Part shown: positions 1-50,729 of the stretch, piece after piece
Position numbering within the stretch: position 1 is the stretch's first letter
Layout: each line of letters begins with the position of its first letter
DNA from: Candidatus Peribacteria bacterium
GTDB taxonomy: Bacteria; Patescibacteriota; Gracilibacteria; Peribacterales; Peribacteraceae
Direction: 5' to 3'
DNA length: 50,729 nucleotides
NCBI GenBank assembly: GCA_943355155.1
Contig: CALREJ010000003.1
Span: 1 to 50,729, forward strand
Position numbers and translations under genes: made by a program
The notes under the pieces: model-generated
Databases searched by the model: none
The model's input: the letters and a program-made list of their open reading frames with translations, nothing else
What the model was told of the DNA's origin: nothing

Positions 1-73
1 GCAAGGAGAAGTTCTTCTTGAGAAGAATACTGAGCTGTAACTGTTCTGCCTCTGAGAGTTGCTGATATGCCAT
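1..73 (-). CDS. N-terminus of a probable IS30-family transposase (runs off the window edge)
   Basis: Reverse strand from ATG at 73 reads MAYQQLSEAEQLQLSILLKKNFSL, resembling the IS30 N-terminal HTH start (Y.QL..EER..I..L...G.S.R). Only 24 codons are visible. Confidence 0.65.
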   Translation of the reverse strand, partial: MAYQQLSEAEQLQLSILLKKNFSL

Positions 74-128
74 AGGGAGTGAGGGTAATACCTCACCCCA
101 AGTGGTGCACTTCAAAGTTCAGCGGAGG
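1..128 (-). mobile_element. Left end of a probable IS30-family element
   Basis: GGTGCACTTCAAAGTTCAG at 104-122 resembles IS30-type termini (GTTGCACTT..AAGTTGAA). Hairpin GTGAGG-gtaata-CCTCAC at 79-96 lies before the transposase start. The exact boundary is uncertain. Confidence 0.55.
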
Positions 129-416
129 ATCTCAGATGAATCAAAATCCTTGAAAATATTGGATGGCTCAGAATCCTTTACGTCTGAAACAGCTGCTATT
201 CTTGCCGCTGCGGGCATTACAGATGTGCAAGTGCTTGCAGGACATACAACCGACACTCTTGCGACAATTTTACAGGGAATAATTGAGACTCGACCTGATG
301 TTTTACCAAAAAAAAAGGCAAGAAAAGATGCACCATCAGAAATTGTAATGCCTGATGTAAACTTCCTTTCAGGCCAACTTATTGAAGCAGCAAAATTATT
401 AATGAAAAAGCCTTAA
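129..416 (+). pseudogene. Probable 3' remnant of a hypothetical gene interrupted by the IS30-like element
   Basis: ORF 102-416 takes its GTG start from inside the putative IS end; the remaining ~95 codons are open and protein-like. Confidence 0.4.
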
Positions 417-449
417 AGGAATCTTCGCACTGTTGTTTTATCAACAAGA

Positions 450-1028
450 TTAAGCCGCTTCAAAAATGACCTTTCGAAGGACATTTGCTTCCAACCGCTT
501 ATCCTTAACCGCATCAAGTGCTTCAAACAATGGAACCAGACTCGCTCTCTCTTTCTTCGGAACAATTTCTTCTGTCCCAAGAATCCTCGCTCGATACACC
601 TGAAACAAATACCGAATTCCACTCGGGGCAGAAAGACCGTAACCAAGTAATTCAAATTCATCAGGCGCAGGATCGATTGTAATTTTTCTACCCAGCACCT
701 GAGCAGGATCTTGATCTGGATTTCCGGATGTGAGGATGGATGCGCCGGTTGTGATGGTATGTTCATCTCTATGAGTAACAAGAATACGCGCCAATTCCTC
801 ACGCGTAGTAATAAGAACACTGCGCATCACCAAAACATTTCCTTCTTTAGCAAATTCCACTTTCTCTGGCTTTGCAAGTTTTGGATCTAAGGAAAAATCC
901 ACTGTTTTAAGTGCTGAAGGATCCATTGGTAAACGTAGATCAATACTCCCTTCACTAAGATCCGGAAACCATGCTGCTACATCTGCACCCGTCGTATAGA
1001 ACTTCGTTTCTGTAGTGAGATTCTGCAT
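450..1028 (-). CDS. Hypothetical protein (192 aa)
   Basis: Long ORF with an AT-rich promoter-like region upstream; no recognised motif. Confidence 0.7.
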   Translation of the reverse strand: MQNLTTETKFYTTGADVAAWFPDLSEGSIDLRLPMDPSALKTVDFSLDPKLAKPEKVEFAKEGNVLVMRSVLITTREELARILVTHRDEHTITTGASILTSGNPDQDPAQVLGRKITIDPAPDEFELLGYGLSAPSGIRYLFQVYRARILGTEEIVPKKERASLVPLFEALDAVKDKRLEANVLRKVIFEAA

Positions 1029-1185
1029 GGTCGCTTATTTTACTATATCTCCAGATTCAATCAAGTAGCGCATATATTTTGTGAATCAGCTCATAATGAC
1101 TCTGATATAGACTTTTTGAATTCTCTTTTAAAAATTTGACTTCTCTTCCAACTCAAACACAATAAAGCCCACTCCCCCGCATCTC

Positions 1186-1683
1186 ATGAGCAACCCCACC
1201 ACCCTCCTCATCACCCGCACCTTCGACGCTCCTCTCAAAAAAGTCTGGCACGCATGGACGGACGCTGAGCAGGTGAAAAAATGGTGGGGACCGAATAACT
1301 TTGATTGTCCGGTTGCGACGATTGATCTGCGCGAAGGAGGAAAATATCTCTACTGCATGCGTTCCACGGGCGTTATCCCAATGTTTCCAAAGGGTCAGGA
1401 ATTCTGGAGCACGGGAACGTACAATGAAGTAGTCCCGATGAAACGCATCGTCGCCTCAGATCACTTTTCCGACAAAGACGGCAACATCATTTCTCCAAAA
1501 GACATCGGCATGCCCGGTGAATGGCCGGAGGAAATGATTGTCACAATGACATTTGAAGACATTGACGGAAGCAAAACCAAGGTCACTCTGGAACATGTTG
1601 GGCATCCTGAAGAAATGGTGGAGAATGCGACGGCAGGATGGAATGAATCACTCGATAAATTTACTGCTACACTCGCCTCATAG
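1186..1683 (+). CDS. SRPBCC/AHSA1 domain protein
   Basis: ITRTFDAP..KVW.AWTD...KKWWGP, IDLREGG and GWNESLDK motifs. Confidence 0.92.
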   Translation: MSNPTTLLITRTFDAPLKKVWHAWTDAEQVKKWWGPNNFDCPVATIDLREGGKYLYCMRSTGVIPMFPKGQEFWSTGTYNEVVPMKRIVASDHFSDKDGNIISPKDIGMPGEWPEEMIVTMTFEDIDGSKTKVTLEHVGHPEEMVENATAGWNESLDKFTATLAS

Positions 1684-1702
1684 TTTCTTTCCCCCACTCT
1701 CT

Positions 1703-2065
1703 ATGCGCTACGTCGATGCGTTCCTCATACCGATTCCCAAGAAGAACCTCAAAGCCTACAAAAAAATGGCACAACTAGGCGGAAAATTGTGGAAAAAGTA
1801 CGGCGCTCTGGAATATATGGAATGCGTTGGTGATGACCTCGCGTCGAAGTGGTCCGCCACTTTCCCAAAAACTATAAAGGTGAAACCCGACGAGATCGTC
1901 ATCGTTTCCTTCATCGTCTTCAAGTCACGGAAACACAGAGACGCAGTGAATGCGAAGGTCATGAAAGATCCTTCGATGAGTGAAGGGGCCATGAAAGACA
2001 AGCCCATGCCGTTTGATATGAAGCGGATGGCGTATGGAGGGTTTGAATCGATGGTGGATATGTGA
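1703..2065 (+). CDS. DUF1428 (YbaA-like) protein
   Basis: MRYVDAFLIPIP..., HRDAVNAKVMKDP and MPFDMKRMAYGGF. Start moved to ATG 1703. Confidence 0.92.
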   Translation: MRYVDAFLIPIPKKNLKAYKKMAQLGGKLWKKYGALEYMECVGDDLASKWSATFPKTIKVKPDEIVIVSFIVFKSRKHRDAVNAKVMKDPSMSEGAMKDKPMPFDMKRMAYGGFESMVDM

Positions 2066-2080
2066 GGGGTGAATATAAGT

Positions 2081-4459
2081 TTACTCTGATGTCAGTAGCT
2101 CCTGAATGCCTTTGAGAGTGTCCACAACGGACAAACCTTTTCCACCTTTTGTTTGAAGATGTGCGAGAACAGTGTCTCCGCAGTAGAGACCGCATTCGCC
2201 GGATTTGATCCGTCTGAAATCGTGAGGGATGAGTTCGAGTGGACCCCTGTTTCGCTCTCGCTCCATTGGATGCTCTTCTCCGAACCGCGCAACTCTTGCA
2301 AGCAGTCTGGAAAGAGATTCTCTTTCACTCCTGACAAGATCTGTAATAGACGAATACCCCTGAGGGCTCAGGTACATCTCACTTTCCGTGAGTGCCTGTT
2401 CAATCACCAAAGCGAACTGACGTGGATCATGATACCGGATAGCTCTTGCACTGTGACGTTGAAGCCAGCTGACAGTAATTCCCTCTGCAGGAAAATCTTC
2501 AAGGGTAATGGGCTGATTCAAAACGTACGCCGCACGACTATGATCATCACTCACCACAAACTGCACACGCAAACTTTCGATGGTAACGATTGTGTAATGC
2601 CCTGTCTCGACTTCTGAAAAACTCGGCCGCTGCCCGCTGCCTGTTGCAAATTCAGCATGACCGATCAGTTCGCCGTGCGCAAGGAGTGTATTACGGATAA
2701 TTCTTAGACGTGGCAGTCTGTCTGTTCCTGTCGGTGGGTCGACCTCTGCTCCACCCTCACCGTTTCCACCGGCCCCGTGTTCCTGCGCCAGATTTCCATC
2801 AATAACTCTCGTGGTAAAATAACGCTGTTCCAGCTCTGCCGAACTCGGCAGTATCCACGCTCGCCAGTTGCCCAACTCATCACCGGCATACGATTCGAAT
2901 CCGAGAACAGATAACTCCCCCATAAGCCCGTTCAAAAATTCAGGAGAAGCTTCCTGCATGATGCGAGGAATCTGCATCAGGCGACTGAACGCATCGGGCA
3001 TCAACAGAAGCAGTTGATCGTTGTAGCGAACAATGGGCGCAGTTTGCAGCAGTTCAGGACGAGCAAGCAGTGCCGGAAATACAGTGCGAATACGTTCTTC
3101 GAGCGATGCATGGAGTGGTGGAACGAGACGACGAATGCTCTCGAGAGATTCCTGAACGGACACTTCTGGACAGCTTGTCACATAGTCCGGCGCATCTGCA
3201 TGTATGATTCTTCCATCTTCATACAGATGAAGTTCCTGTTCTCTCCCGTCACAAAATTGCGATAGAGAAATACGATGGCTTTCTCCATCGACCATCAGAG
3301 AAAGTGTGGGCTGGCTGCCACCTACAGCAATGTAATACATCTGTAGATTGCTGCCACAGATCTCATCGACACTTCGGGTGAGCTCCACAGATGATGTCGG
3401 ATCAAGCAAAAAAATTTGTTCCTGTTCCAGACGTGCCGCCATACTTTGAAGTTGTCTCTGTTCCTGCAATGCAGGCATCAGGAAAATCTCCAGATAATCA
3501 AAGACTGCTTTCATCACTCTTTCACAGTCCTGCTCAATCAAACTTGGTTCTGTACTTTTTACTGAAGTGATCGGATGAAATGGGGTTTTTCTACCTTGCG
3601 TTTCTTTTTTGAGGAGGACATGCATATTCTCCATTACATCATGAAATTTTGTGATATCAACATCCCGCAGTACTTGGTACAGAACCGTTTCCACCAGTGG
3701 ATCGTGTAGGTTGAGATTCATTTCCTGCATCTCGGATTGTGTGCGCATTTCCCGCGCTATCTCTATCAATTTCTGCGTGGCGATCAGCACCGCATCCATC
3801 TTTGAATTCTCTGTGTACCAACTCATTTCCCTATTATTGAAAAATCGCTCTTGGAGAGTAGAAGACAAGTCACTCAGGAGTGTACGGAACTCTGCCGCAG
3901 ACTGAGCTGCTGATTCCCTGTTTTCATAGACATCTCTGTAGCACGTCACCAGCTGGCTCCAATGATCCGATGCGTTGAGCCACTGATCCACTGTTTCCAT
4001 GATTGCAACTGTTCCATGAATAATTCCTGCGGAAGATCCTGTTTGCGCTTTTTCTTGAAAGATCTTCTGTGTTGCTGCCAGCGCCCCTTCAAATGTTATA
4101 CGTCCATCCGGATCATTCAGGAGCCACCTCGCGCATTGAGCAGATGTGCAGAAAAGCTCTGCTTTTTCGTATTTCGTTGCATCAGCAATATCCAGATTTC
4201 GCAAATATTGCCCTGCAACACGTGCATCTCCCCTATCTATTACTAGTGGCCGCACAGGAGCACCTTGTGTTCCTGCACATGCTCCATTCAATGCATCGTA
4301 GTAACGATCGGCGAGTAGTCTTTCAATGGCACGCAAAGTGGCTTCTTCTGGCACCATTGCTTCACCCTGCTTTCCAGCAATTTCCGTGCGCAGTGTGCTG
4401 GCTCTTCCCTCTAATTCTTCATTTGTCAGCCGATCGAGTGCGTTTTCTGTTTCACTCAC
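2081..4459 (-). CDS. Large hypothetical protein (792 aa)
   Basis: Long uninterrupted acidic, helical ORF with a Gly-rich linker; GTG start with TTGACA upstream. Confidence 0.8.
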   Translation of the reverse strand: MSETENALDRLTNEELEGRASTLRTEIAGKQGEAMVPEEATLRAIERLLADRYYDALNGACAGTQGAPVRPLVIDRGDARVAGQYLRNLDIADATKYEKAELFCTSAQCARWLLNDPDGRITFEGALAATQKIFQEKAQTGSSAGIIHGTVAIMETVDQWLNASDHWSQLVTCYRDVYENRESAAQSAAEFRTLLSDLSSTLQERFFNNREMSWYTENSKMDAVLIATQKLIEIAREMRTQSEMQEMNLNLHDPLVETVLYQVLRDVDITKFHDVMENMHVLLKKETQGRKTPFHPITSVKSTEPSLIEQDCERVMKAVFDYLEIFLMPALQEQRQLQSMAARLEQEQIFLLDPTSSVELTRSVDEICGSNLQMYYIAVGGSQPTLSLMVDGESHRISLSQFCDGREQELHLYEDGRIIHADAPDYVTSCPEVSVQESLESIRRLVPPLHASLEERIRTVFPALLARPELLQTAPIVRYNDQLLLLMPDAFSRLMQIPRIMQEASPEFLNGLMGELSVLGFESYAGDELGNWRAWILPSSAELEQRYFTTRVIDGNLAQEHGAGGNGEGGAEVDPPTGTDRLPRLRIIRNTLLAHGELIGHAEFATGSGQRPSFSEVETGHYTIVTIESLRVQFVVSDDHSRAAYVLNQPITLEDFPAEGITVSWLQRHSARAIRYHDPRQFALVIEQALTESEMYLSPQGYSSITDLVRSERESLSRLLARVARFGEEHPMERERNRGPLELIPHDFRRIKSGECGLYCGDTVLAHLQTKGGKGLSVVDTLKGIQELLTSE

Positions 4460-4548
4460 AAAAATAATAAAGCATATTTACTTATATATGTCAATATTCT
4501 GAGGGTGAATTCTTCCTCAAAGTACAGAGCACTTCCCAAGCGCTCCTG

Positions 4549-4899
4549 CTATTTTGTCTCAACGACGTACCCAATAAGTTTCTTGATTTTCCCATCCCTC
4601 ATTTCAAACACATCGCAAAAGACTAAATGCATGATAACACCGCCTTTCTTCTGGGTCTGCACAGTTCCTTCCGCAATCACAATATCATTCTCCTCCGTCA
4701 TGCGAGTGACCCTCACAATCGGCATGCCTTCGAATGCATCATTTTCAATTTCGTTATCAAACTCCTCTTTGCCGACATGGTAGGAAAGGCCGGGCATATC
4801 CCACACGATGTCATCTGTCAGACAGGAGAGGATCTGCACATGGTCTGACTTATTAAAGCCTTCGATGAATTTCTCAATTGTTTTCTTATTGTCTGACAT
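4549..4899 (-). CDS. SnoaL-like / NTF2-family protein
   Basis: ILSCLTDDIVWDMPG and FCDVFEMRDGKIKKL patterns. Confidence 0.9.
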   Translation of the reverse strand: MSDNKKTIEKFIEGFNKSDHVQILSCLTDDIVWDMPGLSYHVGKEEFDNEIENDAFEGMPIVRVTRMTEENDIVIAEGTVQTQKKGGVIMHLVFCDVFEMRDGKIKKLIGYVVETK

Positions 4900-4956
4900 A
4901 GAGCGATGTGATGATACCTAGGTGCATTTCCGCTTACCAGTAGCTAAGCTCGCATC

Positions 4957-5580
4957 ATGAAACCACTGTATGGCGAACTCGTGTTCATTTTGCTGATCGG
5001 CGTTTTACAGCCTGTGACGGAGATACTGTGGGGCAGCCAAATAGCCACTTATTACAACGGCATTGCCGCTTTTATAGTCATTGCCTATCTGGTATATCGC
5101 CTCGTCCACTCGAAAGAAAATCTACTCTCTTCTTGGGGGTTTCGGGTTGATAATTTCCGGCGATGTCTACTTCCCTACGCTGTACTCACTGTCATCTCCG
5201 CAGTGCTCTTGTATGGGTACGGGCACGCCATGGGGCACACTCTTCCTATAACATTTTGGTACCTGCTGGCTGTGTATCCGCTGTGGGGAATTGCGCAGCA
5301 GTTCGTGCTGCAAAATCTAGTGGCGAGGAATCTCGAACAGCTTCTCCCCGTTCTCCCCATTCGTTCTTTCGTTGTGGCCACTATTTTTGCGTGCGCGCAT
5401 ATCCCCTCTCTGGAACTTTTCATTCTGACTTTCGTGGCCGGTTTTATCTTTACGTACCTCTATCACCGTTACCCCAATCTCTTCTGCCTCGGTATTGCCC
5501 ACGGTATTGTCGGGGCCCTCGCCTTTCACCTTGTCCTCGGGCAAAACCAATGGGAAATCCTCATGCGATATTTTTCGTGA
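4957..5580 (+). CDS. CPBP/Abi-family intramembrane protease-like protein
   Basis: Multiple TM helices with FACAH and IAHG motifs; QQ stands where the canonical EE is expected. Confidence 0.75.
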   Translation: MKPLYGELVFILLIGVLQPVTEILWGSQIATYYNGIAAFIVIAYLVYRLVHSKENLLSSWGFRVDNFRRCLLPYAVLTVISAVLLYGYGHAMGHTLPITFWYLLAVYPLWGIAQQFVLQNLVARNLEQLLPVLPIRSFVVATIFACAHIPSLELFILTFVAGFIFTYLYHRYPNLFCLGIAHGIVGALAFHLVLGQNQWEILMRYFS

Positions 5581-5587
5581 GTTTGGG

Positions 5588-5616
5588 TGGAGCGGGTTAC
5601 TGGAATCTATTACAAC
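5588..5616 (-). repeat. tRNA-Gly 3'-end fragment / att-like 29-bp direct repeat, copy 1
   Basis: TGGAGCGGGTTACTGGAATCTATTACAAC is identical to 6363-6391; its reverse complement ends GATTCCAGTAACCCGCTCCA. Confidence 0.9.
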
Positions 5617-5711
5617 CTTTGAGGGGAGCATGTTCGGCATTAATTCTATCTAAGTTCATGAATAGTAATTGTGAAATTGACTAAATAAAAATAATATGTT
5701 ATAAAACACTC

Positions 5712-6236
5712 ATGGCAAAGATACTACTTGAGGAAGCGAAACTGAACCCTGCATTTAGACAGAAATACCTGAATCAAATTGATCTGGGGCCAATGCGGCA
5801 GTATGTTTCAGAGATTCTTTATCAGCCAAATCAAGCTAGGAATGTTCCAAGAGCAGCCGCTGCTTCGTTTTCAAATCTAGCACATAGCTTACTTTTAAAA
5901 TACCATCCTTCACAGATAGTTGTTTATCCGTCTCTATTCGAGAAGCAGCCGTACAATGACAATGACGATAACATCCTTTCCGCCATTCGGGATCATGAAG
6001 GAACTCATGCAAAACAGAAGTTTTATCAACCACGTCTGTATGTCGGTCACCAATTTGCCTTTTGCCGTCCTACTAAAAAGATTAGAGCAATACTTGAAAT
6101 TAGGGCGTATCAATATCAAAAATTTATTGCCGCATCGGAAAAGCTACAAATTTCCGAAGGATTGAGGAGCCTCATCGAAGAACGTATCGCAATGTACAGA
6201 AATTTGCTTGCTCAGGTAAAACAAGAGCGAGCGTAG
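5712..6236 (+). CDS. Hypothetical protein with HExxH zinc-metallopeptidase-like motif
   Basis: HEGTH followed by E..AY..Q; AT-rich; lies between tRNA-fragment repeats. Confidence 0.65.
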   Translation: MAKILLEEAKLNPAFRQKYLNQIDLGPMRQYVSEILYQPNQARNVPRAAAASFSNLAHSLLLKYHPSQIVVYPSLFEKQPYNDNDDNILSAIRDHEGTHAKQKFYQPRLYVGHQFAFCRPTKKIRAILEIRAYQYQKFIAASEKLQISEGLRSLIEERIAMYRNLLAQVKQERA

Positions 6237-6247
6237 TCTGAAGATTC

Positions 6248-6316
6248 TGGAGCGGGTGACGGGAATCCGTCTTCGCTCTCACTGCTGTTCGAGCTACGCC
6301 GAGACAGGTCGAACCC
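6248..6316 (-). pseudogene. tRNA-Gly 3' fragment (T-arm, acceptor strand, CCA) interrupted by a 43-bp palindromic element
   Basis: Minus strand reads GGGTTCGA-[insert 6266-6308]-TTCCCGTCACCCGCTCCA. Confidence 0.8.
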
Positions 6317-6336
6317 ATATGCATAAAGCGAAATCG

Positions 6337-6362
6337 CGGCGTAGTCCGCAGACGAAGCCGGA
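6337..6362 (+). repeat. REP-like hairpin (family 2)
   Basis: CGGCGTAGTC-cgca-GACGAAGCCG has the same GTAG...CGAAG architecture as 6266-6308 and 17658-17690. Confidence 0.6.
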
Positions 6363-6391
6363 TGGAGCGGGTTACTGGAATCTATTACAAC
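6363..6391 (-). repeat. tRNA-Gly 3'-end fragment / att-like 29-bp direct repeat, copy 2
   Basis: Identical to 5588-5616. Confidence 0.9.
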
Positions 6392-6405
6392 TATGATGGG
6401 TGCGG

Positions 6406-7323
6406 CTAGGAGTTTATGTCCTTGAGCTGTTTTTCCAAAATTGCATAGGTTCTATCGACAAGCCATCCATTGCTTTCATACAGCCTTGCAGGCCATACCC
6501 ACTTTGCAGTCGATTGCTTCGCCCCTAATTTTTGCATTGCCTGCATTGCTTTAAGTAATAATGCGCTGCCTATTTTTTTGTCTCGGTAGTCCATCAAAAC
6601 TTCCAGCGGCCCAAAGTCACCTTCCTCATTACTGACCTTATATTCGCAGAAACCCACAACTTGATTTCCATCTAAAGCCGCAAACGCGCCACTAGCAGGT
6701 TTCTTATCCGCATCCCAATGATCAAACCATGTTGGATTATCTGTTTGTGAGCGGAAAGTCTGAAGCACATCGAACATGTCGTTTGTATATTTTTGAATTT
6801 GGATTCCTTTTTGTGCCGCAGTTTCGATCTTGTGAAAACTTTGAGCATCAAGCGAGAAATTCTTCAGTTCAATGTACATATCTTTCGTTTCTTCTGTTTC
6901 TTTGTAACCATTCCGCAAAAAGAAATTGAGCAATGCGGTGTACCTCTTGTCGATTCCAGGGAAGAAATAATGATTGCCTGTGTACTTCACTACGTACACT
7001 GACGTAGCGCCTTCTGACTGCATGCTTTTTTCTGCAATCCCAAGCAATTCTGTAGCTACGTCTTCCTGATCTCCATCGACCGCTAGCGCCTTCAGATGTC
7101 CTACATTGTTTACAACCACGAAGGAAACGAAGCCAAGTATGGCATCAGATTCATTCGTTATGAGAACAGTAGTCGCTGATGGTTTGTGAGCATCTTCAAA
7201 TAGAACCCACCGAAAATGGCTCTCCATAGAGACATCGTACTGATAGACACGATCCCAAAGTTGTAACATGGTTGGGATATCTTTTTCCGCCGCTTTTCTT
7301 ACTCGATGACTCATGCAAGACAT
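6406..7323 (-). CDS. Tandem GNAT-family acetyltransferase
   Basis: Two GNAT-like halves; VRKAAEKDIP, GPLEVLMDYRDKKIGSALL and LYESNGW. Confidence 0.85.
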   Translation of the reverse strand: MSCMSHRVRKAAEKDIPTMLQLWDRVYQYDVSMESHFRWVLFEDAHKPSATTVLITNESDAILGFVSFVVVNNVGHLKALAVDGDQEDVATELLGIAEKSMQSEGATSVYVVKYTGNHYFFPGIDKRYTALLNFFLRNGYKETEETKDMYIELKNFSLDAQSFHKIETAAQKGIQIQKYTNDMFDVLQTFRSQTDNPTWFDHWDADKKPASGAFAALDGNQVVGFCEYKVSNEEGDFGPLEVLMDYRDKKIGSALLLKAMQAMQKLGAKQSTAKWVWPARLYESNGWLVDRTYAILEKQLKDINS

Positions 7324-7392
7324 TCTAGTTGTATTCCGTTTACGGGTACATCTTTAAAGAGTCTGTGATTGCCAAATTGAATTGGTTTTTGG

Positions 7393-7466
7393 TGGAGCGG
7401 GTAGCGGGAATCGAACCCGCGTCATCAGGTTGGAAACCTGATGTACTACCATTGTACGATACCCGC
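7393..7466 (-). tRNA. tRNA-Gly (anticodon TCC)
   Basis: Acceptor stem GCGGGTA/TACCCGC, anticodon arm TCAGG-TTTCCAA-CCTGA, T-loop GTTCGATTC, encoded CCA. Confidence 0.97.
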
Positions 7467-7585
7467 TTATGAAAATGATCTTAAAGGCTGACGATACCCA
7501 CATGGGTGAAACGCCCGAGCACTATACCGCAACACATTGCTGTTTTCCACAGACTTTGAATCATGAAATCCGCTCTGTATCTCAC

Positions 7586-8212
7586 TCATTTTATTTCTCC
7601 TGCTCGCTTTTTCCGAAGCAACTTACGCGTCGACCAAGGATGTGCATCTTCTTTGTTAAATCCTAATTTTACTGCACATTCAACCAGTAATGCATAACTA
7701 TCAGCCTCTATCTCTAAATATGGTCGAATATTAATATTGCCTCCATTGTGTCTTAAAAGAGTATCAATTTCGATACGCACTCCACCATTTCTGAGCGAAA
7801 TTCTATCCTTCTCGATTTCTTGGTGTTCCTGATGTCCAGATTCAATAAAAAATTGTCGCATTCTACAAAAAAGTTGATCCGCTCTCTCGCCTTCATTTGG
7901 ACATAATACGACTTCAATTTCTTCGCACACACGAATCTTTTTTGCCCAATCATGATCACCAAGCTCTGGAATATACTTTTTTCTCTTTAATTTTTCTGTT
8001 TTCTTCACAACTCCAGTTTCCAGTTGATGACGAACTCTCAGTGATCTTCCATTATCTCGCAACTGCCAATCCGGCGTATCAAAATACACGGCATGCACTC
8101 TCCCATTGTAATATTCAACAAAACCCAAATTTCGTAGCTCCTGCTGCATTTTTTTGGGATCTATATCAAGAATCTTCGTCTCGATCTCAAACTGCGGCTG
8201 ATTGGGGTTCAT
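7586..8212 (-). CDS. CYTH-domain (triphosphate tunnel) protein
   Basis: N-terminal EIETK (ExExK), YFDTPD, LRVR, KDR and YLEIE. Start moved to ATG 8212. Confidence 0.85.
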   Translation of the reverse strand: MNPNQPQFEIETKILDIDPKKMQQELRNLGFVEYYNGRVHAVYFDTPDWQLRDNGRSLRVRHQLETGVVKKTEKLKRKKYIPELGDHDWAKKIRVCEEIEVVLCPNEGERADQLFCRMRQFFIESGHQEHQEIEKDRISLRNGGVRIEIDTLLRHNGGNINIRPYLEIEADSYALLVECAVKLGFNKEDAHPWSTRKLLRKKRAGEIK

Positions 8213-8323
8213 AGAGGAGGAGTATAAGATCACTTTTCAATCAAAAAATCAATGATCCCGCACGTACTCAAAGCAGCTCAAAACGCAGTATCGCGGTCAA
8301 AAACTATTTGTTATCGTAGCTAC

Positions 8324-8845
8324 ATGGATGCAAACCCAAACATGCAGGACGAAGAGGTTACTATCGAACCATATGATCCTCAGTGGCCGAAGAAATATGA
8401 GGTGGAGAAAAGACTATTGGAAAAAACACTTGGGAGCTGGATCGATGGCGGCGTGCATCATGTGGGCAGCACGGCCGTGCCGAATCTCGCTGCAAAACCG
8501 ATCATTGATATTCTCATTGGCGTAAAAAATCTGGAAGAAGCAAAGGCCTGTATTCCACTCTTGGAATCGATTGGCTACTGCTACGCCCCCTATCGCCCAC
8601 ACATCCATTGGTTTTGTAAGCCATCCCCTGCTCACCGCGAATTTCACCTGCAGCTCATGGAATCAACGCACCGCGAATGGCATGCACGATTTGTGTTTCG
8701 TGACTTCCTAAGAATGCATCCGGAAACGATTGTGGAATACGCTACGCTCAAAACAACTCTCGCTGAAAAATTTCGTAATGACAGGGAGGCGTATACGGAG
8801 GCCAAAAATGAATTTGTAGAATCTATTCTCAGGAAAGCACTGTAG
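8324..8845 (+). CDS. GrpB/UPF0157-family protein
   Basis: HHVGSTAVPNLAAKPIIDI, FRDFLR and AYTEAK. Start moved to ATG 8324. Confidence 0.92.
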   Translation: MDANPNMQDEEVTIEPYDPQWPKKYEVEKRLLEKTLGSWIDGGVHHVGSTAVPNLAAKPIIDILIGVKNLEEAKACIPLLESIGYCYAPYRPHIHWFCKPSPAHREFHLQLMESTHREWHARFVFRDFLRMHPETIVEYATLKTTLAEKFRNDREAYTEAKNEFVESILRKAL

Positions 8846-8860
8846 GGGAACTTGCTAACA

Positions 8861-9625
8861 TCATTCTTCAAATCGAAAACTCCGTATCATCTCATTGTCC
8901 AAATCATCAAATCTTCCATCTTGACCGATTTTCCACGTCACTGCTATTTTCTGAGTCGGCGAATATTTGAGAGCATAAATGAAATTTAAGGGACATAAAG
9001 AACCAACGTTATCGTCACCTTCATCTCCCTTTATCTCTACATCATAGACACCGCGTTGATCAGTCTCATTTTTTGCAAGGATCTCACAACCGGTTCCATA
9101 CCACTGCCGAATGAATGCGAGCAGCTCTGCGTCATTGGAAATATTTTTTTGCCCCACCATCTTCCATCCCCAATAATAAAAAAGCGGATCCTGCATTTCC
9201 TTTTTGATAGTATCAAGCGTCACATCTTCTTTGGCGCAGGTCGTTTCGGAGGAATTCTCCGCCTGTTGATCGTGCGTTAAAATTGTAGGAGTAATGATGG
9301 AGGAATCACCATCTTCCAGAACAGTCACTGGATACCCTTCTGTTGCGTAGGGCTGAACATCACAGCGACTTCCCACAAGATATTTTGGATAGAGAACGGA
9401 GTAACCAAATCGCGCATTATGGTATAACTCACTGCGTTCTGCCAACGGAAGTGCAGCACGTCTTTGAATAGAAGAGGATGAATGAAACGTAATCGGCGGC
9501 AGTATCTGCTCTCCGGCGTATTGATCATCAGCCGAGAAATCCGGCGCATAATAAAGATAGATTCCTCCAAAGACTCCGAAGGAAAGCAGAAGTGAAAGAG
9601 CGATATCCTTGTGAGAAAAACTCAT
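8861..9625 (-). CDS. Membrane-anchored hypothetical protein (possibly PsbP-like fold)
   Basis: N-terminal TM helix, Y.N..FGYSV.YP and C-terminal MIRSFRF. Start moved to ATG 9625. Confidence 0.7.
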   Translation of the reverse strand: MSFSHKDIALSLLLSFGVFGGIYLYYAPDFSADDQYAGEQILPPITFHSSSSIQRRAALPLAERSELYHNARFGYSVLYPKYLVGSRCDVQPYATEGYPVTVLEDGDSSIITPTILTHDQQAENSSETTCAKEDVTLDTIKKEMQDPLFYYWGWKMVGQKNISNDAELLAFIRQWYGTGCEILAKNETDQRGVYDVEIKGDEGDDNVGSLCPLNFIYALKYSPTQKIAVTWKIGQDGRFDDLDNEMIRSFRFEE

Positions 9626-9746
9626 AGCGAAAGTGTATGTGACGGGCTTAGCATTACCAAGGTATTCCAAAAATCACTAGAATTTCAGTCATTGACAGCG
9701 CAATCATTTTATATATTATTGACATATATTCTTGTTACGTCAATTT

Positions 9747-10313
9747 ATGTCAGAAACCACTGCAAAAAAGGAATCCGCCGAGTTAGACCCTGCATTGGCA
9801 GAAGCTTTCGAGACATTGGATACTTTTATTCCAGAAATGAGATTGGGATATCACGCCGTAAAAGGAGATAAAGTTCGTGTGAGCAATCTCGATGAATTAC
9901 TTCCGATTGGTGCTGGCAGGCGAAAAAGTAGATTGGTAATAAATCCTGATGAAGAGAATCCCCTTCGTATTGTTCACACCAAAAGAAAACCAACCGATGA
10001 CAATTCGAATCGGGTAATCGTTGGTATTTCACCAAAAGGAAATTTCCAGATTAAAAAAGGTAGGGAATTGCTCTACCAAGCTTCTTCACAAGCAGAGGGA
10101 ATCTGGGAAGTAGATGTTGATACTATTGAAGAAAGTGAGCGCGACGCTGTTTTTGGAATCATGGAAGCTCTGCAAAAGAAAGCTCAAACTAAAATAGAAA
10201 AAGAAGCCAGAAAAGCTGAAAGGGTAAAAGCATTCGTCGAAGAATTGCGCATAGCTGTAGAAGCAAGATTGGAAGCAGGCAGAGCGCTGTCTCAAGATTC
10301 CGCAGCACTGTAA
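9747..10313 (+). CDS. Hypothetical protein with C-terminal coiled coil
   Basis: Open charged ORF; TTGACA upstream. Confidence 0.7.
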   Translation: MSETTAKKESAELDPALAEAFETLDTFIPEMRLGYHAVKGDKVRVSNLDELLPIGAGRRKSRLVINPDEENPLRIVHTKRKPTDDNSNRVIVGISPKGNFQIKKGRELLYQASSQAEGIWEVDVDTIEESERDAVFGIMEALQKKAQTKIEKEARKAERVKAFVEELRIAVEARLEAGRALSQDSAAL

Positions 10314-10315
10314 TC

Positions 10316-10639
10316 TCACTTCTTCCTCTTCTTCACATGCGGAACTTCCGCAGCAGTTTTTTCAATGAGAGTCGCCATCCACTCAGCGTCCTCCCATTTC
10401 TCTTCATCAATCTGAAAATGGAGCTTCGCGCCGGGATATGGCGCGCCTTCTGTGACATCCCCAATGAAAGCCCTGCCGGCTTCCGTTGGTTTCACAAACA
10501 ATCGATCATCACACACGAGCGCCACCACTGTGTCGTTGCAGTAGATGGCATATTCGCCAAACATCTTGCGGCTGCGGATATCGCCGGCGGCGGACATTTG
10601 ATCGACGAGAAAGTCTGCGGTGGATTGAGCGGTCGCCAT
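10316..10639 (-). CDS. TfoX/Sxy N-terminal domain protein
   Basis: RKMFGEYAIY, LVCDDRLFVKPT and PYPGAK. Confidence 0.92.
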   Translation of the reverse strand: MATAQSTADFLVDQMSAAGDIRSRKMFGEYAIYCNDTVVALVCDDRLFVKPTEAGRAFIGDVTEGAPYPGAKLHFQIDEEKWEDAEWMATLIEKTAAEVPHVKKRKK

Positions 10640-10677
10640 GGACACAGAGTAGCATGAAGAATGGTATGATCACTTTG

Positions 10678-10941
10678 ATGAAACCAACAACAACGACTCT
10701 CTCGTCGCTCCAAAAGCTACACATCCTGTGGAATGTCCTTCGGCATCCACGCACGTCCCCCATTGCCAAATTTTTGCTTGGAGGTTCACTCCTCTATGGA
10801 ATACTTCCGTTTGATTTCATTCCCGATTTTTTGCCACTGATCGGCATCACGGACGATGCTACGTTACTGATTGCAGGAATAATGGTCTTCATGAAAATGA
10901 CGAAGGCGATGCGAAAGGAGATAGAGAAAAATATCTCTTGA
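10678..10941 (+). CDS. YkvA/DUF1232-family membrane protein
   Basis: HPRT...AK and PFDFIPDFLPLIGITDD. Confidence 0.9.
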   Translation: MKPTTTTLSSLQKLHILWNVLRHPRTSPIAKFLLGGSLLYGILPFDFIPDFLPLIGITDDATLLIAGIMVFMKMTKAMRKEIEKNIS

Positions 10942-10980
10942 ATTTAGCATCATAAAAAGGTATAATAAATGCACCTTTAT
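10938..10980 (+). promoter_or_regulatory. Sigma70 promoter of the TA operon with an overlapping inverted repeat (probable operator)
   Basis: TTGAAT-17 bp-TATAAT; AAAGGT (10956-10961) and ACCTTT (10973-10978) bracket the -10. Confidence 0.6.
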
Positions 10981-10996
10981 TCGTACTATATTTACC

Positions 10997-11230
10997 ATGA
11001 CCACTATCACGTTACAGGATATAAAGTCGCGAGGAGCCAAAGCAATTTCAGATGAGAAAGTTGTGTATTTGATCGTAAATTCTCAGACAAAGTCGGTTAT
11101 GGTTCCTCCTGCAGAATATGCGATGCTTCTTGCTGCACAGGAAGAGCTCGAGGACATTAAGGCGATTGAAGAACGCAAACACGAAAAAACCATCCCCTTC
11201 TCCAAAGTGTTTTCAGTTTCTAAAAAATGA
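10997..11230 (+). CDS. Antitoxin (Phd/YefM-like)
   Basis: 77 aa with VMVPPAEY...EELED; ATGA overlap with the toxin gene. Confidence 0.8.
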   Translation: MTTITLQDIKSRGAKAISDEKVVYLIVNSQTKSVMVPPAEYAMLLAAQEELEDIKAIEERKHEKTIPFSKVFSVSKK

Positions 11231-11496
11231 AACAGCCTTTTTCCATCGTTCTGAAACATTCAGTTCAAAAAGATATTCGTCGCATTCCAGCGAGCATTCT
11301 GGGTAGTATTCAAACAAAGATTGCGACACTCGCAGAAAATCCTTTCCCAGCAGGAGCAGAACCCATTCAAGGATATGATCATCACTATCGCATTCGTATT
11401 GGGAACTATCGCATCATCTACGAGGTAGCAGCCACCATTCGCATCATCACCGTCATCCGCATAGGACACAGAAAAGATGTGTATCGACAATTGTGA
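11227..11496 (+). CDS. RelE/ParE-family toxin
   Basis: YRIRIGNYRIIYEV and IGHRKDVY. Confidence 0.92.
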   Translation: MKQPFSIVLKHSVQKDIRRIPASILGSIQTKIATLAENPFPAGAEPIQGYDHHYRIRIGNYRIIYEVAATIRIITVIRIGHRKDVYRQL

Positions 11497-11508
11497 GACG
11501 ACATGATT

Positions 11509-12960
11509 TCACAGTGCGCCCAAATCCAACTCCTCATCAATATGTATTTGCTGAACGAATTCGCTGTCGTGGCTGACGAGGATCATCCCTCCTTGATATT
11601 CATTGAGTGCTTCTGCAATCACCGGAAGATGGCGGAAGTTGATGTGATTTGTTGGTTCGTCGAGGATCAGTAATGTCGGTTTCTGGAGCATGAAGCGCGC
11701 AAAACAAAGTAAACCCTTTTGCCCTTCGGAGAGCGCTGCTGCTCGCGTTTGGATCTTATCTGCGGGCAAGAGGAAGCGCGCGGCTGTGGAATACACGAGT
11801 TGATTATTCGCTTTTTCCATGGCTTCTTCGAGGATATCGTAGACGGTTTTATCCATGGGAAGTCCTGAGAAATCTTGTCGGTAATACCCAACCTTCACGC
11901 CTTCGGTAATCACCGCACCCTTTTCCTTACCATTCGCCATCGCTTCGAGGAGCGAACTTTTGCCGATTCCGTTTGGACCGGTGATGAGGAGGGTGTGCTT
12001 GCGACGCACGGTCACCTCCACATTTTTCTTCACGGGTTTATGTCCGACCATGATGTGCACGGAGCTGATTTGTACCAAGGGCTTTGGGAATTCTTCGGCG
12101 TCGATCGTGAAAGGGGCGATGGTTTTGTCTTCGCGTTTTACTTCGACTTTATTGTCCTCTGCTTCCTCGACCGCATCGCGCATTTTGCTCGCGAGCTTGC
12201 GCATTTTTCCACCTTTGTGGGAGAAAAAGTTGATCTTTTCTTTCTGATCAATGATCGCTTTTTCCATGCGGGCATTCTGCCGCTGCTCACGTTCGATCTG
12301 CTCTTCGATTCGCTCGAGCACATCGAGGTAATTCCCTGTGTACTGCTCGACTTTGTGCGTGTGCGCGTCGAGGTACAGCACGCCTTCGGTGAAGCTATTC
12401 AGGAACGCTGCGTCGTGGGAAATGACAATGCACGTCTTTTCGTACATCACAAGGAAACTCGTCAGGTGATCAATCCCCGCTTGGTCGAGGTTATTCGTTG
12501 GTTCATCGAGGAGGAGAATGTCGGGTTCTTGAATGAGTGCGAATGCGAGGAGAAGTCTGGCTTTCTGACCACCGGAAAACGCGCTGATCTTTTTCTCCAT
12601 GGGAGCTTTCAATTGCACAGCATCGAGCACGCGCGCAATGTGTCGATCAATATCATATTTTTTCTCGGAAAATGCGCTCTCGAAGAATTCCAATACCGTC
12701 TTTTGTAAATCATCGTTCGCAATCACCTGCTTTGCAATTCCGATCGTCATCCCCTTTTTCATGTGTATCTCGCCTTCTTGTGGCTTAATCGCGCGCGTGA
12801 TCAATTTGAAAATCGTACTTTTCCCCGCACCATTCTGACCCATGATCGTGAGCTTCGCATTTTCACGCACGGAAAAACCCGCACCGTCGAGAATCGGTTT
12901 ATGGTGATCGTAATGAAACGTCACGTCCTGCAGCCGCAAAATGACATCGCCGTGGTCTAT
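11509..12960 (-). CDS. ABC-F family ATPase (ribosome-associated); start uncertain
   Basis: Two ABC cassettes (GQNGAGKS/SGGQ/LLLDEPTN and GPNGIGKS/SEGQ/LILDEPTN), a linker and no TM segments. The track start at 13209 overlaps recQ and is unlikely. Confidence 0.9.
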   Translation of the reverse strand: MDHGDVILRLQDVTFHYDHHKPILDGAGFSVRENAKLTIMGQNGAGKSTIFKLITRAIKPQEGEIHMKKGMTIGIAKQVIANDDLQKTVLEFFESAFSEKKYDIDRHIARVLDAVQLKAPMEKKISAFSGGQKARLLLAFALIQEPDILLLDEPTNNLDQAGIDHLTSFLVMYEKTCIVISHDAAFLNSFTEGVLYLDAHTHKVEQYTGNYLDVLERIEEQIEREQRQNARMEKAIIDQKEKINFFSHKGGKMRKLASKMRDAVEEAEDNKVEVKREDKTIAPFTIDAEEFPKPLVQISSVHIMVGHKPVKKNVEVTVRRKHTLLITGPNGIGKSSLLEAMANGKEKGAVITEGVKVGYYRQDFSGLPMDKTVYDILEEAMEKANNQLVYSTAARFLLPADKIQTRAAALSEGQKGLLCFARFMLQKPTLLILDEPTNHINFRHLPVIAEALNEYQGGMILVSHDSEFVQQIHIDEELDLGAL

Positions 12961-13133
12961 GAAAAAAGGAAGGAAGAGTGGGTAGTGTAGGGAAAAATGA
13001 GGGAATTTGGTAGGGATGTTCTCCCCACCCACAGAACGCCATTCCCCCCTTCCATATGCCAAAAAACAAGACACCCCCAAAGAAAAATTGAAATCGTTTA
13101 GACGGCGAAACAGGATCAATCTAATGTACTGAC

Positions 13134-15323
13134 ATGCCAGACGTCGCAACACCACCGAACCTCCACACCCTCCTCGAAAAGCATTTTGGGTATCAAACAT
13201 TTCGGCCATTGCAGGAGGACATTATGAAGACACTGCTTTCTGGGAAACATTGCCTCGCAGTGATGCCAACGGGGAGTGGGAAATCGCTGTGTTTTCAGTT
13301 GCCTGCTCTTTGTATGGACGGCATCACGCTGGTCATCTCCCCTCTCATTGCGCTCATGAAAGATCAGGTGGACAGCCTCTGTGCAAACGGCATCGCGGCG
13401 GCTTTTTTGAATAGTAGCCAGAGTGCTGCGGAGCAAGCGACAGTCAGAAATGAAATTGTGAACGGCAACGTGCGGCTGCTGTACATCGCGCCGGAGCGAC
13501 TCGCGGTCGAGGGATTTTTATCGTTTCTTTCTGCCATAAAAGTGAAACTAATCGCGATTGATGAAGCGCATTGTATTTCGGAATGGGGACATGAATTCCG
13601 TCCGGACTATCGAAATCTAACTATCTTGCGGGATACGTTTCCGACAGTTCCGGTGATTGCTCTCACCGCAACAGCCACACCAAAAGTCCGCGAAGACATT
13701 CGTGAGCAATTGAGCCTACATGACGCACCCCTCTTCCTCTCGAGTTTCAATCGCCCGAATCTCACGTACCAAGTGTATCCAAAGAAACGCGCGTTCGACC
13801 GTCTGCTCCTCCTCTTTCGCGACAAAAAACGTCTGCCTGCGATTGTGTATTGTTTCTCGAGGAAAGGAACGGAATCGCTCGCGGCGGATCTAAACGCAGA
13901 GGGATTTAAAGCACTCCCCTACCATGCAGGACTCGATGCAGAGGTGCGGAAAAAGACGCAGGATTCTTTTATGCTCGGCGATATCGACATCATCACTGCG
14001 ACAACGGCGTTTGGGATGGGCATTGATAAACCAGATGTCCGCACGGTCGTCCATTTTGATCTGCCGAAAAACATCGAAAGTTACTATCAGGAGACAGGAC
14101 GTGCGGGACGCGACGGCCTCGGCAGCGACTGTGTCCTCTTTTTTTCCTACGGCGATAAAATCAAACAGGAATTTTTCATCGACGAGATACAGGACAAAGC
14201 ACAACAAAAAGTGATGCGACAAAAACTTGCGCAGATGCTGCGGTACGGAGAAATTGAGACGTGTCGGCGGGCATATTTGCTCCGATACTTCGACGAAAAG
14301 GACGTCGCAGAAACCTGTAACGGCTGCGATTGCTGCCTCGACCAAGGAGAGGTATTTGATGCGACGATTGTCACGCAAAAAATATTGTGTGCCGTGATCA
14401 AAACGGGAGAGAGGTTTGGAGCGGCACATGTGTGCGATGTGCTCTGCGGAAAAACGAGTGAGCGAATGAGGAACCTAAAACATGATCAGCTGTCTGTGTT
14501 CGGCGCGGTGACGGATTTTGATATAGGGCAACTCCACGACATCGTCCAATCGCTCCTCCAAAAAAATCTGCTCGCGAAAGCGGATGGGCAATACCCAACA
14601 TTGAGCGTGCCGGAAGCAGGCCGCATGTTCCTGAAAGAAAAGTCGACACTGAAACTTCGAAAGCCACGCGAAAGTTCTGTATTCACCAAGCGCGCGAAGA
14701 ACGATGAGGACATCGCATTCAATGAAGAACTGTTCGAAGAACTGCGCGCACTGCGACGCAAAATCGCAGAGAAGGACGGAGTCGCCGCCTTCGTCGTCTT
14801 CGGTGACAGATCCCTCCGCGAGATGGCAGCGTATTTTCCCAAAAAAGCAGAATCGTTCCGGAAGATGTATGGAGTATCCGACAAAAAAGCTGAGCAGTAC
14901 GGTTCGGAGTTTCTGCCCATCATCCAACGCTTCGCATCCGTGCACGGACTGGAAGAAAAACCGATTCCCCAAAGGCAAGGAAAAAGCATCTTCCATCGCA
15001 TCGGAAACATTCTCAGCACGAACTCAACGTACGAAGGAACACGCCAGCTCGTCCTGAAAAAAATTCCTCTCGCGGAGATGGCGGCACAAAGAAACCTGAA
15101 AGAAGGCACCATCGTCGCACACGTCGAAGCGATTCTGGAGGCAGGTACCGTGCTTGATATCGAATACCTGAAACCAGAGGCTGCGATTTTTAACGAAATA
15201 GCCGCCGTCTTTAAAATCCATGATGGCTCGACCGCCCTCTCCCCCATTTTCGGGCACTTCGAAGGAAAATATTCGTACGATACGATTCGTTTGGTGCGGA
15301 TGTTTTTGAAGAGTTCAGCTTGA
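13134..15323 (+). CDS. recQ: ATP-dependent DNA helicase RecQ
   Basis: MPTGSGKS, DEAH, QETGRAGRDG, Zn-binding Cys cluster, RQC, HRDC and a C-terminal HTH region. Confidence 0.97.
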   Translation: MPDVATPPNLHTLLEKHFGYQTFRPLQEDIMKTLLSGKHCLAVMPTGSGKSLCFQLPALCMDGITLVISPLIALMKDQVDSLCANGIAAAFLNSSQSAAEQATVRNEIVNGNVRLLYIAPERLAVEGFLSFLSAIKVKLIAIDEAHCISEWGHEFRPDYRNLTILRDTFPTVPVIALTATATPKVREDIREQLSLHDAPLFLSSFNRPNLTYQVYPKKRAFDRLLLLFRDKKRLPAIVYCFSRKGTESLAADLNAEGFKALPYHAGLDAEVRKKTQDSFMLGDIDIITATTAFGMGIDKPDVRTVVHFDLPKNIESYYQETGRAGRDGLGSDCVLFFSYGDKIKQEFFIDEIQDKAQQKVMRQKLAQMLRYGEIETCRRAYLLRYFDEKDVAETCNGCDCCLDQGEVFDATIVTQKILCAVIKTGERFGAAHVCDVLCGKTSERMRNLKHDQLSVFGAVTDFDIGQLHDIVQSLLQKNLLAKADGQYPTLSVPEAGRMFLKEKSTLKLRKPRESSVFTKRAKNDEDIAFNEELFEELRALRRKIAEKDGVAAFVVFGDRSLREMAAYFPKKAESFRKMYGVSDKKAEQYGSEFLPIIQRFASVHGLEEKPIPQRQGKSIFHRIGNILSTNSTYEGTRQLVLKKIPLAEMAAQRNLKEGTIVAHVEAILEAGTVLDIEYLKPEAAIFNEIAAVFKIHDGSTALSPIFGHFEGKYSYDTIRLVRMFLKSSA

Positions 15324-15328
15324 AATCC

Positions 15329-16756
15329 TCACCTCAGCGGCAGCGTAAACTCCACCGTCGTCCCCTCCGAGACTTTGCTTTTCAGACTGATGGTGCCGCC
15401 GGCTTTTTCGATGATGCCTTTTGCGATGTAGAGGCCGAGGCCGTTGCCGTTTGGTTTATGGATTGCGGCGTTTGATGCGCGGGTGAATTCTTCGAACATT
15501 CTGGAAATTTCATGGCTTGGTACGCCACATCCTTCGTCTTTCACGACGATATGCACAAAATTACCTTTGACGGATGTGCGGATCGCAATCGGTGAGCCTT
15601 TCGCGGAAAAGTCCGATGCATTGCCGACGATTTCACGGAGCACTGCGCCGATACGCGTCGGGTCGATATTCACAGAAACATCCGGTACATCGGACACGAG
15701 TAGTTTCTGATGTTTGCGTTCTAAAATATCGTGGAGATCGTGGACAACGTCGTGGATAACTGACTGCAACGGCGTTGCGGCAAACGTGTACTCAACGTTG
15801 CCGTGATGGACTTGGTCTGCACCCGATAGTGACTTGAGGATGCTATCGATTCTGTCTGCACCGTCACGCAAAGAGATGATATCTTTGAGAGCGCCGGGGC
15901 ATGCTTTTGCATGTGGCACGACAGCGGTATGTAAAGACTCGGTCGCAAGGCGAATGATCGTGAGTGGCGTCCCGAGCTGATGGAAGGTCAGCTGTAAGAG
16001 GGCGGCGCGCTCGGACTCGAGCATGGAAAAGGACTCCAGACGGCGTTTCCAGATAATGATTGCAATGAATCCTGCGATCGCGGCACCCGTCAGAACGAAC
16101 AGAAGAAATGCAACAGGTGAGAAAATGCTCTGCGACAACACCGTGTAATTTGCGATATCCATATCCGTTCCCAAAATTCCTTTGAATACACCGCGTCGAT
16201 CGCGAATCGGGGCAAATCCCGACATGTAGGTTCCCCACTGATCGGTATACGGAGCATCCGTCGTCACGGGAACTTTGAGTGCCTCATGAATACTAGCGAG
16301 CCTCGAGACATCGTACGGCGTTCCGGGAGGCGCGAGTGCATCGGAATCGTCAATCGCTCCGTCACCATTCAAATCCACTTTGTCATATGGGTGAAGCGAG
16401 TCTGCATCTGCCACAAATTCGAAAACGTTTGGGTCTTTCGTTGGCCGGAAAATATACGTGAATTTGAGTCCGGGATTTTGATTACGAATGCTATTCAGGA
16501 TCGCGATCGCATCGGCGTAGACAGGAGTATCGACGTCCTCGGGTCCCCGAATCTGTTCCAAATTCGTATCACGAAATGCGAGTGCGGAACTCGCTGCTAT
16601 ATTCATAAGCCGTGTCTTCAGTGCCTGCTCCATAATCTGCTGCGCACGGACAAAGAAAAACGAACCGAATGCAATGCTGAAAAGAAGCACGGTTCCTGAA
16701 ACTAATACAACGGAGATAATGGTTTTTGCCAGTGACAGTGGACGCTCGTGAGTCAT
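15329..16756 (-). CDS. Membrane sensor histidine kinase
   Basis: Two TM helices around a Cache-like region (YTDQWGTYMSGFAPI); HQLGTPL, DEGCG and GNGLGL boxes. Confidence 0.92.
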   Translation of the reverse strand: MTHERPLSLAKTIISVVLVSGTVLLFSIAFGSFFFVRAQQIMEQALKTRLMNIAASSALAFRDTNLEQIRGPEDVDTPVYADAIAILNSIRNQNPGLKFTYIFRPTKDPNVFEFVADADSLHPYDKVDLNGDGAIDDSDALAPPGTPYDVSRLASIHEALKVPVTTDAPYTDQWGTYMSGFAPIRDRRGVFKGILGTDMDIANYTVLSQSIFSPVAFLLFVLTGAAIAGFIAIIIWKRRLESFSMLESERAALLQLTFHQLGTPLTIIRLATESLHTAVVPHAKACPGALKDIISLRDGADRIDSILKSLSGADQVHHGNVEYTFAATPLQSVIHDVVHDLHDILERKHQKLLVSDVPDVSVNIDPTRIGAVLREIVGNASDFSAKGSPIAIRTSVKGNFVHIVVKDEGCGVPSHEISRMFEEFTRASNAAIHKPNGNGLGLYIAKGIIEKAGGTISLKSKVSEGTTVEFTLPLR

Positions 16757-16851
16757 GTTTTGTGTGTAATGTTCTTCCCATTATTTTAGCATATCTGAGC
16801 CAAAAATACAATTTGGAAGTGTATACGGCCATTTGCTGTACACTCACACAC

Positions 16852-17631
16852 ATGCAGGAAACTTCACTCATCACAGGGGCCTCCGGTGGACTCGGAGAAG
16901 AGTTTGCAAAACTCTGTGCGGCAGACAAGATGAATGTCGTCCTCGTGGCTCGGGGTGAAGAGGCTCTGAAGACCCTCGCAGCAGAGCTCGAAAAAGCGCA
17001 TGGCATCACCGCCACGGTGATCGCGAAAGATTTGTCGTTACCCAATGCCGCTGCGGAGATCGTCGAAACCCTCAAGAAGAAATCGATCCACATTGATATG
17101 CTCATCAACAATGCCGGCTTTGGTTCGTACGGAGCATTTCATAAAACAGACTTCGCGCAGGAAAAAATGATGCTCGAAGTGAATGTGACGGCACTCACGG
17201 AGCTCACGAAATTGCTGCTGCCCGCAATGGTCGCAAAGAAGAGTGGAAAGATTTTAAATGTCGCCTCGACCGCTGCATTTCAACCGGGGCCGCTGATGGC
17301 TGTCTACTACGCGACAAAGGCGTACGTTCTTTCTTTTTCGGAAGGCATCGCACGTGAACTGAAAGGAACAGGAGTCACCGTCACGTGTCTTTGCCCCGGC
17401 CCAACCAAAACGCAGTTTGCAAAAACGGCGCATATGGAAAGTTCGCGTCTTTTTAAGGGATCGGTCATGGACGCACCGACGGTCGCACTGCGTGGATACA
17501 GCGCCTTGTGTGCAGGAAAAAAATTGGTCGTTCCGGGTATCCGGAACAGAGTAGGGGCCTTTGCTACACGTTTCGTCCCAATCAGTTTTGCCGCAATGGT
17601 TGCGGAGAAAGTGCAGGGGAAGAAAAAGTAA
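16852..17631 (+). CDS. SDR-family oxidoreductase
   Basis: ITGASGGLG, NNAG and YYATK. Start moved to ATG 16852. Confidence 0.95.
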   Translation: MQETSLITGASGGLGEEFAKLCAADKMNVVLVARGEEALKTLAAELEKAHGITATVIAKDLSLPNAAAEIVETLKKKSIHIDMLINNAGFGSYGAFHKTDFAQEKMMLEVNVTALTELTKLLLPAMVAKKSGKILNVASTAAFQPGPLMAVYYATKAYVLSFSEGIARELKGTGVTVTCLCPGPTKTQFAKTAHMESSRLFKGSVMDAPTVALRGYSALCAGKKLVVPGIRNRVGAFATRFVPISFAAMVAEKVQGKKK

Positions 17632-17647
17632 TTTTGCCATGCTCATG

Positions 17648-17728
17648 TGTCATCCTGCCTGCCCGTCCGAAGCCAAGAGGCGAAGGCGGGAGTGTTTTTG
17701 CCGCAGCAAAAATGTATCGAAGGACGAA
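17648..17728 (+). repeat. Family-1 palindromic repeat carrying a nested family-2 element (17658-17690)
   Basis: TGTCATCCTG-[CCTGCCCGTCCGAAGCCAAGAGGCGAAGGCGGG]-AGTG...TCGAAGGACGAA. Confidence 0.8.
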
Positions 17729-17810
17729 CGATTGTGATATTTCCCCACAAAAAAAACTCTGCTACAGTGGCGTACTTAGCATTTGCCAATCATTCCTTTC
17801 CCTCGCTGCT

Positions 17811-18401
17811 ATGAGCATCGCATCGAAACATCTCCAATTTTCCTTACTCGCAGGACTCGTGACTATTTTTGGACTCACGGTCGGTTTTTCCCATGCGGAA
17901 GATACGAACGCACTTCCAAACATTGCCTACACATTTGTGATGACCGAACCAAATGGCATCACCGATGACAGCAATGTCTTTGCCGGTGCAAAATTTGATA
18001 TTCAGGGTTTCACCAATCACCCCTGTTACCAAATCGCAGGAATCGAAGCGAAAATCTGTAATGACCAGTACGGCCTGACTGCACCGCTGAAAACATATGT
18101 TAATAACGGCATGCTCTATAGCTACCTCAATCAAAAAGGCCTTCTCGCAAAAGTCGATGTGAATTCGGTCCTCGTCGGAGGAGCCGGCATCGAACCAGTT
18201 GAAATATTCCTTCCACCCGTACCGGTTTCTACTGCGAAACAGGACGATGTCAGTACTCTCCGCAGCGACCACAACGATAAGCTCTGGGCAATTTGCATAC
18301 GGAAAACACCCGCCCGCGCAGAGGCAACCGCCTGCTACCAAAGAAACATCCGCCTGACCCTTCGCTACAGAGCTGAGCTACATGAGGAGGATGTGCGGTG
18401 A
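17811..18401 (+). CDS. Secreted hypothetical protein
   Basis: Signal peptide ending SHA-E and two Cys pairs. Start moved to ATG 17811. Confidence 0.7.
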   Translation: MSIASKHLQFSLLAGLVTIFGLTVGFSHAEDTNALPNIAYTFVMTEPNGITDDSNVFAGAKFDIQGFTNHPCYQIAGIEAKICNDQYGLTAPLKTYVNNGMLYSYLNQKGLLAKVDVNSVLVGGAGIEPVEIFLPPVPVSTAKQDDVSTLRSDHNDKLWAICIRKTPARAEATACYQRNIRLTLRYRAELHEEDVR

Positions 18402-18421
18402 GTGATAAAAAATGGAATGGG

Positions 18422-18447
18422 AAAAGAGGCCATGTGGCCTCTTTTTT
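18422..18447. terminator. Bidirectional intrinsic terminator
   Basis: AAAAGAGGCC-atgt-GGCCTCTTTTTT between convergent genes. Confidence 0.85.
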
Positions 18448-18472
18448 ATGACGCTAAAGAAATTGATTGTGA

Positions 18473-19870
18473 CTACGCTGCTTTTCGCCGTTCATCAAAA
18501 ACCTCCGGAATCTTCACCATCGTTTTTACTTGCCCACTGTCCAGCTCGATGTCCAACACATCATCTGTACGCCCGTCGGTATAAGGCATCACGATTTTTT
18601 GAATGGTGCCATAGCAATTGCATTTTGGTAAAAAAACTCTCGAACCAATCCGCAAATCGGGAATGTGTTCGTGCTTCGCTTTCACACCAATCACTCTTCC
18701 GTCTTTTTTGATAAAAATATTGTACATTCCGCCGCTTCCATCCATTTCATATTCGCAACCGGGTTCCGGATAAAAATGCCTCATTCCAAGCGTCACAGTC
18801 TCCCGACTAGGATCATACTGTGGATCAAAAGTATTCGGCCTCTCAGAATTGCCATCCATCTGCAAGCTATAGGGAATATTACTGATCCCCATTGCGCCTG
18901 CGACACATCTGGCTATCACTTTTCCTGATCGCCCATTAGGGGTTTCTTTTCCCGGTGATAATTCCGACACGCCCATACCGATGACCGGCAAATGATGTCC
19001 GATTTGCTCAAACAAATCGTAGCCTTGTTCTGCAGGCATGCCATTTGGATTATCCATGACGGCAGCAGGGACCTCTTCTTGTCGAAACACATCGGCATCG
19101 AGCTCTACCCACGCTTTGCCTCCTTTTGCTTTCAACCGCTCACCAAGATTTGCTATTGCACCACTCGCTTTTTCTGGAATTAAGTCTGGGCCAGAGGATG
19201 CTTTCATATCGCGCATCGTAAAACACTGCGTTCCCTGTTTCACCAATTCCTGAAGAAATGTGAGTTCCGTTTTTTCTCTGCCTTTTGGATTATCTATGGC
19301 ATTCAAACCCACGTAGATGACATTCTCAGGTTTCAGAAAAGGCGCTCCTTTCATCAGAGCAAGTAATTCCTCTGGTCCATGACCAAGAAGGACAGCAGAA
19401 ACCATTCCATGTATGTCCCCTGTGAGTGATGTCTCGGGAGTGTTTGCATCCGGATGCGCATCCACCCATACGAGGCCGAGTTCAATACCTTGTTCATGAC
19501 ACCAGCGAAGAGCACCAATCACATCCAAACCACGCACATGATTCCCACCCAATGAAAGAACGCGCTCACCTCTCGAAAGTGCTTGCTCTACATGATCTGC
19601 GGCCTCTGCAGTACTTCGAACAATCTGGCGAAGCTTGTTCATTTTTGGATCATTACCTGTTTCCTCCATATCATCAAAATTAACGACACCGACATCTCGA
19701 ATTCGCATCTGCGTTCCGGCTAATGCATCATGGATGCGTCTCCCCAAAACAAACAAGCCTCCATTTTTACTCGAAACGCCGCCGCCCCCGTCATCTGCGT
19801 TGTTATGCAGAATAGCAAGTTTCTCACCCGTGAGATCTTGATTTGCGCTTGATTCGAGGTTGCTAGACAC
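18473..19870 (-). CDS. Arginase/ureohydrolase-family protein with a C-terminal extension
   Basis: LGGNH, WVDAHPD, DIHGM, DAD and SELSP match arginase metal and catalytic positions. GTG 19870 lies 6 nt after TATAAT. Confidence 0.85.
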   Translation of the reverse strand: MSSNLESSANQDLTGEKLAILHNNADDGGGGVSSKNGGLFVLGRRIHDALAGTQMRIRDVGVVNFDDMEETGNDPKMNKLRQIVRSTAEAADHVEQALSRGERVLSLGGNHVRGLDVIGALRWCHEQGIELGLVWVDAHPDANTPETSLTGDIHGMVSAVLLGHGPEELLALMKGAPFLKPENVIYVGLNAIDNPKGREKTELTFLQELVKQGTQCFTMRDMKASSGPDLIPEKASGAIANLGERLKAKGGKAWVELDADVFRQEEVPAAVMDNPNGMPAEQGYDLFEQIGHHLPVIGMGVSELSPGKETPNGRSGKVIARCVAGAMGISNIPYSLQMDGNSERPNTFDPQYDPSRETVTLGMRHFYPEPGCEYEMDGSGGMYNIFIKKDGRVIGVKAKHEHIPDLRIGSRVFLPKCNCYGTIQKIVMPYTDGRTDDVLDIELDSGQVKTMVKIPEVFDERRKAA

Positions 19871-19950
19871 ATAAATATTATACATTATTTTCGTATATTG
19901 GTATAGTACCGGAAATGGGCAGATCAAGAGAATCGCGTTAGAATTCAAAC

Positions 19951-20550
19951 ATGCCAACAGATCAAACCCTGATCTCCACCTTCCTCAAAAAACACAGCAT
20001 TTTTGATGCAGCAGAAGTAGATCGCATCACAAAACTCGCAAATGCAGTCTCCACCATTCCTTGGGGCGAAGGGCGAACGATTGAGGAAGTGCTGAGTACG
20101 AAAGGTGTCGGCACATGTACAGGAAAGCATCTGGTGCTACAAAAGTGCTTCGACGCACTGGGGATCGTGTGGAGACCGGTTGTCTGTACATTCAGGTGGA
20201 GTGAACAGGGATTACATCTTCCAGAGCATCTCGAAAAAATTCTACAAGAAGGCGAATGGGAACATGGGCATAATTTCGTTCAGGTGCAGAATCAAAACAC
20301 AAAACAATGGATCGATGTCGATGTCACGTGGGACCCCCCTCTCGCTGCATTCGGATTTTTGGTTCTTCCGCAGTCGTGGAATGGAGAAACTTCATCCCTT
20401 GGGATGCGAACACTACTACAAAGATGGGACAACGCCTCGATTGCGGATAAAAAGAAGGAGCTCATTGCATCACTGAGTGAAGAGCAGCAAGAACGTCGTG
20501 AACGCTTTCTGCATGCATTCATCGAATGGATCTCGACGCTTCGAAAGTGA
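19951..20550 (+). CDS. Transglutaminase-like (Cys-His-Asp) protein
   Basis: GTCTGKH, HGHNF and WIDVDVTWD. Confidence 0.75.
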   Translation: MPTDQTLISTFLKKHSIFDAAEVDRITKLANAVSTIPWGEGRTIEEVLSTKGVGTCTGKHLVLQKCFDALGIVWRPVVCTFRWSEQGLHLPEHLEKILQEGEWEHGHNFVQVQNQNTKQWIDVDVTWDPPLAAFGFLVLPQSWNGETSSLGMRTLLQRWDNASIADKKKELIASLSEEQQERRERFLHAFIEWISTLRK

Positions 20551-20622
20551 TGCATGCGCAAAAATCTTAGCTTTAAAACATCCCCTTGAATTTCAGAAAT
20601 GCTCTGACTAGAGTGTGAGCCT

Positions 20623-21126
20623 ATGACACCTATGAACCTCGCTAGCGGATTTGGACATCTCTTTAGTCACGCGCCACAGGAAAGACCTGACACCCCAAAG
20701 CCTGCAACTCCTGCAGTGCCGGCAGTGCCATCAACAACACCTGTGACCCCTGCTCCTACTTTACCAGCAGCAACGCCTACTGTTGCAGCAGTGACCGCGA
20801 CGCCCACAGTAACTGCACCGACGACAACTCCGGCAACCGCGCCATCGGCTTTTGGTAGTCTGGGAGATGCGCAACCAACACCTCCTCTATTGCAATCGAC
20901 TCCTACAAAAGCAAAAGAAGCTCAAAAAAAAGCTTCCAAGAAGACAAAGCCAAAGAAGATTGCGAAGAAGGCTAAAAAGCCGGCAAAGAAAATGAAAGCA
21001 AAAAAGGTTGCTGCTAAGAAGAAAAAAACAGCCCCTAAGAAAAAGGCAAAACCAGCAAAGAAAAAAGTGAGGCCTGTGAAAAAAGTGAAGACGACAAAGA
21101 AGGCTAAAGGAAAGAAGAGACGATAA
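20623..21126 (+). CDS. Histone H1-like low-complexity basic protein
   Basis: Pro/Thr/Ala-rich N half; Lys/Ala-rich C half with PAKK/KKAK repeats. Confidence 0.7.
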   Translation: MTPMNLASGFGHLFSHAPQERPDTPKPATPAVPAVPSTTPVTPAPTLPAATPTVAAVTATPTVTAPTTTPATAPSAFGSLGDAQPTPPLLQSTPTKAKEAQKKASKKTKPKKIAKKAKKPAKKMKAKKVAAKKKKTAPKKKAKPAKKKVRPVKKVKTTKKAKGKKRR

Positions 21127-21138
21127 AAAATTTCGTAG

Positions 21139-21170
21139 AGATGTCCCGCCGGTTCGGGACGTCTTTTTTT
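21139..21170 (+). terminator. Intrinsic terminator
   Basis: AGATGTCCCG-ccggtt-CGGGACGTCT followed by a T-run. Confidence 0.85.
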
Positions 21171-21266
21171 GAGTAAACGTAATGCATTGCAATTGCAGTG
21201 GGGGTCAAGTGCTTTTCACATTTTGAAGAGTGTAGAGTGCAGAAAATTCCTTCCACCACCATTCTC

Positions 21267-22982
21267 ATGATAAAAAAACTTGCTGCCCTCTCTATGGTTG
21301 TTGCAATTGTTTTGCTTGGTCTCATTATTACCAATTCTTTATCCACCACTCCTGCTAGTCCGACTCCTTTTGATCAGCCAAAATTAGCTGGGCAGGTGCA
21401 AACAGGGGGGAATGAAACCAGACCAAGTATCCTCGGCAACGGCACGAATAACTCTTTCAGTCCAAATGCACTGGGTACGTCTCCGGCATTGCTGTTTGCA
21501 AAGACCATCATCAACCAAAAACCAATCTCCACTCTCCCAGTAACTGCCGCGGTTCGACCGTCAGTACGCAGTAAAAATCTGTTAATGCGAAACAATGAAA
21601 TCGCCCTACTCGTGCCGGGTACCACAACTACGGACGTAGGATTTTTTGATACCGTCACTGGAGTCTTGAAAAGACAATTTCCAACAACGCTTAAGAAAAC
21701 AACGAGAGGAGAATACAACATAACCGGATCAGAGGGCCGGTCACTAAGGCCGGGAGAATTTGCTTCCAGTTGGACCGAGGATAACCATTTGCACTTTGGA
21801 TCGGACGGAGACTTTAGTGAACAGGCTGACTACGATGCGCTCACCGGCGCAACGAGGACAAAATATGATCGTGTTAGCGGAGCAAATATGCGCAGCTTAA
21901 TAACCGTCGCGGACGGAAATCCATGGGCATTTATGGGTTACTGGGGTCATGTCAGTACGGCCAAACACGTTTCTATATTTCCGACTGATGGACAGTTGAC
22001 TGCCAAATCGCTGTTATTGCCGGGCGGCGATACAAACTTGGGATATTTTTTGAATCTTCCGACGATACTCGTTTCGGGTCCAAGTTTGTTTACCATTGGC
22101 CCACAGCGCAAAACTGCAAATGGCTTGGGGTATCCCGGAATCCAAGTAAGGAGTGCGGAGATGAAAGGAATGACGCCCACCGCTGCAAACCAAGCCTTTA
22201 AACCAAATGTCGGGTGGTTTTATCAAGATACAACTACTTCGATGAACCTAGATACCGATTCTTTTTCGGCGATCAAACCATTTTGTCTCACAGATAAATT
22301 CACACTCGTCCTCTCACAACCCCACGACGCAAACGGCTACGCCACTGTCACTTCACCTATACAACTAACTGCTCTTAATAAAAACACGGGCGCTCTTCAG
22401 TTTAAATCACCACTCACTATCACATCAGCAGGGATTGCAGTGGGTCAAGGCATGCTTAACTGGGCTCCTCAACTTGCCTGTGTCCCCGGCACAAACGAAT
22501 ATGCCGCTGTATTTTTGCCAGAACCCGCGTTTGGTGGTCAGGCTGGTATGACCAATCCCGATGCCTCCGCTAATCCTCGACTGACAGTGTTTGATGTCAA
22601 CAATAAGAGAGTGCTGTGGACGTACCAATATCCAAAGGGCACAACAAATCTTGCAAAAGCATATGGCATGGCTGCCGACACAAAAATGTTCGTTGCGGGA
22701 AACCACATCTACATTGCCTATCTCAGAACCGCGAGTGGTCCTCAGCTCCCCACCTATATCACGCAAAATGAATACACGCTTGTCGTCAAAATGGATCGAT
22801 TTAGTCTCTTAACAGGAGCGAAGAATTCCTACTCTTACCCGATTCCTATCAAAGGAAATACGTCTCAGCTGAATGACTTTGCCATTGTGAATGGCATTGC
22901 GTACGTGCTTGCTACCATACGAGATGTCAGAACTCCACTTCCATATACGGGAGGAGCACAGGTGCTGATGGCGATTAAATAG
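21267..22982 (+). CDS. Secreted or membrane-anchored hypothetical protein, possibly beta-propeller (PQQ-like)
   Basis: N-terminal hydrophobic helix; Thr/Gly-rich; repeated D..TG / N..TG turns. Start moved to ATG 21267. Confidence 0.7.
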   Translation: MIKKLAALSMVVAIVLLGLIITNSLSTTPASPTPFDQPKLAGQVQTGGNETRPSILGNGTNNSFSPNALGTSPALLFAKTIINQKPISTLPVTAAVRPSVRSKNLLMRNNEIALLVPGTTTTDVGFFDTVTGVLKRQFPTTLKKTTRGEYNITGSEGRSLRPGEFASSWTEDNHLHFGSDGDFSEQADYDALTGATRTKYDRVSGANMRSLITVADGNPWAFMGYWGHVSTAKHVSIFPTDGQLTAKSLLLPGGDTNLGYFLNLPTILVSGPSLFTIGPQRKTANGLGYPGIQVRSAEMKGMTPTAANQAFKPNVGWFYQDTTTSMNLDTDSFSAIKPFCLTDKFTLVLSQPHDANGYATVTSPIQLTALNKNTGALQFKSPLTITSAGIAVGQGMLNWAPQLACVPGTNEYAAVFLPEPAFGGQAGMTNPDASANPRLTVFDVNNKRVLWTYQYPKGTTNLAKAYGMAADTKMFVAGNHIYIAYLRTASGPQLPTYITQNEYTLVVKMDRFSLLTGAKNSYSYPIPIKGNTSQLNDFAIVNGIAYVLATIRDVRTPLPYTGGAQVLMAIK

Positions 22983-23132
22983 TTTCAATCTGAATATTTC
23001 CTTGCGTAGAGACGTGCGGAGCGCACGTCTTTTTCGTTATACACAAACAACAGAGACGTCCCACTGGGTCGTCTCTACGAAAATGGAATTGAATTGTCCT
23101 CGCTGATTGTTTGACGCTACGATGGAATACGT

Positions 23133-24194
23133 ATGCACACACGCGCTCTCCCCAAAGACACCGATCCCCTGCAGGCGGCCAAGGATGCGGGGCTTCATTA
23201 TGTGAGTGACTCGACACCGGGAATTTCGAGACAAAAAAAGGGTGGAAGCTTTTCTTATAAAGATCAGCATGGAAAAAATATTTCCGATCGCACGACGCTC
23301 GAGCGCATTGAAGGCATCGTGATCCCTCCCGCATGGAAAGACGTATGGATTTGCCCCTCCCCGCTCGGACATATTCAGGCAACAGGGAGAGATGAGCGCG
23401 GACGAAAGCAATATCGATACCACGAGCATTGGCAGACTCTCCGGAACCATACCAAGTTTGATAAGATCGTTTCTTTTGGATTCGTACTGCCAAAAATTCG
23501 CATGCAGATTCATGAAGATTTACATGGAAGTGATCTCACAGAAAAAAGATTACTCGCAGCGATCGTGCATTTACTCGATGTCACACACATGCGTGTCGGC
23601 AACGAAGAATACGCAAAGGAAAATCATTCATACGGACTCACGACTCTCCAAAATCGCCATGTGAAGCTGCACGGCAATGAAATCCGTTTTCGGTTCAGTG
23701 GCAAGAGTGGCGTGCATCAGGATATTGATATTCACGACACGCGACTTGCGAATGTGATTAGGGATTGTCAGGAGATTTCCGGTCATGAACTCTTTCATTA
23801 CCTCGATGAAACGAGTGAATGGAAGCCTGTGCATTCGGATCAAGTAAATGCGTATATTCAAAACATCGCCAAAGAACATTTCAGTGCAAAGGATTTTCGC
23901 ACGTGGGGAGGAACGGTGAGCGCGGCAGGATCATTTGTAGACTTGGGTGAAAAGGAAGGTACGCAAATGAAGAAGGCTATTGTGGAAGCCGTAAAACGCG
24001 CAGCCAGCGCACTGGGAAATCGTCCCGCCACCTGTAAAAAATACTATATCGATCCACGAATTATTGTTGCCTATATCGAGCAAGAACTCTGCAGTACTCT
24101 CGAAAAATATCTGAAAGAAAAATCTCAAAAAAGCGACCATGATTTGCATCCACTTGAAAAAGGAGTACACCATGTTTTGCAAAAAAAGCAATAA
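23133..24194 (+). CDS. Bacterial DNA topoisomerase IB
   Basis: IPPAWKDVWI, GRKQYRYH, RVGNE, GKSG, KDFRTW, LGN and the catalytic KYYIDP. Confidence 0.95.
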   Translation: MHTRALPKDTDPLQAAKDAGLHYVSDSTPGISRQKKGGSFSYKDQHGKNISDRTTLERIEGIVIPPAWKDVWICPSPLGHIQATGRDERGRKQYRYHEHWQTLRNHTKFDKIVSFGFVLPKIRMQIHEDLHGSDLTEKRLLAAIVHLLDVTHMRVGNEEYAKENHSYGLTTLQNRHVKLHGNEIRFRFSGKSGVHQDIDIHDTRLANVIRDCQEISGHELFHYLDETSEWKPVHSDQVNAYIQNIAKEHFSAKDFRTWGGTVSAAGSFVDLGEKEGTQMKKAIVEAVKRAASALGNRPATCKKYYIDPRIIVAYIEQELCSTLEKYLKEKSQKSDHDLHPLEKGVHHVLQKKQ

Positions 24195-24336
24195 TCAAAA
24201 CCAAGAAAATATCATCAAAACATTGTTCATAGTTTCAGCAAGTTCTGATGCATAGGCAGGAATTATATTTTCTGTTATACTAATCAGATTTTTGAAGCAA
24301 AAAAAGAAAACGCTCAAAAACAAACACGAAACATAC

Positions 24337-25545
24337 ATGTCACTTCACACACTCATGTTTGGCTGGGAATACCCACCACTCCACTCGGGAGGTTTGGGAG
24401 TTGCCTGTCAGGGGCTCGTGAAGGGGCTTTTGAAAAACGGCACACAGGTGACACTCGTCTTACCGACATCGAACATTACGGCGTCTGAAGGTGAGATGCT
24501 TCGGGGACCTGCGGATGAGATGCCTATCATTCGTTTTGTGAAAAGCACCCTGCGTCCGTACGAGGGGCTCGATGAATACGCGTCGCGCATGCACTTCGAA
24601 GTTGCCGGAGAAAATATTCAAGATCTCTATGGCCCAGATCTCGGTGAAGCGGTCGAACGATTTTCCCAAATGAGCGTCCACATGACGCAGGACGTGAACG
24701 CCGATGTCGTCCACTGTCACGACTGGATGACCTACGGTGCGGGAGTACGCGCAAGCCAGTATCACCGTGTCCCGCTCGTCGCACACATTCACGCAACCGA
24801 GCTCGATCGCACGGATTTTCACCCGAACCAATGGATTGCAGATCGTGAGCGCGCAGGGATGCTCGCTGCTGACCGCGTGATCGCCGTGAGTCAGTACACA
24901 AAAAATATCATCACCAAGCACTACGGCATTCCCGCAGACAAAGTGACGGTCGTTCACAATGGTCACGATCAACATCATGTCATCCACCGCGTACCAAGCG
25001 ACACCCTCAAGCGTCCCCCGCTGGTTCTGTTTCTCGGACGACTCACTGTTCAAAAAAACCCATGGCAGTTTTTGCAGATCGCACGTGCAATTCATGACAC
25101 GAGGCCGGACGTACAATTTGTCATGGCAGGCGAAGGCGGCATGTTGCAGGGACTCATCGACGAAGCCTGCACCCTCGGACTCAGCGACTGCGTGGTATTC
25201 ACGGGAAAAGTAAAACGCGAAGAAGCAACAGCCCTCTACAAACAAGCAAACTGTTTTGTGATGCCCTCGATCAGCGAACCGTTCGGACTCGTCGCACTCG
25301 AAGCAATCGCGCACGGCGTTCCTGTTGTACTCAGCAAACAATCCGGCGCCGCGGAAGTGATCGACCATGCATTTACCTCTGACTTCTGGGACACGGAACG
25401 CTTCGCAGATTGCATCCTAACGATCCTCCGAGAGAAACCACTGGCGCAGCAATTGATTTCAGAAGCCCCACGCGTCCTCCAGCGACTCAGCTGGAAAAAC
25501 CAATCCGGCGCCGTGATGAATGTCTACAACGACCTAATCTCCTAA
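24337..25545 (+). CDS. GT4-family glycosyltransferase (glycogen synthase-like)
   Basis: GWEYPP..SGGLG, HCHDW, HIHATE and EPFGLVALEA. Start moved to ATG 24337. Confidence 0.93.
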   Translation: MSLHTLMFGWEYPPLHSGGLGVACQGLVKGLLKNGTQVTLVLPTSNITASEGEMLRGPADEMPIIRFVKSTLRPYEGLDEYASRMHFEVAGENIQDLYGPDLGEAVERFSQMSVHMTQDVNADVVHCHDWMTYGAGVRASQYHRVPLVAHIHATELDRTDFHPNQWIADRERAGMLAADRVIAVSQYTKNIITKHYGIPADKVTVVHNGHDQHHVIHRVPSDTLKRPPLVLFLGRLTVQKNPWQFLQIARAIHDTRPDVQFVMAGEGGMLQGLIDEACTLGLSDCVVFTGKVKREEATALYKQANCFVMPSISEPFGLVALEAIAHGVPVVLSKQSGAAEVIDHAFTSDFWDTERFADCILTILREKPLAQQLISEAPRVLQRLSWKNQSGAVMNVYNDLIS

Positions 25546-25596
25546 TTCCTAATTCCTAAGTCCTAAGTCCTAACTCCTAGTTCCTAACTCCTAATT
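25541..25596 (+). repeat. Degenerate heptamer tandem repeat CCTA(A/G)NT x8
   Basis: cctaatt cctaatt cctaagt cctaagt cctaact cctagtt cctaact cctaatt fills the intergenic space. Confidence 0.9.
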
Positions 25597-25598
25597 AT

Positions 25599-26945
25599 AT
25601 GGCCCCGCTCGTCTGCTTCTACTTCCAGGTTCACCAACCCTACCGACTCCGCGACCTGCGTGTCCGTGAGATCGGCACCGGTGATATCACTTACTTCGAT
25701 GAAGAGAAAAATCGCGCGATCTTCCGCAAGGTTGCCGAGAAGTGCTACCTGCCGACGAACAAGATGATGCTCGATCTCCTCAATCATCATCCAAACTTCG
25801 CGATCTCGTATTCGCTCTCCGGTGTCTTTCTCGATCAATGTAAGGAGTACGGACCGGACGTCCTCGATTCGTTCAAGGCACTCGCTGCGACAGGACGTGT
25901 GGAATTTTTGGCAGAGACGTATTACCACTCACTGAGTTCGATCAAGTCACTCGCGGAATTTTGTAAGCAGGTCACGAAACACGTGAACACGATCAAAGAA
26001 CTTTTCGGGCAAACACCGAAAGTATTTCGTAACACAGAACTGATTTTCAATAACGAAATCGCGCAGATTGCACGCCTCATGGGATTTGAAGGAATTATCG
26101 CCGAAGGCGCAGATCACCTGCTTGGGCACAGAAGCCCAAACGTCCCCTACAGTCCTCCGAATTTCCGCATGAGTCCCGAAAAAGAACGCATCATCCGAGA
26201 TAACCGACCTCTCCCGATGCGAAGCTCCGAGATTCATATCTTACTCAAAAACTATCGCCTGAGTGACGACATCGCATTTCGCTTTTCGGACAGAAACTGG
26301 GCAGCATTTCCGCTCTATGCCGACACCTACACGCACTGGCTCGACGGAAACGAAGGCCACAGCATTAACCTGTTCATGGACTACGAAACCTTCGGGGAAC
26401 ACCAGTGGGAAGCAACGGGAATTTTCGATTTCATGCGCTCACTCCCCTATAAACTGGAACAAAAAAATATCGGTACGGCGACGCCCTCCGAGGTGTTGAA
26501 GAGATGGAAAGATGCCGATCACACGGACACGTACGACGTGCATAACATCATCTCATGGGCAGACACCGAACGTGACCTATCTGCATGGCAGGGAAATCAC
26601 ATTCAGCGTTCCGCACTCGATGCGCTCTATGCCATGGAAGACGCAGTGAAGGCAACGAATGACGCCGAGATTTTGGAGACATGGCGCAAGCTCCAGACCT
26701 CTGACCACTTCTATTACATGTGTACCAAGTACTGGAGCGACGGCGATGTGCACAAATATTTCAGCCCCTACGATTCGCCCTACGAAGCCTACCGCCGCTT
26801 CAGCCACGCCCTTTGTGACCTGAAAGCCCGCGTGAGCGGAACATCAGGAACAACGGTACGGACGAAGAAAATTCGATCTGCAACAAAATCAATCCCCATG
26901 AATAAAAAAAATAAAAATCTAGCAACGAGCCAACTAGCCAACTAG
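25599..26945 (+). CDS. Glycoside hydrolase family 57 (alpha-amylase-like)
   Basis: FQVHQP, ETYYHSL, FRNTE (nucleophile), MDYETFGEH (acid/base) and QTSDHFYY. Confidence 0.95.
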   Translation: MAPLVCFYFQVHQPYRLRDLRVREIGTGDITYFDEEKNRAIFRKVAEKCYLPTNKMMLDLLNHHPNFAISYSLSGVFLDQCKEYGPDVLDSFKALAATGRVEFLAETYYHSLSSIKSLAEFCKQVTKHVNTIKELFGQTPKVFRNTELIFNNEIAQIARLMGFEGIIAEGADHLLGHRSPNVPYSPPNFRMSPEKERIIRDNRPLPMRSSEIHILLKNYRLSDDIAFRFSDRNWAAFPLYADTYTHWLDGNEGHSINLFMDYETFGEHQWEATGIFDFMRSLPYKLEQKNIGTATPSEVLKRWKDADHTDTYDVHNIISWADTERDLSAWQGNHIQRSALDALYAMEDAVKATNDAEILETWRKLQTSDHFYYMCTKYWSDGDVHKYFSPYDSPYEAYRRFSHALCDLKARVSGTSGTTVRTKKIRSATKSIPMNKKNKNLATSQLAN

Positions 26946-26988
26946 CCAACTCCTCCGTCTACTCACTCCCACCTACTCACTACTCACT
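26919..26988 (+). repeat. Degenerate 8-mer and 7-mer tandem repeats
   Basis: CTAGCCAA-like units followed by CTACTCA-like units across the GH57/GH15 junction. Confidence 0.75.
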
Positions 26989-26992
26989 GAAT

Positions 26993-29044
26993 ATGCCAAG
27001 ACCACTCGTCCTCGGAAACGGCACACTCCTCGCAACGTTCGACCAGCACTTGCAGATGCGTGATCTCTACTTTCCGTACGTCGGAATGGAAGATCACACA
27101 ACATACGGCATCGTCCATAAACTTGGAGTCTTTGTCGAAGGCAAAGGATTTTCGTGGGTCAATGATGGCAGCTGGGTGATCAATCTCGCCTACAAACTCG
27201 ATACGCTGGTCGGCAGCTGTACGATGACGAACGAAAAACTGGGAATCAGCATGGTGATGGAAGACTGCGTCCATCCTGTGCATAACATTCTCCTTCGTCG
27301 CTGTCTCATTCGCTCACTCGACGGACAGGAAAAGATCGTGAAAATTTTCTATCACCACGATTTTCATATCTACGGCGACAACCAAAAAGACACAGCGTTC
27401 TATGAACCCTACACGAACTCGATTATCCATTTCCGTCAGACACGCTACTTCCTCATCGGCGGACAAACGGATAATCCACAGGAATGTTTCATCGGCCACA
27501 GCGGCGGTGAATACGATTCCGTACTCCACAGCAGAAAACTCGTCAGCACCTGCGGCATCTCTTCTTTTACCGTCGGCAAAGCCAATTACAACGGCTTCAT
27601 CGGCACGTGGAAAGATGCAGAAGACGGAACGCTGAGCAAGAATACAATCGAACAGGGATCTGTAGATTCGACCGTCGCGATTCATGCGATCGTGCAGAAA
27701 GATAAAGAAACCGAAATCATCATGTGGCTCTGTGCAGGACAAACCCTCGACGAAGTGGTGCAGATGCAGCAGCTGATTTTGTCAGAAAGTCCGGGACGAC
27801 TTCTCCACAACACCGCAAATTATTGGAAGAGCTGGGTCGTGAAAGCGAATGCAGATTTTGGATCACTGTCACCGGAAGCAGTCGAACTCTACAAGCGAAG
27901 TCTGATGATGATTCGCGTCCATGCCGATAATCACGGAGGGATCCTCGCCGCAGCGGATAGCGACATCATGATGTTCAACCGCGATACCTACACGTATGTA
28001 TGGCCCCGAGACGGCGCATTTGTGTCCCTCGCACTCGACCAAGCGGGATACAGTGAAGTCTCGAGACGATTTTTTGAATTCTGTTGCAGGGTACAGACTC
28101 CCGATGGCTACTTGCTCCATAAATATAATCCGGACGGTTCTGTGGGGTCTTCGTGGCACCCGTGGTTTCGGGAAGGTGAATCGCAACTTCCCATTCAGGA
28201 AGATGAAACCGCACTCGTGCTCTACGCCCTCGCGAAGCACTTTGAACAGACACAGGACTTTGAATTTTTGCAGCAGATGTACGAGAAATTTATACGGAAT
28301 GCCGCGCAATTTCTCTGCGAATTCCGTGAAGAGGAAACCGGACTCCCCCTCCCCAGTTACGACCTCTGGGAAGAGCACCGTGGGATCTTCAGTTACACCG
28401 TCGCAACCGTCATCGCGGGGCTGCAGGCCGCCGCGTACATGTCACAAATGCTCGGTCACGTCACGCATTCCGAACGCTACCATCACGTCGCAGATGAGAT
28501 GAAACAGGCTTTAATCTTCCACATGTTCGACGAAAAAGAGCAGAGATTCATGAAGAAAATCAAACGTAAAAACGGGGAAACAGTTGAGCGCGACACCACG
28601 CCCGACGCGAGCCTTTCGATCATCTGGAAACTGGGCGTATTGCCACCGGACGATCCACGCATCATCTCCACCATGACACAGCTCCAAGAAAAACTCGCGG
28701 TGAAAACATCCGTCGGAGGACTCGCTCGCTTCACAATCGATAATTACCACGCAGTCACAACACCAAACGCCGACATCCCCGGAAACCCGTGGATCATCAC
28801 GACACTCTGGAGTGCGCAGTGGGAAATCGCCCGCGCAAAAACGCTTGCTGACCTCGACAAAGGCAAAGCCATCATCGACTGGGCCCGCAGATTCGCAACA
28901 CCGACAGGAATCCTCCCCGAACAAATGCATCCCTTCACAGGAGCTCCCCTCTCTGTCGCCCCGCTCACATGGAGCCACGCGACGTATGTGGAGACGGTTC
29001 TTGCGTTTGCGAAGAAGGAGAAGGAGTTGAAGAAGGGGGTTTAG
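26993..29044 (+). CDS. Glycoside hydrolase family 15 (glucoamylase-like)
   Basis: YTYVWPRDG, QEDET, DLWEE, LPEQ and PLTWSHA. Confidence 0.95.
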   Translation: MPRPLVLGNGTLLATFDQHLQMRDLYFPYVGMEDHTTYGIVHKLGVFVEGKGFSWVNDGSWVINLAYKLDTLVGSCTMTNEKLGISMVMEDCVHPVHNILLRRCLIRSLDGQEKIVKIFYHHDFHIYGDNQKDTAFYEPYTNSIIHFRQTRYFLIGGQTDNPQECFIGHSGGEYDSVLHSRKLVSTCGISSFTVGKANYNGFIGTWKDAEDGTLSKNTIEQGSVDSTVAIHAIVQKDKETEIIMWLCAGQTLDEVVQMQQLILSESPGRLLHNTANYWKSWVVKANADFGSLSPEAVELYKRSLMMIRVHADNHGGILAAADSDIMMFNRDTYTYVWPRDGAFVSLALDQAGYSEVSRRFFEFCCRVQTPDGYLLHKYNPDGSVGSSWHPWFREGESQLPIQEDETALVLYALAKHFEQTQDFEFLQQMYEKFIRNAAQFLCEFREEETGLPLPSYDLWEEHRGIFSYTVATVIAGLQAAAYMSQMLGHVTHSERYHHVADEMKQALIFHMFDEKEQRFMKKIKRKNGETVERDTTPDASLSIIWKLGVLPPDDPRIISTMTQLQEKLAVKTSVGGLARFTIDNYHAVTTPNADIPGNPWIITTLWSAQWEIARAKTLADLDKGKAIIDWARRFATPTGILPEQMHPFTGAPLSVAPLTWSHATYVETVLAFAKKEKELKKGV

Positions 29045-29083
29045 GAATTAGGAGACTAGGTTTCTAGCTTCTAGAAGGAATTT

Positions 29084-29455
29084 TTAAGCTTTGCCACGCA
29101 ATTCGTAGATCATTTTATTCAACATTTTCATTGTTTCGAGGAGAAGTCGATCAACTATTGCATAGTCCAATAGTGCAGTTTTTAAAAGCATCTTTGAAAG
29201 GGAAATCTGCGTTTCGAGCTCAGCACCGGAAGCATATGCAATCAGTAAAAAATGTCTAAATTCTTTTCGTGTACCTCTGTGTCTGCCCTCTGCGATATTA
29301 GAAGCGATCGATACTGCCGACCTTTGCATTTGAGAAATCAATCCGAATTGTTCAGTCGACGGAAAATTTTCTGTGAGCGAATACACAGCAGCTGTCAGCT
29401 GCATCGCTCGTTGCCACACAATCAAATCTTTATAGGAACGGATAACAGAATTCAT
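29084..29455 (-). CDS. Four-helix-bundle protein (23S rRNA IVP family)
   Basis: SYKDLIVWQRAM, FP..E.FGL.SQ..RSAVSIASNIAEG and S..ELETQ; flanked by TAG-containing heptamer tracts. Confidence 0.95.
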   Translation of the reverse strand: MNSVIRSYKDLIVWQRAMQLTAAVYSLTENFPSTEQFGLISQMQRSAVSIASNIAEGRHRGTRKEFRHFLLIAYASGAELETQISLSKMLLKTALLDYAIVDRLLLETMKMLNKMIYELRGKA

Positions 29456-29645
29456 ACAAAAAATATACTGTATTATGAAATGCTGCGAATAATAAAAAAT
29501 GCTGTGTACCTTTATTTTGTTTACTAGAAAAGAAAAAAACAGTTCTGCGCATGGTAAGAACGTTCAAAAAAAAATTCCATTTAGAAGCTAGAAAGCTAGC
29601 CCTCCTAGTTCCTATCTCTTCTTTGTCATGCTATCATCATCCCCG

Positions 29646-30557
29646 ATGATCCTCCGCAAAAAATCATTTCTGTTTTCCCTCGGACTCGCGCTCACACTCA
29701 GTGCTGTCCCAGCTTTTGCGGAAGAGACGGGCTCCGGCGCATCAGCAAGCGGAACAGAGGTGATTGATGTGAGTGTCGCATTACCACAAAAACTTTCTGC
29801 GCTGCACACGGCATTAAACGAACGCATCCCCGAAACACGGATCGATGTATTGCTCCCCGCACCAAAAATCGCAGGATGGCAGTCGGAAATTGCGCGCAAC
29901 GTCGAAAAATCACGGACGGACAGAGCCTATTGCCGCGATGCAATTCGCCAAGCAAACCGCGACACGCTGATTGACAGAGCATCGACCTGCATGCGCGCGG
30001 ATTTGATGCAGGAAATTTCATTCCTCCGAAAGCAAAGTTCGTACGTGGCTACTCTCCCCTTCCTCGATGCAACACTTCTCGCCGATGCCAAGGCACGGAT
30101 CAGTACACTCATCGACGCGGACATGACTGTCGTCGGTGCAATCGACGCGGGGCTCTATTTGCAAACAGATCAACTGCTCGATGCGAAGAAGAAGCTCACC
30201 GATCAGTACCGTCTTCCCTACTGGAACGCGATGATCAAAGTGCGCGCAGACAGACAGCTCGTGTGGGTAGGACTGATGGTCAGGAGGCTTGATGAGGTTT
30301 TGAAAGAGGGTAATAACACCGATGCGATCCTAGACATGATGTACCAAGGGGCTGTTTGCCTCGATGAATCACGCCTAAAGGAGCAGGCAATTCTCAATTC
30401 ATCTGACTTAGAAAGTGCTGTAAAACTGCTTCCAGAAGAGCAAAAGTTACTGAAGGCTTGTCGGGAAACTATGTGGAATGTCGGGCACCTGAAGCTACGG
30501 CAATTTGAAAGTGAAAAGGCGGCAGAGGCAAGTAAAAACGCGAAGGGTACAAAGTAG
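29646..30557 (+). CDS. Secreted alpha-helical hypothetical protein
   Basis: Signal peptide ending AFA-EE and paired Cys. Start moved to ATG 29646. Confidence 0.75.
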   Translation: MILRKKSFLFSLGLALTLSAVPAFAEETGSGASASGTEVIDVSVALPQKLSALHTALNERIPETRIDVLLPAPKIAGWQSEIARNVEKSRTDRAYCRDAIRQANRDTLIDRASTCMRADLMQEISFLRKQSSYVATLPFLDATLLADAKARISTLIDADMTVVGAIDAGLYLQTDQLLDAKKKLTDQYRLPYWNAMIKVRADRQLVWVGLMVRRLDEVLKEGNNTDAILDMMYQGAVCLDESRLKEQAILNSSDLESAVKLLPEEQKLLKACRETMWNVGHLKLRQFESEKAAEASKNAKGTK

Positions 30558-30654
30558 TAAACGCCTGAATGGATGAAAATATGTATATTGTAAAACATAT
30601 TTATTTGAATACAACTACCGGAGGGCAGGCAGGAGTCATAAGCTCGGCAGTCCG

Positions 30655-31353
30655 ATGCAAAAGCGAAACCTCCGCCACCGCGTAGAATACACGAAAAACA
30701 AGCATTCGCGTGCAGTGTGCAAAGAAAACACGATCATCATCCGGCTTGCAAGAAATCTTTCCAAAACCGAAGAACAAGATCACATCCAGTCTCTGCTTCG
30801 TCGCATGACACATCTTGTTCTGCAAGAGAATCAAAAGGAAGAAATCGATCCGTTCCGATATCTTCTAGGTGGCGGCGATTCACAAACCGTCACACTCGCA
30901 TCGGGACGAAAATATATTCTCAGTCTGAAACCGGGACTCAGGACAAAGGCAGAGATGACACTGCGCGGATGGAATATCACGGTGAGCCCCCAGGTCCGTC
31001 GCGCAAGACTCCATCGGTTTTTCTGGTCACTCATTTCCAAAAGTGAACTGCGTCGTGTGACGCAGCTCGTGCATGCAATCAATATGGAAACATACCAAGC
31101 GCACATTCGTGAAGTTCGCCTCTCGTTTGCCACCACACAATGGGGAAGCTGCTCACCAAAAGGCGTAATCATGATCAATACCGCACTCCTCTTTCTGCCT
31201 CCGAGACTGCTCCGATACGTCATCGTCCACGAGCTCGCTCATCGCAGACACGCGAATCACTCCGCAACCTATTGGCGAGAAGTTGAGCGCATGATGCCGA
31301 ATTACAGAAAGCCGTATATGGAGTTGCAGGGGTATCGGTTGCCGCAGATATAA
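30655..31353 (+). CDS. YgjP/DUF45-like metallohydrolase
   Basis: QWGSCS and YVIVHELAH...NHS..YW. Confidence 0.9.
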   Translation: MQKRNLRHRVEYTKNKHSRAVCKENTIIIRLARNLSKTEEQDHIQSLLRRMTHLVLQENQKEEIDPFRYLLGGGDSQTVTLASGRKYILSLKPGLRTKAEMTLRGWNITVSPQVRRARLHRFFWSLISKSELRRVTQLVHAINMETYQAHIREVRLSFATTQWGSCSPKGVIMINTALLFLPPRLLRYVIVHELAHRRHANHSATYWREVERMMPNYRKPYMELQGYRLPQI

Positions 31354-31576
31354 AAAAGGGAGGGCGCTGCCGCCACGGGGGGTGGAGGGGTCAGCGGTCG
31401 ATGGGATTGGCGGCGGAGCATTTCTTTGGTTCTTTCTTGTTGCCGTTGACAAGAAAGAACAAGGAGAGGGCATGTGTCATGGATTCGTCGCGGCTCACCA
31501 TGACACGTTTTTTCATTCTTTTTCTTTCGTAAAAAACCGCCCCATCGCTACACTGAAACCTCTTCCCCCCACTCCC

Positions 31577-31714
31577 ATGTTCCACGATGATGACGATGAC
31601 GATGATAAGAAAGCAAAACCTGATCCCGTTGAAGGACCTTCGGGAGGAAGCTACGAACATCCCGATTTGGAAATTCCGGGTGAAGAGCAAGGACCGGGGA
31701 ACGCTCAACAATAA
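31577..31714 (+). CDS. Small acidic peptide (45 aa)
   Basis: MFHDDDDDDDKKAKP...; preceded by TACACT and the same C-rich leader seen before well-supported genes. Confidence 0.5.
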   Translation: MFHDDDDDDDKKAKPDPVEGPSGGSYEHPDLEIPGEEQGPGNAQQ

Positions 31715-31717
31715 AAG

Positions 31718-31793
31718 TGTCACACTGAGTGAAAAACGTGTTCGTCCTTCTATACATCCTGCGGCGGCGGGACACTCAGGATGACACGTTTTT
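31718..31793. repeat. Family-1 palindromic repeat between convergent genes
   Basis: TTCGTCCTTC...CTCAGGATGACA (31741-31786), with an inverted partial arm TGTCACACTGAGTG upstream. Confidence 0.75.
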
Positions 31794-31795
31794 AA

Positions 31796-32371
31796 TCAAA
31801 TCTGAAAACCAGCATTCTTCGCAATCTTGCCAAACAAAAATATCGGCAGTCCCACAACTCCCGTCCAATCCCCTTCTATTTTTTCAATCAGGAGTTGCCC
31901 GAGTCCATCAATTTGAAATCCGCCCGATCTTCCCTGCCACAAATGTGTACTGATCCACCAGTTGATCTGATCTCCCGAGAGTTTCGCAAAGTGCACGTAC
32001 GAGGAATTTGTCGCTTCGTGAAGATCGCCATTCGCATCGATCAGACACAGAGATGAATGGACGATGGAGATACCACCACTCTGTTCCGAGATCATTGACC
32101 GAGCCTCATTAGCATCCTTCGGTTTTTCGAGGAGCGTTCCGCGTGGACTCACAACGAGTGTATCTGCGCCCAGAACAAATCGACCACTGTGCATAGTCGC
32201 AACGTCCTCCGCCTTCAAACGAGCAAGTGTTTGGGAACGAACGAGCGGATCTTTTTCGGGATGAATATCTTCGTCGACGTGACTGGGAATCACTTCAAAA
32301 TTGACTCCAATGCTGCGAAGAAGCTGACTTCGTTGTGGACTGCTGGATGCGAGAATCAATCGATCGATCAT
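31796..32371 (-). CDS. maf: Maf-family nucleotide pyrophosphatase
   Basis: LILASSSPQR, GADTLV, KPKD and VVGLP. Confidence 0.93.
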   Translation of the reverse strand: MIDRLILASSSPQRSQLLRSIGVNFEVIPSHVDEDIHPEKDPLVRSQTLARLKAEDVATMHSGRFVLGADTLVVSPRGTLLEKPKDANEARSMISEQSGGISIVHSSLCLIDANGDLHEATNSSYVHFAKLSGDQINWWISTHLWQGRSGGFQIDGLGQLLIEKIEGDWTGVVGLPIFLFGKIAKNAGFQI

Positions 32372-33327
32372 AATCCAATGGAATGTCGCACCTTCTCCAT
32401 CGTCTTCTTCGCAATCGCCGACGCCTTCTTCGCCCCCTCCGCAAGCACATCATCCACATACTTCACATTCTGTTCGAGCTCACTGCGCTTCGCCCGCATC
32501 GCAGAAAAATAATCCAAATACGTCTCAAGTAACTTCTTCTTCGCATCCCCATAACTGAGTCCATTTTTATATTCCTCCGCGAGTGTTTTCTGAGCTGAAG
32601 CATCGAGGAAAAGTTTATGAATCTGATACACCGTACACGTGTCTGGATCTTTCGCATCCGTCGCACCTTTGCTATCTGTTTTGATACCCATGATCGCGGA
32701 CTTGATCACCTTCTCCTCTGCAAAAAGCGGGATGGTATTGCCGTAACTCTTGCTCATTTTTTGGCCATCTGTACCAGGCACCACCGCGACTGCAGCATTG
32801 ATTTCGGGTTCGGGGAGGATGAATGTGTCTCCGAATGCATTGTTAAACTTGATCGCGATATCACGAGCAATCTCGACATGCTGTTTTTGATCTTTGCCAA
32901 CCGGCACTTTGTCCGCGTGGTAGAGGAGAATATCCGCCGCCATGAGGACTGGGTAGGTGAAGAGTCCAACCGACGACGCAATCCCCTTCTCAACCTTTTC
33001 CTTATAACTCACTGCTCGTTCAAGAAGTCCCATCGGTGTCACAGTCGAAAGGATCCACATGAGCTCTGTGTGCTCCGGAACATCTGATTGATAGAAAACC
33101 ACTGCTTTCGTTGGATCGAGTCCACACGCCAAAATATCAAGCACCGCTTCACGACGATATGTTCGAAGCTGCTCCGCGTCCTGCATCGTAGTGAGCGCAT
33201 GCAAATCAACGACAAAGTAAAAACTTTCCTCTGCTTTTCCGACATATTCGATATTCGGTTTAATAGACCCGAAATAGTTTCCAAGGTGCAATGTGCCCGA
33301 CGGTTGGATTGCAGAAAGAATGCGCAT
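32368..33327 (-). CDS. trpS: Tryptophan--tRNA ligase
   Basis: QPSG.LHLGNY, YPVLMAADIL, VPVGKDQKQH and KMSKS. Start moved to ATG 33327. Confidence 0.98.
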   Translation of the reverse strand: MRILSAIQPSGTLHLGNYFGSIKPNIEYVGKAEESFYFVVDLHALTTMQDAEQLRTYRREAVLDILACGLDPTKAVVFYQSDVPEHTELMWILSTVTPMGLLERAVSYKEKVEKGIASSVGLFTYPVLMAADILLYHADKVPVGKDQKQHVEIARDIAIKFNNAFGDTFILPEPEINAAVAVVPGTDGQKMSKSYGNTIPLFAEEKVIKSAIMGIKTDSKGATDAKDPDTCTVYQIHKLFLDASAQKTLAEEYKNGLSYGDAKKKLLETYLDYFSAMRAKRSELEQNVKYVDDVLAEGAKKASAIAKKTMEKVRHSIGL

Positions 33328-33346
33328 GAGCGAAGTGTAGCACTTT

Positions 33347-34006
33347 TTATTTCCCTCCACGTAACTCCCTCAATACCTTTTGAAAACTAGGTGGAAGTGG
33401 TGCTTCGATGTGCAGTTTTTCACCGGTCACAGGATGCGTGAAGTCGAGGGAATACGCATGTAGAAAAAAACGGTGATAGTGGAAATGCTTGCGGAAGGAC
33501 TTGTCGGCTTTTTCGTCTCCGTAGAGTGGATCCATGAGGAGCGGATGCCCGATGAATTTCATGTGCTGACGGATCTGATGCTTGCGCCCTGTTTCGATCT
33601 CGACCTCCACGTACGTCGCCGTCGGAAATGCATCGAGCACTTTGAAATGCGACACCGCAGGAACCAATTCTTTTTTTGTGCGAGCAGGAAGCGCACGTTC
33701 GATGGTCCCAAACTTTCGCGACAAATGTCCCGCGACCAGCGCGTGGTACCGCTTGATCCAACCCTTAAATGCCTTCTCACGGATCTTCCTCACAGCCTCC
33801 GCCGTCTTTCCAAACACAATCACCCCTGACGTCCCAAAGTCGAGACGATGCACAACGCGCAGCCCCGGATAATCTTTTTTCAAAAAATCAAACAGCGGCA
33901 TCTTCCCAAATCCTCCTGCCGTCACCACCAGTTCCCCCTCGAGCTTATTCACCACAAGCAAATGAGGGTCGTTGAAGAGGATTCGGTCGGCGCGGATACT
34001 GGGCAT
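33347..34006 (-). CDS. RluA-family pseudouridine synthase
   Basis: VHRLDFGTSG and TGRKHQIR.H. Confidence 0.95.
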   Translation of the reverse strand: MPSIRADRILFNDPHLLVVNKLEGELVVTAGGFGKMPLFDFLKKDYPGLRVVHRLDFGTSGVIVFGKTAEAVRKIREKAFKGWIKRYHALVAGHLSRKFGTIERALPARTKKELVPAVSHFKVLDAFPTATYVEVEIETGRKHQIRQHMKFIGHPLLMDPLYGDEKADKSFRKHFHYHRFFLHAYSLDFTHPVTGEKLHIEAPLPPSFQKVLRELRGGK

Positions 34007-34037
34007 AAAGGCAGAATACAGGAAAAATGAAGAATCC

Positions 34038-34265
34038 TTACATCATTTCTTCCAAATCCTCAACAGTGAGATCAAGATCGTTCAAGATACTTCTTAGCAA
34101 ACCTTTGCCAAGATCTTCATTGCCATGCAAGGGCACAGCCGTTCCACAGCGACCATCTATACTCTCCACAAAAACATGGCTGCCTTTCTTTCGGAGCGCA
34201 TAAAATCCATTCTTCAAAAGAATCTTCAGTAGCTTCTTTCCAGAGAGAACGCGAAGAGTACCCAT
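34038..34265 (-). CDS. hicA: HicA-family toxin
   Basis: KGSH, VPLHG and GLLRSIL. Start moved to ATG 34265. Confidence 0.9.
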   Translation of the reverse strand: MGTLRVLSGKKLLKILLKNGFYALRKKGSHVFVESIDGRCGTAVPLHGNEDLGKGLLRSILNDLDLTVEDLEEMM

Positions 34266-34269
34266 ATGC

Positions 34270-34494
34270 TCACACCTTGAGTGCAATTTCCCGAACTTCT
34301 ACAAATTTATCCTGAGGGATTTTTTGCTTCTTCGACTGTTCAACTTCAACACAGAGTGCAATCACCTCTTGCAGACGCTTGTTGAGAACTTTCAATGACT
34401 TCGCCTGTGTGTGGCATCCGCGAAGTGTCGGCACATGTGCAATAAACATGCCATCTTTATCCTGTGTGATGATAACGGAGAAGTGATAAGTCAT
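34270..34494 (-). CDS. hicB: HicB-family antitoxin (short form, upstream of hicA)
   Basis: AHVPTLRGCHTQAKSL. Start moved to ATG 34494. Confidence 0.9.
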   Translation of the reverse strand: MTYHFSVIITQDKDGMFIAHVPTLRGCHTQAKSLKVLNKRLQEVIALCVEVEQSKKQKIPQDKFVEVREIALKV

Positions 34495-34528
34495 ACCTAC
34501 AGTATACACGATAAGTTGATTGGAAGCA

Positions 34529-34557
34529 TTGCCGCAACTTGCTCTCTTCTTTACACT
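34529..34557 (+). promoter_or_regulatory. Sigma70-type promoter of tRNA-Val
   Basis: TTGCCG-17 bp-TACACT, 11 nt before the tRNA. Confidence 0.6.
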
Positions 34558-34568
34558 ACTGACTCTCT

Positions 34569-34645
34569 GGACGATTAGCTCAGTTGGTTAGAGCGTTCGA
34601 TTCACATTCGAAAGGTCCCCAGTTCGAATCTGGGATCGTCCACCA
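34569..34645 (+). tRNA. tRNA-Val (anticodon CAC)
   Basis: Acceptor stem GGACGAT/ATCGTCC, anticodon arm TTCGA-TTCACAT-TCGAA, T-loop GTTCGAATC, encoded CCA. Confidence 0.97.
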
Positions 34646-34673
34646 CGTCGTTCGCGAACGACGTGGTCCACCA

Positions 34674-34701
34674 TTCGTCCTTCGACAGGCTCAGGATGAC
34701 A
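34674..34701 (+). repeat. Family-1 palindromic repeat (minimal form)
   Basis: TTCGTCCTTCGACAGGCTCAGGATGACA. Confidence 0.8.
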
Positions 34702-34721
34702 TCCGCTCATTGTAACACCCA

Positions 34722-36500
34722 TCACTCCTGAATAAACCCACTCACTTGGCTTTGCCACAGTTTTGCATACGTACCACCACGCGCGAGGAGTTCTGCGTGT
34801 GTGCCGTCTTCTACTATCTGCCCGCTTTCGAGGACGATCAGTCTATCCATTGCCTGAAGAGTGGAGAGACGATGCGCGACTGCGAGGACTGTTTTTCCTT
34901 TCATCAGCTCTGCGAGGGCTTTCTGGATTTCTGATTCACTGTCGGTGTCGAGCGAACTGGTTGCTTCGTCGAGGACGAGGATCTGTGCGTTTTTCAGGAT
35001 CGCACGTGCAATCGCAACGCGCTGGCGCTGACCGCCGGAGAGCTTCACTCCCCGCTCACCCACAAACGTCGCATAGCCTTTCGGGAGATCTTCGATAAAT
35101 GCGTGTGCCTGCGCGAGCTCTGCTGCGTGCATGATCTCTTCATCTGTTGCGCCAAGTTTTCCATACCCGATGTTATCGCGGATGGTGCGGTGGAAGAGAG
35201 TGATGTCCTGCGGAACCATGGCGATGTTCTGGAGCAGACTGTGCTGTTGGACGAGTCGAATGTCCTGATCATCAACGAGGATCGATCCTTCCTGCACATC
35301 GTATTGCCGCAGGAGCAGCGCCGTGAGCGTAGTTTTTCCCGCACCACTCGCGCCGACGAGCCCCACTTTCTGTCCGCTTGGAATATCGAGACTGAGCTCA
35401 GTAAACACTGGTTTTCGTCCGTAGCTAAAGGCGATATTTTGAAATGCGATGTGGCCTCCTGCGGGTACCAGTTTCTTTGCAAGCGGAGCGTCCACAATCT
35501 GATGCGGCTGGAGTAATTCTTTGAGTCCTTCATTGATCTGGCTGTAGCGATCGATGAAATCTGTCATTTTGTGACCGATAAAAAACATCGCGCGCATAAT
35601 GCCGATGACGATCGTCGTGATCATGACAACCGTACCGACGGTGATCGATCCTTTTTGCAGTAACGAGAGTGACATTGCAAACATCCCCGCAATAAAAATA
35701 GTAACGAGTCCGCCGTTCATGAAAAGAATCCACTCCGATAGCCACCAGTTATGCATATCCGCACGACGATGGGTCTCAATGAAACTGTCGAGGTAGTCCC
35801 GCTCGTACGCGTGATGTCCGTACTGATGCACCGCGGAAATGTTGCTCGTCGCATCGACCATTTTTCCTTTGAGAATAGACGCATATTCGGCAACGGCATA
35901 CGCATGTCTCTGCTTTCGGAGCACGAGCCACGTATTGAGCGAAAGGAAAAAGACAGTCCATACACCGAGAATCAACCCCAGCCGCACATCCGCCCACATC
36001 GCGAGCCCAAAGCTCCACGTGAAATTCACCGCAAGTGGGAGGAATTCCCACGTGACCGCAGAGAGGATGTCCCCTGTCCCCGAAGACGCATTACCGATTT
36101 TATTCGTGAGTGCGCCGGCAAAACGTTCATTGAAATACGTGCTGCTGTGGCCGGTGAGATACGCGAAAAGTTCTCTGTTCACCGTCGCGCGCGCACCGGT
36201 CATCCACCGCATTCCGCAAAAACCGCTACACCGCCAAATACTCTCGTCGATAAAAAAAGTAATCGGATACGCCATCCCCCACATCCACATCATCGCCGTA
36301 TTACTAAATCCATCCGTCACCGCCGCCTGCGCCGCATCGACAAGATATTTCAGCTCCAGCGTCAACACACTCCCCAGTGATTCCGCCACAAACACAGCAC
36401 ACAGCGCACCCACCGCCCACTTTTTATGCATGGCACTGATGTACCACACGAACGCGAGTGGTGTTTTTGGAAGCCGCTGCATCGAAACAGAATTTCGCAT
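34722..36500 (-). CDS. ABC transporter, fused permease/ATP-binding (exporter type)
   Basis: About six TM helices, then GASGAGKT, LSGGQRQR and LDEATS. Confidence 0.95.
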   Translation of the reverse strand: MRNSVSMQRLPKTPLAFVWYISAMHKKWAVGALCAVFVAESLGSVLTLELKYLVDAAQAAVTDGFSNTAMMWMWGMAYPITFFIDESIWRCSGFCGMRWMTGARATVNRELFAYLTGHSSTYFNERFAGALTNKIGNASSGTGDILSAVTWEFLPLAVNFTWSFGLAMWADVRLGLILGVWTVFFLSLNTWLVLRKQRHAYAVAEYASILKGKMVDATSNISAVHQYGHHAYERDYLDSFIETHRRADMHNWWLSEWILFMNGGLVTIFIAGMFAMSLSLLQKGSITVGTVVMITTIVIGIMRAMFFIGHKMTDFIDRYSQINEGLKELLQPHQIVDAPLAKKLVPAGGHIAFQNIAFSYGRKPVFTELSLDIPSGQKVGLVGASGAGKTTLTALLLRQYDVQEGSILVDDQDIRLVQQHSLLQNIAMVPQDITLFHRTIRDNIGYGKLGATDEEIMHAAELAQAHAFIEDLPKGYATFVGERGVKLSGGQRQRVAIARAILKNAQILVLDEATSSLDTDSESEIQKALAELMKGKTVLAVAHRLSTLQAMDRLIVLESGQIVEDGTHAELLARGGTYAKLWQSQVSGFIQE

Positions 36501-36566
36501 GAAAGCGCACTATACAGAGGCCTTTGGCTCTTAGAAAAGGAAAAGTCGATTATTTTCTGTCTCTCC

Positions 36567-37178
36567 TCACGCCCCCACAAACTCCGGATCCGTCATGAGT
36601 CTGCTCTCTTCAGGAAGAACCTGATTGAGATACTTGCTGTGCGGTTTTTTGTTGTACGGCGTTTCTGCGGGGCTGGTCATTTGTTCAAAGGCGAGTTGGC
36701 AGACGCGCATGCCGGGATAGAGCGCGACGGGCATACGGTTGAGGTTACTGATTTCGAGGGTGATGGTGCCGGAAAAACCGGGATCCACGAAGCCGGCGGT
36801 CGAGTGCACGATGATGCCGAGGCGACCGAGGGAGCTGCGACCTTCGACACGTACGACCAAGTCATCGGGAACTGTGATGGTTTCCATCGTGACGCCGAGG
36901 ACGAATTCACCGGGTTGCACAATGAAGCTCTCCCCTTCCGGAATCGTAATCATGCGCATGCGGCCTTGCAGAGTTTCCGGGTTTTTCGGATCAAGAATCG
37001 CGAATTTGCTGTGATCGTAGAGTTTGAAGACACTGCCAAGTCGCAAATCCATCGAACTCGCGTGAATGTGCATGAACTGCGTCACTTGTTCTGGGGTCGA
37101 CAGCCCCGGCTGCGCACAATCGATGATCACGCGTCCGCTTTCGATGGCCTTTTTGATGTCTCGGTCGGAAAGAATCAT
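36567..37178 (-). CDS. dcd: dCTP deaminase
   Basis: MILSDRDI, GRSSLGRLG, AGFVDPGF.G.ITLE and KY..Q. Confidence 0.96.
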   Translation of the reverse strand: MILSDRDIKKAIESGRVIIDCAQPGLSTPEQVTQFMHIHASSMDLRLGSVFKLYDHSKFAILDPKNPETLQGRMRMITIPEGESFIVQPGEFVLGVTMETITVPDDLVVRVEGRSSLGRLGIIVHSTAGFVDPGFSGTITLEISNLNRMPVALYPGMRVCQLAFEQMTSPAETPYNKKPHSKYLNQVLPEESRLMTDPEFVGA

Positions 37179-37224
37179 GAGCGTAGCTTATAGCTTCCGG
37201 CTTCCGGCTTCCAGCGAATAGTGA

Positions 37225-37272
37225 AAACCATATCTAGTGGCAAAAAATAGTATCACACACGATATATTGTAT
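37225..37272. promoter_or_regulatory. Tandem NrdR boxes
   Basis: AAACCATATCTAGTGG (37225-37240) and ACACGATATATTGTAT (37257-37272) resemble the consensus acaCwAtATaTwGtgt, start 32 bp apart and lie upstream of dcd. Confidence 0.8.
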
Positions 37273-37322
37273 GGGGAATACTTGAAGTGGAACGCGATTA
37301 CAGAGAGAATGTGCGGCACCCT

Positions 37323-39083
37323 ATGCCGACAACATTTGAATCATCAGCGGGAATCGAGAATGATCTGAATGGTCGGGAAGAAGATGGTGAAGGACGCAAC
37401 CGAGCACGCGACTACGAGCACATCCGCAGTCACCTTTTCGACGCAACGCGGGGAGTGAATCAATATTTAAGTGAAAAAACTGCCGGAAAATGGTGGAAAG
37501 AAGCGCTGAGCAACCGATCACCCGATACATTTTTCAATGTCCAGTTGCAGCCGCGAATGAAAAAGTGGCAACAGATGAGACGCTCGTATGACAACACTGT
37601 TGCAGAAATGGAACCCTACGGAAAATCAGCGAATCCACCTATTCTGAAACCCACACAATTCTGGAAATTATCCGGCAAAGAGCGCGAGGCGTATCTTCGA
37701 AAAGCGGAAGAGTTTTTAAAAAAACAAAGCACGCTCGGAAAAAGACTGACCACTCTGCGTGAGACAACATTCAAAGAATTCGTAAAGATCACCCACGGCC
37801 GTCTCAAAGCATCCTCAAATAACGACATCCAAAAACTGCAGACTGGCCTGAAGCACGTATCGCTTGATGAAAACGAAATTGCCGGTTGGGAAGCATTCCT
37901 CAAAAATGGAATCGCCTCTGCACAAAGCCTCTACGGCCGCATGATGAATCAGCTGATTACCGCTCAGCTCAGCGAACATATTATCTCCGCGAGAGTCGTA
38001 AAAAACCTGAAAAATAAATTCAAAGATACGAATGTCGATTTCAAGCAAAAAGAGTTATACATCGATGTACTCCTTCCTGAACGCCTGAGAGAATGGAGGA
38101 GAATAAAAGGAGAACGCGACACATTGGCAAAGAATCCTGATGTCAAAAAACTCAAGGGTGTACCGAGGTTGGCGGTATTTATGAACGAATCGCAGTTTGT
38201 GGAGCTGGAATATCCGGAGCGTTTGGCTTTGTACGAGGAAGTCGACACAGCTCTCGATAGCTCCGTCAAAATGGAAACGATTTCCTCTCCTACGAAGTAC
38301 GCACGCTACCAGATCGGGAACCACGACTACGACGGCGCTGAACAAACACTGATGACGGCGAAACAAAAGGATCCTGAAAATCAAGACATTCCATCGCTAC
38401 TGAACTACTTGGAGCAACTACGACGTACGGAACTAGTAGATGAAGAAGTGGAAACCTCCGACCCAGAGGCCATTATGGCACGAGCTCGTCATACGATCAC
38501 ACATCGGGCTCCAACTGGGGCAAAAAAAACATATCAAATGCTGGCTCAAAAAGGATACAAGACTCTCGCATCTGGATGTCAGATGATCTATAACCGCAAA
38601 TGGGTGCGCGAACACGGATACAGCACGAATAAAACTGAGCGTATGCACGCGGAAAGTGAGACAAATAAAAGCAATACCCAAGATCATATTGAAAACGGCC
38701 ACACGCCGTGGCTCGAACACAACATTCTCGAAGGTGACACTGCGAACAAGTCTGCTATTCGTGATGAGTGTCACAAAGCTCAGCTCCTCCACATCAGCAG
38801 TGAAGGAGTGGAAACCGCGGTGAACAGCGCAGAGCTGAATCAAAATAATCATCTGCACCGCTACTGGACAACGTGGAATCTGAAAGATGTGACATACGAA
38901 GCGCAGGATGAATTTATTGTGAACTGCCATTATCAATTGAAGCAGGATATAAAGAAGCTCAATGAAATGGGATACGACTTTACGATCGCCGGCCCGCTCA
39001 AAAGAAAAGGCGGAGGAGTGGCTGAACCTTTGAAAAAAAACAAACCAAAAATGCCTTCTCCACCGACTGGTATGGCCGGATAA
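37323..39083 (+). CDS. Large hypothetical protein with one TPR-like hairpin
   Basis: Long ORF; ARYQIGNHDYDGAEQTLMTAKQKDPEN is TPR-like. ATG 37323 preferred as start. Confidence 0.8.
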   Translation: MPTTFESSAGIENDLNGREEDGEGRNRARDYEHIRSHLFDATRGVNQYLSEKTAGKWWKEALSNRSPDTFFNVQLQPRMKKWQQMRRSYDNTVAEMEPYGKSANPPILKPTQFWKLSGKEREAYLRKAEEFLKKQSTLGKRLTTLRETTFKEFVKITHGRLKASSNNDIQKLQTGLKHVSLDENEIAGWEAFLKNGIASAQSLYGRMMNQLITAQLSEHIISARVVKNLKNKFKDTNVDFKQKELYIDVLLPERLREWRRIKGERDTLAKNPDVKKLKGVPRLAVFMNESQFVELEYPERLALYEEVDTALDSSVKMETISSPTKYARYQIGNHDYDGAEQTLMTAKQKDPENQDIPSLLNYLEQLRRTELVDEEVETSDPEAIMARARHTITHRAPTGAKKTYQMLAQKGYKTLASGCQMIYNRKWVREHGYSTNKTERMHAESETNKSNTQDHIENGHTPWLEHNILEGDTANKSAIRDECHKAQLLHISSEGVETAVNSAELNQNNHLHRYWTTWNLKDVTYEAQDEFIVNCHYQLKQDIKKLNEMGYDFTIAGPLKRKGGGVAEPLKKNKPKMPSPPTGMAG

Positions 39084-39144
39084 ACACTAGATTGCGTAGA
39101 AGCTCCTGATTCCACTAGAATCCTCTCTCTATTCCCCACCTCTC

Positions 39145-39744
39145 ATGAAAAAATCCTTCGCAATCACAGCCTCTTCCCTCCTCTTCCTCGCAGCCTGCGG
39201 AAGCGCCACAACCGGAAGTGCCACGCTCGATGACAAGCTAAAAAATCCCCTCTACGCCCAGCACTACTATCAGGAACTTACGAGCAACATGGTGACACTG
39301 CAACTGAGTAACGATCCGATCCTCAAGGAATCTGGCAAACAATCACTCGTCGACCGCACACGCATTGAAGGAACAAAGCAGGCGCAGGAAGCAGTCGATA
39401 CAAACGCAAGTGGACCACACGGAACATTCATAAGCGACAAGGACTTGGTACAGGGCAGTGTTCTCATGCTCGGTGACACCTTGTATTTTGGTCCCGATCT
39501 TGTGGCCACTCCGGGACCGTCTTTGCATGTGTACATAAGTAACACAGTCGATCCACGTGTGGGCACATTCCCTGATAGCAGTGCCGTGGATTTGGGCGTT
39601 CTGCAAGATCCCTTTGGTGCGCAAAGCTACGCACTTCCAAAAAATGATCAAGATCAAGCGGCTGGTGCTCCTCCATTGAGAACGGTTGTCCTGTGGGACA
39701 AAGAACTCGAAATGGTGTACGGATTTGTGCAACTGGCTGAGTAA
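39145..39744 (+). CDS. DM13-domain lipoprotein
   Basis: Lipobox LAAC; PGPSLHVY, DLG.L....G.Q.Y..P and VVLW. Confidence 0.8.
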   Translation: MKKSFAITASSLLFLAACGSATTGSATLDDKLKNPLYAQHYYQELTSNMVTLQLSNDPILKESGKQSLVDRTRIEGTKQAQEAVDTNASGPHGTFISDKDLVQGSVLMLGDTLYFGPDLVATPGPSLHVYISNTVDPRVGTFPDSSAVDLGVLQDPFGAQSYALPKNDQDQAAGAPPLRTVVLWDKELEMVYGFVQLAE

Positions 39745-39792
39745 ATCTTACAAGCTACAAGCCACCGGCCACTAGCCACCGGATTGCTTCTT

Positions 39793-40386
39793 CTAAAGCT
39801 TCACCCCCGTCCCATCGGACGCGCCATCTATCGCGTTGCCGACTGCATCGATGGTGCTTTCGACGATCTTTCCATTCACGAGGAAAGTAGGAGTGCCTTT
39901 CACGCCCAGTTTCACCCCCGCATCGTACTCAGCGAGAATTGCCTTTCGCTTGATGTGTGATTTTTGACATCGATTGAAAAGCGTCATATCGAGTTTTAAT
40001 TGATTGCCCCACTCCTCGACCGCTTGTGTATTCAAATCATCCTGATGCGTGTAAGCGGTATCCACAAATTCCCAGAATTTCCCCTGATCCGCCGCACATT
40101 CGCTCGCCTCCGCAGCCATCATCGCATATTCATGAATAGCAGTAAGCGGGAACTGACGGAATTCGAAATGGATCTTTGAGCCGTACTGCTGAAGCATCGG
40201 CTGCACCACTCTTTCCTGAGCACTCCGACATGCAGGACACTGGAAATCTCCATACTCGACCACACTCACGATGGAACTCGCATTACTTTGCGGGTTGATC
40301 CCTTTGGAGGAATCGGCAGACAGTCCCGTCGTATCGACACAGGCAGTAAGAGCGAGGAGTGAACAGAGGAGGATGAGGCGGCGCAT
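39793..40386 (-). CDS. DsbA-family thioredoxin-fold lipoprotein
   Basis: Lipobox LTAC; YGDFQCPAC and GVKGTPTF. Confidence 0.93.
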   Translation of the reverse strand: MRRLILLCSLLALTACVDTTGLSADSSKGINPQSNASSIVSVVEYGDFQCPACRSAQERVVQPMLQQYGSKIHFEFRQFPLTAIHEYAMMAAEASECAADQGKFWEFVDTAYTHQDDLNTQAVEEWGNQLKLDMTLFNRCQKSHIKRKAILAEYDAGVKLGVKGTPTFLVNGKIVESTIDAVGNAIDGASDGTGVKL

Positions 40387-40438
40387 GAGGTAAGTGGGTA
40401 GTGTGTAGTTGGTAGTGAGTAGTGTATACTGTTTTCCT

Positions 40439-41908
40439 GTGTCGCTCTACCAAACCTACCGGCCGCGGTCATTCGCAGATGTTGCGGGGCAGGACAGTAT
40501 TGTGGAAACACTGCAGCAGGCTGTGAAGCAAAACGCCCTTTCTCACGCCTATCTTTTTGCCGGCAGCCGTGGCACCGGAAAAACGTCCATCGCACGTATT
40601 CTCGCCAAGGAATGTTTGCTGAGTGGTATTGAAGATGAAGTCCTGCGCAGAAATATCACGCAAGCTGTGGATGACGGAAGCCTCGTCGACCTCACCGAGA
40701 TCGACGCTGCGAGCAATACCGGTGTTGATAATATCCGCGAGCTGCTTGAAAAGATCCAGTTCACACCCGTCGTGGCTGCGGCGAAGGTATACATCATCGA
40801 CGAAGCACACATGCTTTCAAAAGGTGCGTTCAATGCGCTGCTAAAAACGCTCGAGGAGCCGCCCGCCTACGCATTTTTTATTCTCGCGACAACGGAGCTC
40901 CATAAAATTCCCGCCACGATCCAGTCGCGCTGTCAGCGTTTTCTTTTTAGACATATTCGCGAGGAAGACATCGTCAAGCGTCTCCAATTTGTTGCGGACA
41001 CGGAACACATCACCGTTGAGCGCACGGCTCTGCGCGCTATCGCACACCATGCCCAAGGAAGTATGCGCGACGCACTGTCACTGCTCGATCAACTGCGTTC
41101 GATTGGCAAAGATATTGAGTTACAGGATGTGAAAGAACGCATCGGAGAAAGTGGTCATGAATATGTAGAACAGGTGCTCACCGCACTCGCATCGGGAGAT
41201 CGCACAGGCATTATTTCTATTGTCCACGCACTCGAAGAGGCCGCTGTGCCATTGGATATTTTCACACGTCTTCTTCTGGGGCACGCGAGAGAATCGCTGC
41301 ACGAAGCAGTTTCTGCGAATAAAGATCCATCAGAGCAGATCGCGATGATCGATCGTCTCATGGAAACACTTCGTAGTTTACGCACGGCTCCCCTGCCCGC
41401 ACTCACGTTGGAATCAGCGCTCCTTTCGATGATAGGCACATCGATCGGGGTGCAGGAGAAAAAAGAAAAAACGGAGAGTGTTGCTGTCCCCATTGAAAAA
41501 CCGGAAGAAAAACAAAATCCTGACGCTCCGATTTTGAAAGAGAACAATGTGTCACATGCGGAAATAAAAAATGCAGAAGTCACTGCACCGGAACTCACGC
41601 TCAGCGCTCTTCGCGAGCATTGGCCGCAGATCGTGCAGGAAACAGAGCCTCCCTTTGTTCGTATGTCCTTAAAAAACGGCCATCTCCACGCACTCGAAGG
41701 AATAGATGTCATCATCCGCTTTGGCTCCAGTTTTCACAGAGACAAAGCCTCGAGTCCGGAAGGTTTGCAGCAAACAGAACAGATCCTCAGACGCATTTTC
41801 AAGCAGCCCCTTAAACTCAAATACATCCTCGACAGCGAACTGCATTCTACTGCCTTGCCCGAGGAAGAGAGCGTGAATATAGCTGAGGCGGCGGCGGAGC
41901 TTTTTTAA
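40439..41908 (+). CDS. dnaX: DNA polymerase III subunit gamma/tau
   Basis: LYQTYRP..F, GSRGTGKT, EIDAASN, IIDEAHML and SRC. GTG start at 40439. Confidence 0.97.
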   Translation: MSLYQTYRPRSFADVAGQDSIVETLQQAVKQNALSHAYLFAGSRGTGKTSIARILAKECLLSGIEDEVLRRNITQAVDDGSLVDLTEIDAASNTGVDNIRELLEKIQFTPVVAAAKVYIIDEAHMLSKGAFNALLKTLEEPPAYAFFILATTELHKIPATIQSRCQRFLFRHIREEDIVKRLQFVADTEHITVERTALRAIAHHAQGSMRDALSLLDQLRSIGKDIELQDVKERIGESGHEYVEQVLTALASGDRTGIISIVHALEEAAVPLDIFTRLLLGHARESLHEAVSANKDPSEQIAMIDRLMETLRSLRTAPLPALTLESALLSMIGTSIGVQEKKEKTESVAVPIEKPEEKQNPDAPILKENNVSHAEIKNAEVTAPELTLSALREHWPQIVQETEPPFVRMSLKNGHLHALEGIDVIIRFGSSFHRDKASSPEGLQQTEQILRRIFKQPLKLKYILDSELHSTALPEEESVNIAEAAAELF

Positions 41909-41915
41909 ACACCCC

Positions 41916-42500
41916 ATGCACATCCACGATCACAAAGAACAACTAAGGCTAAGGATCCGTGAACGTCTCGCGAAAATGAGTCCGCGCATTCGCGCAGCGG
42001 AAAGTCGCAGTATCTGCAGGCGCATTCTGCAGGATCTTCCCGATGAACCATTGGTCGTGTGTGCATACGCCGCAATGCCGTCGGAGGCAGATCTGAAATA
42101 TCTTCTCGATGATCTGCTGACAGATACCTCTTGTTCGATCTTCCTCCCCCGCTTCACACGGGCATTTTTTGAATACAGACACATCGTCACGCTTGATGAT
42201 CTGGAGCCGGGAAAGTTCAATCTTCCCGAACCGCCTGCCACTGCGGATCTACTAAATCTCCAAGATGTCACCCATGCATTCCTACCCGGCCTCGCCTTCG
42301 ATAAACAAGGCCACCGCATCGGCCGCGGCAATGGCGGATTTGACAGGTGGCTGCAGGATCTGCGGAAAGTAAATACCAAAGCCGTCGTCTGGGGCATCGC
42401 TCTCGAATGCCAGCTTGTTGAGAGTGTTCCGTTTGAAGCACATGATCAATTGGTGGATGCGGTGGTGACGCCGAGGGAAATCATCCGAGTGCAAAAGTAG
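41916..42500 (+). CDS. 5-formyltetrahydrofolate cyclo-ligase
   Basis: PGLAFD..G.RIGRG.G.FDR and HDQ.VD.VVT. Confidence 0.95.
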   Translation: MHIHDHKEQLRLRIRERLAKMSPRIRAAESRSICRRILQDLPDEPLVVCAYAAMPSEADLKYLLDDLLTDTSCSIFLPRFTRAFFEYRHIVTLDDLEPGKFNLPEPPATADLLNLQDVTHAFLPGLAFDKQGHRIGRGNGGFDRWLQDLRKVNTKAVVWGIALECQLVESVPFEAHDQLVDAVVTPREIIRVQK

Positions 42501-42553
42501 ATCAAAACGCGATTTTCAATTCTCAATTTTCCATTTTCAATTACACTAAGCTC

Positions 42554-43816
42554 ATGTTTACCTACACAGATTTACTCGCAGCAGATCCCGATATTTATCA
42601 CGCTCTCATGGGCGAAATGAAAAGGCAGTCGGATGGAGTGGAACTGATCGCCTCGGAAAACTATGTGTCACCTGCGGTGATGGAAGCGATGGGCAATGTG
42701 TTCAATAACAAATATTCAGAAGGATTCCCCGGAAAACGCTACTACGGCGGACAGGAATTTACGGACATCATCGAAACGCTTGCCATCGAACGAGCAAAAA
42801 AGTTATTCAATGCAGGCCACGCAAACGTGCAGCCGCACGCAGGAGCACCGGCAAACGTCGCAATGTATTTTGCGCTGATGGAACCTGGCGACACGGTAAT
42901 GGGGATGGATTTGAGCCACGGCGGACACCTCACACACGGTCATCCTGTCACCTACCTCACAAAAATCTTCCGGTTCGTCCGCTACAAAATGAAAGACGTC
43001 GAAACCGGTGAACTCGATTACGATGAAATGAGAAAAGTAGCGCTCGCCGAGAAACCAAAAATCATTCTTGCAGGATTTTCCGCATATCCACGAGAAGTGA
43101 ACTACGCAAAAATGAAAGCAATTGCGGATGAAATCGGTGCGTACACAGTCGCAGATATGGCGCACATCGCAGGACTGATCGCCGGAAAACAACTACGGAA
43201 TCCCTTTGATGATGGGTTCGATGTCATCACCACGACCACGCATAAAACTCTCCGCGGACCGCGTGGCGGCATGATCCTGACGCGTGAAGCAGAGCTCGGG
43301 AAAAAGATGGATAAGTCCGTTTTCCCGGGTTTTCAGGGCGGGCCGATTATGCAGATGATCGCAGCCAAGGCAGTGGCCTTTGGCGAGGCACTGAAGCCGG
43401 AATTTCAGGAGTACGCTGCGCAGATCATCAGAAATAGTAAGCATCTTGCGAAGTTTTTCATGGACAGACATGTGAAGCTCGTCACGAACGGAACAGACAA
43501 TCACCTGATGCTCATTGACTGTATGCAATCCTTTGGCATCCCCGGCGGCGAAGTGGAAACTGTGCTCGACCGCGTCGGTATGACGCTCAATAAGAATATG
43601 ATTCCCGACGATACACGAAAACCCATGGATCCCTCGGGTGTGCGCCTCGGCACTCCTGCAATCACTACGCGTGGTATGAAAGAAAAAGAAATGGACATAC
43701 TGGGAGAGTTTATTCTCCGCGCTATCGAAAAGAGGAGCGACCCCCGTGCATTGGAATCGCTCCACTCTGATGTACAAAATTTTTGCAGAAAGTATCCGGT
43801 TCCGGGAATCAGTTAA
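42554..43816 (+). CDS. glyA: Serine hydroxymethyltransferase
   Basis: LIASEN, YSEGFPGKRYYGG, GGHLTHG and TTTHKTLRGPRGG. Confidence 0.98.
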   Translation: MFTYTDLLAADPDIYHALMGEMKRQSDGVELIASENYVSPAVMEAMGNVFNNKYSEGFPGKRYYGGQEFTDIIETLAIERAKKLFNAGHANVQPHAGAPANVAMYFALMEPGDTVMGMDLSHGGHLTHGHPVTYLTKIFRFVRYKMKDVETGELDYDEMRKVALAEKPKIILAGFSAYPREVNYAKMKAIADEIGAYTVADMAHIAGLIAGKQLRNPFDDGFDVITTTTHKTLRGPRGGMILTREAELGKKMDKSVFPGFQGGPIMQMIAAKAVAFGEALKPEFQEYAAQIIRNSKHLAKFFMDRHVKLVTNGTDNHLMLIDCMQSFGIPGGEVETVLDRVGMTLNKNMIPDDTRKPMDPSGVRLGTPAITTRGMKEKEMDILGEFILRAIEKRSDPRALESLHSDVQNFCRKYPVPGIS

Positions 43817-43818
43817 GA

Positions 43819-44604
43819 TTATTCATCTACTCTGCACACGCTGGGGCTTCCTGTTTGACAGGAGTATCCCGTTTCCACCGCACAATTGTGAGAGCATCCG
43901 TCTCCATCGCGGTTATTTCCATCATCACACGCTTCGGATCCGGCCATCACTTCGTCTCCACAATACGCAGCTATTGTACACACGCTTGGGCTACCGGTGC
44001 AGGTAGAACCGACTTCCACAATACACGATGTTGTACATCCATCGCCATTTGATTCATTTCCATCATCACATTTTTCAGTAGCAGCCTGCACACCATCTCC
44101 ACACTCCGACCAGCACTGAGAAGGTTGTGCGGACGTACACGTAAATCCTATTTCAATCGCACATGCACTGGTACATCCATCACCGGAATGGGCATTGCCA
44201 TCATCACACTGCTCACTTCCAATAATAAGTTTGTCACCACACCCTGCTTTTTTCAGGCTGTCCGTCGTGCCGGTACGTGGCTGCAATGTAAATGTGGGAA
44301 TCGATGAACGACTTCGTGTCTGGACAGACCGAAACCCAAAAGTACTGACAGAGGGAATGGGTGCTCCAGATTTTTGATTCGCAACTCTGCTCCTTCTCCT
44401 CTTCTCTGCTGTTGTCAGTACTTTCTCAGGAGTTTTGAGTGAGGAACTGATTGCTCGTCCGGACGTTCCAATAGTCCGAGGAAGAATGCGCGCAAGAAGA
44501 TCCGGGCTCTCGAAGGATGAAACCTCCTGCAGAAAACCAACGGATAATGCTGCGAACAGCGCGGATAAAACTACCATTCTGGTTGTGTGATGTGTGTTTG
44601 TCAT
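43819..44604 (-). CDS. Surface protein with three Myxococcus-type Cys-rich (DUF4215) repeats
   Basis: N-terminal TM helix and CGD......E.CDDGN...GDGC...C x3. ATG 44604 lies 6 nt after TATAAT. Confidence 0.9.
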   Translation of the reverse strand: MTNTHHTTRMVVLSALFAALSVGFLQEVSSFESPDLLARILPRTIGTSGRAISSSLKTPEKVLTTAEKRRRSRVANQKSGAPIPSVSTFGFRSVQTRSRSSIPTFTLQPRTGTTDSLKKAGCGDKLIIGSEQCDDGNAHSGDGCTSACAIEIGFTCTSAQPSQCWSECGDGVQAATEKCDDGNESNGDGCTTSCIVEVGSTCTGSPSVCTIAAYCGDEVMAGSEACDDGNNRDGDGCSHNCAVETGYSCQTGSPSVCRVDE

Positions 44605-44818
44605 GTGTCCATTATAGCAAATATGCATATTTTTCGCAAATACCAAAAACCATCACATTTTCACATTGGACAAATATCACTAAAATACACATAAGAAAGG
44701 CTATACGAAGCCATTGATGAAAATGTCATTTTTTGCATACATTTTGTATCCAAAAAACAACAAAGAACATTCACCACTCAAGAAAGTTGCGGACAAAATA
44801 CTGATGAGTATGATGACA

Positions 44819-45300
44819 TGATTTGTTCAGGACAGTGTAACAAATCACTGACACAACATCCAAACAAACACTTGTTCTTTATTCACCACCGACTACACAG
44901 AAAGAGTGATGGTCACAATGGACTCAGACACGTTCCTCTCAGCCACACACCTTGCTTCCTGCATATCCCTGAGGAATGGCAACGTGACCTCTCTACATGT
45001 TCATCGCATCTTCACGATGTGACTATCACTCTTTCTGCTCTGCGAGCCACACAATACTATTCGAGGTTTATCATTGTGTGCACTCCCCTTCACTCCCCAG
45101 TGTTTCCCCTGCGTCGCAAGACCTTGTGGCAAACCGTCACGGGGACCTCGTCCGGTCACGAGGAGAAATAAGAGACCAGAGCAAGGCAGAAAGCGAGGCA
45201 CCTCCCCTCATATCAACTCCCCGTCTCAGTCACGCACTTGCATGACCGATAGAACCCGGAGAACATAAACACCAAAAGACTCCTCACGGGGTCTTTTTGT
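44819..45300 (+). ncRNA. Candidate large structured non-coding RNA (~480 nt), family not recognised
   Basis: Upstream TTGCGG-16 bp-TATGAT, many stems including a 20-bp long-range helix, a 3' terminator and no credible ORF. Confidence 0.6.
45274..45300 (+). terminator. Intrinsic terminator
   Basis: AAAAGACTCC-tcac-GGGGTCTTTTTGT. Confidence 0.85.
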
Positions 45301-45327
45301 TATTCACTACAGCATTTCTATAAATAA

Positions 45328-45368
45328 TGTCATCCTGAGGAGCGCCAGAGCGCGTCTCGAAGGACGAA
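45328..45368 (-). repeat. Family-1 palindromic repeat
   Basis: Reverse complement reads TTCGTCCTTCGAGACGCGCTCTGGCGCTCCTCAGGATGACA. Confidence 0.8.
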
Positions 45369-45386
45369 CCATGCTACAATCCCCTC

Positions 45387-45776
45387 ATGCGTAAAATGAA
45401 ACGTAGTCTGGGCTATGCGGTAGAAGGTGTGCATCATGCATTTACCTATGAACAAAACGTGCGCCTCTTCCTCTATGGATACATCGTGGTCGTTGCTGCC
45501 GGGCTGTATTGTGATTTACTGTCATGGGAATGGATCACCCTCTTCATCGCAGGAGGTATCTTTTTTGCGATCGAACTCTGCAACACATCACTGGAACGAC
45601 TCACAGACGTGATCGATGAAAATCGAAAAATTGCAGGTGGCGCCCAGTTTCACGCAGGACTCAAGCAGGCGAAAGATGTCGCAGCCGGCGCATCACTCAT
45701 TTGTCTTCTGATGAACGCACTCGTCATTGTGATTGTGTTTTGGCCGTATGTGGTGTTGATGATTAAAGGGAGGTAA
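45387..45776 (+). CDS. dgkA: Prokaryotic diacylglycerol/undecaprenol kinase family protein
   Basis: YAVEG...EQN, ELCNTSLE..D and AKDVAAGA; three TM helices. Confidence 0.9.
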   Translation: MRKMKRSLGYAVEGVHHAFTYEQNVRLFLYGYIVVVAAGLYCDLLSWEWITLFIAGGIFFAIELCNTSLERLTDVIDENRKIAGGAQFHAGLKQAKDVAAGASLICLLMNALVIVIVFWPYVVLMIKGR

Positions 45777-48474
45777 TTTTCTGCTTCTTCGCCACCGCAT
45801 CAAGCATACCTTTGCTTGGAGGCGGAACGCCGCCTGTCGCAATCAGTTTCTTTTCCAGCTCACCCATCGATGCGATTTCTGCTTCTGAAAGCGTTTCATC
45901 GAGCATCTGACGCTTGCGCAGCGCATTAAATTCATTCAGGTACATTTCTCTGTCACGCCACGCACGATATTCATCGAGCTTCATTCCCTTCGCTTTCGCC
46001 TTTTTACGCTCCTCTTCTTCTTTTTCCTTTGCCTTCTCATTTGTTTTTGTCGCAACTTTTGCTTCGCCAACGGTTGCCGCCCAGCGGAGGATCTTCTCCT
46101 CGACCACTGCACGTTTTTCCGCATAGCGTTCACGGCTCAGGTCTCGAAGGATCTGCACGCGGTCGTCGTCTTGCTTATAATCCGGTGGTGGAAGTGTTGC
46201 GACGGAGAAAGGCTTACTCGGGATGCCATCGATCATCAGGCGCATATAGGCGTGATATTTTGGCAAACTAAGAATGTCCTTTGCCGTCACCATTTCTTCA
46301 AATTGCAGACTCAGGTCTTCCGCATCGTCTGAACCGACTTGGAAGCTGACCATCGAACCGACGTTTCCAAATACCGCATCACGCAGCGCTGTGTCGTTTC
46401 CATTGATGAGTAATTGCCCGACGTATTGATGCGCAACGGTAAGCGCCAAACGGTATTTGCGCGCTTCACTGAGGATCGTCGCGAAGGACTTGGTTGCAAA
46501 GTTTTGGAATTCATCAACGTAGAGGTAGAAATCCTTACGCTCTTTTTCGGGAATATCTGCGCGACTCATTGCATCGATCTGAAACTTCGTCACAAGCATC
46601 GATCCCAAAAATGCGGATGTATCTTCCCCGAGTTTTCCCTTTGATAAATTCACAAGCACGATCTTCCCTGTGTCCATCGCATGACGAATATCTAGAGTAG
46701 ATTTCACCTGTCCGATGATGTTTCTTATGAGTGGGGTCGTGAGCAACTGTCCGATTTTATTCTGAATCGCAGCCACAGCCTCTGTCCGATACTTGTCACT
46801 CCAGCCTGCATATTCCGTTTCCCAGAAGCTTTTCACAACGGGATCGGTGATCTTGGACACAATCTTTTTGCAATAGGCATCGTCACCAAGCATACGAAGG
46901 ATACCAAGCATTGAAGACCCTTCATTTTCGAGCAGTGCGAGCAATGTGTTTCGGAGAATGTGTTCCATGCGCCCCGAAAACGCCTCCGGCCAGAGCTTCG
47001 TAAAAACGCTCATGAGTCCGGAACAGATGAGCGAGCGAGTGTCCGGGTCTTTGGCTTCGAGCATATTAAACGACACCGGAAAGTCGCGGTCTGCAGGATC
47101 GAAGAGAATGACATCATTGCTTCTGTGTTTTGGCACAAACTGGAGGATCGCTTCGATGAGGTCACCGTGCGGGTCGATCACACCGATTCCCTTCCCACTA
47201 TGGATATCACTGAAGATCATGTTTTCGAGCAGCGTAGACTTTCCCATTCCTGTTTTTCCGATCACGTACATGTGACGACGACGATCATCGGGACGGATTC
47301 CGAATGCCATTTTTCTTCCATGAAATACAGACTCACCAAGGATCGTCAGGTTTTCTTCTTTGTCCGAGATATTCGGGATCGGGAGATTCACCGGCGGCTC
47401 CAGTTTTTTCGCCATCACCCAATCCATATTCGGTGTTTTCACGAGAATATTCGGCACATGCCAGAGTGTGGCGATTTCCTCTGCAGAGAGGGCAAAAGGA
47501 GTCACCGTGAATCCCGATGGAAGAGCAGAAGCCGTCTTGATAGCGCAGACATGGAATCCGTTACTCTGTGGCAGCGTAAACTGCCGAAAACTACTCGCAA
47601 TTTCTTGCACTTTCACAAGTGCTTCTTCTTTGTGTTCGATTGGCGTGATCACGCTCACGCGCACATTTGCGAGAAAAAGGAGCCGATTGATCTTGTCCGC
47701 AGCACCCATCATTTTATCTTCCCGATCATGCGTGCGCGCACTGGCATGCAAGATATCATCCGCATGGTCGGATTCCACTTCCTCTCCTGTGAGAAGCGAG
47801 ATTGATGATTTGGGTGTGAGCCCCGAAAAAAGCACGCGCCAGCCACCCATCAACATATCGAATGGGAAGAGATACAATCGTTTCCATCCGCGCGCGAGAT
47901 GTACCTTTGCGTACGCTTTTCCGTACGCAGGCCAGTGTTTGGAAATTCCCTTTTCGAGAAATGGCAAGAATTTGAGCGCGCGCCTGCGATAGCTTTCCCC
48001 CATCGGCTGCAACTCGATCTGCACATGTCCGCGCATTTTCTGCTGTGGATAACGCACAAGTGTCGACGTAATGCCCGCGATCGTATCAACCGACTGTTTT
48101 GTCGACGTATCACTAAACTGCGGATAGCGTTTGATAGGAAACACCTCGGGATCGACGAGTTCCAAGTCCGCATACACGACGATCTCCCCTTCTTTTGGTT
48201 CAAATAAATCCATCGGTGCAATCTCGATCTCTGCATCGGGGAATTGTCCATACATCTGACTCTCAACGAGTGAAGCCACGACGTTTTTGGAGCGCGCAAA
48301 AAGACCAATTTTCCCTTCAGCAAGTCCGATCTCCAGACTCAAATTCCCTTCCCGACGTTCAATAGAATGAAGCGACGACAGCGCCGTTTCCATCATCAGC
48401 GGCCCACGACTCGCACTCACGTCGTCTTGCGTGGGAAGTGATGGCCGAATGCGAAGAAGAATGTTTTGGGACAT
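45763..48474 (-). CDS. VirB4/TrwB/HerA-superfamily ATPase (type common in CPR)
   Basis: DRRRHMYVIGKTGMGKS, IDPHGD, YVDEFQNF, SEARKY and AHQY. Confidence 0.9.
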   Translation of the reverse strand: MSQNILLRIRPSLPTQDDVSASRGPLMMETALSSLHSIERREGNLSLEIGLAEGKIGLFARSKNVVASLVESQMYGQFPDAEIEIAPMDLFEPKEGEIVVYADLELVDPEVFPIKRYPQFSDTSTKQSVDTIAGITSTLVRYPQQKMRGHVQIELQPMGESYRRRALKFLPFLEKGISKHWPAYGKAYAKVHLARGWKRLYLFPFDMLMGGWRVLFSGLTPKSSISLLTGEEVESDHADDILHASARTHDREDKMMGAADKINRLLFLANVRVSVITPIEHKEEALVKVQEIASSFRQFTLPQSNGFHVCAIKTASALPSGFTVTPFALSAEEIATLWHVPNILVKTPNMDWVMAKKLEPPVNLPIPNISDKEENLTILGESVFHGRKMAFGIRPDDRRRHMYVIGKTGMGKSTLLENMIFSDIHSGKGIGVIDPHGDLIEAILQFVPKHRSNDVILFDPADRDFPVSFNMLEAKDPDTRSLICSGLMSVFTKLWPEAFSGRMEHILRNTLLALLENEGSSMLGILRMLGDDAYCKKIVSKITDPVVKSFWETEYAGWSDKYRTEAVAAIQNKIGQLLTTPLIRNIIGQVKSTLDIRHAMDTGKIVLVNLSKGKLGEDTSAFLGSMLVTKFQIDAMSRADIPEKERKDFYLYVDEFQNFATKSFATILSEARKYRLALTVAHQYVGQLLINGNDTALRDAVFGNVGSMVSFQVGSDDAEDLSLQFEEMVTAKDILSLPKYHAYMRLMIDGIPSKPFSVATLPPPDYKQDDDRVQILRDLSRERYAEKRAVVEEKILRWAATVGEAKVATKTNEKAKEKEEEERKKAKAKGMKLDEYRAWRDREMYLNEFNALRKRQMLDETLSEAEIASMGELEKKLIATGGVPPPSKGMLDAVAKKQKITSL

Positions 48475-49184
48475 TATTCCGATCGTAGCAGATCACTCAC
48501 CATCTCAAGCGCCACCGTATTGTACGCGTAATCCATGCGCATGGGACCGATAATCCCAATCGCCCCGGGTTCACCGCGGAGGACATATTGTTTCACGACC
48601 ACAGAACAGCTCGGAATTTCTGTAAGCAGATGTTCCTCACCAATGTAATACCTCACTTGATCACTCAATTCTACGTGTTCGAGGAGATCTGTGAGGCGCC
48701 GCTCGAGCACTTCAACTACTCCCGAGGCGAGTAAGGGATTTAATTGAAATTCCGGCTGACGCAACGTGTTTGCAAGTCCCAAGTAATAGAGTCTGTCTTT
48801 ATGCGGCACCGTTGCAAATGCGATATTTGGAATCATATGTGAAAGCACTGCAACCGCTTCGTACGCACGTTCTTGATCCTTCCGATGGAAATATTGTTCC
48901 TGCAAGGATTCAAATTTCTTTCGCACTTGGAGCTCAAGTCCAGAAGGCTCCATAAATTCCTTCACATACACTCGGTAGCCCTTCGCAGTTGGGATCCTCC
49001 CGGCGGAAATATGCGGCTGCTCCAAAAATCCTTCATCCTCGAGCGCACTCATTTCGTTGCGAATCGTAGCAGAAGACACAGAAAAATCCCCCATTTCCAG
49101 AAGTCGCTTACTTCCAACAGGCAAAGCCGTCTCCACAAACTGATCAATAATGGCAGCCAGAAGCTTCGCCTGACGAGTATTCAT
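48474..49184 (-). CDS. hrcA: Heat-inducible transcription repressor HrcA (short form)
   Basis: PVGSK, SSATIRNEM..LE..G.L.QPHISAGRIPT..GYR and IIGPMRMDY. Confidence 0.95.
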   Translation of the reverse strand: MNTRQAKLLAAIIDQFVETALPVGSKRLLEMGDFSVSSATIRNEMSALEDEGFLEQPHISAGRIPTAKGYRVYVKEFMEPSGLELQVRKKFESLQEQYFHRKDQERAYEAVAVLSHMIPNIAFATVPHKDRLYYLGLANTLRQPEFQLNPLLASGVVEVLERRLTDLLEHVELSDQVRYYIGEEHLLTEIPSCSVVVKQYVLRGEPGAIGIIGPMRMDYAYNTVALEMVSDLLRSE

Positions 49185-49194
49185 TAACGAAAGT

Positions 49195-49221
49195 ATAGCA
49201 GTCTTGGCATGGGAGTGCTAG
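49195..49221 (-). promoter_or_regulatory. CIRCE element overlapping the hrcA -10
   Basis: CTAGCACTC-N9-GACTGCTAT versus consensus TTAGCACTC-N9-GAGTGCTAA; TATACT at 49197-49192. Confidence 0.88.
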
Positions 49222-49236
49222 GAAGTGTGATTATGC

Positions 49237-49995
49237 CTATCTCATCTTTACCAGCTTCATTCCATCAAGAATCCATTTTTCAGGATCTAAACCCGTCCAT
49301 TGGCGAATTTTCATGAATGAGCTTAATATTCTTTCCTTTCTTTGCTGCGCTCGATTGAATTCCTCTGAAGGCTCACCGGCTTTGATGACATCGATCAGGA
49401 AACGAAAAATTCCATTGCTGAGTCCAGCACAATCTGAGCATCCCTCTAATCTTTCAGCAATTCTTTTGGGTGTCATGATTCCTGTTGTTTGGATAGCAGG
49501 TGCATCTGGTCGAGCATGACCTTTTGCAGCTGCATTTTTTAAGCCAACATTTTCCTTTGTCCGAATTTCCTCAGCTATATCCACACTTCTATCTGCATGA
49601 TATTCATGAGTAACAACGCACACGCCTGTTGCACAGCTATCATCTGCAATCTGAAATGCGCGCTGCAATTCATCGTATGTTCGACTGGAATACGCTTCCA
49701 CAAAAGGAGCAGCCAATCTTCCCGTTATTTCATGTGGCACAACACCACAACGAATTGCCTCTTGGGTTTGCGCTCCAGATCGCACCTTTGTGCCCCAATC
49801 CCATGGAGATCCTTCGACATACACTGATGATGTCCTTCTATCTATCAATGTGTCCAAAAATTGTTCCACACATCCGGCAGCAACTCTTGCAACATTTTGT
49901 GCAATTTCTGTTTCTCGATCAGCATGTTCTCTCAACAAAGGAACATATTCTTCCAGAGGAATAGGATAATCATCGCGGACTCCTGTTATAAGCAT
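49237..49995 (-). CDS. YdcF/DUF218-like protein, probably 5'-truncated by the IS
   Basis: E..S..T.DE and VCVVTHEYHADRS motifs; the ORF begins exactly at the IS junction. Confidence 0.55.
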   Translation of the reverse strand: MLITGVRDDYPIPLEEYVPLLREHADRETEIAQNVARVAAGCVEQFLDTLIDRRTSSVYVEGSPWDWGTKVRSGAQTQEAIRCGVVPHEITGRLAAPFVEAYSSRTYDELQRAFQIADDSCATGVCVVTHEYHADRSVDIAEEIRTKENVGLKNAAAKGHARPDAPAIQTTGIMTPKRIAERLEGCSDCAGLSNGIFRFLIDVIKAGEPSEEFNRAQQRKERILSSFMKIRQWTGLDPEKWILDGMKLVKMR

Positions 49996-50728
49996 GGGTC
50001 TCGACTAGATTAGAGAATTCTCTACTCTAGTTCTGCTTATGCCAAAGCCAAAGAACAAGTATCTGAACCATTCCCATATTTCGGAGAAGGTTTTTCGTAA
50101 TCTTTTGCGATATTTTTGTCATGATGAAACAGCAGCAAAAGCAGCGACGTACACAGGGCTGCATCGCAACACGGTGAACAGGATGTATATGCTCTTGCGA
50201 AAGCGCATGGCAGAGATGAGCATTGCAGAAGCACAGGAGCTTGGAGAGTTTGAGATTGATGAATCGTACTTTGGTGCCAGAAGAATTCGTGGCAAGCGTG
50301 GAAGAGGTGCAGCGGGAAAAACACCGGTCTTCGGTGTACTCAAGCGTGGAGGGAAGGTCTATGTGAATATCGTGAAGAACTGTTCCAGAGCACAGCTGTT
50401 GCCCATTATTCAGGGGAAGGCACTGCAAGGCTCCACGATCTACTCAGACGGCTGGAGAGCCTATGATGGCCTCATTCTCAACGGCTACGATCATTACAGA
50501 GTGCATCATCACGAGAATGAATTTGCGCGAGGGAAGAATCATATCAACGGCATCGAGAGCTTCTGGAGCTTTGCCAAAAGAAGACTCAGAAAATTCAATG
50601 GCATCACTTCAGACACATTTCATCTGCATCTCAAAGAATCTGAATTTCGATGGAATCACCGTCACTCCAATCTCTATGCTATACTTCTTCATGTTCTGAA
50701 AAGAACACCTCTAAACTAGTCTAGACCC
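49996..50728 (+). mobile_element. IS1595-family (IS1016-like) insertion sequence, 733 bp
   Basis: Terminal inverted repeats: GGGTCTCGACTAGATTAGAG (49996-50015) matches the reverse complement of 50709-50728, GGGTCTAGACTAGTTTAGAG, at 18/20. Confidence 0.93.
50039..50719 (+). CDS. IS1595-family transposase
   Basis: EIDESYFG, GKRGRGAAGK, IYSDGW.AY, HINGIESFWS and E.EFRWN. Confidence 0.96.
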   Translation: MPKPKNKYLNHSHISEKVFRNLLRYFCHDETAAKAATYTGLHRNTVNRMYMLLRKRMAEMSIAEAQELGEFEIDESYFGARRIRGKRGRGAAGKTPVFGVLKRGGKVYVNIVKNCSRAQLLPIIQGKALQGSTIYSDGWRAYDGLILNGYDHYRVHHHENEFARGKNHINGIESFWSFAKRRLRKFNGITSDTFHLHLKESEFRWNHRHSNLYAILLHVLKRTPLN

Positions 50729-50729
50729 T

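Follow-up and report, generated by a model that had tools for sequence, protein, structure and literature searches.

Small gene units behind tRNA-Gly in Peribacteraceae end in arms of very probable large serine recombinase origin

Directly behind an intact tRNA-Gly(TCC), the Candidatus Peribacteria genome studied here carries single genes separated by short pieces resembling a tRNA-Gly 3' end, which raises the question of which enzyme left these pieces and whether the genes between them travel as units. The stretch that was analysed, termed the window, spans 50,729 nucleotides and belongs to a genome (G000) of 1.18 Mb with 48% GC and 88.6% completeness. A preliminary description had proposed cassettes delimited by displaced tRNA 3' ends and inserted at the T-loop by a tyrosine integrase acting in trans. 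The elements on which it was built, i.e., the intact tRNA-Gly(TCC), two identical 29-mers (6363-6391 and 5588-5616) 775 bp apart, and a third fragment, are all present as claimed. The features of the locus are the following, with the crossover dinucleotide 7398-7397 corresponding to positions -6/-5 counted from the end of CCA:

7393-7466, minus strand: tRNA-Gly(TCC), its 3' end being the putative attB/attL, with the predicted crossover dinucleotide at 7398-7397
7326-7392, minus strand: left-end module of the GNAT unit, beginning at the first base past CCA
7328-7347, plus strand: inverted half-site, a copy of the right-end arm with a spacing 5 nt shorter (attB-like)
6406-7323, minus strand: GNAT acetyltransferase gene (Pfam PF00583), cargo of unit 1, its stop codon lying within the tail motif
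6363-6425, plus strand: displaced LSR-gene 3' end, reading WSGLLESITTMMGAARSLCP-stop, no gene by itself
6363-6391, minus strand: arm 1 (attR-type), an element-side arm plus about 10 nt in common with the tRNA
6266-6362, no strand assigned: paired-palindrome repeat at the CCA end, with relatives elsewhere in G000 and in other genomes
6248-6316, minus strand: tRNA-Gly T-arm/acceptor fragment of another type, its T-loop split by the right-hand palindrome, without LSR arm
5712-6236, plus strand: orphan 174-aa HExxH ORF, cargo of unit 2, for which a zincin-like fold is a lead only
5588-5616, minus strand: arm 2 (attR-type), the identical 29-mer, not colinear with the common tail past -30
4922-4941, plus strand: second inverted half-site, without a preceding CCA junction, just before a SnoaL gene

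The 29-mer is the longest exact direct repeat within 5501-7500, compared to 9-15 nt in 200 shuffles, and no further copy was found in G000 with up to 5 mismatches allowed. Since a public contig, possibly from the source sample, covers 3500-7422 with zero differences and a flat depth of 10.4, an assembly artefact is unlikely. An Rfam search of 4800-7600 yielded the tRNA alone above the gathering score. As already stated in the preliminary description, no integrase is evident in the window, neither by eye in the ORF translations nor in a Pfam scan of 16 window ORFs; a bacterial topoisomerase IB gene (23133-24194) and an IS1595-family transposase gene (50039-50719) are encoded further along. The 174-aa ORF carries the motif HEGTH, has no Pfam match and, among 27 candidates, has itself as sole homologue. 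A homologue of the GNAT protein was identified in 1 of 199 relatives, where it is frameshifted and located behind tRNA-Ser and does not represent the same unit, and the window's own cargo genes were not found as a cassette in the other genomes searched.

The repeat itself is far from unique to this assembly. Allowing up to 3 mismatches, the 29-nt pattern was found in 41 of 200 genomes of the family (reversed control, 0), and a related pattern occurred in 7 of 40 family genomes and in none of 260 genomes representing other families of the class. A related motif pattern was also present in 9 metagenome stretches, and viral contigs contained 0 exact matches. From 38 of the 40 other motif-positive genomes, 40 regions were fetched: a same-strand tRNA-Gly lies upstream of the arm in 27 and a tRNA-Thr in 1, while 1 region contains no motif copy passing the filter. 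The other 11 regions show neither tRNA; of these, 7 begin no more than 2.1 kb from the arm, 2 have the tRNA inverted upstream and 1 has tRNA-Arg. In two loci, L074 (G002) and L086 (G175), the arm is found upstream of tRNA-Gly(TCC), at a distance of 0.8-1.1 kb and on the other strand, and in G002 this tRNA appears flipped relative to the flanking genes of G004. Twenty loci chosen by tRNA instead of motif contained 1 clear and 1 diverged arm. Comparison of the locus across relatives, a check proposed at the outset, revealed that both unit number and cargo differ: there are 1 to 6 arm copies per genome or contig, and among five genomes of the same genus, 1 has a unit with other cargo, 3 have none downstream, and 1 has an inverted arm upstream. 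In 72 copies, the bases between -29 and -1 are highly conserved and those out to -63 less so, with no conservation downstream of CCA; the arm set was picked by its likeness to the motif, and arm conservation is therefore inflated. The conserved motif reaches about 63 nt instead of the 29 nt first recognized.

The gene to which this motif is linked encodes a large serine recombinase (LSR) and not, as initially supposed, a tyrosine integrase. In locus L073, tRNA-Gly is directly followed by an antisense gene for a 540-aa LSR with resolvase, recombinase and zinc-ribbon domains (PF00239, PF07508, PF13408), which terminates within the tRNA as WSG-stop. At a distance of 6,653 bp lies the arm, whose antisense strand reads WSGLLESITT... 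up to a stop at codon 21. Locus L162 shows the identical arrangement over 7,661 bp. Across full elements, the LSR gene is directed at the tRNA and reaches its stop after three codons on the antisense strand of the tRNA, and the antisense strand of the far-end arm continues the LSR frame 17 codons further. Elements at Asn, Arg and Gly-CCC tRNAs have in-frame tails of their own, and three LSR genes located off tRNAs read directly through into another tail, two of which (L140 and L161) resemble the Gly tail. Relatives of the Gly-type LSR are encoded in 82 of 200 genomes, and most of 47 LSR loci (partly redundant) terminate at a tRNA, where the antisense of CCA supplies an invariant Trp codon. Within the window, arm 1 is colinear with the common tail; arm 2 has only the 30-nt arm in common with it, and its antisense frame continues without interruption until codon 22, which is a stop (5588-5653, plus strand).

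Among the 42 colinear copies, obtained after leaving out 30 of 72 as interrupted or divergent, 35 have a stop at codon 21 (TGA 28, TAA 5, TAG 2). Tail changes per codon position amount to 164/92/148, with second positions changing least. With a pN/pS of 0.73 in the tail frame (0.58 distal) and a lower value of 0.53 in one other frame, this ratio alone is not decisive for coding. An AlphaFold2 model of a natural read-through LSR is canonical overall (mean pLDDT 82.5), but with residues 533-568 below 50 it gives no information on the tail. We conclude that the 29-mer arms are very probably of LSR origin. Xer/dif-like and retroelement primer-site readings of the repeats were dropped when the LSR reading frame was found. 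The Gly-type LSR was not found in G000 at its 88.6% completeness; the genome encodes two LSR genes, 27-28% identical to the Gly type, one of them ending in tRNA-Asp and the other in an atypical tRNA assigned to Ile(GAT). It should also be noted that one LSR 3' end (97% identical) is located behind three different tRNAs of G000 (C2:36920-37087, C39:1-168 and C53:5404-5570), two of them at contig ends, the C2 tRNA being a 90-nt Ile(GAT) and the C53 tRNA an Ile(TAT).

The layout of the sites was evaluated in 8 elements, of which 3 are natural and 5 were joined end to end in silico, and inverted symmetry peaks between -6 and -5 (49/96 vs 14-34 at other centres). Counted from this centre, the arm's GTTGTAATA lies at 24-16 and the tRNA's GTTCGATTC at 19-11. 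According to the accessible part of PMC3783163, the zinc-ribbon motif of the LI integrase is located at 16-24 in attP and at 11-19 in attB, and the LI pseudo-attB consensus favours T17-19, G15 and C11, with which T17, T18, G15 and C11 of the tRNA half-site agree. This 5-bp shift, by which the motif is nearer the centre in attB, applies to left arms only and is not evident on right arms. The dyad symmetry and the shifted motif fit the geometry of attP/attB sites of serine integrases. The element/tRNA junction falls near the CCA end instead of in the T-loop, where it was first placed: identity to the resident tRNA 3' end extends over 9-10 nt in 35 of 49 arms, and the 29-mers, previously taken for displaced tRNA 3' ends, have just about 10 nt in common with the tRNA. 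In the motif-selected set, 129 of 147 informative arm positions are element-type and 12 carry the resident-tRNA base (one copy over 20 nt), and the latter are not explained by a -6/-5 crossover alone.

These data leave very little room for a tyrosine integrase that inserts cassettes in trans at the T-loop. While tRNA 3' fragments are the classical mark of such enzymes (PMC4383910, in the sections available) and the middle fragment, which reaches the T-arm, could be one, the arms differ from the tRNA up to -10 (by the counts above, which carry the selection bias of the set) and continue the LSR reading frame, and no tyrosine recombinase is encoded among 75 cargo ORFs of the units described below. 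A search for a co-occurring tyrosine recombinase, likewise proposed earlier, returned a 309-aa protein on contig C60 as the only PF00589 match of G000. A second, non-canonical tRNA-Gly(TCC), missed by ARAGORN, was observed at L094:1142-1213 and L079:5345-5416 (Rfam, 49 and 47 bits); as its acceptor end matches the 3' part of the arm, it is a possible source of the arm.

The fragment at 6248-6316 is of a different kind. It consists of 6248-6267 plus GGGTTCGA at 6309-6316 with the palindrome in between, lacks an LSR arm, and differs from the arm and the resident tRNA alike. Relatives of the repeat at 6266-6362 occur behind other G000 tRNAs and in other genomes, and we infer that the fragment is a tRNA end brought in with the palindromic repeat. 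Because the hairpin piece of 115 bp belongs to a palindromic repeat that is dispersed, the window comprises two arm-ended units, not three cassettes. About a dozen G000 tRNAs are directly followed by one palindromic repeat family (e.g., C2:30147, C4:11424, C10:1309, C25:8760 and position 34645 of the window), and several others have a perfect palindrome around CCA.

The suggestion that the units are about 1 kb long and nearly all without a recombinase was borne out beyond the window. The 56 arm-ended units have a median length of 1,062 bp, 54 being shorter than 4 kb; an LSR is carried by 1 of them, and there is 1 recombinase among the 75 cargo ORFs (at least 120 aa). A Pfam family could be assigned to 39 of these ORFs, which are of mixed kinds including GNATs, small kinases and hydrolases; one ORF (L071:8556-9446) matches the aminoglycoside/hydroxyurea kinase family (PF04655). 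One unit, encoding a RibD_C protein, occurs in two genera with 87% identity over its whole length between base +1 and the tail, being second in a Gly-TCC array in G181 and first at Gly-CCC in G168. Right ends consisting of gene plus tail are 91-96% identical across genera, and in two pairs with shared cargo the gene is common and the left ends differ.

Furthermore, two classes of left-end module begin at base +1 ahead of unrelated cargo, and the module of the window's GNAT unit is common to 6 other training units with unrelated cargo. The modules hold an inverted arm copy shortened by 4-5 nt, and 12 of 62 left ends contain an inverted half-site, usually between +36 and +47 (controls: 1 internal window match and 2/62 on the other strand). 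Among 10 held-out profile matches scoring at least 20, 4 lie exactly 35 nt after an intact CGCTCCA end, 1 follows a decayed end and 5 follow none. A strict joint pattern for the left module matched 2 of 200 genomes and is too strict to estimate prevalence. No copy of the left-end module was detected within the full elements that were scanned; an internal inverted copy of the element's own arm gave weak matches only (4-5 mismatches, at positions not shared between elements) in 5 of the 6 full or part elements and none in L073. Folding of the left module (z -1.51) and of the 115-bp piece (z -1.05) was no better than that of shuffles. In most units, no left arm of LSR type, as required for a canonical attP, was detected: parent-type left arms above the 99.9% null were found at 2 of 109 junction ends plus one tested apart, a level below which 8 of 30 true arms also fall. 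The second half-site of the window (4922-4941) possibly marks a decayed older unit, and an Rce1-like gene (4957-5580) sits between it and arm 2. In 11 of 62 units (L070, L077, L085, L090, L092, L094, L100-L103 and L105; 0/109 at +40), TTGAC starts the unit within 11 nt of CCA, which suggests a promoter at the very end.

The left ends bear on whether the units are immobile leftovers of successive full LSR islands that lost their left part and kept the last gene or genes together with the right arm. Decay does generate recombinase-less units, since two G186 units retain an LSR 3' remnant at their junctions and truncated LSR genes are present in G208 and G193; the decay of large islands, which the preliminary description had named as a competing origin, thus holds for some units in relatives. 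The tails still look coding, as expected after recent departure from full elements, the linkage of gene and tail outlives that of the left end in the two pairs with shared cargo, and a three-step route of this kind is the usual origin of tandem CIMEs in the accessible sections of PMC5704250. However, random deletion would not give one left module at +1 before unrelated cargo, nor would it produce a unit colinear end to end in two genera and at two tRNAs, and the full elements scanned did not show the module. Three public runs, compared as contigs, showed no joints of a circle or an empty site, which, as contigs drop rare variants, speaks neither for nor against movement. We consider leftovers a rather unlikely explanation of the array as a whole, and, going by their sequences, we lean towards the units being mobile cassettes; probably both routes, cassette movement and island decay, operate.

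Movement could also be brought about by DNA uptake and homologous recombination, with arms originally laid down by an LSR and the tRNA and the 63-nt tail serving as anchors. G000 encodes a ComEC-family protein (PF03772), some arms have resident-tRNA bases upstream of the predicted crossover, right ends are highly similar in different genera, and no cognate LSR was found in G000. As the anchors are short (63-74 nt) and 75-90% alike, and the inverted half-site with attB-like spacing would be left unexplained, we regard this route as improbable.

On balance, we favour, with modest confidence, the reading that the 29-mers are the element arm of an LSR site together with the displaced C-terminal tail of the enzyme, and that the DNA between them is likely a stack of recombinase-less cassettes inserted in trans; the fragments are thus recombination-site marks and not local duplications, the latter point having been made before. 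With attP inside the LSR gene and a crossover at -6/-5, integration would restore the tRNA and clip the tail of the enzyme. In the right half-site of the host, no more than about 5 nt are fixed; if the half-site downstream of CCA is indeed unconstrained, an occupied tRNA end would stay a target, and each newcomer would push older units outward. Recombinase-less units with a defined left module would move as units, either as circles of their own, given a cognate LSR, or as passengers of a neighbouring full element that later leaves them behind. The arrangement needed for such co-mobilisation exists in G076, where a full Gly-CCC element is stacked ahead of a 1.5-kb recombinase-less unit. For G000, the cognate LSR would have to come on a visiting element. 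More tentatively, and doubtful as a complete scheme, Peribacteraceae may possess an integron-like capture system of one-gene circles with a right arm and a left module, a one-armed regenerating tRNA site, and an enzyme switched by tail clipping. If true, ultra-small candidate-phyla bacteria would gain a defined route for collecting single accessory genes. It would also offer serine integrases whose targets are tRNA ends that stay intact, and since these enzymes apparently need a single conserved host half-site, one site could be loaded repeatedly. Directionality may be controlled by the tail that integration exchanges, a candidate mechanism open to direct testing.

Integrons are arrays of single-gene units with one site each and the tyrosine recombinase IntI beside the array, and their attC sites are single-strand hairpins with R and L boxes. 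The units described here likewise carry single genes, with cargo such as GNATs, small kinases and hydrolases. Unlike integrons, they have no IntI by the array (the PF00589 match of G000 being on C60), are anchored at a tRNA, and have sites resembling double-stranded serine-integrase arms.

The closest published case is that of the Dehalococcoides ssrA islands, as far as described in the accessible part of PMC3146451. These are stacked in tandem behind a tRNA-like 3' end, with 15 of 31 islands lacking the integration module, and they share with our loci an element-side motif beside the direct repeat and a 540-residue serine recombinase (DsiB), encoded on the reverse strand with its 3' end overlapping attL. 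In contrast, the target here is tRNA-Gly and not ssrA (no such fragment lies behind the G000 tmRNA), and the junction is predicted at -6/-5 instead of mid T-loop (PMC3146451, same part). Compared to the six-gene module given there, no second small resolvase was found among the L073 ORFs or the four L162 ORFs scanned. Moreover, our units are mostly 0.5-4 kb long with one or two genes and differ by their conserved coding tail and the left module with its inverted half-site. Similar to CIMEs, which accumulate at a common site and can be mobilised by an adjacent element, the units have lost integration and transfer genes; CIMEs keep the parent attL and attR (PMC5704250, available sections), whereas the units here keep the right arm, and in most of them no parental left arm was detected and the left module is a different one. 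The LSR shares its domain set, the dyad site around a central dinucleotide and the zinc-ribbon positions with LI/A118 integrases (PMC3783163, accessible part), but has its site in the integrase's own 3' end, with one conserved host half-site (the tRNA) and no phage genes seen. Prochlorococcus tycheposons are also tRNA-anchored islands that grow by integration with tRNA-specific integrases and decay, yet 910 of 937 have tyrosine recombinases, and they are larger and often carry replication modules (10.1101/2020.12.28.424599, in the part available).

In the available text of PMC5704250, targeting of gene 3' ends is tied to tyrosine recombinases and that of internal, disrupting sites to serine recombinases, and a 2014 island survey states, in its accessible sections, that tRNA genes were not known as targets of serine recombinases (PMC4383910). 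Partial precedents for serine recombinases at tRNA genes exist in the ssrA islands and in a small share of the tycheposons. A literature search covering the main texts of openly accessible papers found no paper on a tRNA-Gly LSR cassette system; supplements of LSR and island catalogues could list such sites. The main text of PMC10083194 has no occurrence of 'tRNA', and the accessible part of 10.1101/2025.09.16.676606 added nothing on the system.

Finally, two observations concern other elements at these sites. Locus L165 (G193:C8) is a decayed Gly-CCC element with a truncated LSR and four further fragments, in which a 349-aa ORF resembles a reverse transcriptase as judged by eye. Furthermore, a small GIY-YIG gene with palindromic flanks, located behind tRNA-Gly or tRNA-Thr in L070, L076, L083, L095, L103, L104 and L106, represents a second, different element at the same site, sometimes accompanied by a copy of the resident tRNA end.

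Follow-up and report, generated by a model that had tools for sequence, protein, structure and literature searches.

A large structured RNA, very probably undescribed, with a predicted pseudoknotted core in Peribacteraceae-type bacteria

The window, that is the whole stretch of DNA analysed (50,729 nucleotides of a Candidatus Peribacteria contig), contains between a DUF4215 gene and dgkA an intergenic gap of 782 bp, at positions 44605-45386; an earlier note, made from the sequence alone, had described it as about 780 bp without a credible open reading frame (ORF), and no conserved frame was indeed found in it. Inside this gap, at 44787-45300, the plus strand carries in order a promoter, a hairpin at the 5' end, a helix of 20 bp, a 3' domain made of several helices and an intrinsic terminator (Table 1). 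The predicted transcript of the window copy is 479 nt long, and the homologs have a median length of 491 nt, with a range of 411-686.

Table 1. Features of the RNA gene in window coordinates; helices and other RNA elements are predicted.
Feature	Position	Strand	Evidence
Promoter: -35-like TTGCGG 44787-92, 16-nt spacer, -10 TATGAT 44809-14	44787-44814	+	sequence; homolog conservation
5'-terminal hairpin, 9 bp (44819-27/44839-47), 11-nt loop	44819-44847	+	sequence and fold
CA-rich single-stranded linker with conserved motifs ACAAACA..GTTCTTT and TATTCACCACCG (44880-91)	44848-44897	+	
P1 long helix 44898-44917/45018-45037, 20 bp, one G-U; apical insert 44918-45017	44898-45037	+	fold, covariation
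Pc junction-closing helix, 5' strand GCUCUGC, pairs with 45181-45187	45037-45043	+	covariation
P2 hairpin, CACACAAU 45048-55 / AUUGUGUG 45073-80	45048-45080	+	covariation
P3-P4-P5 arm: P3 UCCCC 45094-98/GGGGA 45141-45; P4 45102-07/45128-34; variable apical hairpin between	45094-45145	+	
H-type pseudoknot (stem 1, stem 2, A-rich loop 3), most conserved segment	45146-45177	+	
Pseudoknot stem 1 (probable), CCUCG(U)/(A)CGAGG	45146-51/45158-63	+	
Pseudoknot stem 2, GGUC/GACC, across the CCTCG/CGAGG hairpin	45154-57/45174-77	+	
Pseudoknot A-rich loop 3, AGAAAUAAGA, 10 nt	45164-73	+	
Pc 3' strand GCAAGGC, inside invariant AGCAAGGCA	45181-45187	+	covariation; invariant also in f8 homologs
P7 hairpin GAGG/CCUC, C-rich loop CACCUCC	45195-45209	+	homologs by eye, no statistics
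P8 3' domain, CUCC 45217-20/GGAG 45258-61, encloses GUCUCAGUCA..hairpin..UGACCGAUAGA	45217-45261	+	homologs by eye
CA-rich tail, then Rho-independent terminator (hairpin 45274-45297, T run to ~45300)	45262-45300	+	terminator scan

The hexamers of the promoter proposed earlier lie where they had been placed and are conserved across homologs; the promoter was not listed by a consensus promoter scan, since its -35 hexamer matches at only 3/6 positions. A pattern search found a -10-like hexamer (TAnnAT/TAnnCT), followed 4-8 nt on by the 5' motif GATTT[CG], in 60/79 homologs, and a TTGC -35-like element is also visible in most of the printed upstream sequences of those homologs; the in-genus alignment also covers the promoter. 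Transcription would start near 44820-44821. At the other end, the terminator reported earlier at 45274-45300 was recovered by the scan as a hairpin with its T run, and a plus-strand terminator occurs in the same relative place in 75/78 evaluable homologs, compared with 4/81 in a minus-strand control window. Thus, an own promoter and a Rho-independent terminator are both kept in homologs, as in a stand-alone bacterial RNA gene. The strand is fixed by the terminator and by the wobble pairs: U148-G164 (alignment columns) is found in 62/79 sequences and a G-U pair at columns 36/72 in 34/79, and both become A-C mismatches if read on the other strand; the RNA is therefore assigned to the plus strand.

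The 9-bp hairpin described at the predicted start is present as claimed, and homologs retain a 5'-end hairpin beginning with GATTT[CG], with stem sequences that differ. Within the CA-rich linker, a motif resembling TTCACAYCACCG, with at most 3 mismatches, precedes the long helix in 69/79 homologs, separated from it by 2-20 nt or by an inserted hairpin. The long helix P1, with its 20 bp and one G-U, was confirmed at the positions given earlier; it was recovered in both the MFE and the centroid folds, and it covaries (for example, position 10 reads UA in 26, GC in 19, CG in 12 and AU in 5 of 76 sequences). The insert that it carries is lineage-variable: the strand ends lie about 35 to 215 nt apart in the homologs, with an insert of about 100 nt in the window copy and only about 35-60 nt between them in many genera, and this bubble-bearing insert is the least conserved part of the RNA.

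Covariation among homologs, a check proposed in the earlier note, is strong: in 79 sequences and 35 pairs, 95.5% of cells pair and 23/35 pairs show compensatory changes, while none of 500 shuffles reaches the observed pairing and covariation and slid controls pair in 38-46%. Pc, which closes the junction, has 4/5 pairs compensatory and 99% of cells paired (columns 21-22/188-189 and 25-27/183-185); the closing helix CTCTG/CAGAG drawn earlier (45038-42/45177-81) is not in the conserved register, which according to covariation pairs 45037-38 with 45186-87 and 45041-43 with 45181-83. The stem CACACAAT/ATTGTGTG, also described before, corresponds to P2, where all 9 of 9 pairs are compensatory, with up to four Watson-Crick types at one pair. 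Likewise, TCCCC/GGGGA is present and is the conserved P3 (3/5 pairs compensatory, 100% of cells paired); conversely, GTCGCAA/TTGTGGC was not confirmed and overlaps P4, a helix supported by covariation (5/6 pairs compensatory). The internal loop of this arm (AGU against CCGUCAC in the window copy) is nearly invariant.

The stem CCTCGT/ACGAGG of the earlier note is present as well; it represents stem 1 of a predicted H-type pseudoknot that the note did not contain. Stem 2 changed on both sides in 15 of the 79 sequences, from C-G to U-A in 14 and from G-C to A-U in one. In stem 1 only one-sided changes, from U-G to C-G, and no two-sided ones occur within family f1; in family f8 it reads UCUG/CAGG, which is compensatory if the by-eye alignment is correct, and stem 1 is probably real. 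Conservation peaks in this structured core: a 24-mer within the pseudoknot segment is nearly invariant, and some 60 nucleotides of the core hardly vary even between genera with wholly diverged peripheral helices.

Downstream of the core, the homologs (examined by eye) share a short P7 stem of differing sequence, whose loop is mostly CUCCUC or CACCUC, with CUCAUC and CCCCUU among the variants, and most of them also carry the P8 pattern CCUYC..GGCUCArYG-hairpin-CrUYGAUAGCC..GRAGG, which is missing in four in-genus orthologs. Pairing of the P7 loop (CUCCUC) with the invariant GAGGAG as a kissing interaction was considered and discarded, as by eye there is no compensation between the single GAGGAG variant (L024) and the loop variants.

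The conserved segment could also be read as a small protein, encoded by ORF 44818-45171 or in another frame, or as the remnant of a repeat or mobile element; ORFs of 64-117 codons are present on both strands, and there are two copies per genome. However, no reading frame stays open through the core in all homologs (minimum 6-18 codons), the ATG at 44818 reads GTG, ACG, CTG or AAG elsewhere and is not a conserved start, and substitutions track base pairing rather than codon position; codon-level conservation was found neither for ORF 44818-45171 nor in any other frame. As for a repeat, the copies lie in conserved chromosomal contexts among housekeeping genes, and the window's own genome holds only two of them, the second at G000:C15 (core 14597-14780, minus strand). 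Both versions of this reading are extremely improbable.

Single-sequence folding gives a z-score of -3.44 for the plus strand, where 0/100 shuffles fold as well, and of -2.51 for the minus strand; above this, the comparative evidence is decisive for an RNA. One metatranscriptome library, kept as contigs, weakly suggests that the RNA is expressed: a single 216-nt contig, about 95% identical, covers 45046-45260, with strand, ends and level unreadable and a possible origin from DNA. This was the only RNA run in which part of the stretch occurs, with a share of 0.09; its lack of cover at 44787-45045 is, for contigs, not evidence of absence.

Known RNA families do not account for the locus. With all 4227 families of Rfam 15, among which presumably are OLE, GOLLD, ROOL, raiA and HEARO, nothing was found in the window at gathering thresholds; over 44500-45450 with E up to 10, only five chance-level matches of 11.9-18.6 bits, far below gathering, were returned, and five homologous loci searched with E up to 1 gave nothing credible. 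The Rfam search proposed in the earlier note thus yielded no credible match, and no published description of the Peribacteria RNA was found in a literature search. The earlier proposal of an undescribed ncRNA of about 480 nt with its own promoter and terminator agrees with the Rfam search, the covariation and the coding tests alike, and 44787-45300 on the plus strand is very probably the gene of a real, undescribed, stand-alone structured RNA of this size.

The housekeeping RNAs deserve separate consideration. tmRNA (C32:4675-5099, 95.1 bits) and RNase P RNA (C28:12435-12873, 118.6 bits) were both found outside the RNA locus, and the SRP models had no match, in line with the earlier remark that the locus bears no signature of these three RNAs. 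Since the SRP models were empty and 6S RNA was represented by a sub-threshold match only, one universal RNA looked unaccounted for, and the RNA might be a highly diverged SRP RNA or 6S RNA missed by the Rfam models. As to SRP, the small SRP RNA (RF00169) was found in 0/31 genomes of the class, the large one (RF01854) had no match in the window's own genome, and the SRP RNA models, which describe helix 8 with a GNRA tetraloop and conserved loops, had none in the RNA region. The proteins went undetected as well: the Ffh M domain (PF02978) is over the cut-off in 0/31 genomes, the SRP54 GTPase (PF00448) gives marginal matches only, to the first 35-107 profile positions, in 6/31, and Ffh and FtsY domains were not detected in the genomes of the class, so that there would be no SRP protein for the RNA to bind. 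A published study (PMC8080830) likewise describes SRP subunits as absent in many CPR bacteria. Because the protein domains went undetected, in agreement with that study, identity with SRP RNA was rejected.

6S RNA, which binds the sigma70 RNA polymerase holoenzyme and templates pRNA, is a rod of about 180-200 nt whose closing and terminal stems flank a large central bubble. No match to its model (RF00013) was found in 44500-45450 with E up to 10; the only one in the genome, at C5:26790-26941, is sub-threshold (28.6 bits), and 14/25 relatives have, once per genome and at another locus, a consistent candidate for a 6S-like RNA of some 155 nt. The earlier suggestion of a 6S-like domain with extensions does not hold, considering this separate locus, the poor conservation of the bubble insert and a fold made of a junction and a pseudoknot, rather than a rod with a bubble. 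The two copies per genome also speak against both SRP and 6S RNA, and a missed relative of either is largely refuted and very unlikely.

The distribution of the RNA is narrow. By BLAST, the core is present in 21/24 other genomes of the same family and in 0/16 genomes of other families, while 15/15 other family genomes match a covariance model (R1) of the 3' core, 45028-45209, with 104-182 bits, and the model finds exactly two copies in 12/16 genomes (these 15 and the window's own). A search of a genome collection of 185,579 species with the 24-mer gave 79 hits, and every title reads Peribacteria, Peregrinibacteria, Peribacteraceae or Patescibacteria group. In a second family of the class (f8, genome G124) there is a diverged form, which keeps the same invariant blocks and is likewise present twice, and BLAST from an f8 copy returned only the second copy of that genome and two short matches. 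As far as searched, the RNA family does not extend beyond CPR bacteria of the Peribacteraceae type, which are tiny and uncultivated, and a single further family of their class.

In genus g1 and in genomes G012 and G017 the copies are separated by two clades, which indicates an old duplication with both copies kept; in G016, G018 and G022 both copies cluster together, so that here two copies may persist by gene conversion or dosage and not by specialisation. The copies are convergent and 27-29 kb apart in five genomes. A mobile element or island bounded by them was rejected, as the interval in G016 is occupied by housekeeping genes, namely gyrA, ruvA, hrcA, pfkB, PGI and an M23 peptidase.

Flanking genes differ by paralog: glyA, dgkA and a coupling-protein-like ATPase accompany one, and efp lies tail to tail with the other. 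This bears on whether the RNA might instead regulate dgkA in cis, as a leader or riboswitch that uses the terminator at 45274-45300. In favour of this, dgkA follows the RNA on the same strand, 87 nt separate the terminator from the start of dgkA, and aptamers commonly take the form of an H-type pseudoknot with an A-rich loop; however, a TACAAT box belonging to dgkA itself stands 6 nt ahead of its ATG, downstream of a repeat element, and the terminator is constitutive in form and is conserved as noted above. Moreover, in one genus (L023) the order is reversed and dgkA comes before the RNA, in the ortholog L011 the ORF list shows nothing dgkA-like from the RNA to the ATPase, the second paralog faces efp, and the f8 neighbours (Lgt, an AI-2E transporter and a methyltransferase) are unrelated; a length of about 480 nt is also far beyond that of known leaders. 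A riboswitch or leader class was rejected on these grounds, downstream genes differing between paralogs, genera and families, and control of dgkA is largely refuted and scarcely credible. Because the neighbours differ between paralogs and in f8, dgkA is upstream in one genus and dgkA has its own -10 box, the RNA does not appear to be cis-acting. No gene was found that is linked to the RNA in both families or shared by both paralogs, and hence there is no candidate partner.

We tentatively propose that the RNA acts in trans and, by analogy with other RNAs, that it binds a protein: nucleotides around the pseudoknot are unpaired and near-invariant, and the paralogs occur in pairs. The RNA would act away from the neighbouring gene, with the invariant pseudoknot and the junction forming a surface that specifically binds a partner, most likely a protein; it may serve as the scaffold or the regulatory subunit of a ribonucleoprotein, and the two paralogs would differ in regulation or be specialised, as is known from other paired bacterial RNAs that bind proteins. 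Taken as a whole, this explanation, an RNA gene together with a trans-acting protein-binding mechanism, falls somewhat short of even chances.

Catalysis is frequent among large RNAs with so much invariant sequence, and the invariant pseudoknot and junction might instead be the catalytic core of a ribozyme for self-cleavage, processing or another reaction. The approximately 60 nearly invariant nucleotides at pseudoknot and junction, surrounded by a diverged periphery and kept as the same blocks in f8, would fit such a core; the contig of the RNA library, which spans only the 3' domain and ends near the boundary between P1 and the junction, would fit processing, although contig ends prove nothing. 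Conversely, the RNA matches none of the known ribozyme families, neither a conserved substrate nor an associated gene is apparent, and two paralogs per genome are unusual for housekeeping ribozymes, so that a ribozyme is rather unlikely. A wider proposal is that the RNA is the founding member of a new class, a large catalytic or RNP-forming housekeeping RNA specific to Peribacteria-like CPR bacteria and maintained in two copies through family-level and still deeper divergence, whose invariant pseudoknot-junction core performs a reaction or assembles a machine without counterpart in cultivated bacteria; this has a small though appreciable chance and, if true, such an RNA might compensate for a function lost in reduced genomes.

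The C-rich segments suggest a different role, that of a base-pairing RNA or of a sponge, the latter already suggested in the earlier note. Like multi-motif sponge sRNAs, it would titrate either G-rich RNAs or a protein that binds RNA, by means of its C-rich loop, its other stretches rich in C and its CA-rich linkers. Four CTCCCC copies (45083, 45093, 45202 and 45217) lie within about 500 nt, compared with 35 in the whole 50.7-kb window, where 14.9 +/- 3.2 are expected; the P7 loop is C-rich in most homologs by eye, and CA-rich linkers are conserved at both ends. The earlier note had placed the four copies in unpaired linkers; all are present, but several are strands of the conserved helices P3, P7 and P8. 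Their resemblance to mRNA leaders did not stand either, since what they resemble is the sequence next to the promoters of leaderless genes. Most genes here lack a leader, have promoter boxes and not ribosome-binding sites before the ATG and show no Shine-Dalgarno enrichment, and this leaves little obvious G-rich target for a sponge. Mimicry of Shine-Dalgarno or anti-Shine-Dalgarno sequences was rejected for the same gene organisation, the 16S 3' end reading ..AUCUCCUUA. Furthermore, the P7 loop sequence varies, conservation is strongest in the structured core and not in repeated linear motifs, and Hfq (PF17209) had no match in the window's own genome, which is 88.6% complete; for the latter two reasons an Hfq sponge of the CrcZ/CrcY type, with its repeated A-rich motifs, was discarded. 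A sponge in general is doubtful, and we retain protein binding in trans as the preferred reading.

The finding is a large structured RNA from the Candidate Phyla Radiation, where the non-coding RNA content is almost unexplored. Two copies are retained in genomes of only about 1.2 Mb and, as they persist where dispensable DNA is rare, the RNA likely matters to the cell. To our knowledge, very few large bacterial RNAs join so much invariant sequence with a complex fold proven by covariation; RNase P RNA, tmRNA, OLE, ROOL and GOLLD are such RNAs, and each of them opened a line of research. Since promoter, ends, secondary structure and conserved core are all defined, the RNA is immediately testable and ready for synthesis, probing, imaging and assays of catalysis and of ligand and protein binding.

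Several known systems offer partial parallels. OLE RNA, found by comparative genomics before its function was known and thought to act as a ribonucleoprotein, is likewise large, intricately folded and lineage-restricted, with many near-invariant nucleotides; however, it measures about 600 nt, belongs to Firmicutes and is linked to genes of partner proteins, whereas the Peribacteria RNA, of about 410-690 nt, occurs in Peribacteraceae of the CPR in two copies without a conserved neighbour, and the Rfam search revealed no match in sequence or structure between the two. The raiA motif RNA (ModT) is also stand-alone, with its own promoter and terminator and a conserved pseudoknotted structure; it is widely conserved within its phyla, and a regulatory role has been proposed for it without a known biochemical mechanism. 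It differs in its length of about 200 nt, its occurrence in Bacillota and Actinomycetota, its helices and its conserved nucleotides, and Rfam gave no match.

The predicted pseudoknot shares the H-type topology of stem 1, stem 2 and A-rich loop 3 with the SAM-II and preQ1-II riboswitches and the telomerase RNA core, a fold that allows loop 3 to occupy the groove of stem 1. Differently from these, it sits in a trans-encoded RNA of 480 nt and not in a 5' UTR, has no Rfam match, and lies in a gene context that implies no ligand. Finally, the pairs 6S-1/6S-2, CrcZ/CrcY and GlmY/GlmZ each consist, like the two Peribacteria copies, of homologous stand-alone RNAs with a shared core, diverged peripheries and separate promoters. 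The 6S pair is set apart by the lack of a match to its model and by the separate 6S-like locus, and CrcZ by the failure to find Hfq; the Peribacteria RNA exceeds all these paralogous sRNAs in size, and its conservation falls on a pseudoknotted junction instead of on repeated linear motifs.

The locus between the DUF4215 gene and the prokaryotic diacylglycerol-kinase gene (dgkA), a gap of 782 bp without a convincing ORF, carries the stand-alone gene of a structured, non-coding RNA that belongs to an undescribed family. A novel structured RNA with its own promoter and terminator had been proposed here in an earlier note, made from the sequence alone, and the promoter boxes, 5' hairpin, 20-bp helix, shorter helices and terminator that it described are each found at the positions it gave. 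Its closing helix, CTCTG/CAGAG, has to be replaced: the conserved closing helix sits in another register, as the two bases following GACC are free to vary and CUCUG is not. The core also holds a pseudoknot that was absent from that account; 14 sequences have U for C in its GGUC strand and, to match, A for G in GACC.

Features of the RNA, its flanking genes and other structured RNAs of the same genome
Feature	Position	Strand	Remarks
Promoter	44787-44814	+	TTGCGG 44787-92, TATGAT 44809-14
5' hairpin	44819-47	+	9 bp
CA-rich linker	to 44897	+	holds TATTCACCACCG at 44880-91
Long helix P1	44898-917 / 45018-37	+	20 bp, one G-U; variable apical insert between strands
Closing helix Pc	45037-43 / 45181-87	+	
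P2	45048-80	+	
P3	45094-98 / 45141-45	+	
P4	45102-07 / 45128-34	+	variable tip
Pseudoknot stem 1	45146-51 / 45158-63	+	
Pseudoknot stem 2	45154-57 / 45174-77	+	
Pseudoknot loop 3	45164-73	+	A-rich
Hairpin P7	45195-209	+	C-rich loop
Domain P8	45217-61	+	
CA-rich tail and terminator	to ~45300	+	hairpin 45274-45297, then T run (scan)
DUF4215 gene	43819-44604	-	Pfam, ORF listing
dgkA	45387-45776	+	Pfam, ORF listing
RNase P RNA	contig C28		118.6 bits
tmRNA	contig C32		95.1 bits

Single-sequence folding statistics, which are weak evidence taken alone, gave a z of -3.44 for the plus strand, where 0 of 100 shuffles folded as well, and of -2.51 for the minus strand. RNAalifold, applied to 79 aligned and distinct core sequences, gave a consensus of 31 pairs, of which 23 show compensatory changes; two spurious pairs were exchanged for a crossing stem, CUUCG(U)/(A)CGAGG, before scoring. 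In the amended structure standard pairs occupy 95.5% of 2762 cells over the 79 sequences, and two-sided changes are present in 23/35 pairs. None of 500 column shuffles reached any of five measures and sliding the structure by 1-3 columns left just 38-46% pairing; the shuffle control overstates significance owing to kinship among the sequences, whereas the slid control and the independent pair types are unaffected. P2 pairs occur in up to four Watson-Crick types. P1 retains at least 13 pairs in 76 of the 79 homologs, with several pair types at positions 9-14, and, the partner-finding script being biased toward pairing, it is this diversity and not the percentages that constitutes the evidence. 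The linker motif TATTCACCACCG is found in 69/79 homologs when up to three mismatches are allowed.

The strand is indicated by two wobble pairs, U-G at alignment columns 148/164 in 62/79 sequences and G-U at 36/72 in 34/79, both of which would be mismatches on the opposite strand; the RNA is therefore read from the plus strand. In 75 of the 78 homologs that could be evaluated, a plus-strand terminator stands at a fixed distance (median T-run position +152 nt relative to the anchor); the other three have imperfect stems with TTTTTG, and the minus-strand control window gave 4/81. At the other end, 60/79 homologs have a -10-like hexamer (TAnnAT/TAnnCT) and, after it, a 5' hairpin starting with GATTT[CG]; most of the upstream sequences shown also have a TTGC -35-like element. 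Among the 54 sequences with both ends predicted, lengths run from 411 to 686 nt with a median of 491 nt; for the window copy the prediction is 479 nt. Coding by the locus is excluded, since each reading frame is interrupted within the core in one homolog or another (minimum 6-18 codons in every frame) and ATG 44818 is not a conserved start, being replaced by GTG, ACG, CTG or AAG in other homologs. A 216-nt contig from one freshwater metatranscriptome run, kept as contigs, matches 45046-45260 with 9 differences and 2 gaps; it shows that the 3' domain of a close relative's RNA is present in an RNA library, and is uninformative on strand, ends and abundance.

As for translation signals, the hexamers with the strongest enrichment directly ahead of the first ATG in 813 long ORFs (TATACT, GCTATA, TACACT, TGCTAC, TATAAT and TACAAT) are -10-type boxes, and no Shine-Dalgarno-like motif is enriched there. 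The mRNAs of this genome are probably mostly leaderless, examples being 45366-45389 (TACAAT-CCCCTC-ATG of dgkA) and 44604-44639 (minus strand, DUF4215 gene). The canonical 16S rRNA 3' end carries a CCUCC core; the one found here (contig C8, minus strand) ends in ...CUGCGGAUGGAACAUCUCCUUA without this core, consistent with the lack of Shine-Dalgarno signals.

When 44600-45400 was compared by BLAST with 40 related genomes, 21 of the 24 Peribacteraceae genomes and none of the 16 from 16 other families had matches; these are centred on 45085-45210, at 75-87% identity, usually in two places per genome, and the second copy of the window's own genome is on contig C15. The 24-mer GGTYACGAGGAGAAACAAGARACC has 79 matches in a species-representative genome collection, all with titles naming Candidatus Peribacteria, Peregrinibacteria, Peribacteraceae or Patescibacteria group; this places the organism in the Peribacteraceae, within the CPR bacteria. 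A covariance model of the core finds the RNA in 15/15 genomes of this family besides the window's own, with two copies in 12 of these 16, and gives one weak match (26.4 bits) on 135 genomes of other families. The latter, in G124, from a second family of the same class, keeps the promoter layout, the block CUCUCCCCGCUUUGCAAUGUCG, P2 and the invariant AGCAAGGCA, carries a compensatory form of stem 2 (GGUA...UUACC) and has a hairpin inserted in loop 3; a second copy of 80% identity accompanies it. The pattern GGTNACG-N(10-40)-ACCNNAGCAAGGCA occurs in 19/64 other Peribacteraceae genomes, 6/43 of the second family and 0/293 of other families, zeros not amounting to absence, as this strict pattern misses many true Peribacteraceae copies; the reversed-pattern control gave zero matches. 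In a midpoint-rooted core tree of 28 sequences, restricted to loci with known genome handles, the two copies fall in different clades in G012, G017 and the genomes of one Peribacteraceae genus (g1), which would indicate an old duplication; those of G016, G018 and G022 group together, suggesting conversion or re-duplication.

The surroundings depend on the paralog: one type is near glyA, dgkA and a TrwB/HerA-like ATPase gene, the second has efp as its tail-to-tail neighbour. Moreover, dgkA is upstream of the RNA in the genus of locus L023, and no dgkA-like ORF is listed between RNA and ATPase in the ortholog L011; these neighbours and placements make a cis element very unlikely, and the RNA presumably acts in trans. 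In five genomes (G015, G016, G075, G114 and G146) convergent copies stand 27-29 kb apart, a conserved layout flanking a housekeeping block. In G016 (C2:244634-244818, plus; 272557-272738, minus) the interval holds ordinary housekeeping genes, including gyrA, ruvA and hrcA, which speaks against a mobile element bounded by the two copies.

The window's TrwB/HerA-like protein (903 aa, 45763-48474, minus) gives weak matches to TrwB/TraG-D coupling proteins and to HerA-type ATPases; because housekeeping genes surround it and its synteny with the RNA is kept in several genera, it probably does not belong to a conjugative element. Between the RNA terminator and the dgkA TACAAT box, an imperfect-palindrome repeat of ~40-50 nt (GTCATCCTGAGGAGCGCC...CGAAGGACGAAC, 45317-45366) recurs in ~10 other places of the genome at 85-100% identity (e.g. 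C16:19009-19054, C24:17445-17484, C13:4475-4524), and a short piece of it also matched the RNA-library contig. It resembles a REP- or MITE-type element and may contribute promoter-upstream sequence.

Rfam 15 at gathering thresholds found only two tRNAs in the whole window (7396-7466, minus; 34569-34642, plus), and nothing credible over 44500-45450 at E up to 10 or, with the limit at E = 1, on five homologous loci. Some bacteria have their 6S RNA linked to the 5-formyltetrahydrofolate cyclo-ligase gene, and such a gene (41916-42500, plus) lies here 2-3 kb upstream of the RNA, together with glyA (42554-43816, plus; named by likeness to the SHMT ORF of G016); this nearness is probably a coincidence, the RNA being not 6S. 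The lineage's diverged 6S RNA is probably a candidate of ~150-160 nt, found once per genome at a separate locus in 14/25 genomes, at 28-44 bits and always below the curated cut-off (28.6 against 46.4 bits for C5:26790-26941, plus, in the window's genome).

In the window's genome and 30 relatives of its class, SRP RNA was found in 0/31, the Ffh M domain exceeded the cut-off in 0/31, and the SRP54 GTPase domain gave marginal partial matches only, in 6/31, with no real domain; the entire SRP/FtsY targeting system appears to be missing from them. Such absence is already known in outline, SRP subunits being stated to be absent in many CPR bacteria (PMC8080830), and this statement and the lack of SRP proteins in the lineage rule out a disguised SRP RNA. 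No description of the RNA was found by literature searches on ncRNA in Peribacteria, Peregrinibacteria, Patescibacteria and CPR, supplementary files aside, and a term search run on the text of PMC4736985, the Peribacteria genome paper, turned up nothing on non-coding or intergenic RNA elements.

With their near-invariant sequence, the junction and pseudoknot resemble a site of specific recognition or an active site. Catalysis would be an unlikely function, and a base-pairing or sponge role equally so. Paralog pairs are typical of protein-binding RNA regulators, and for this reason a protein-binding or RNP role would be the reading to favour, if tentatively.
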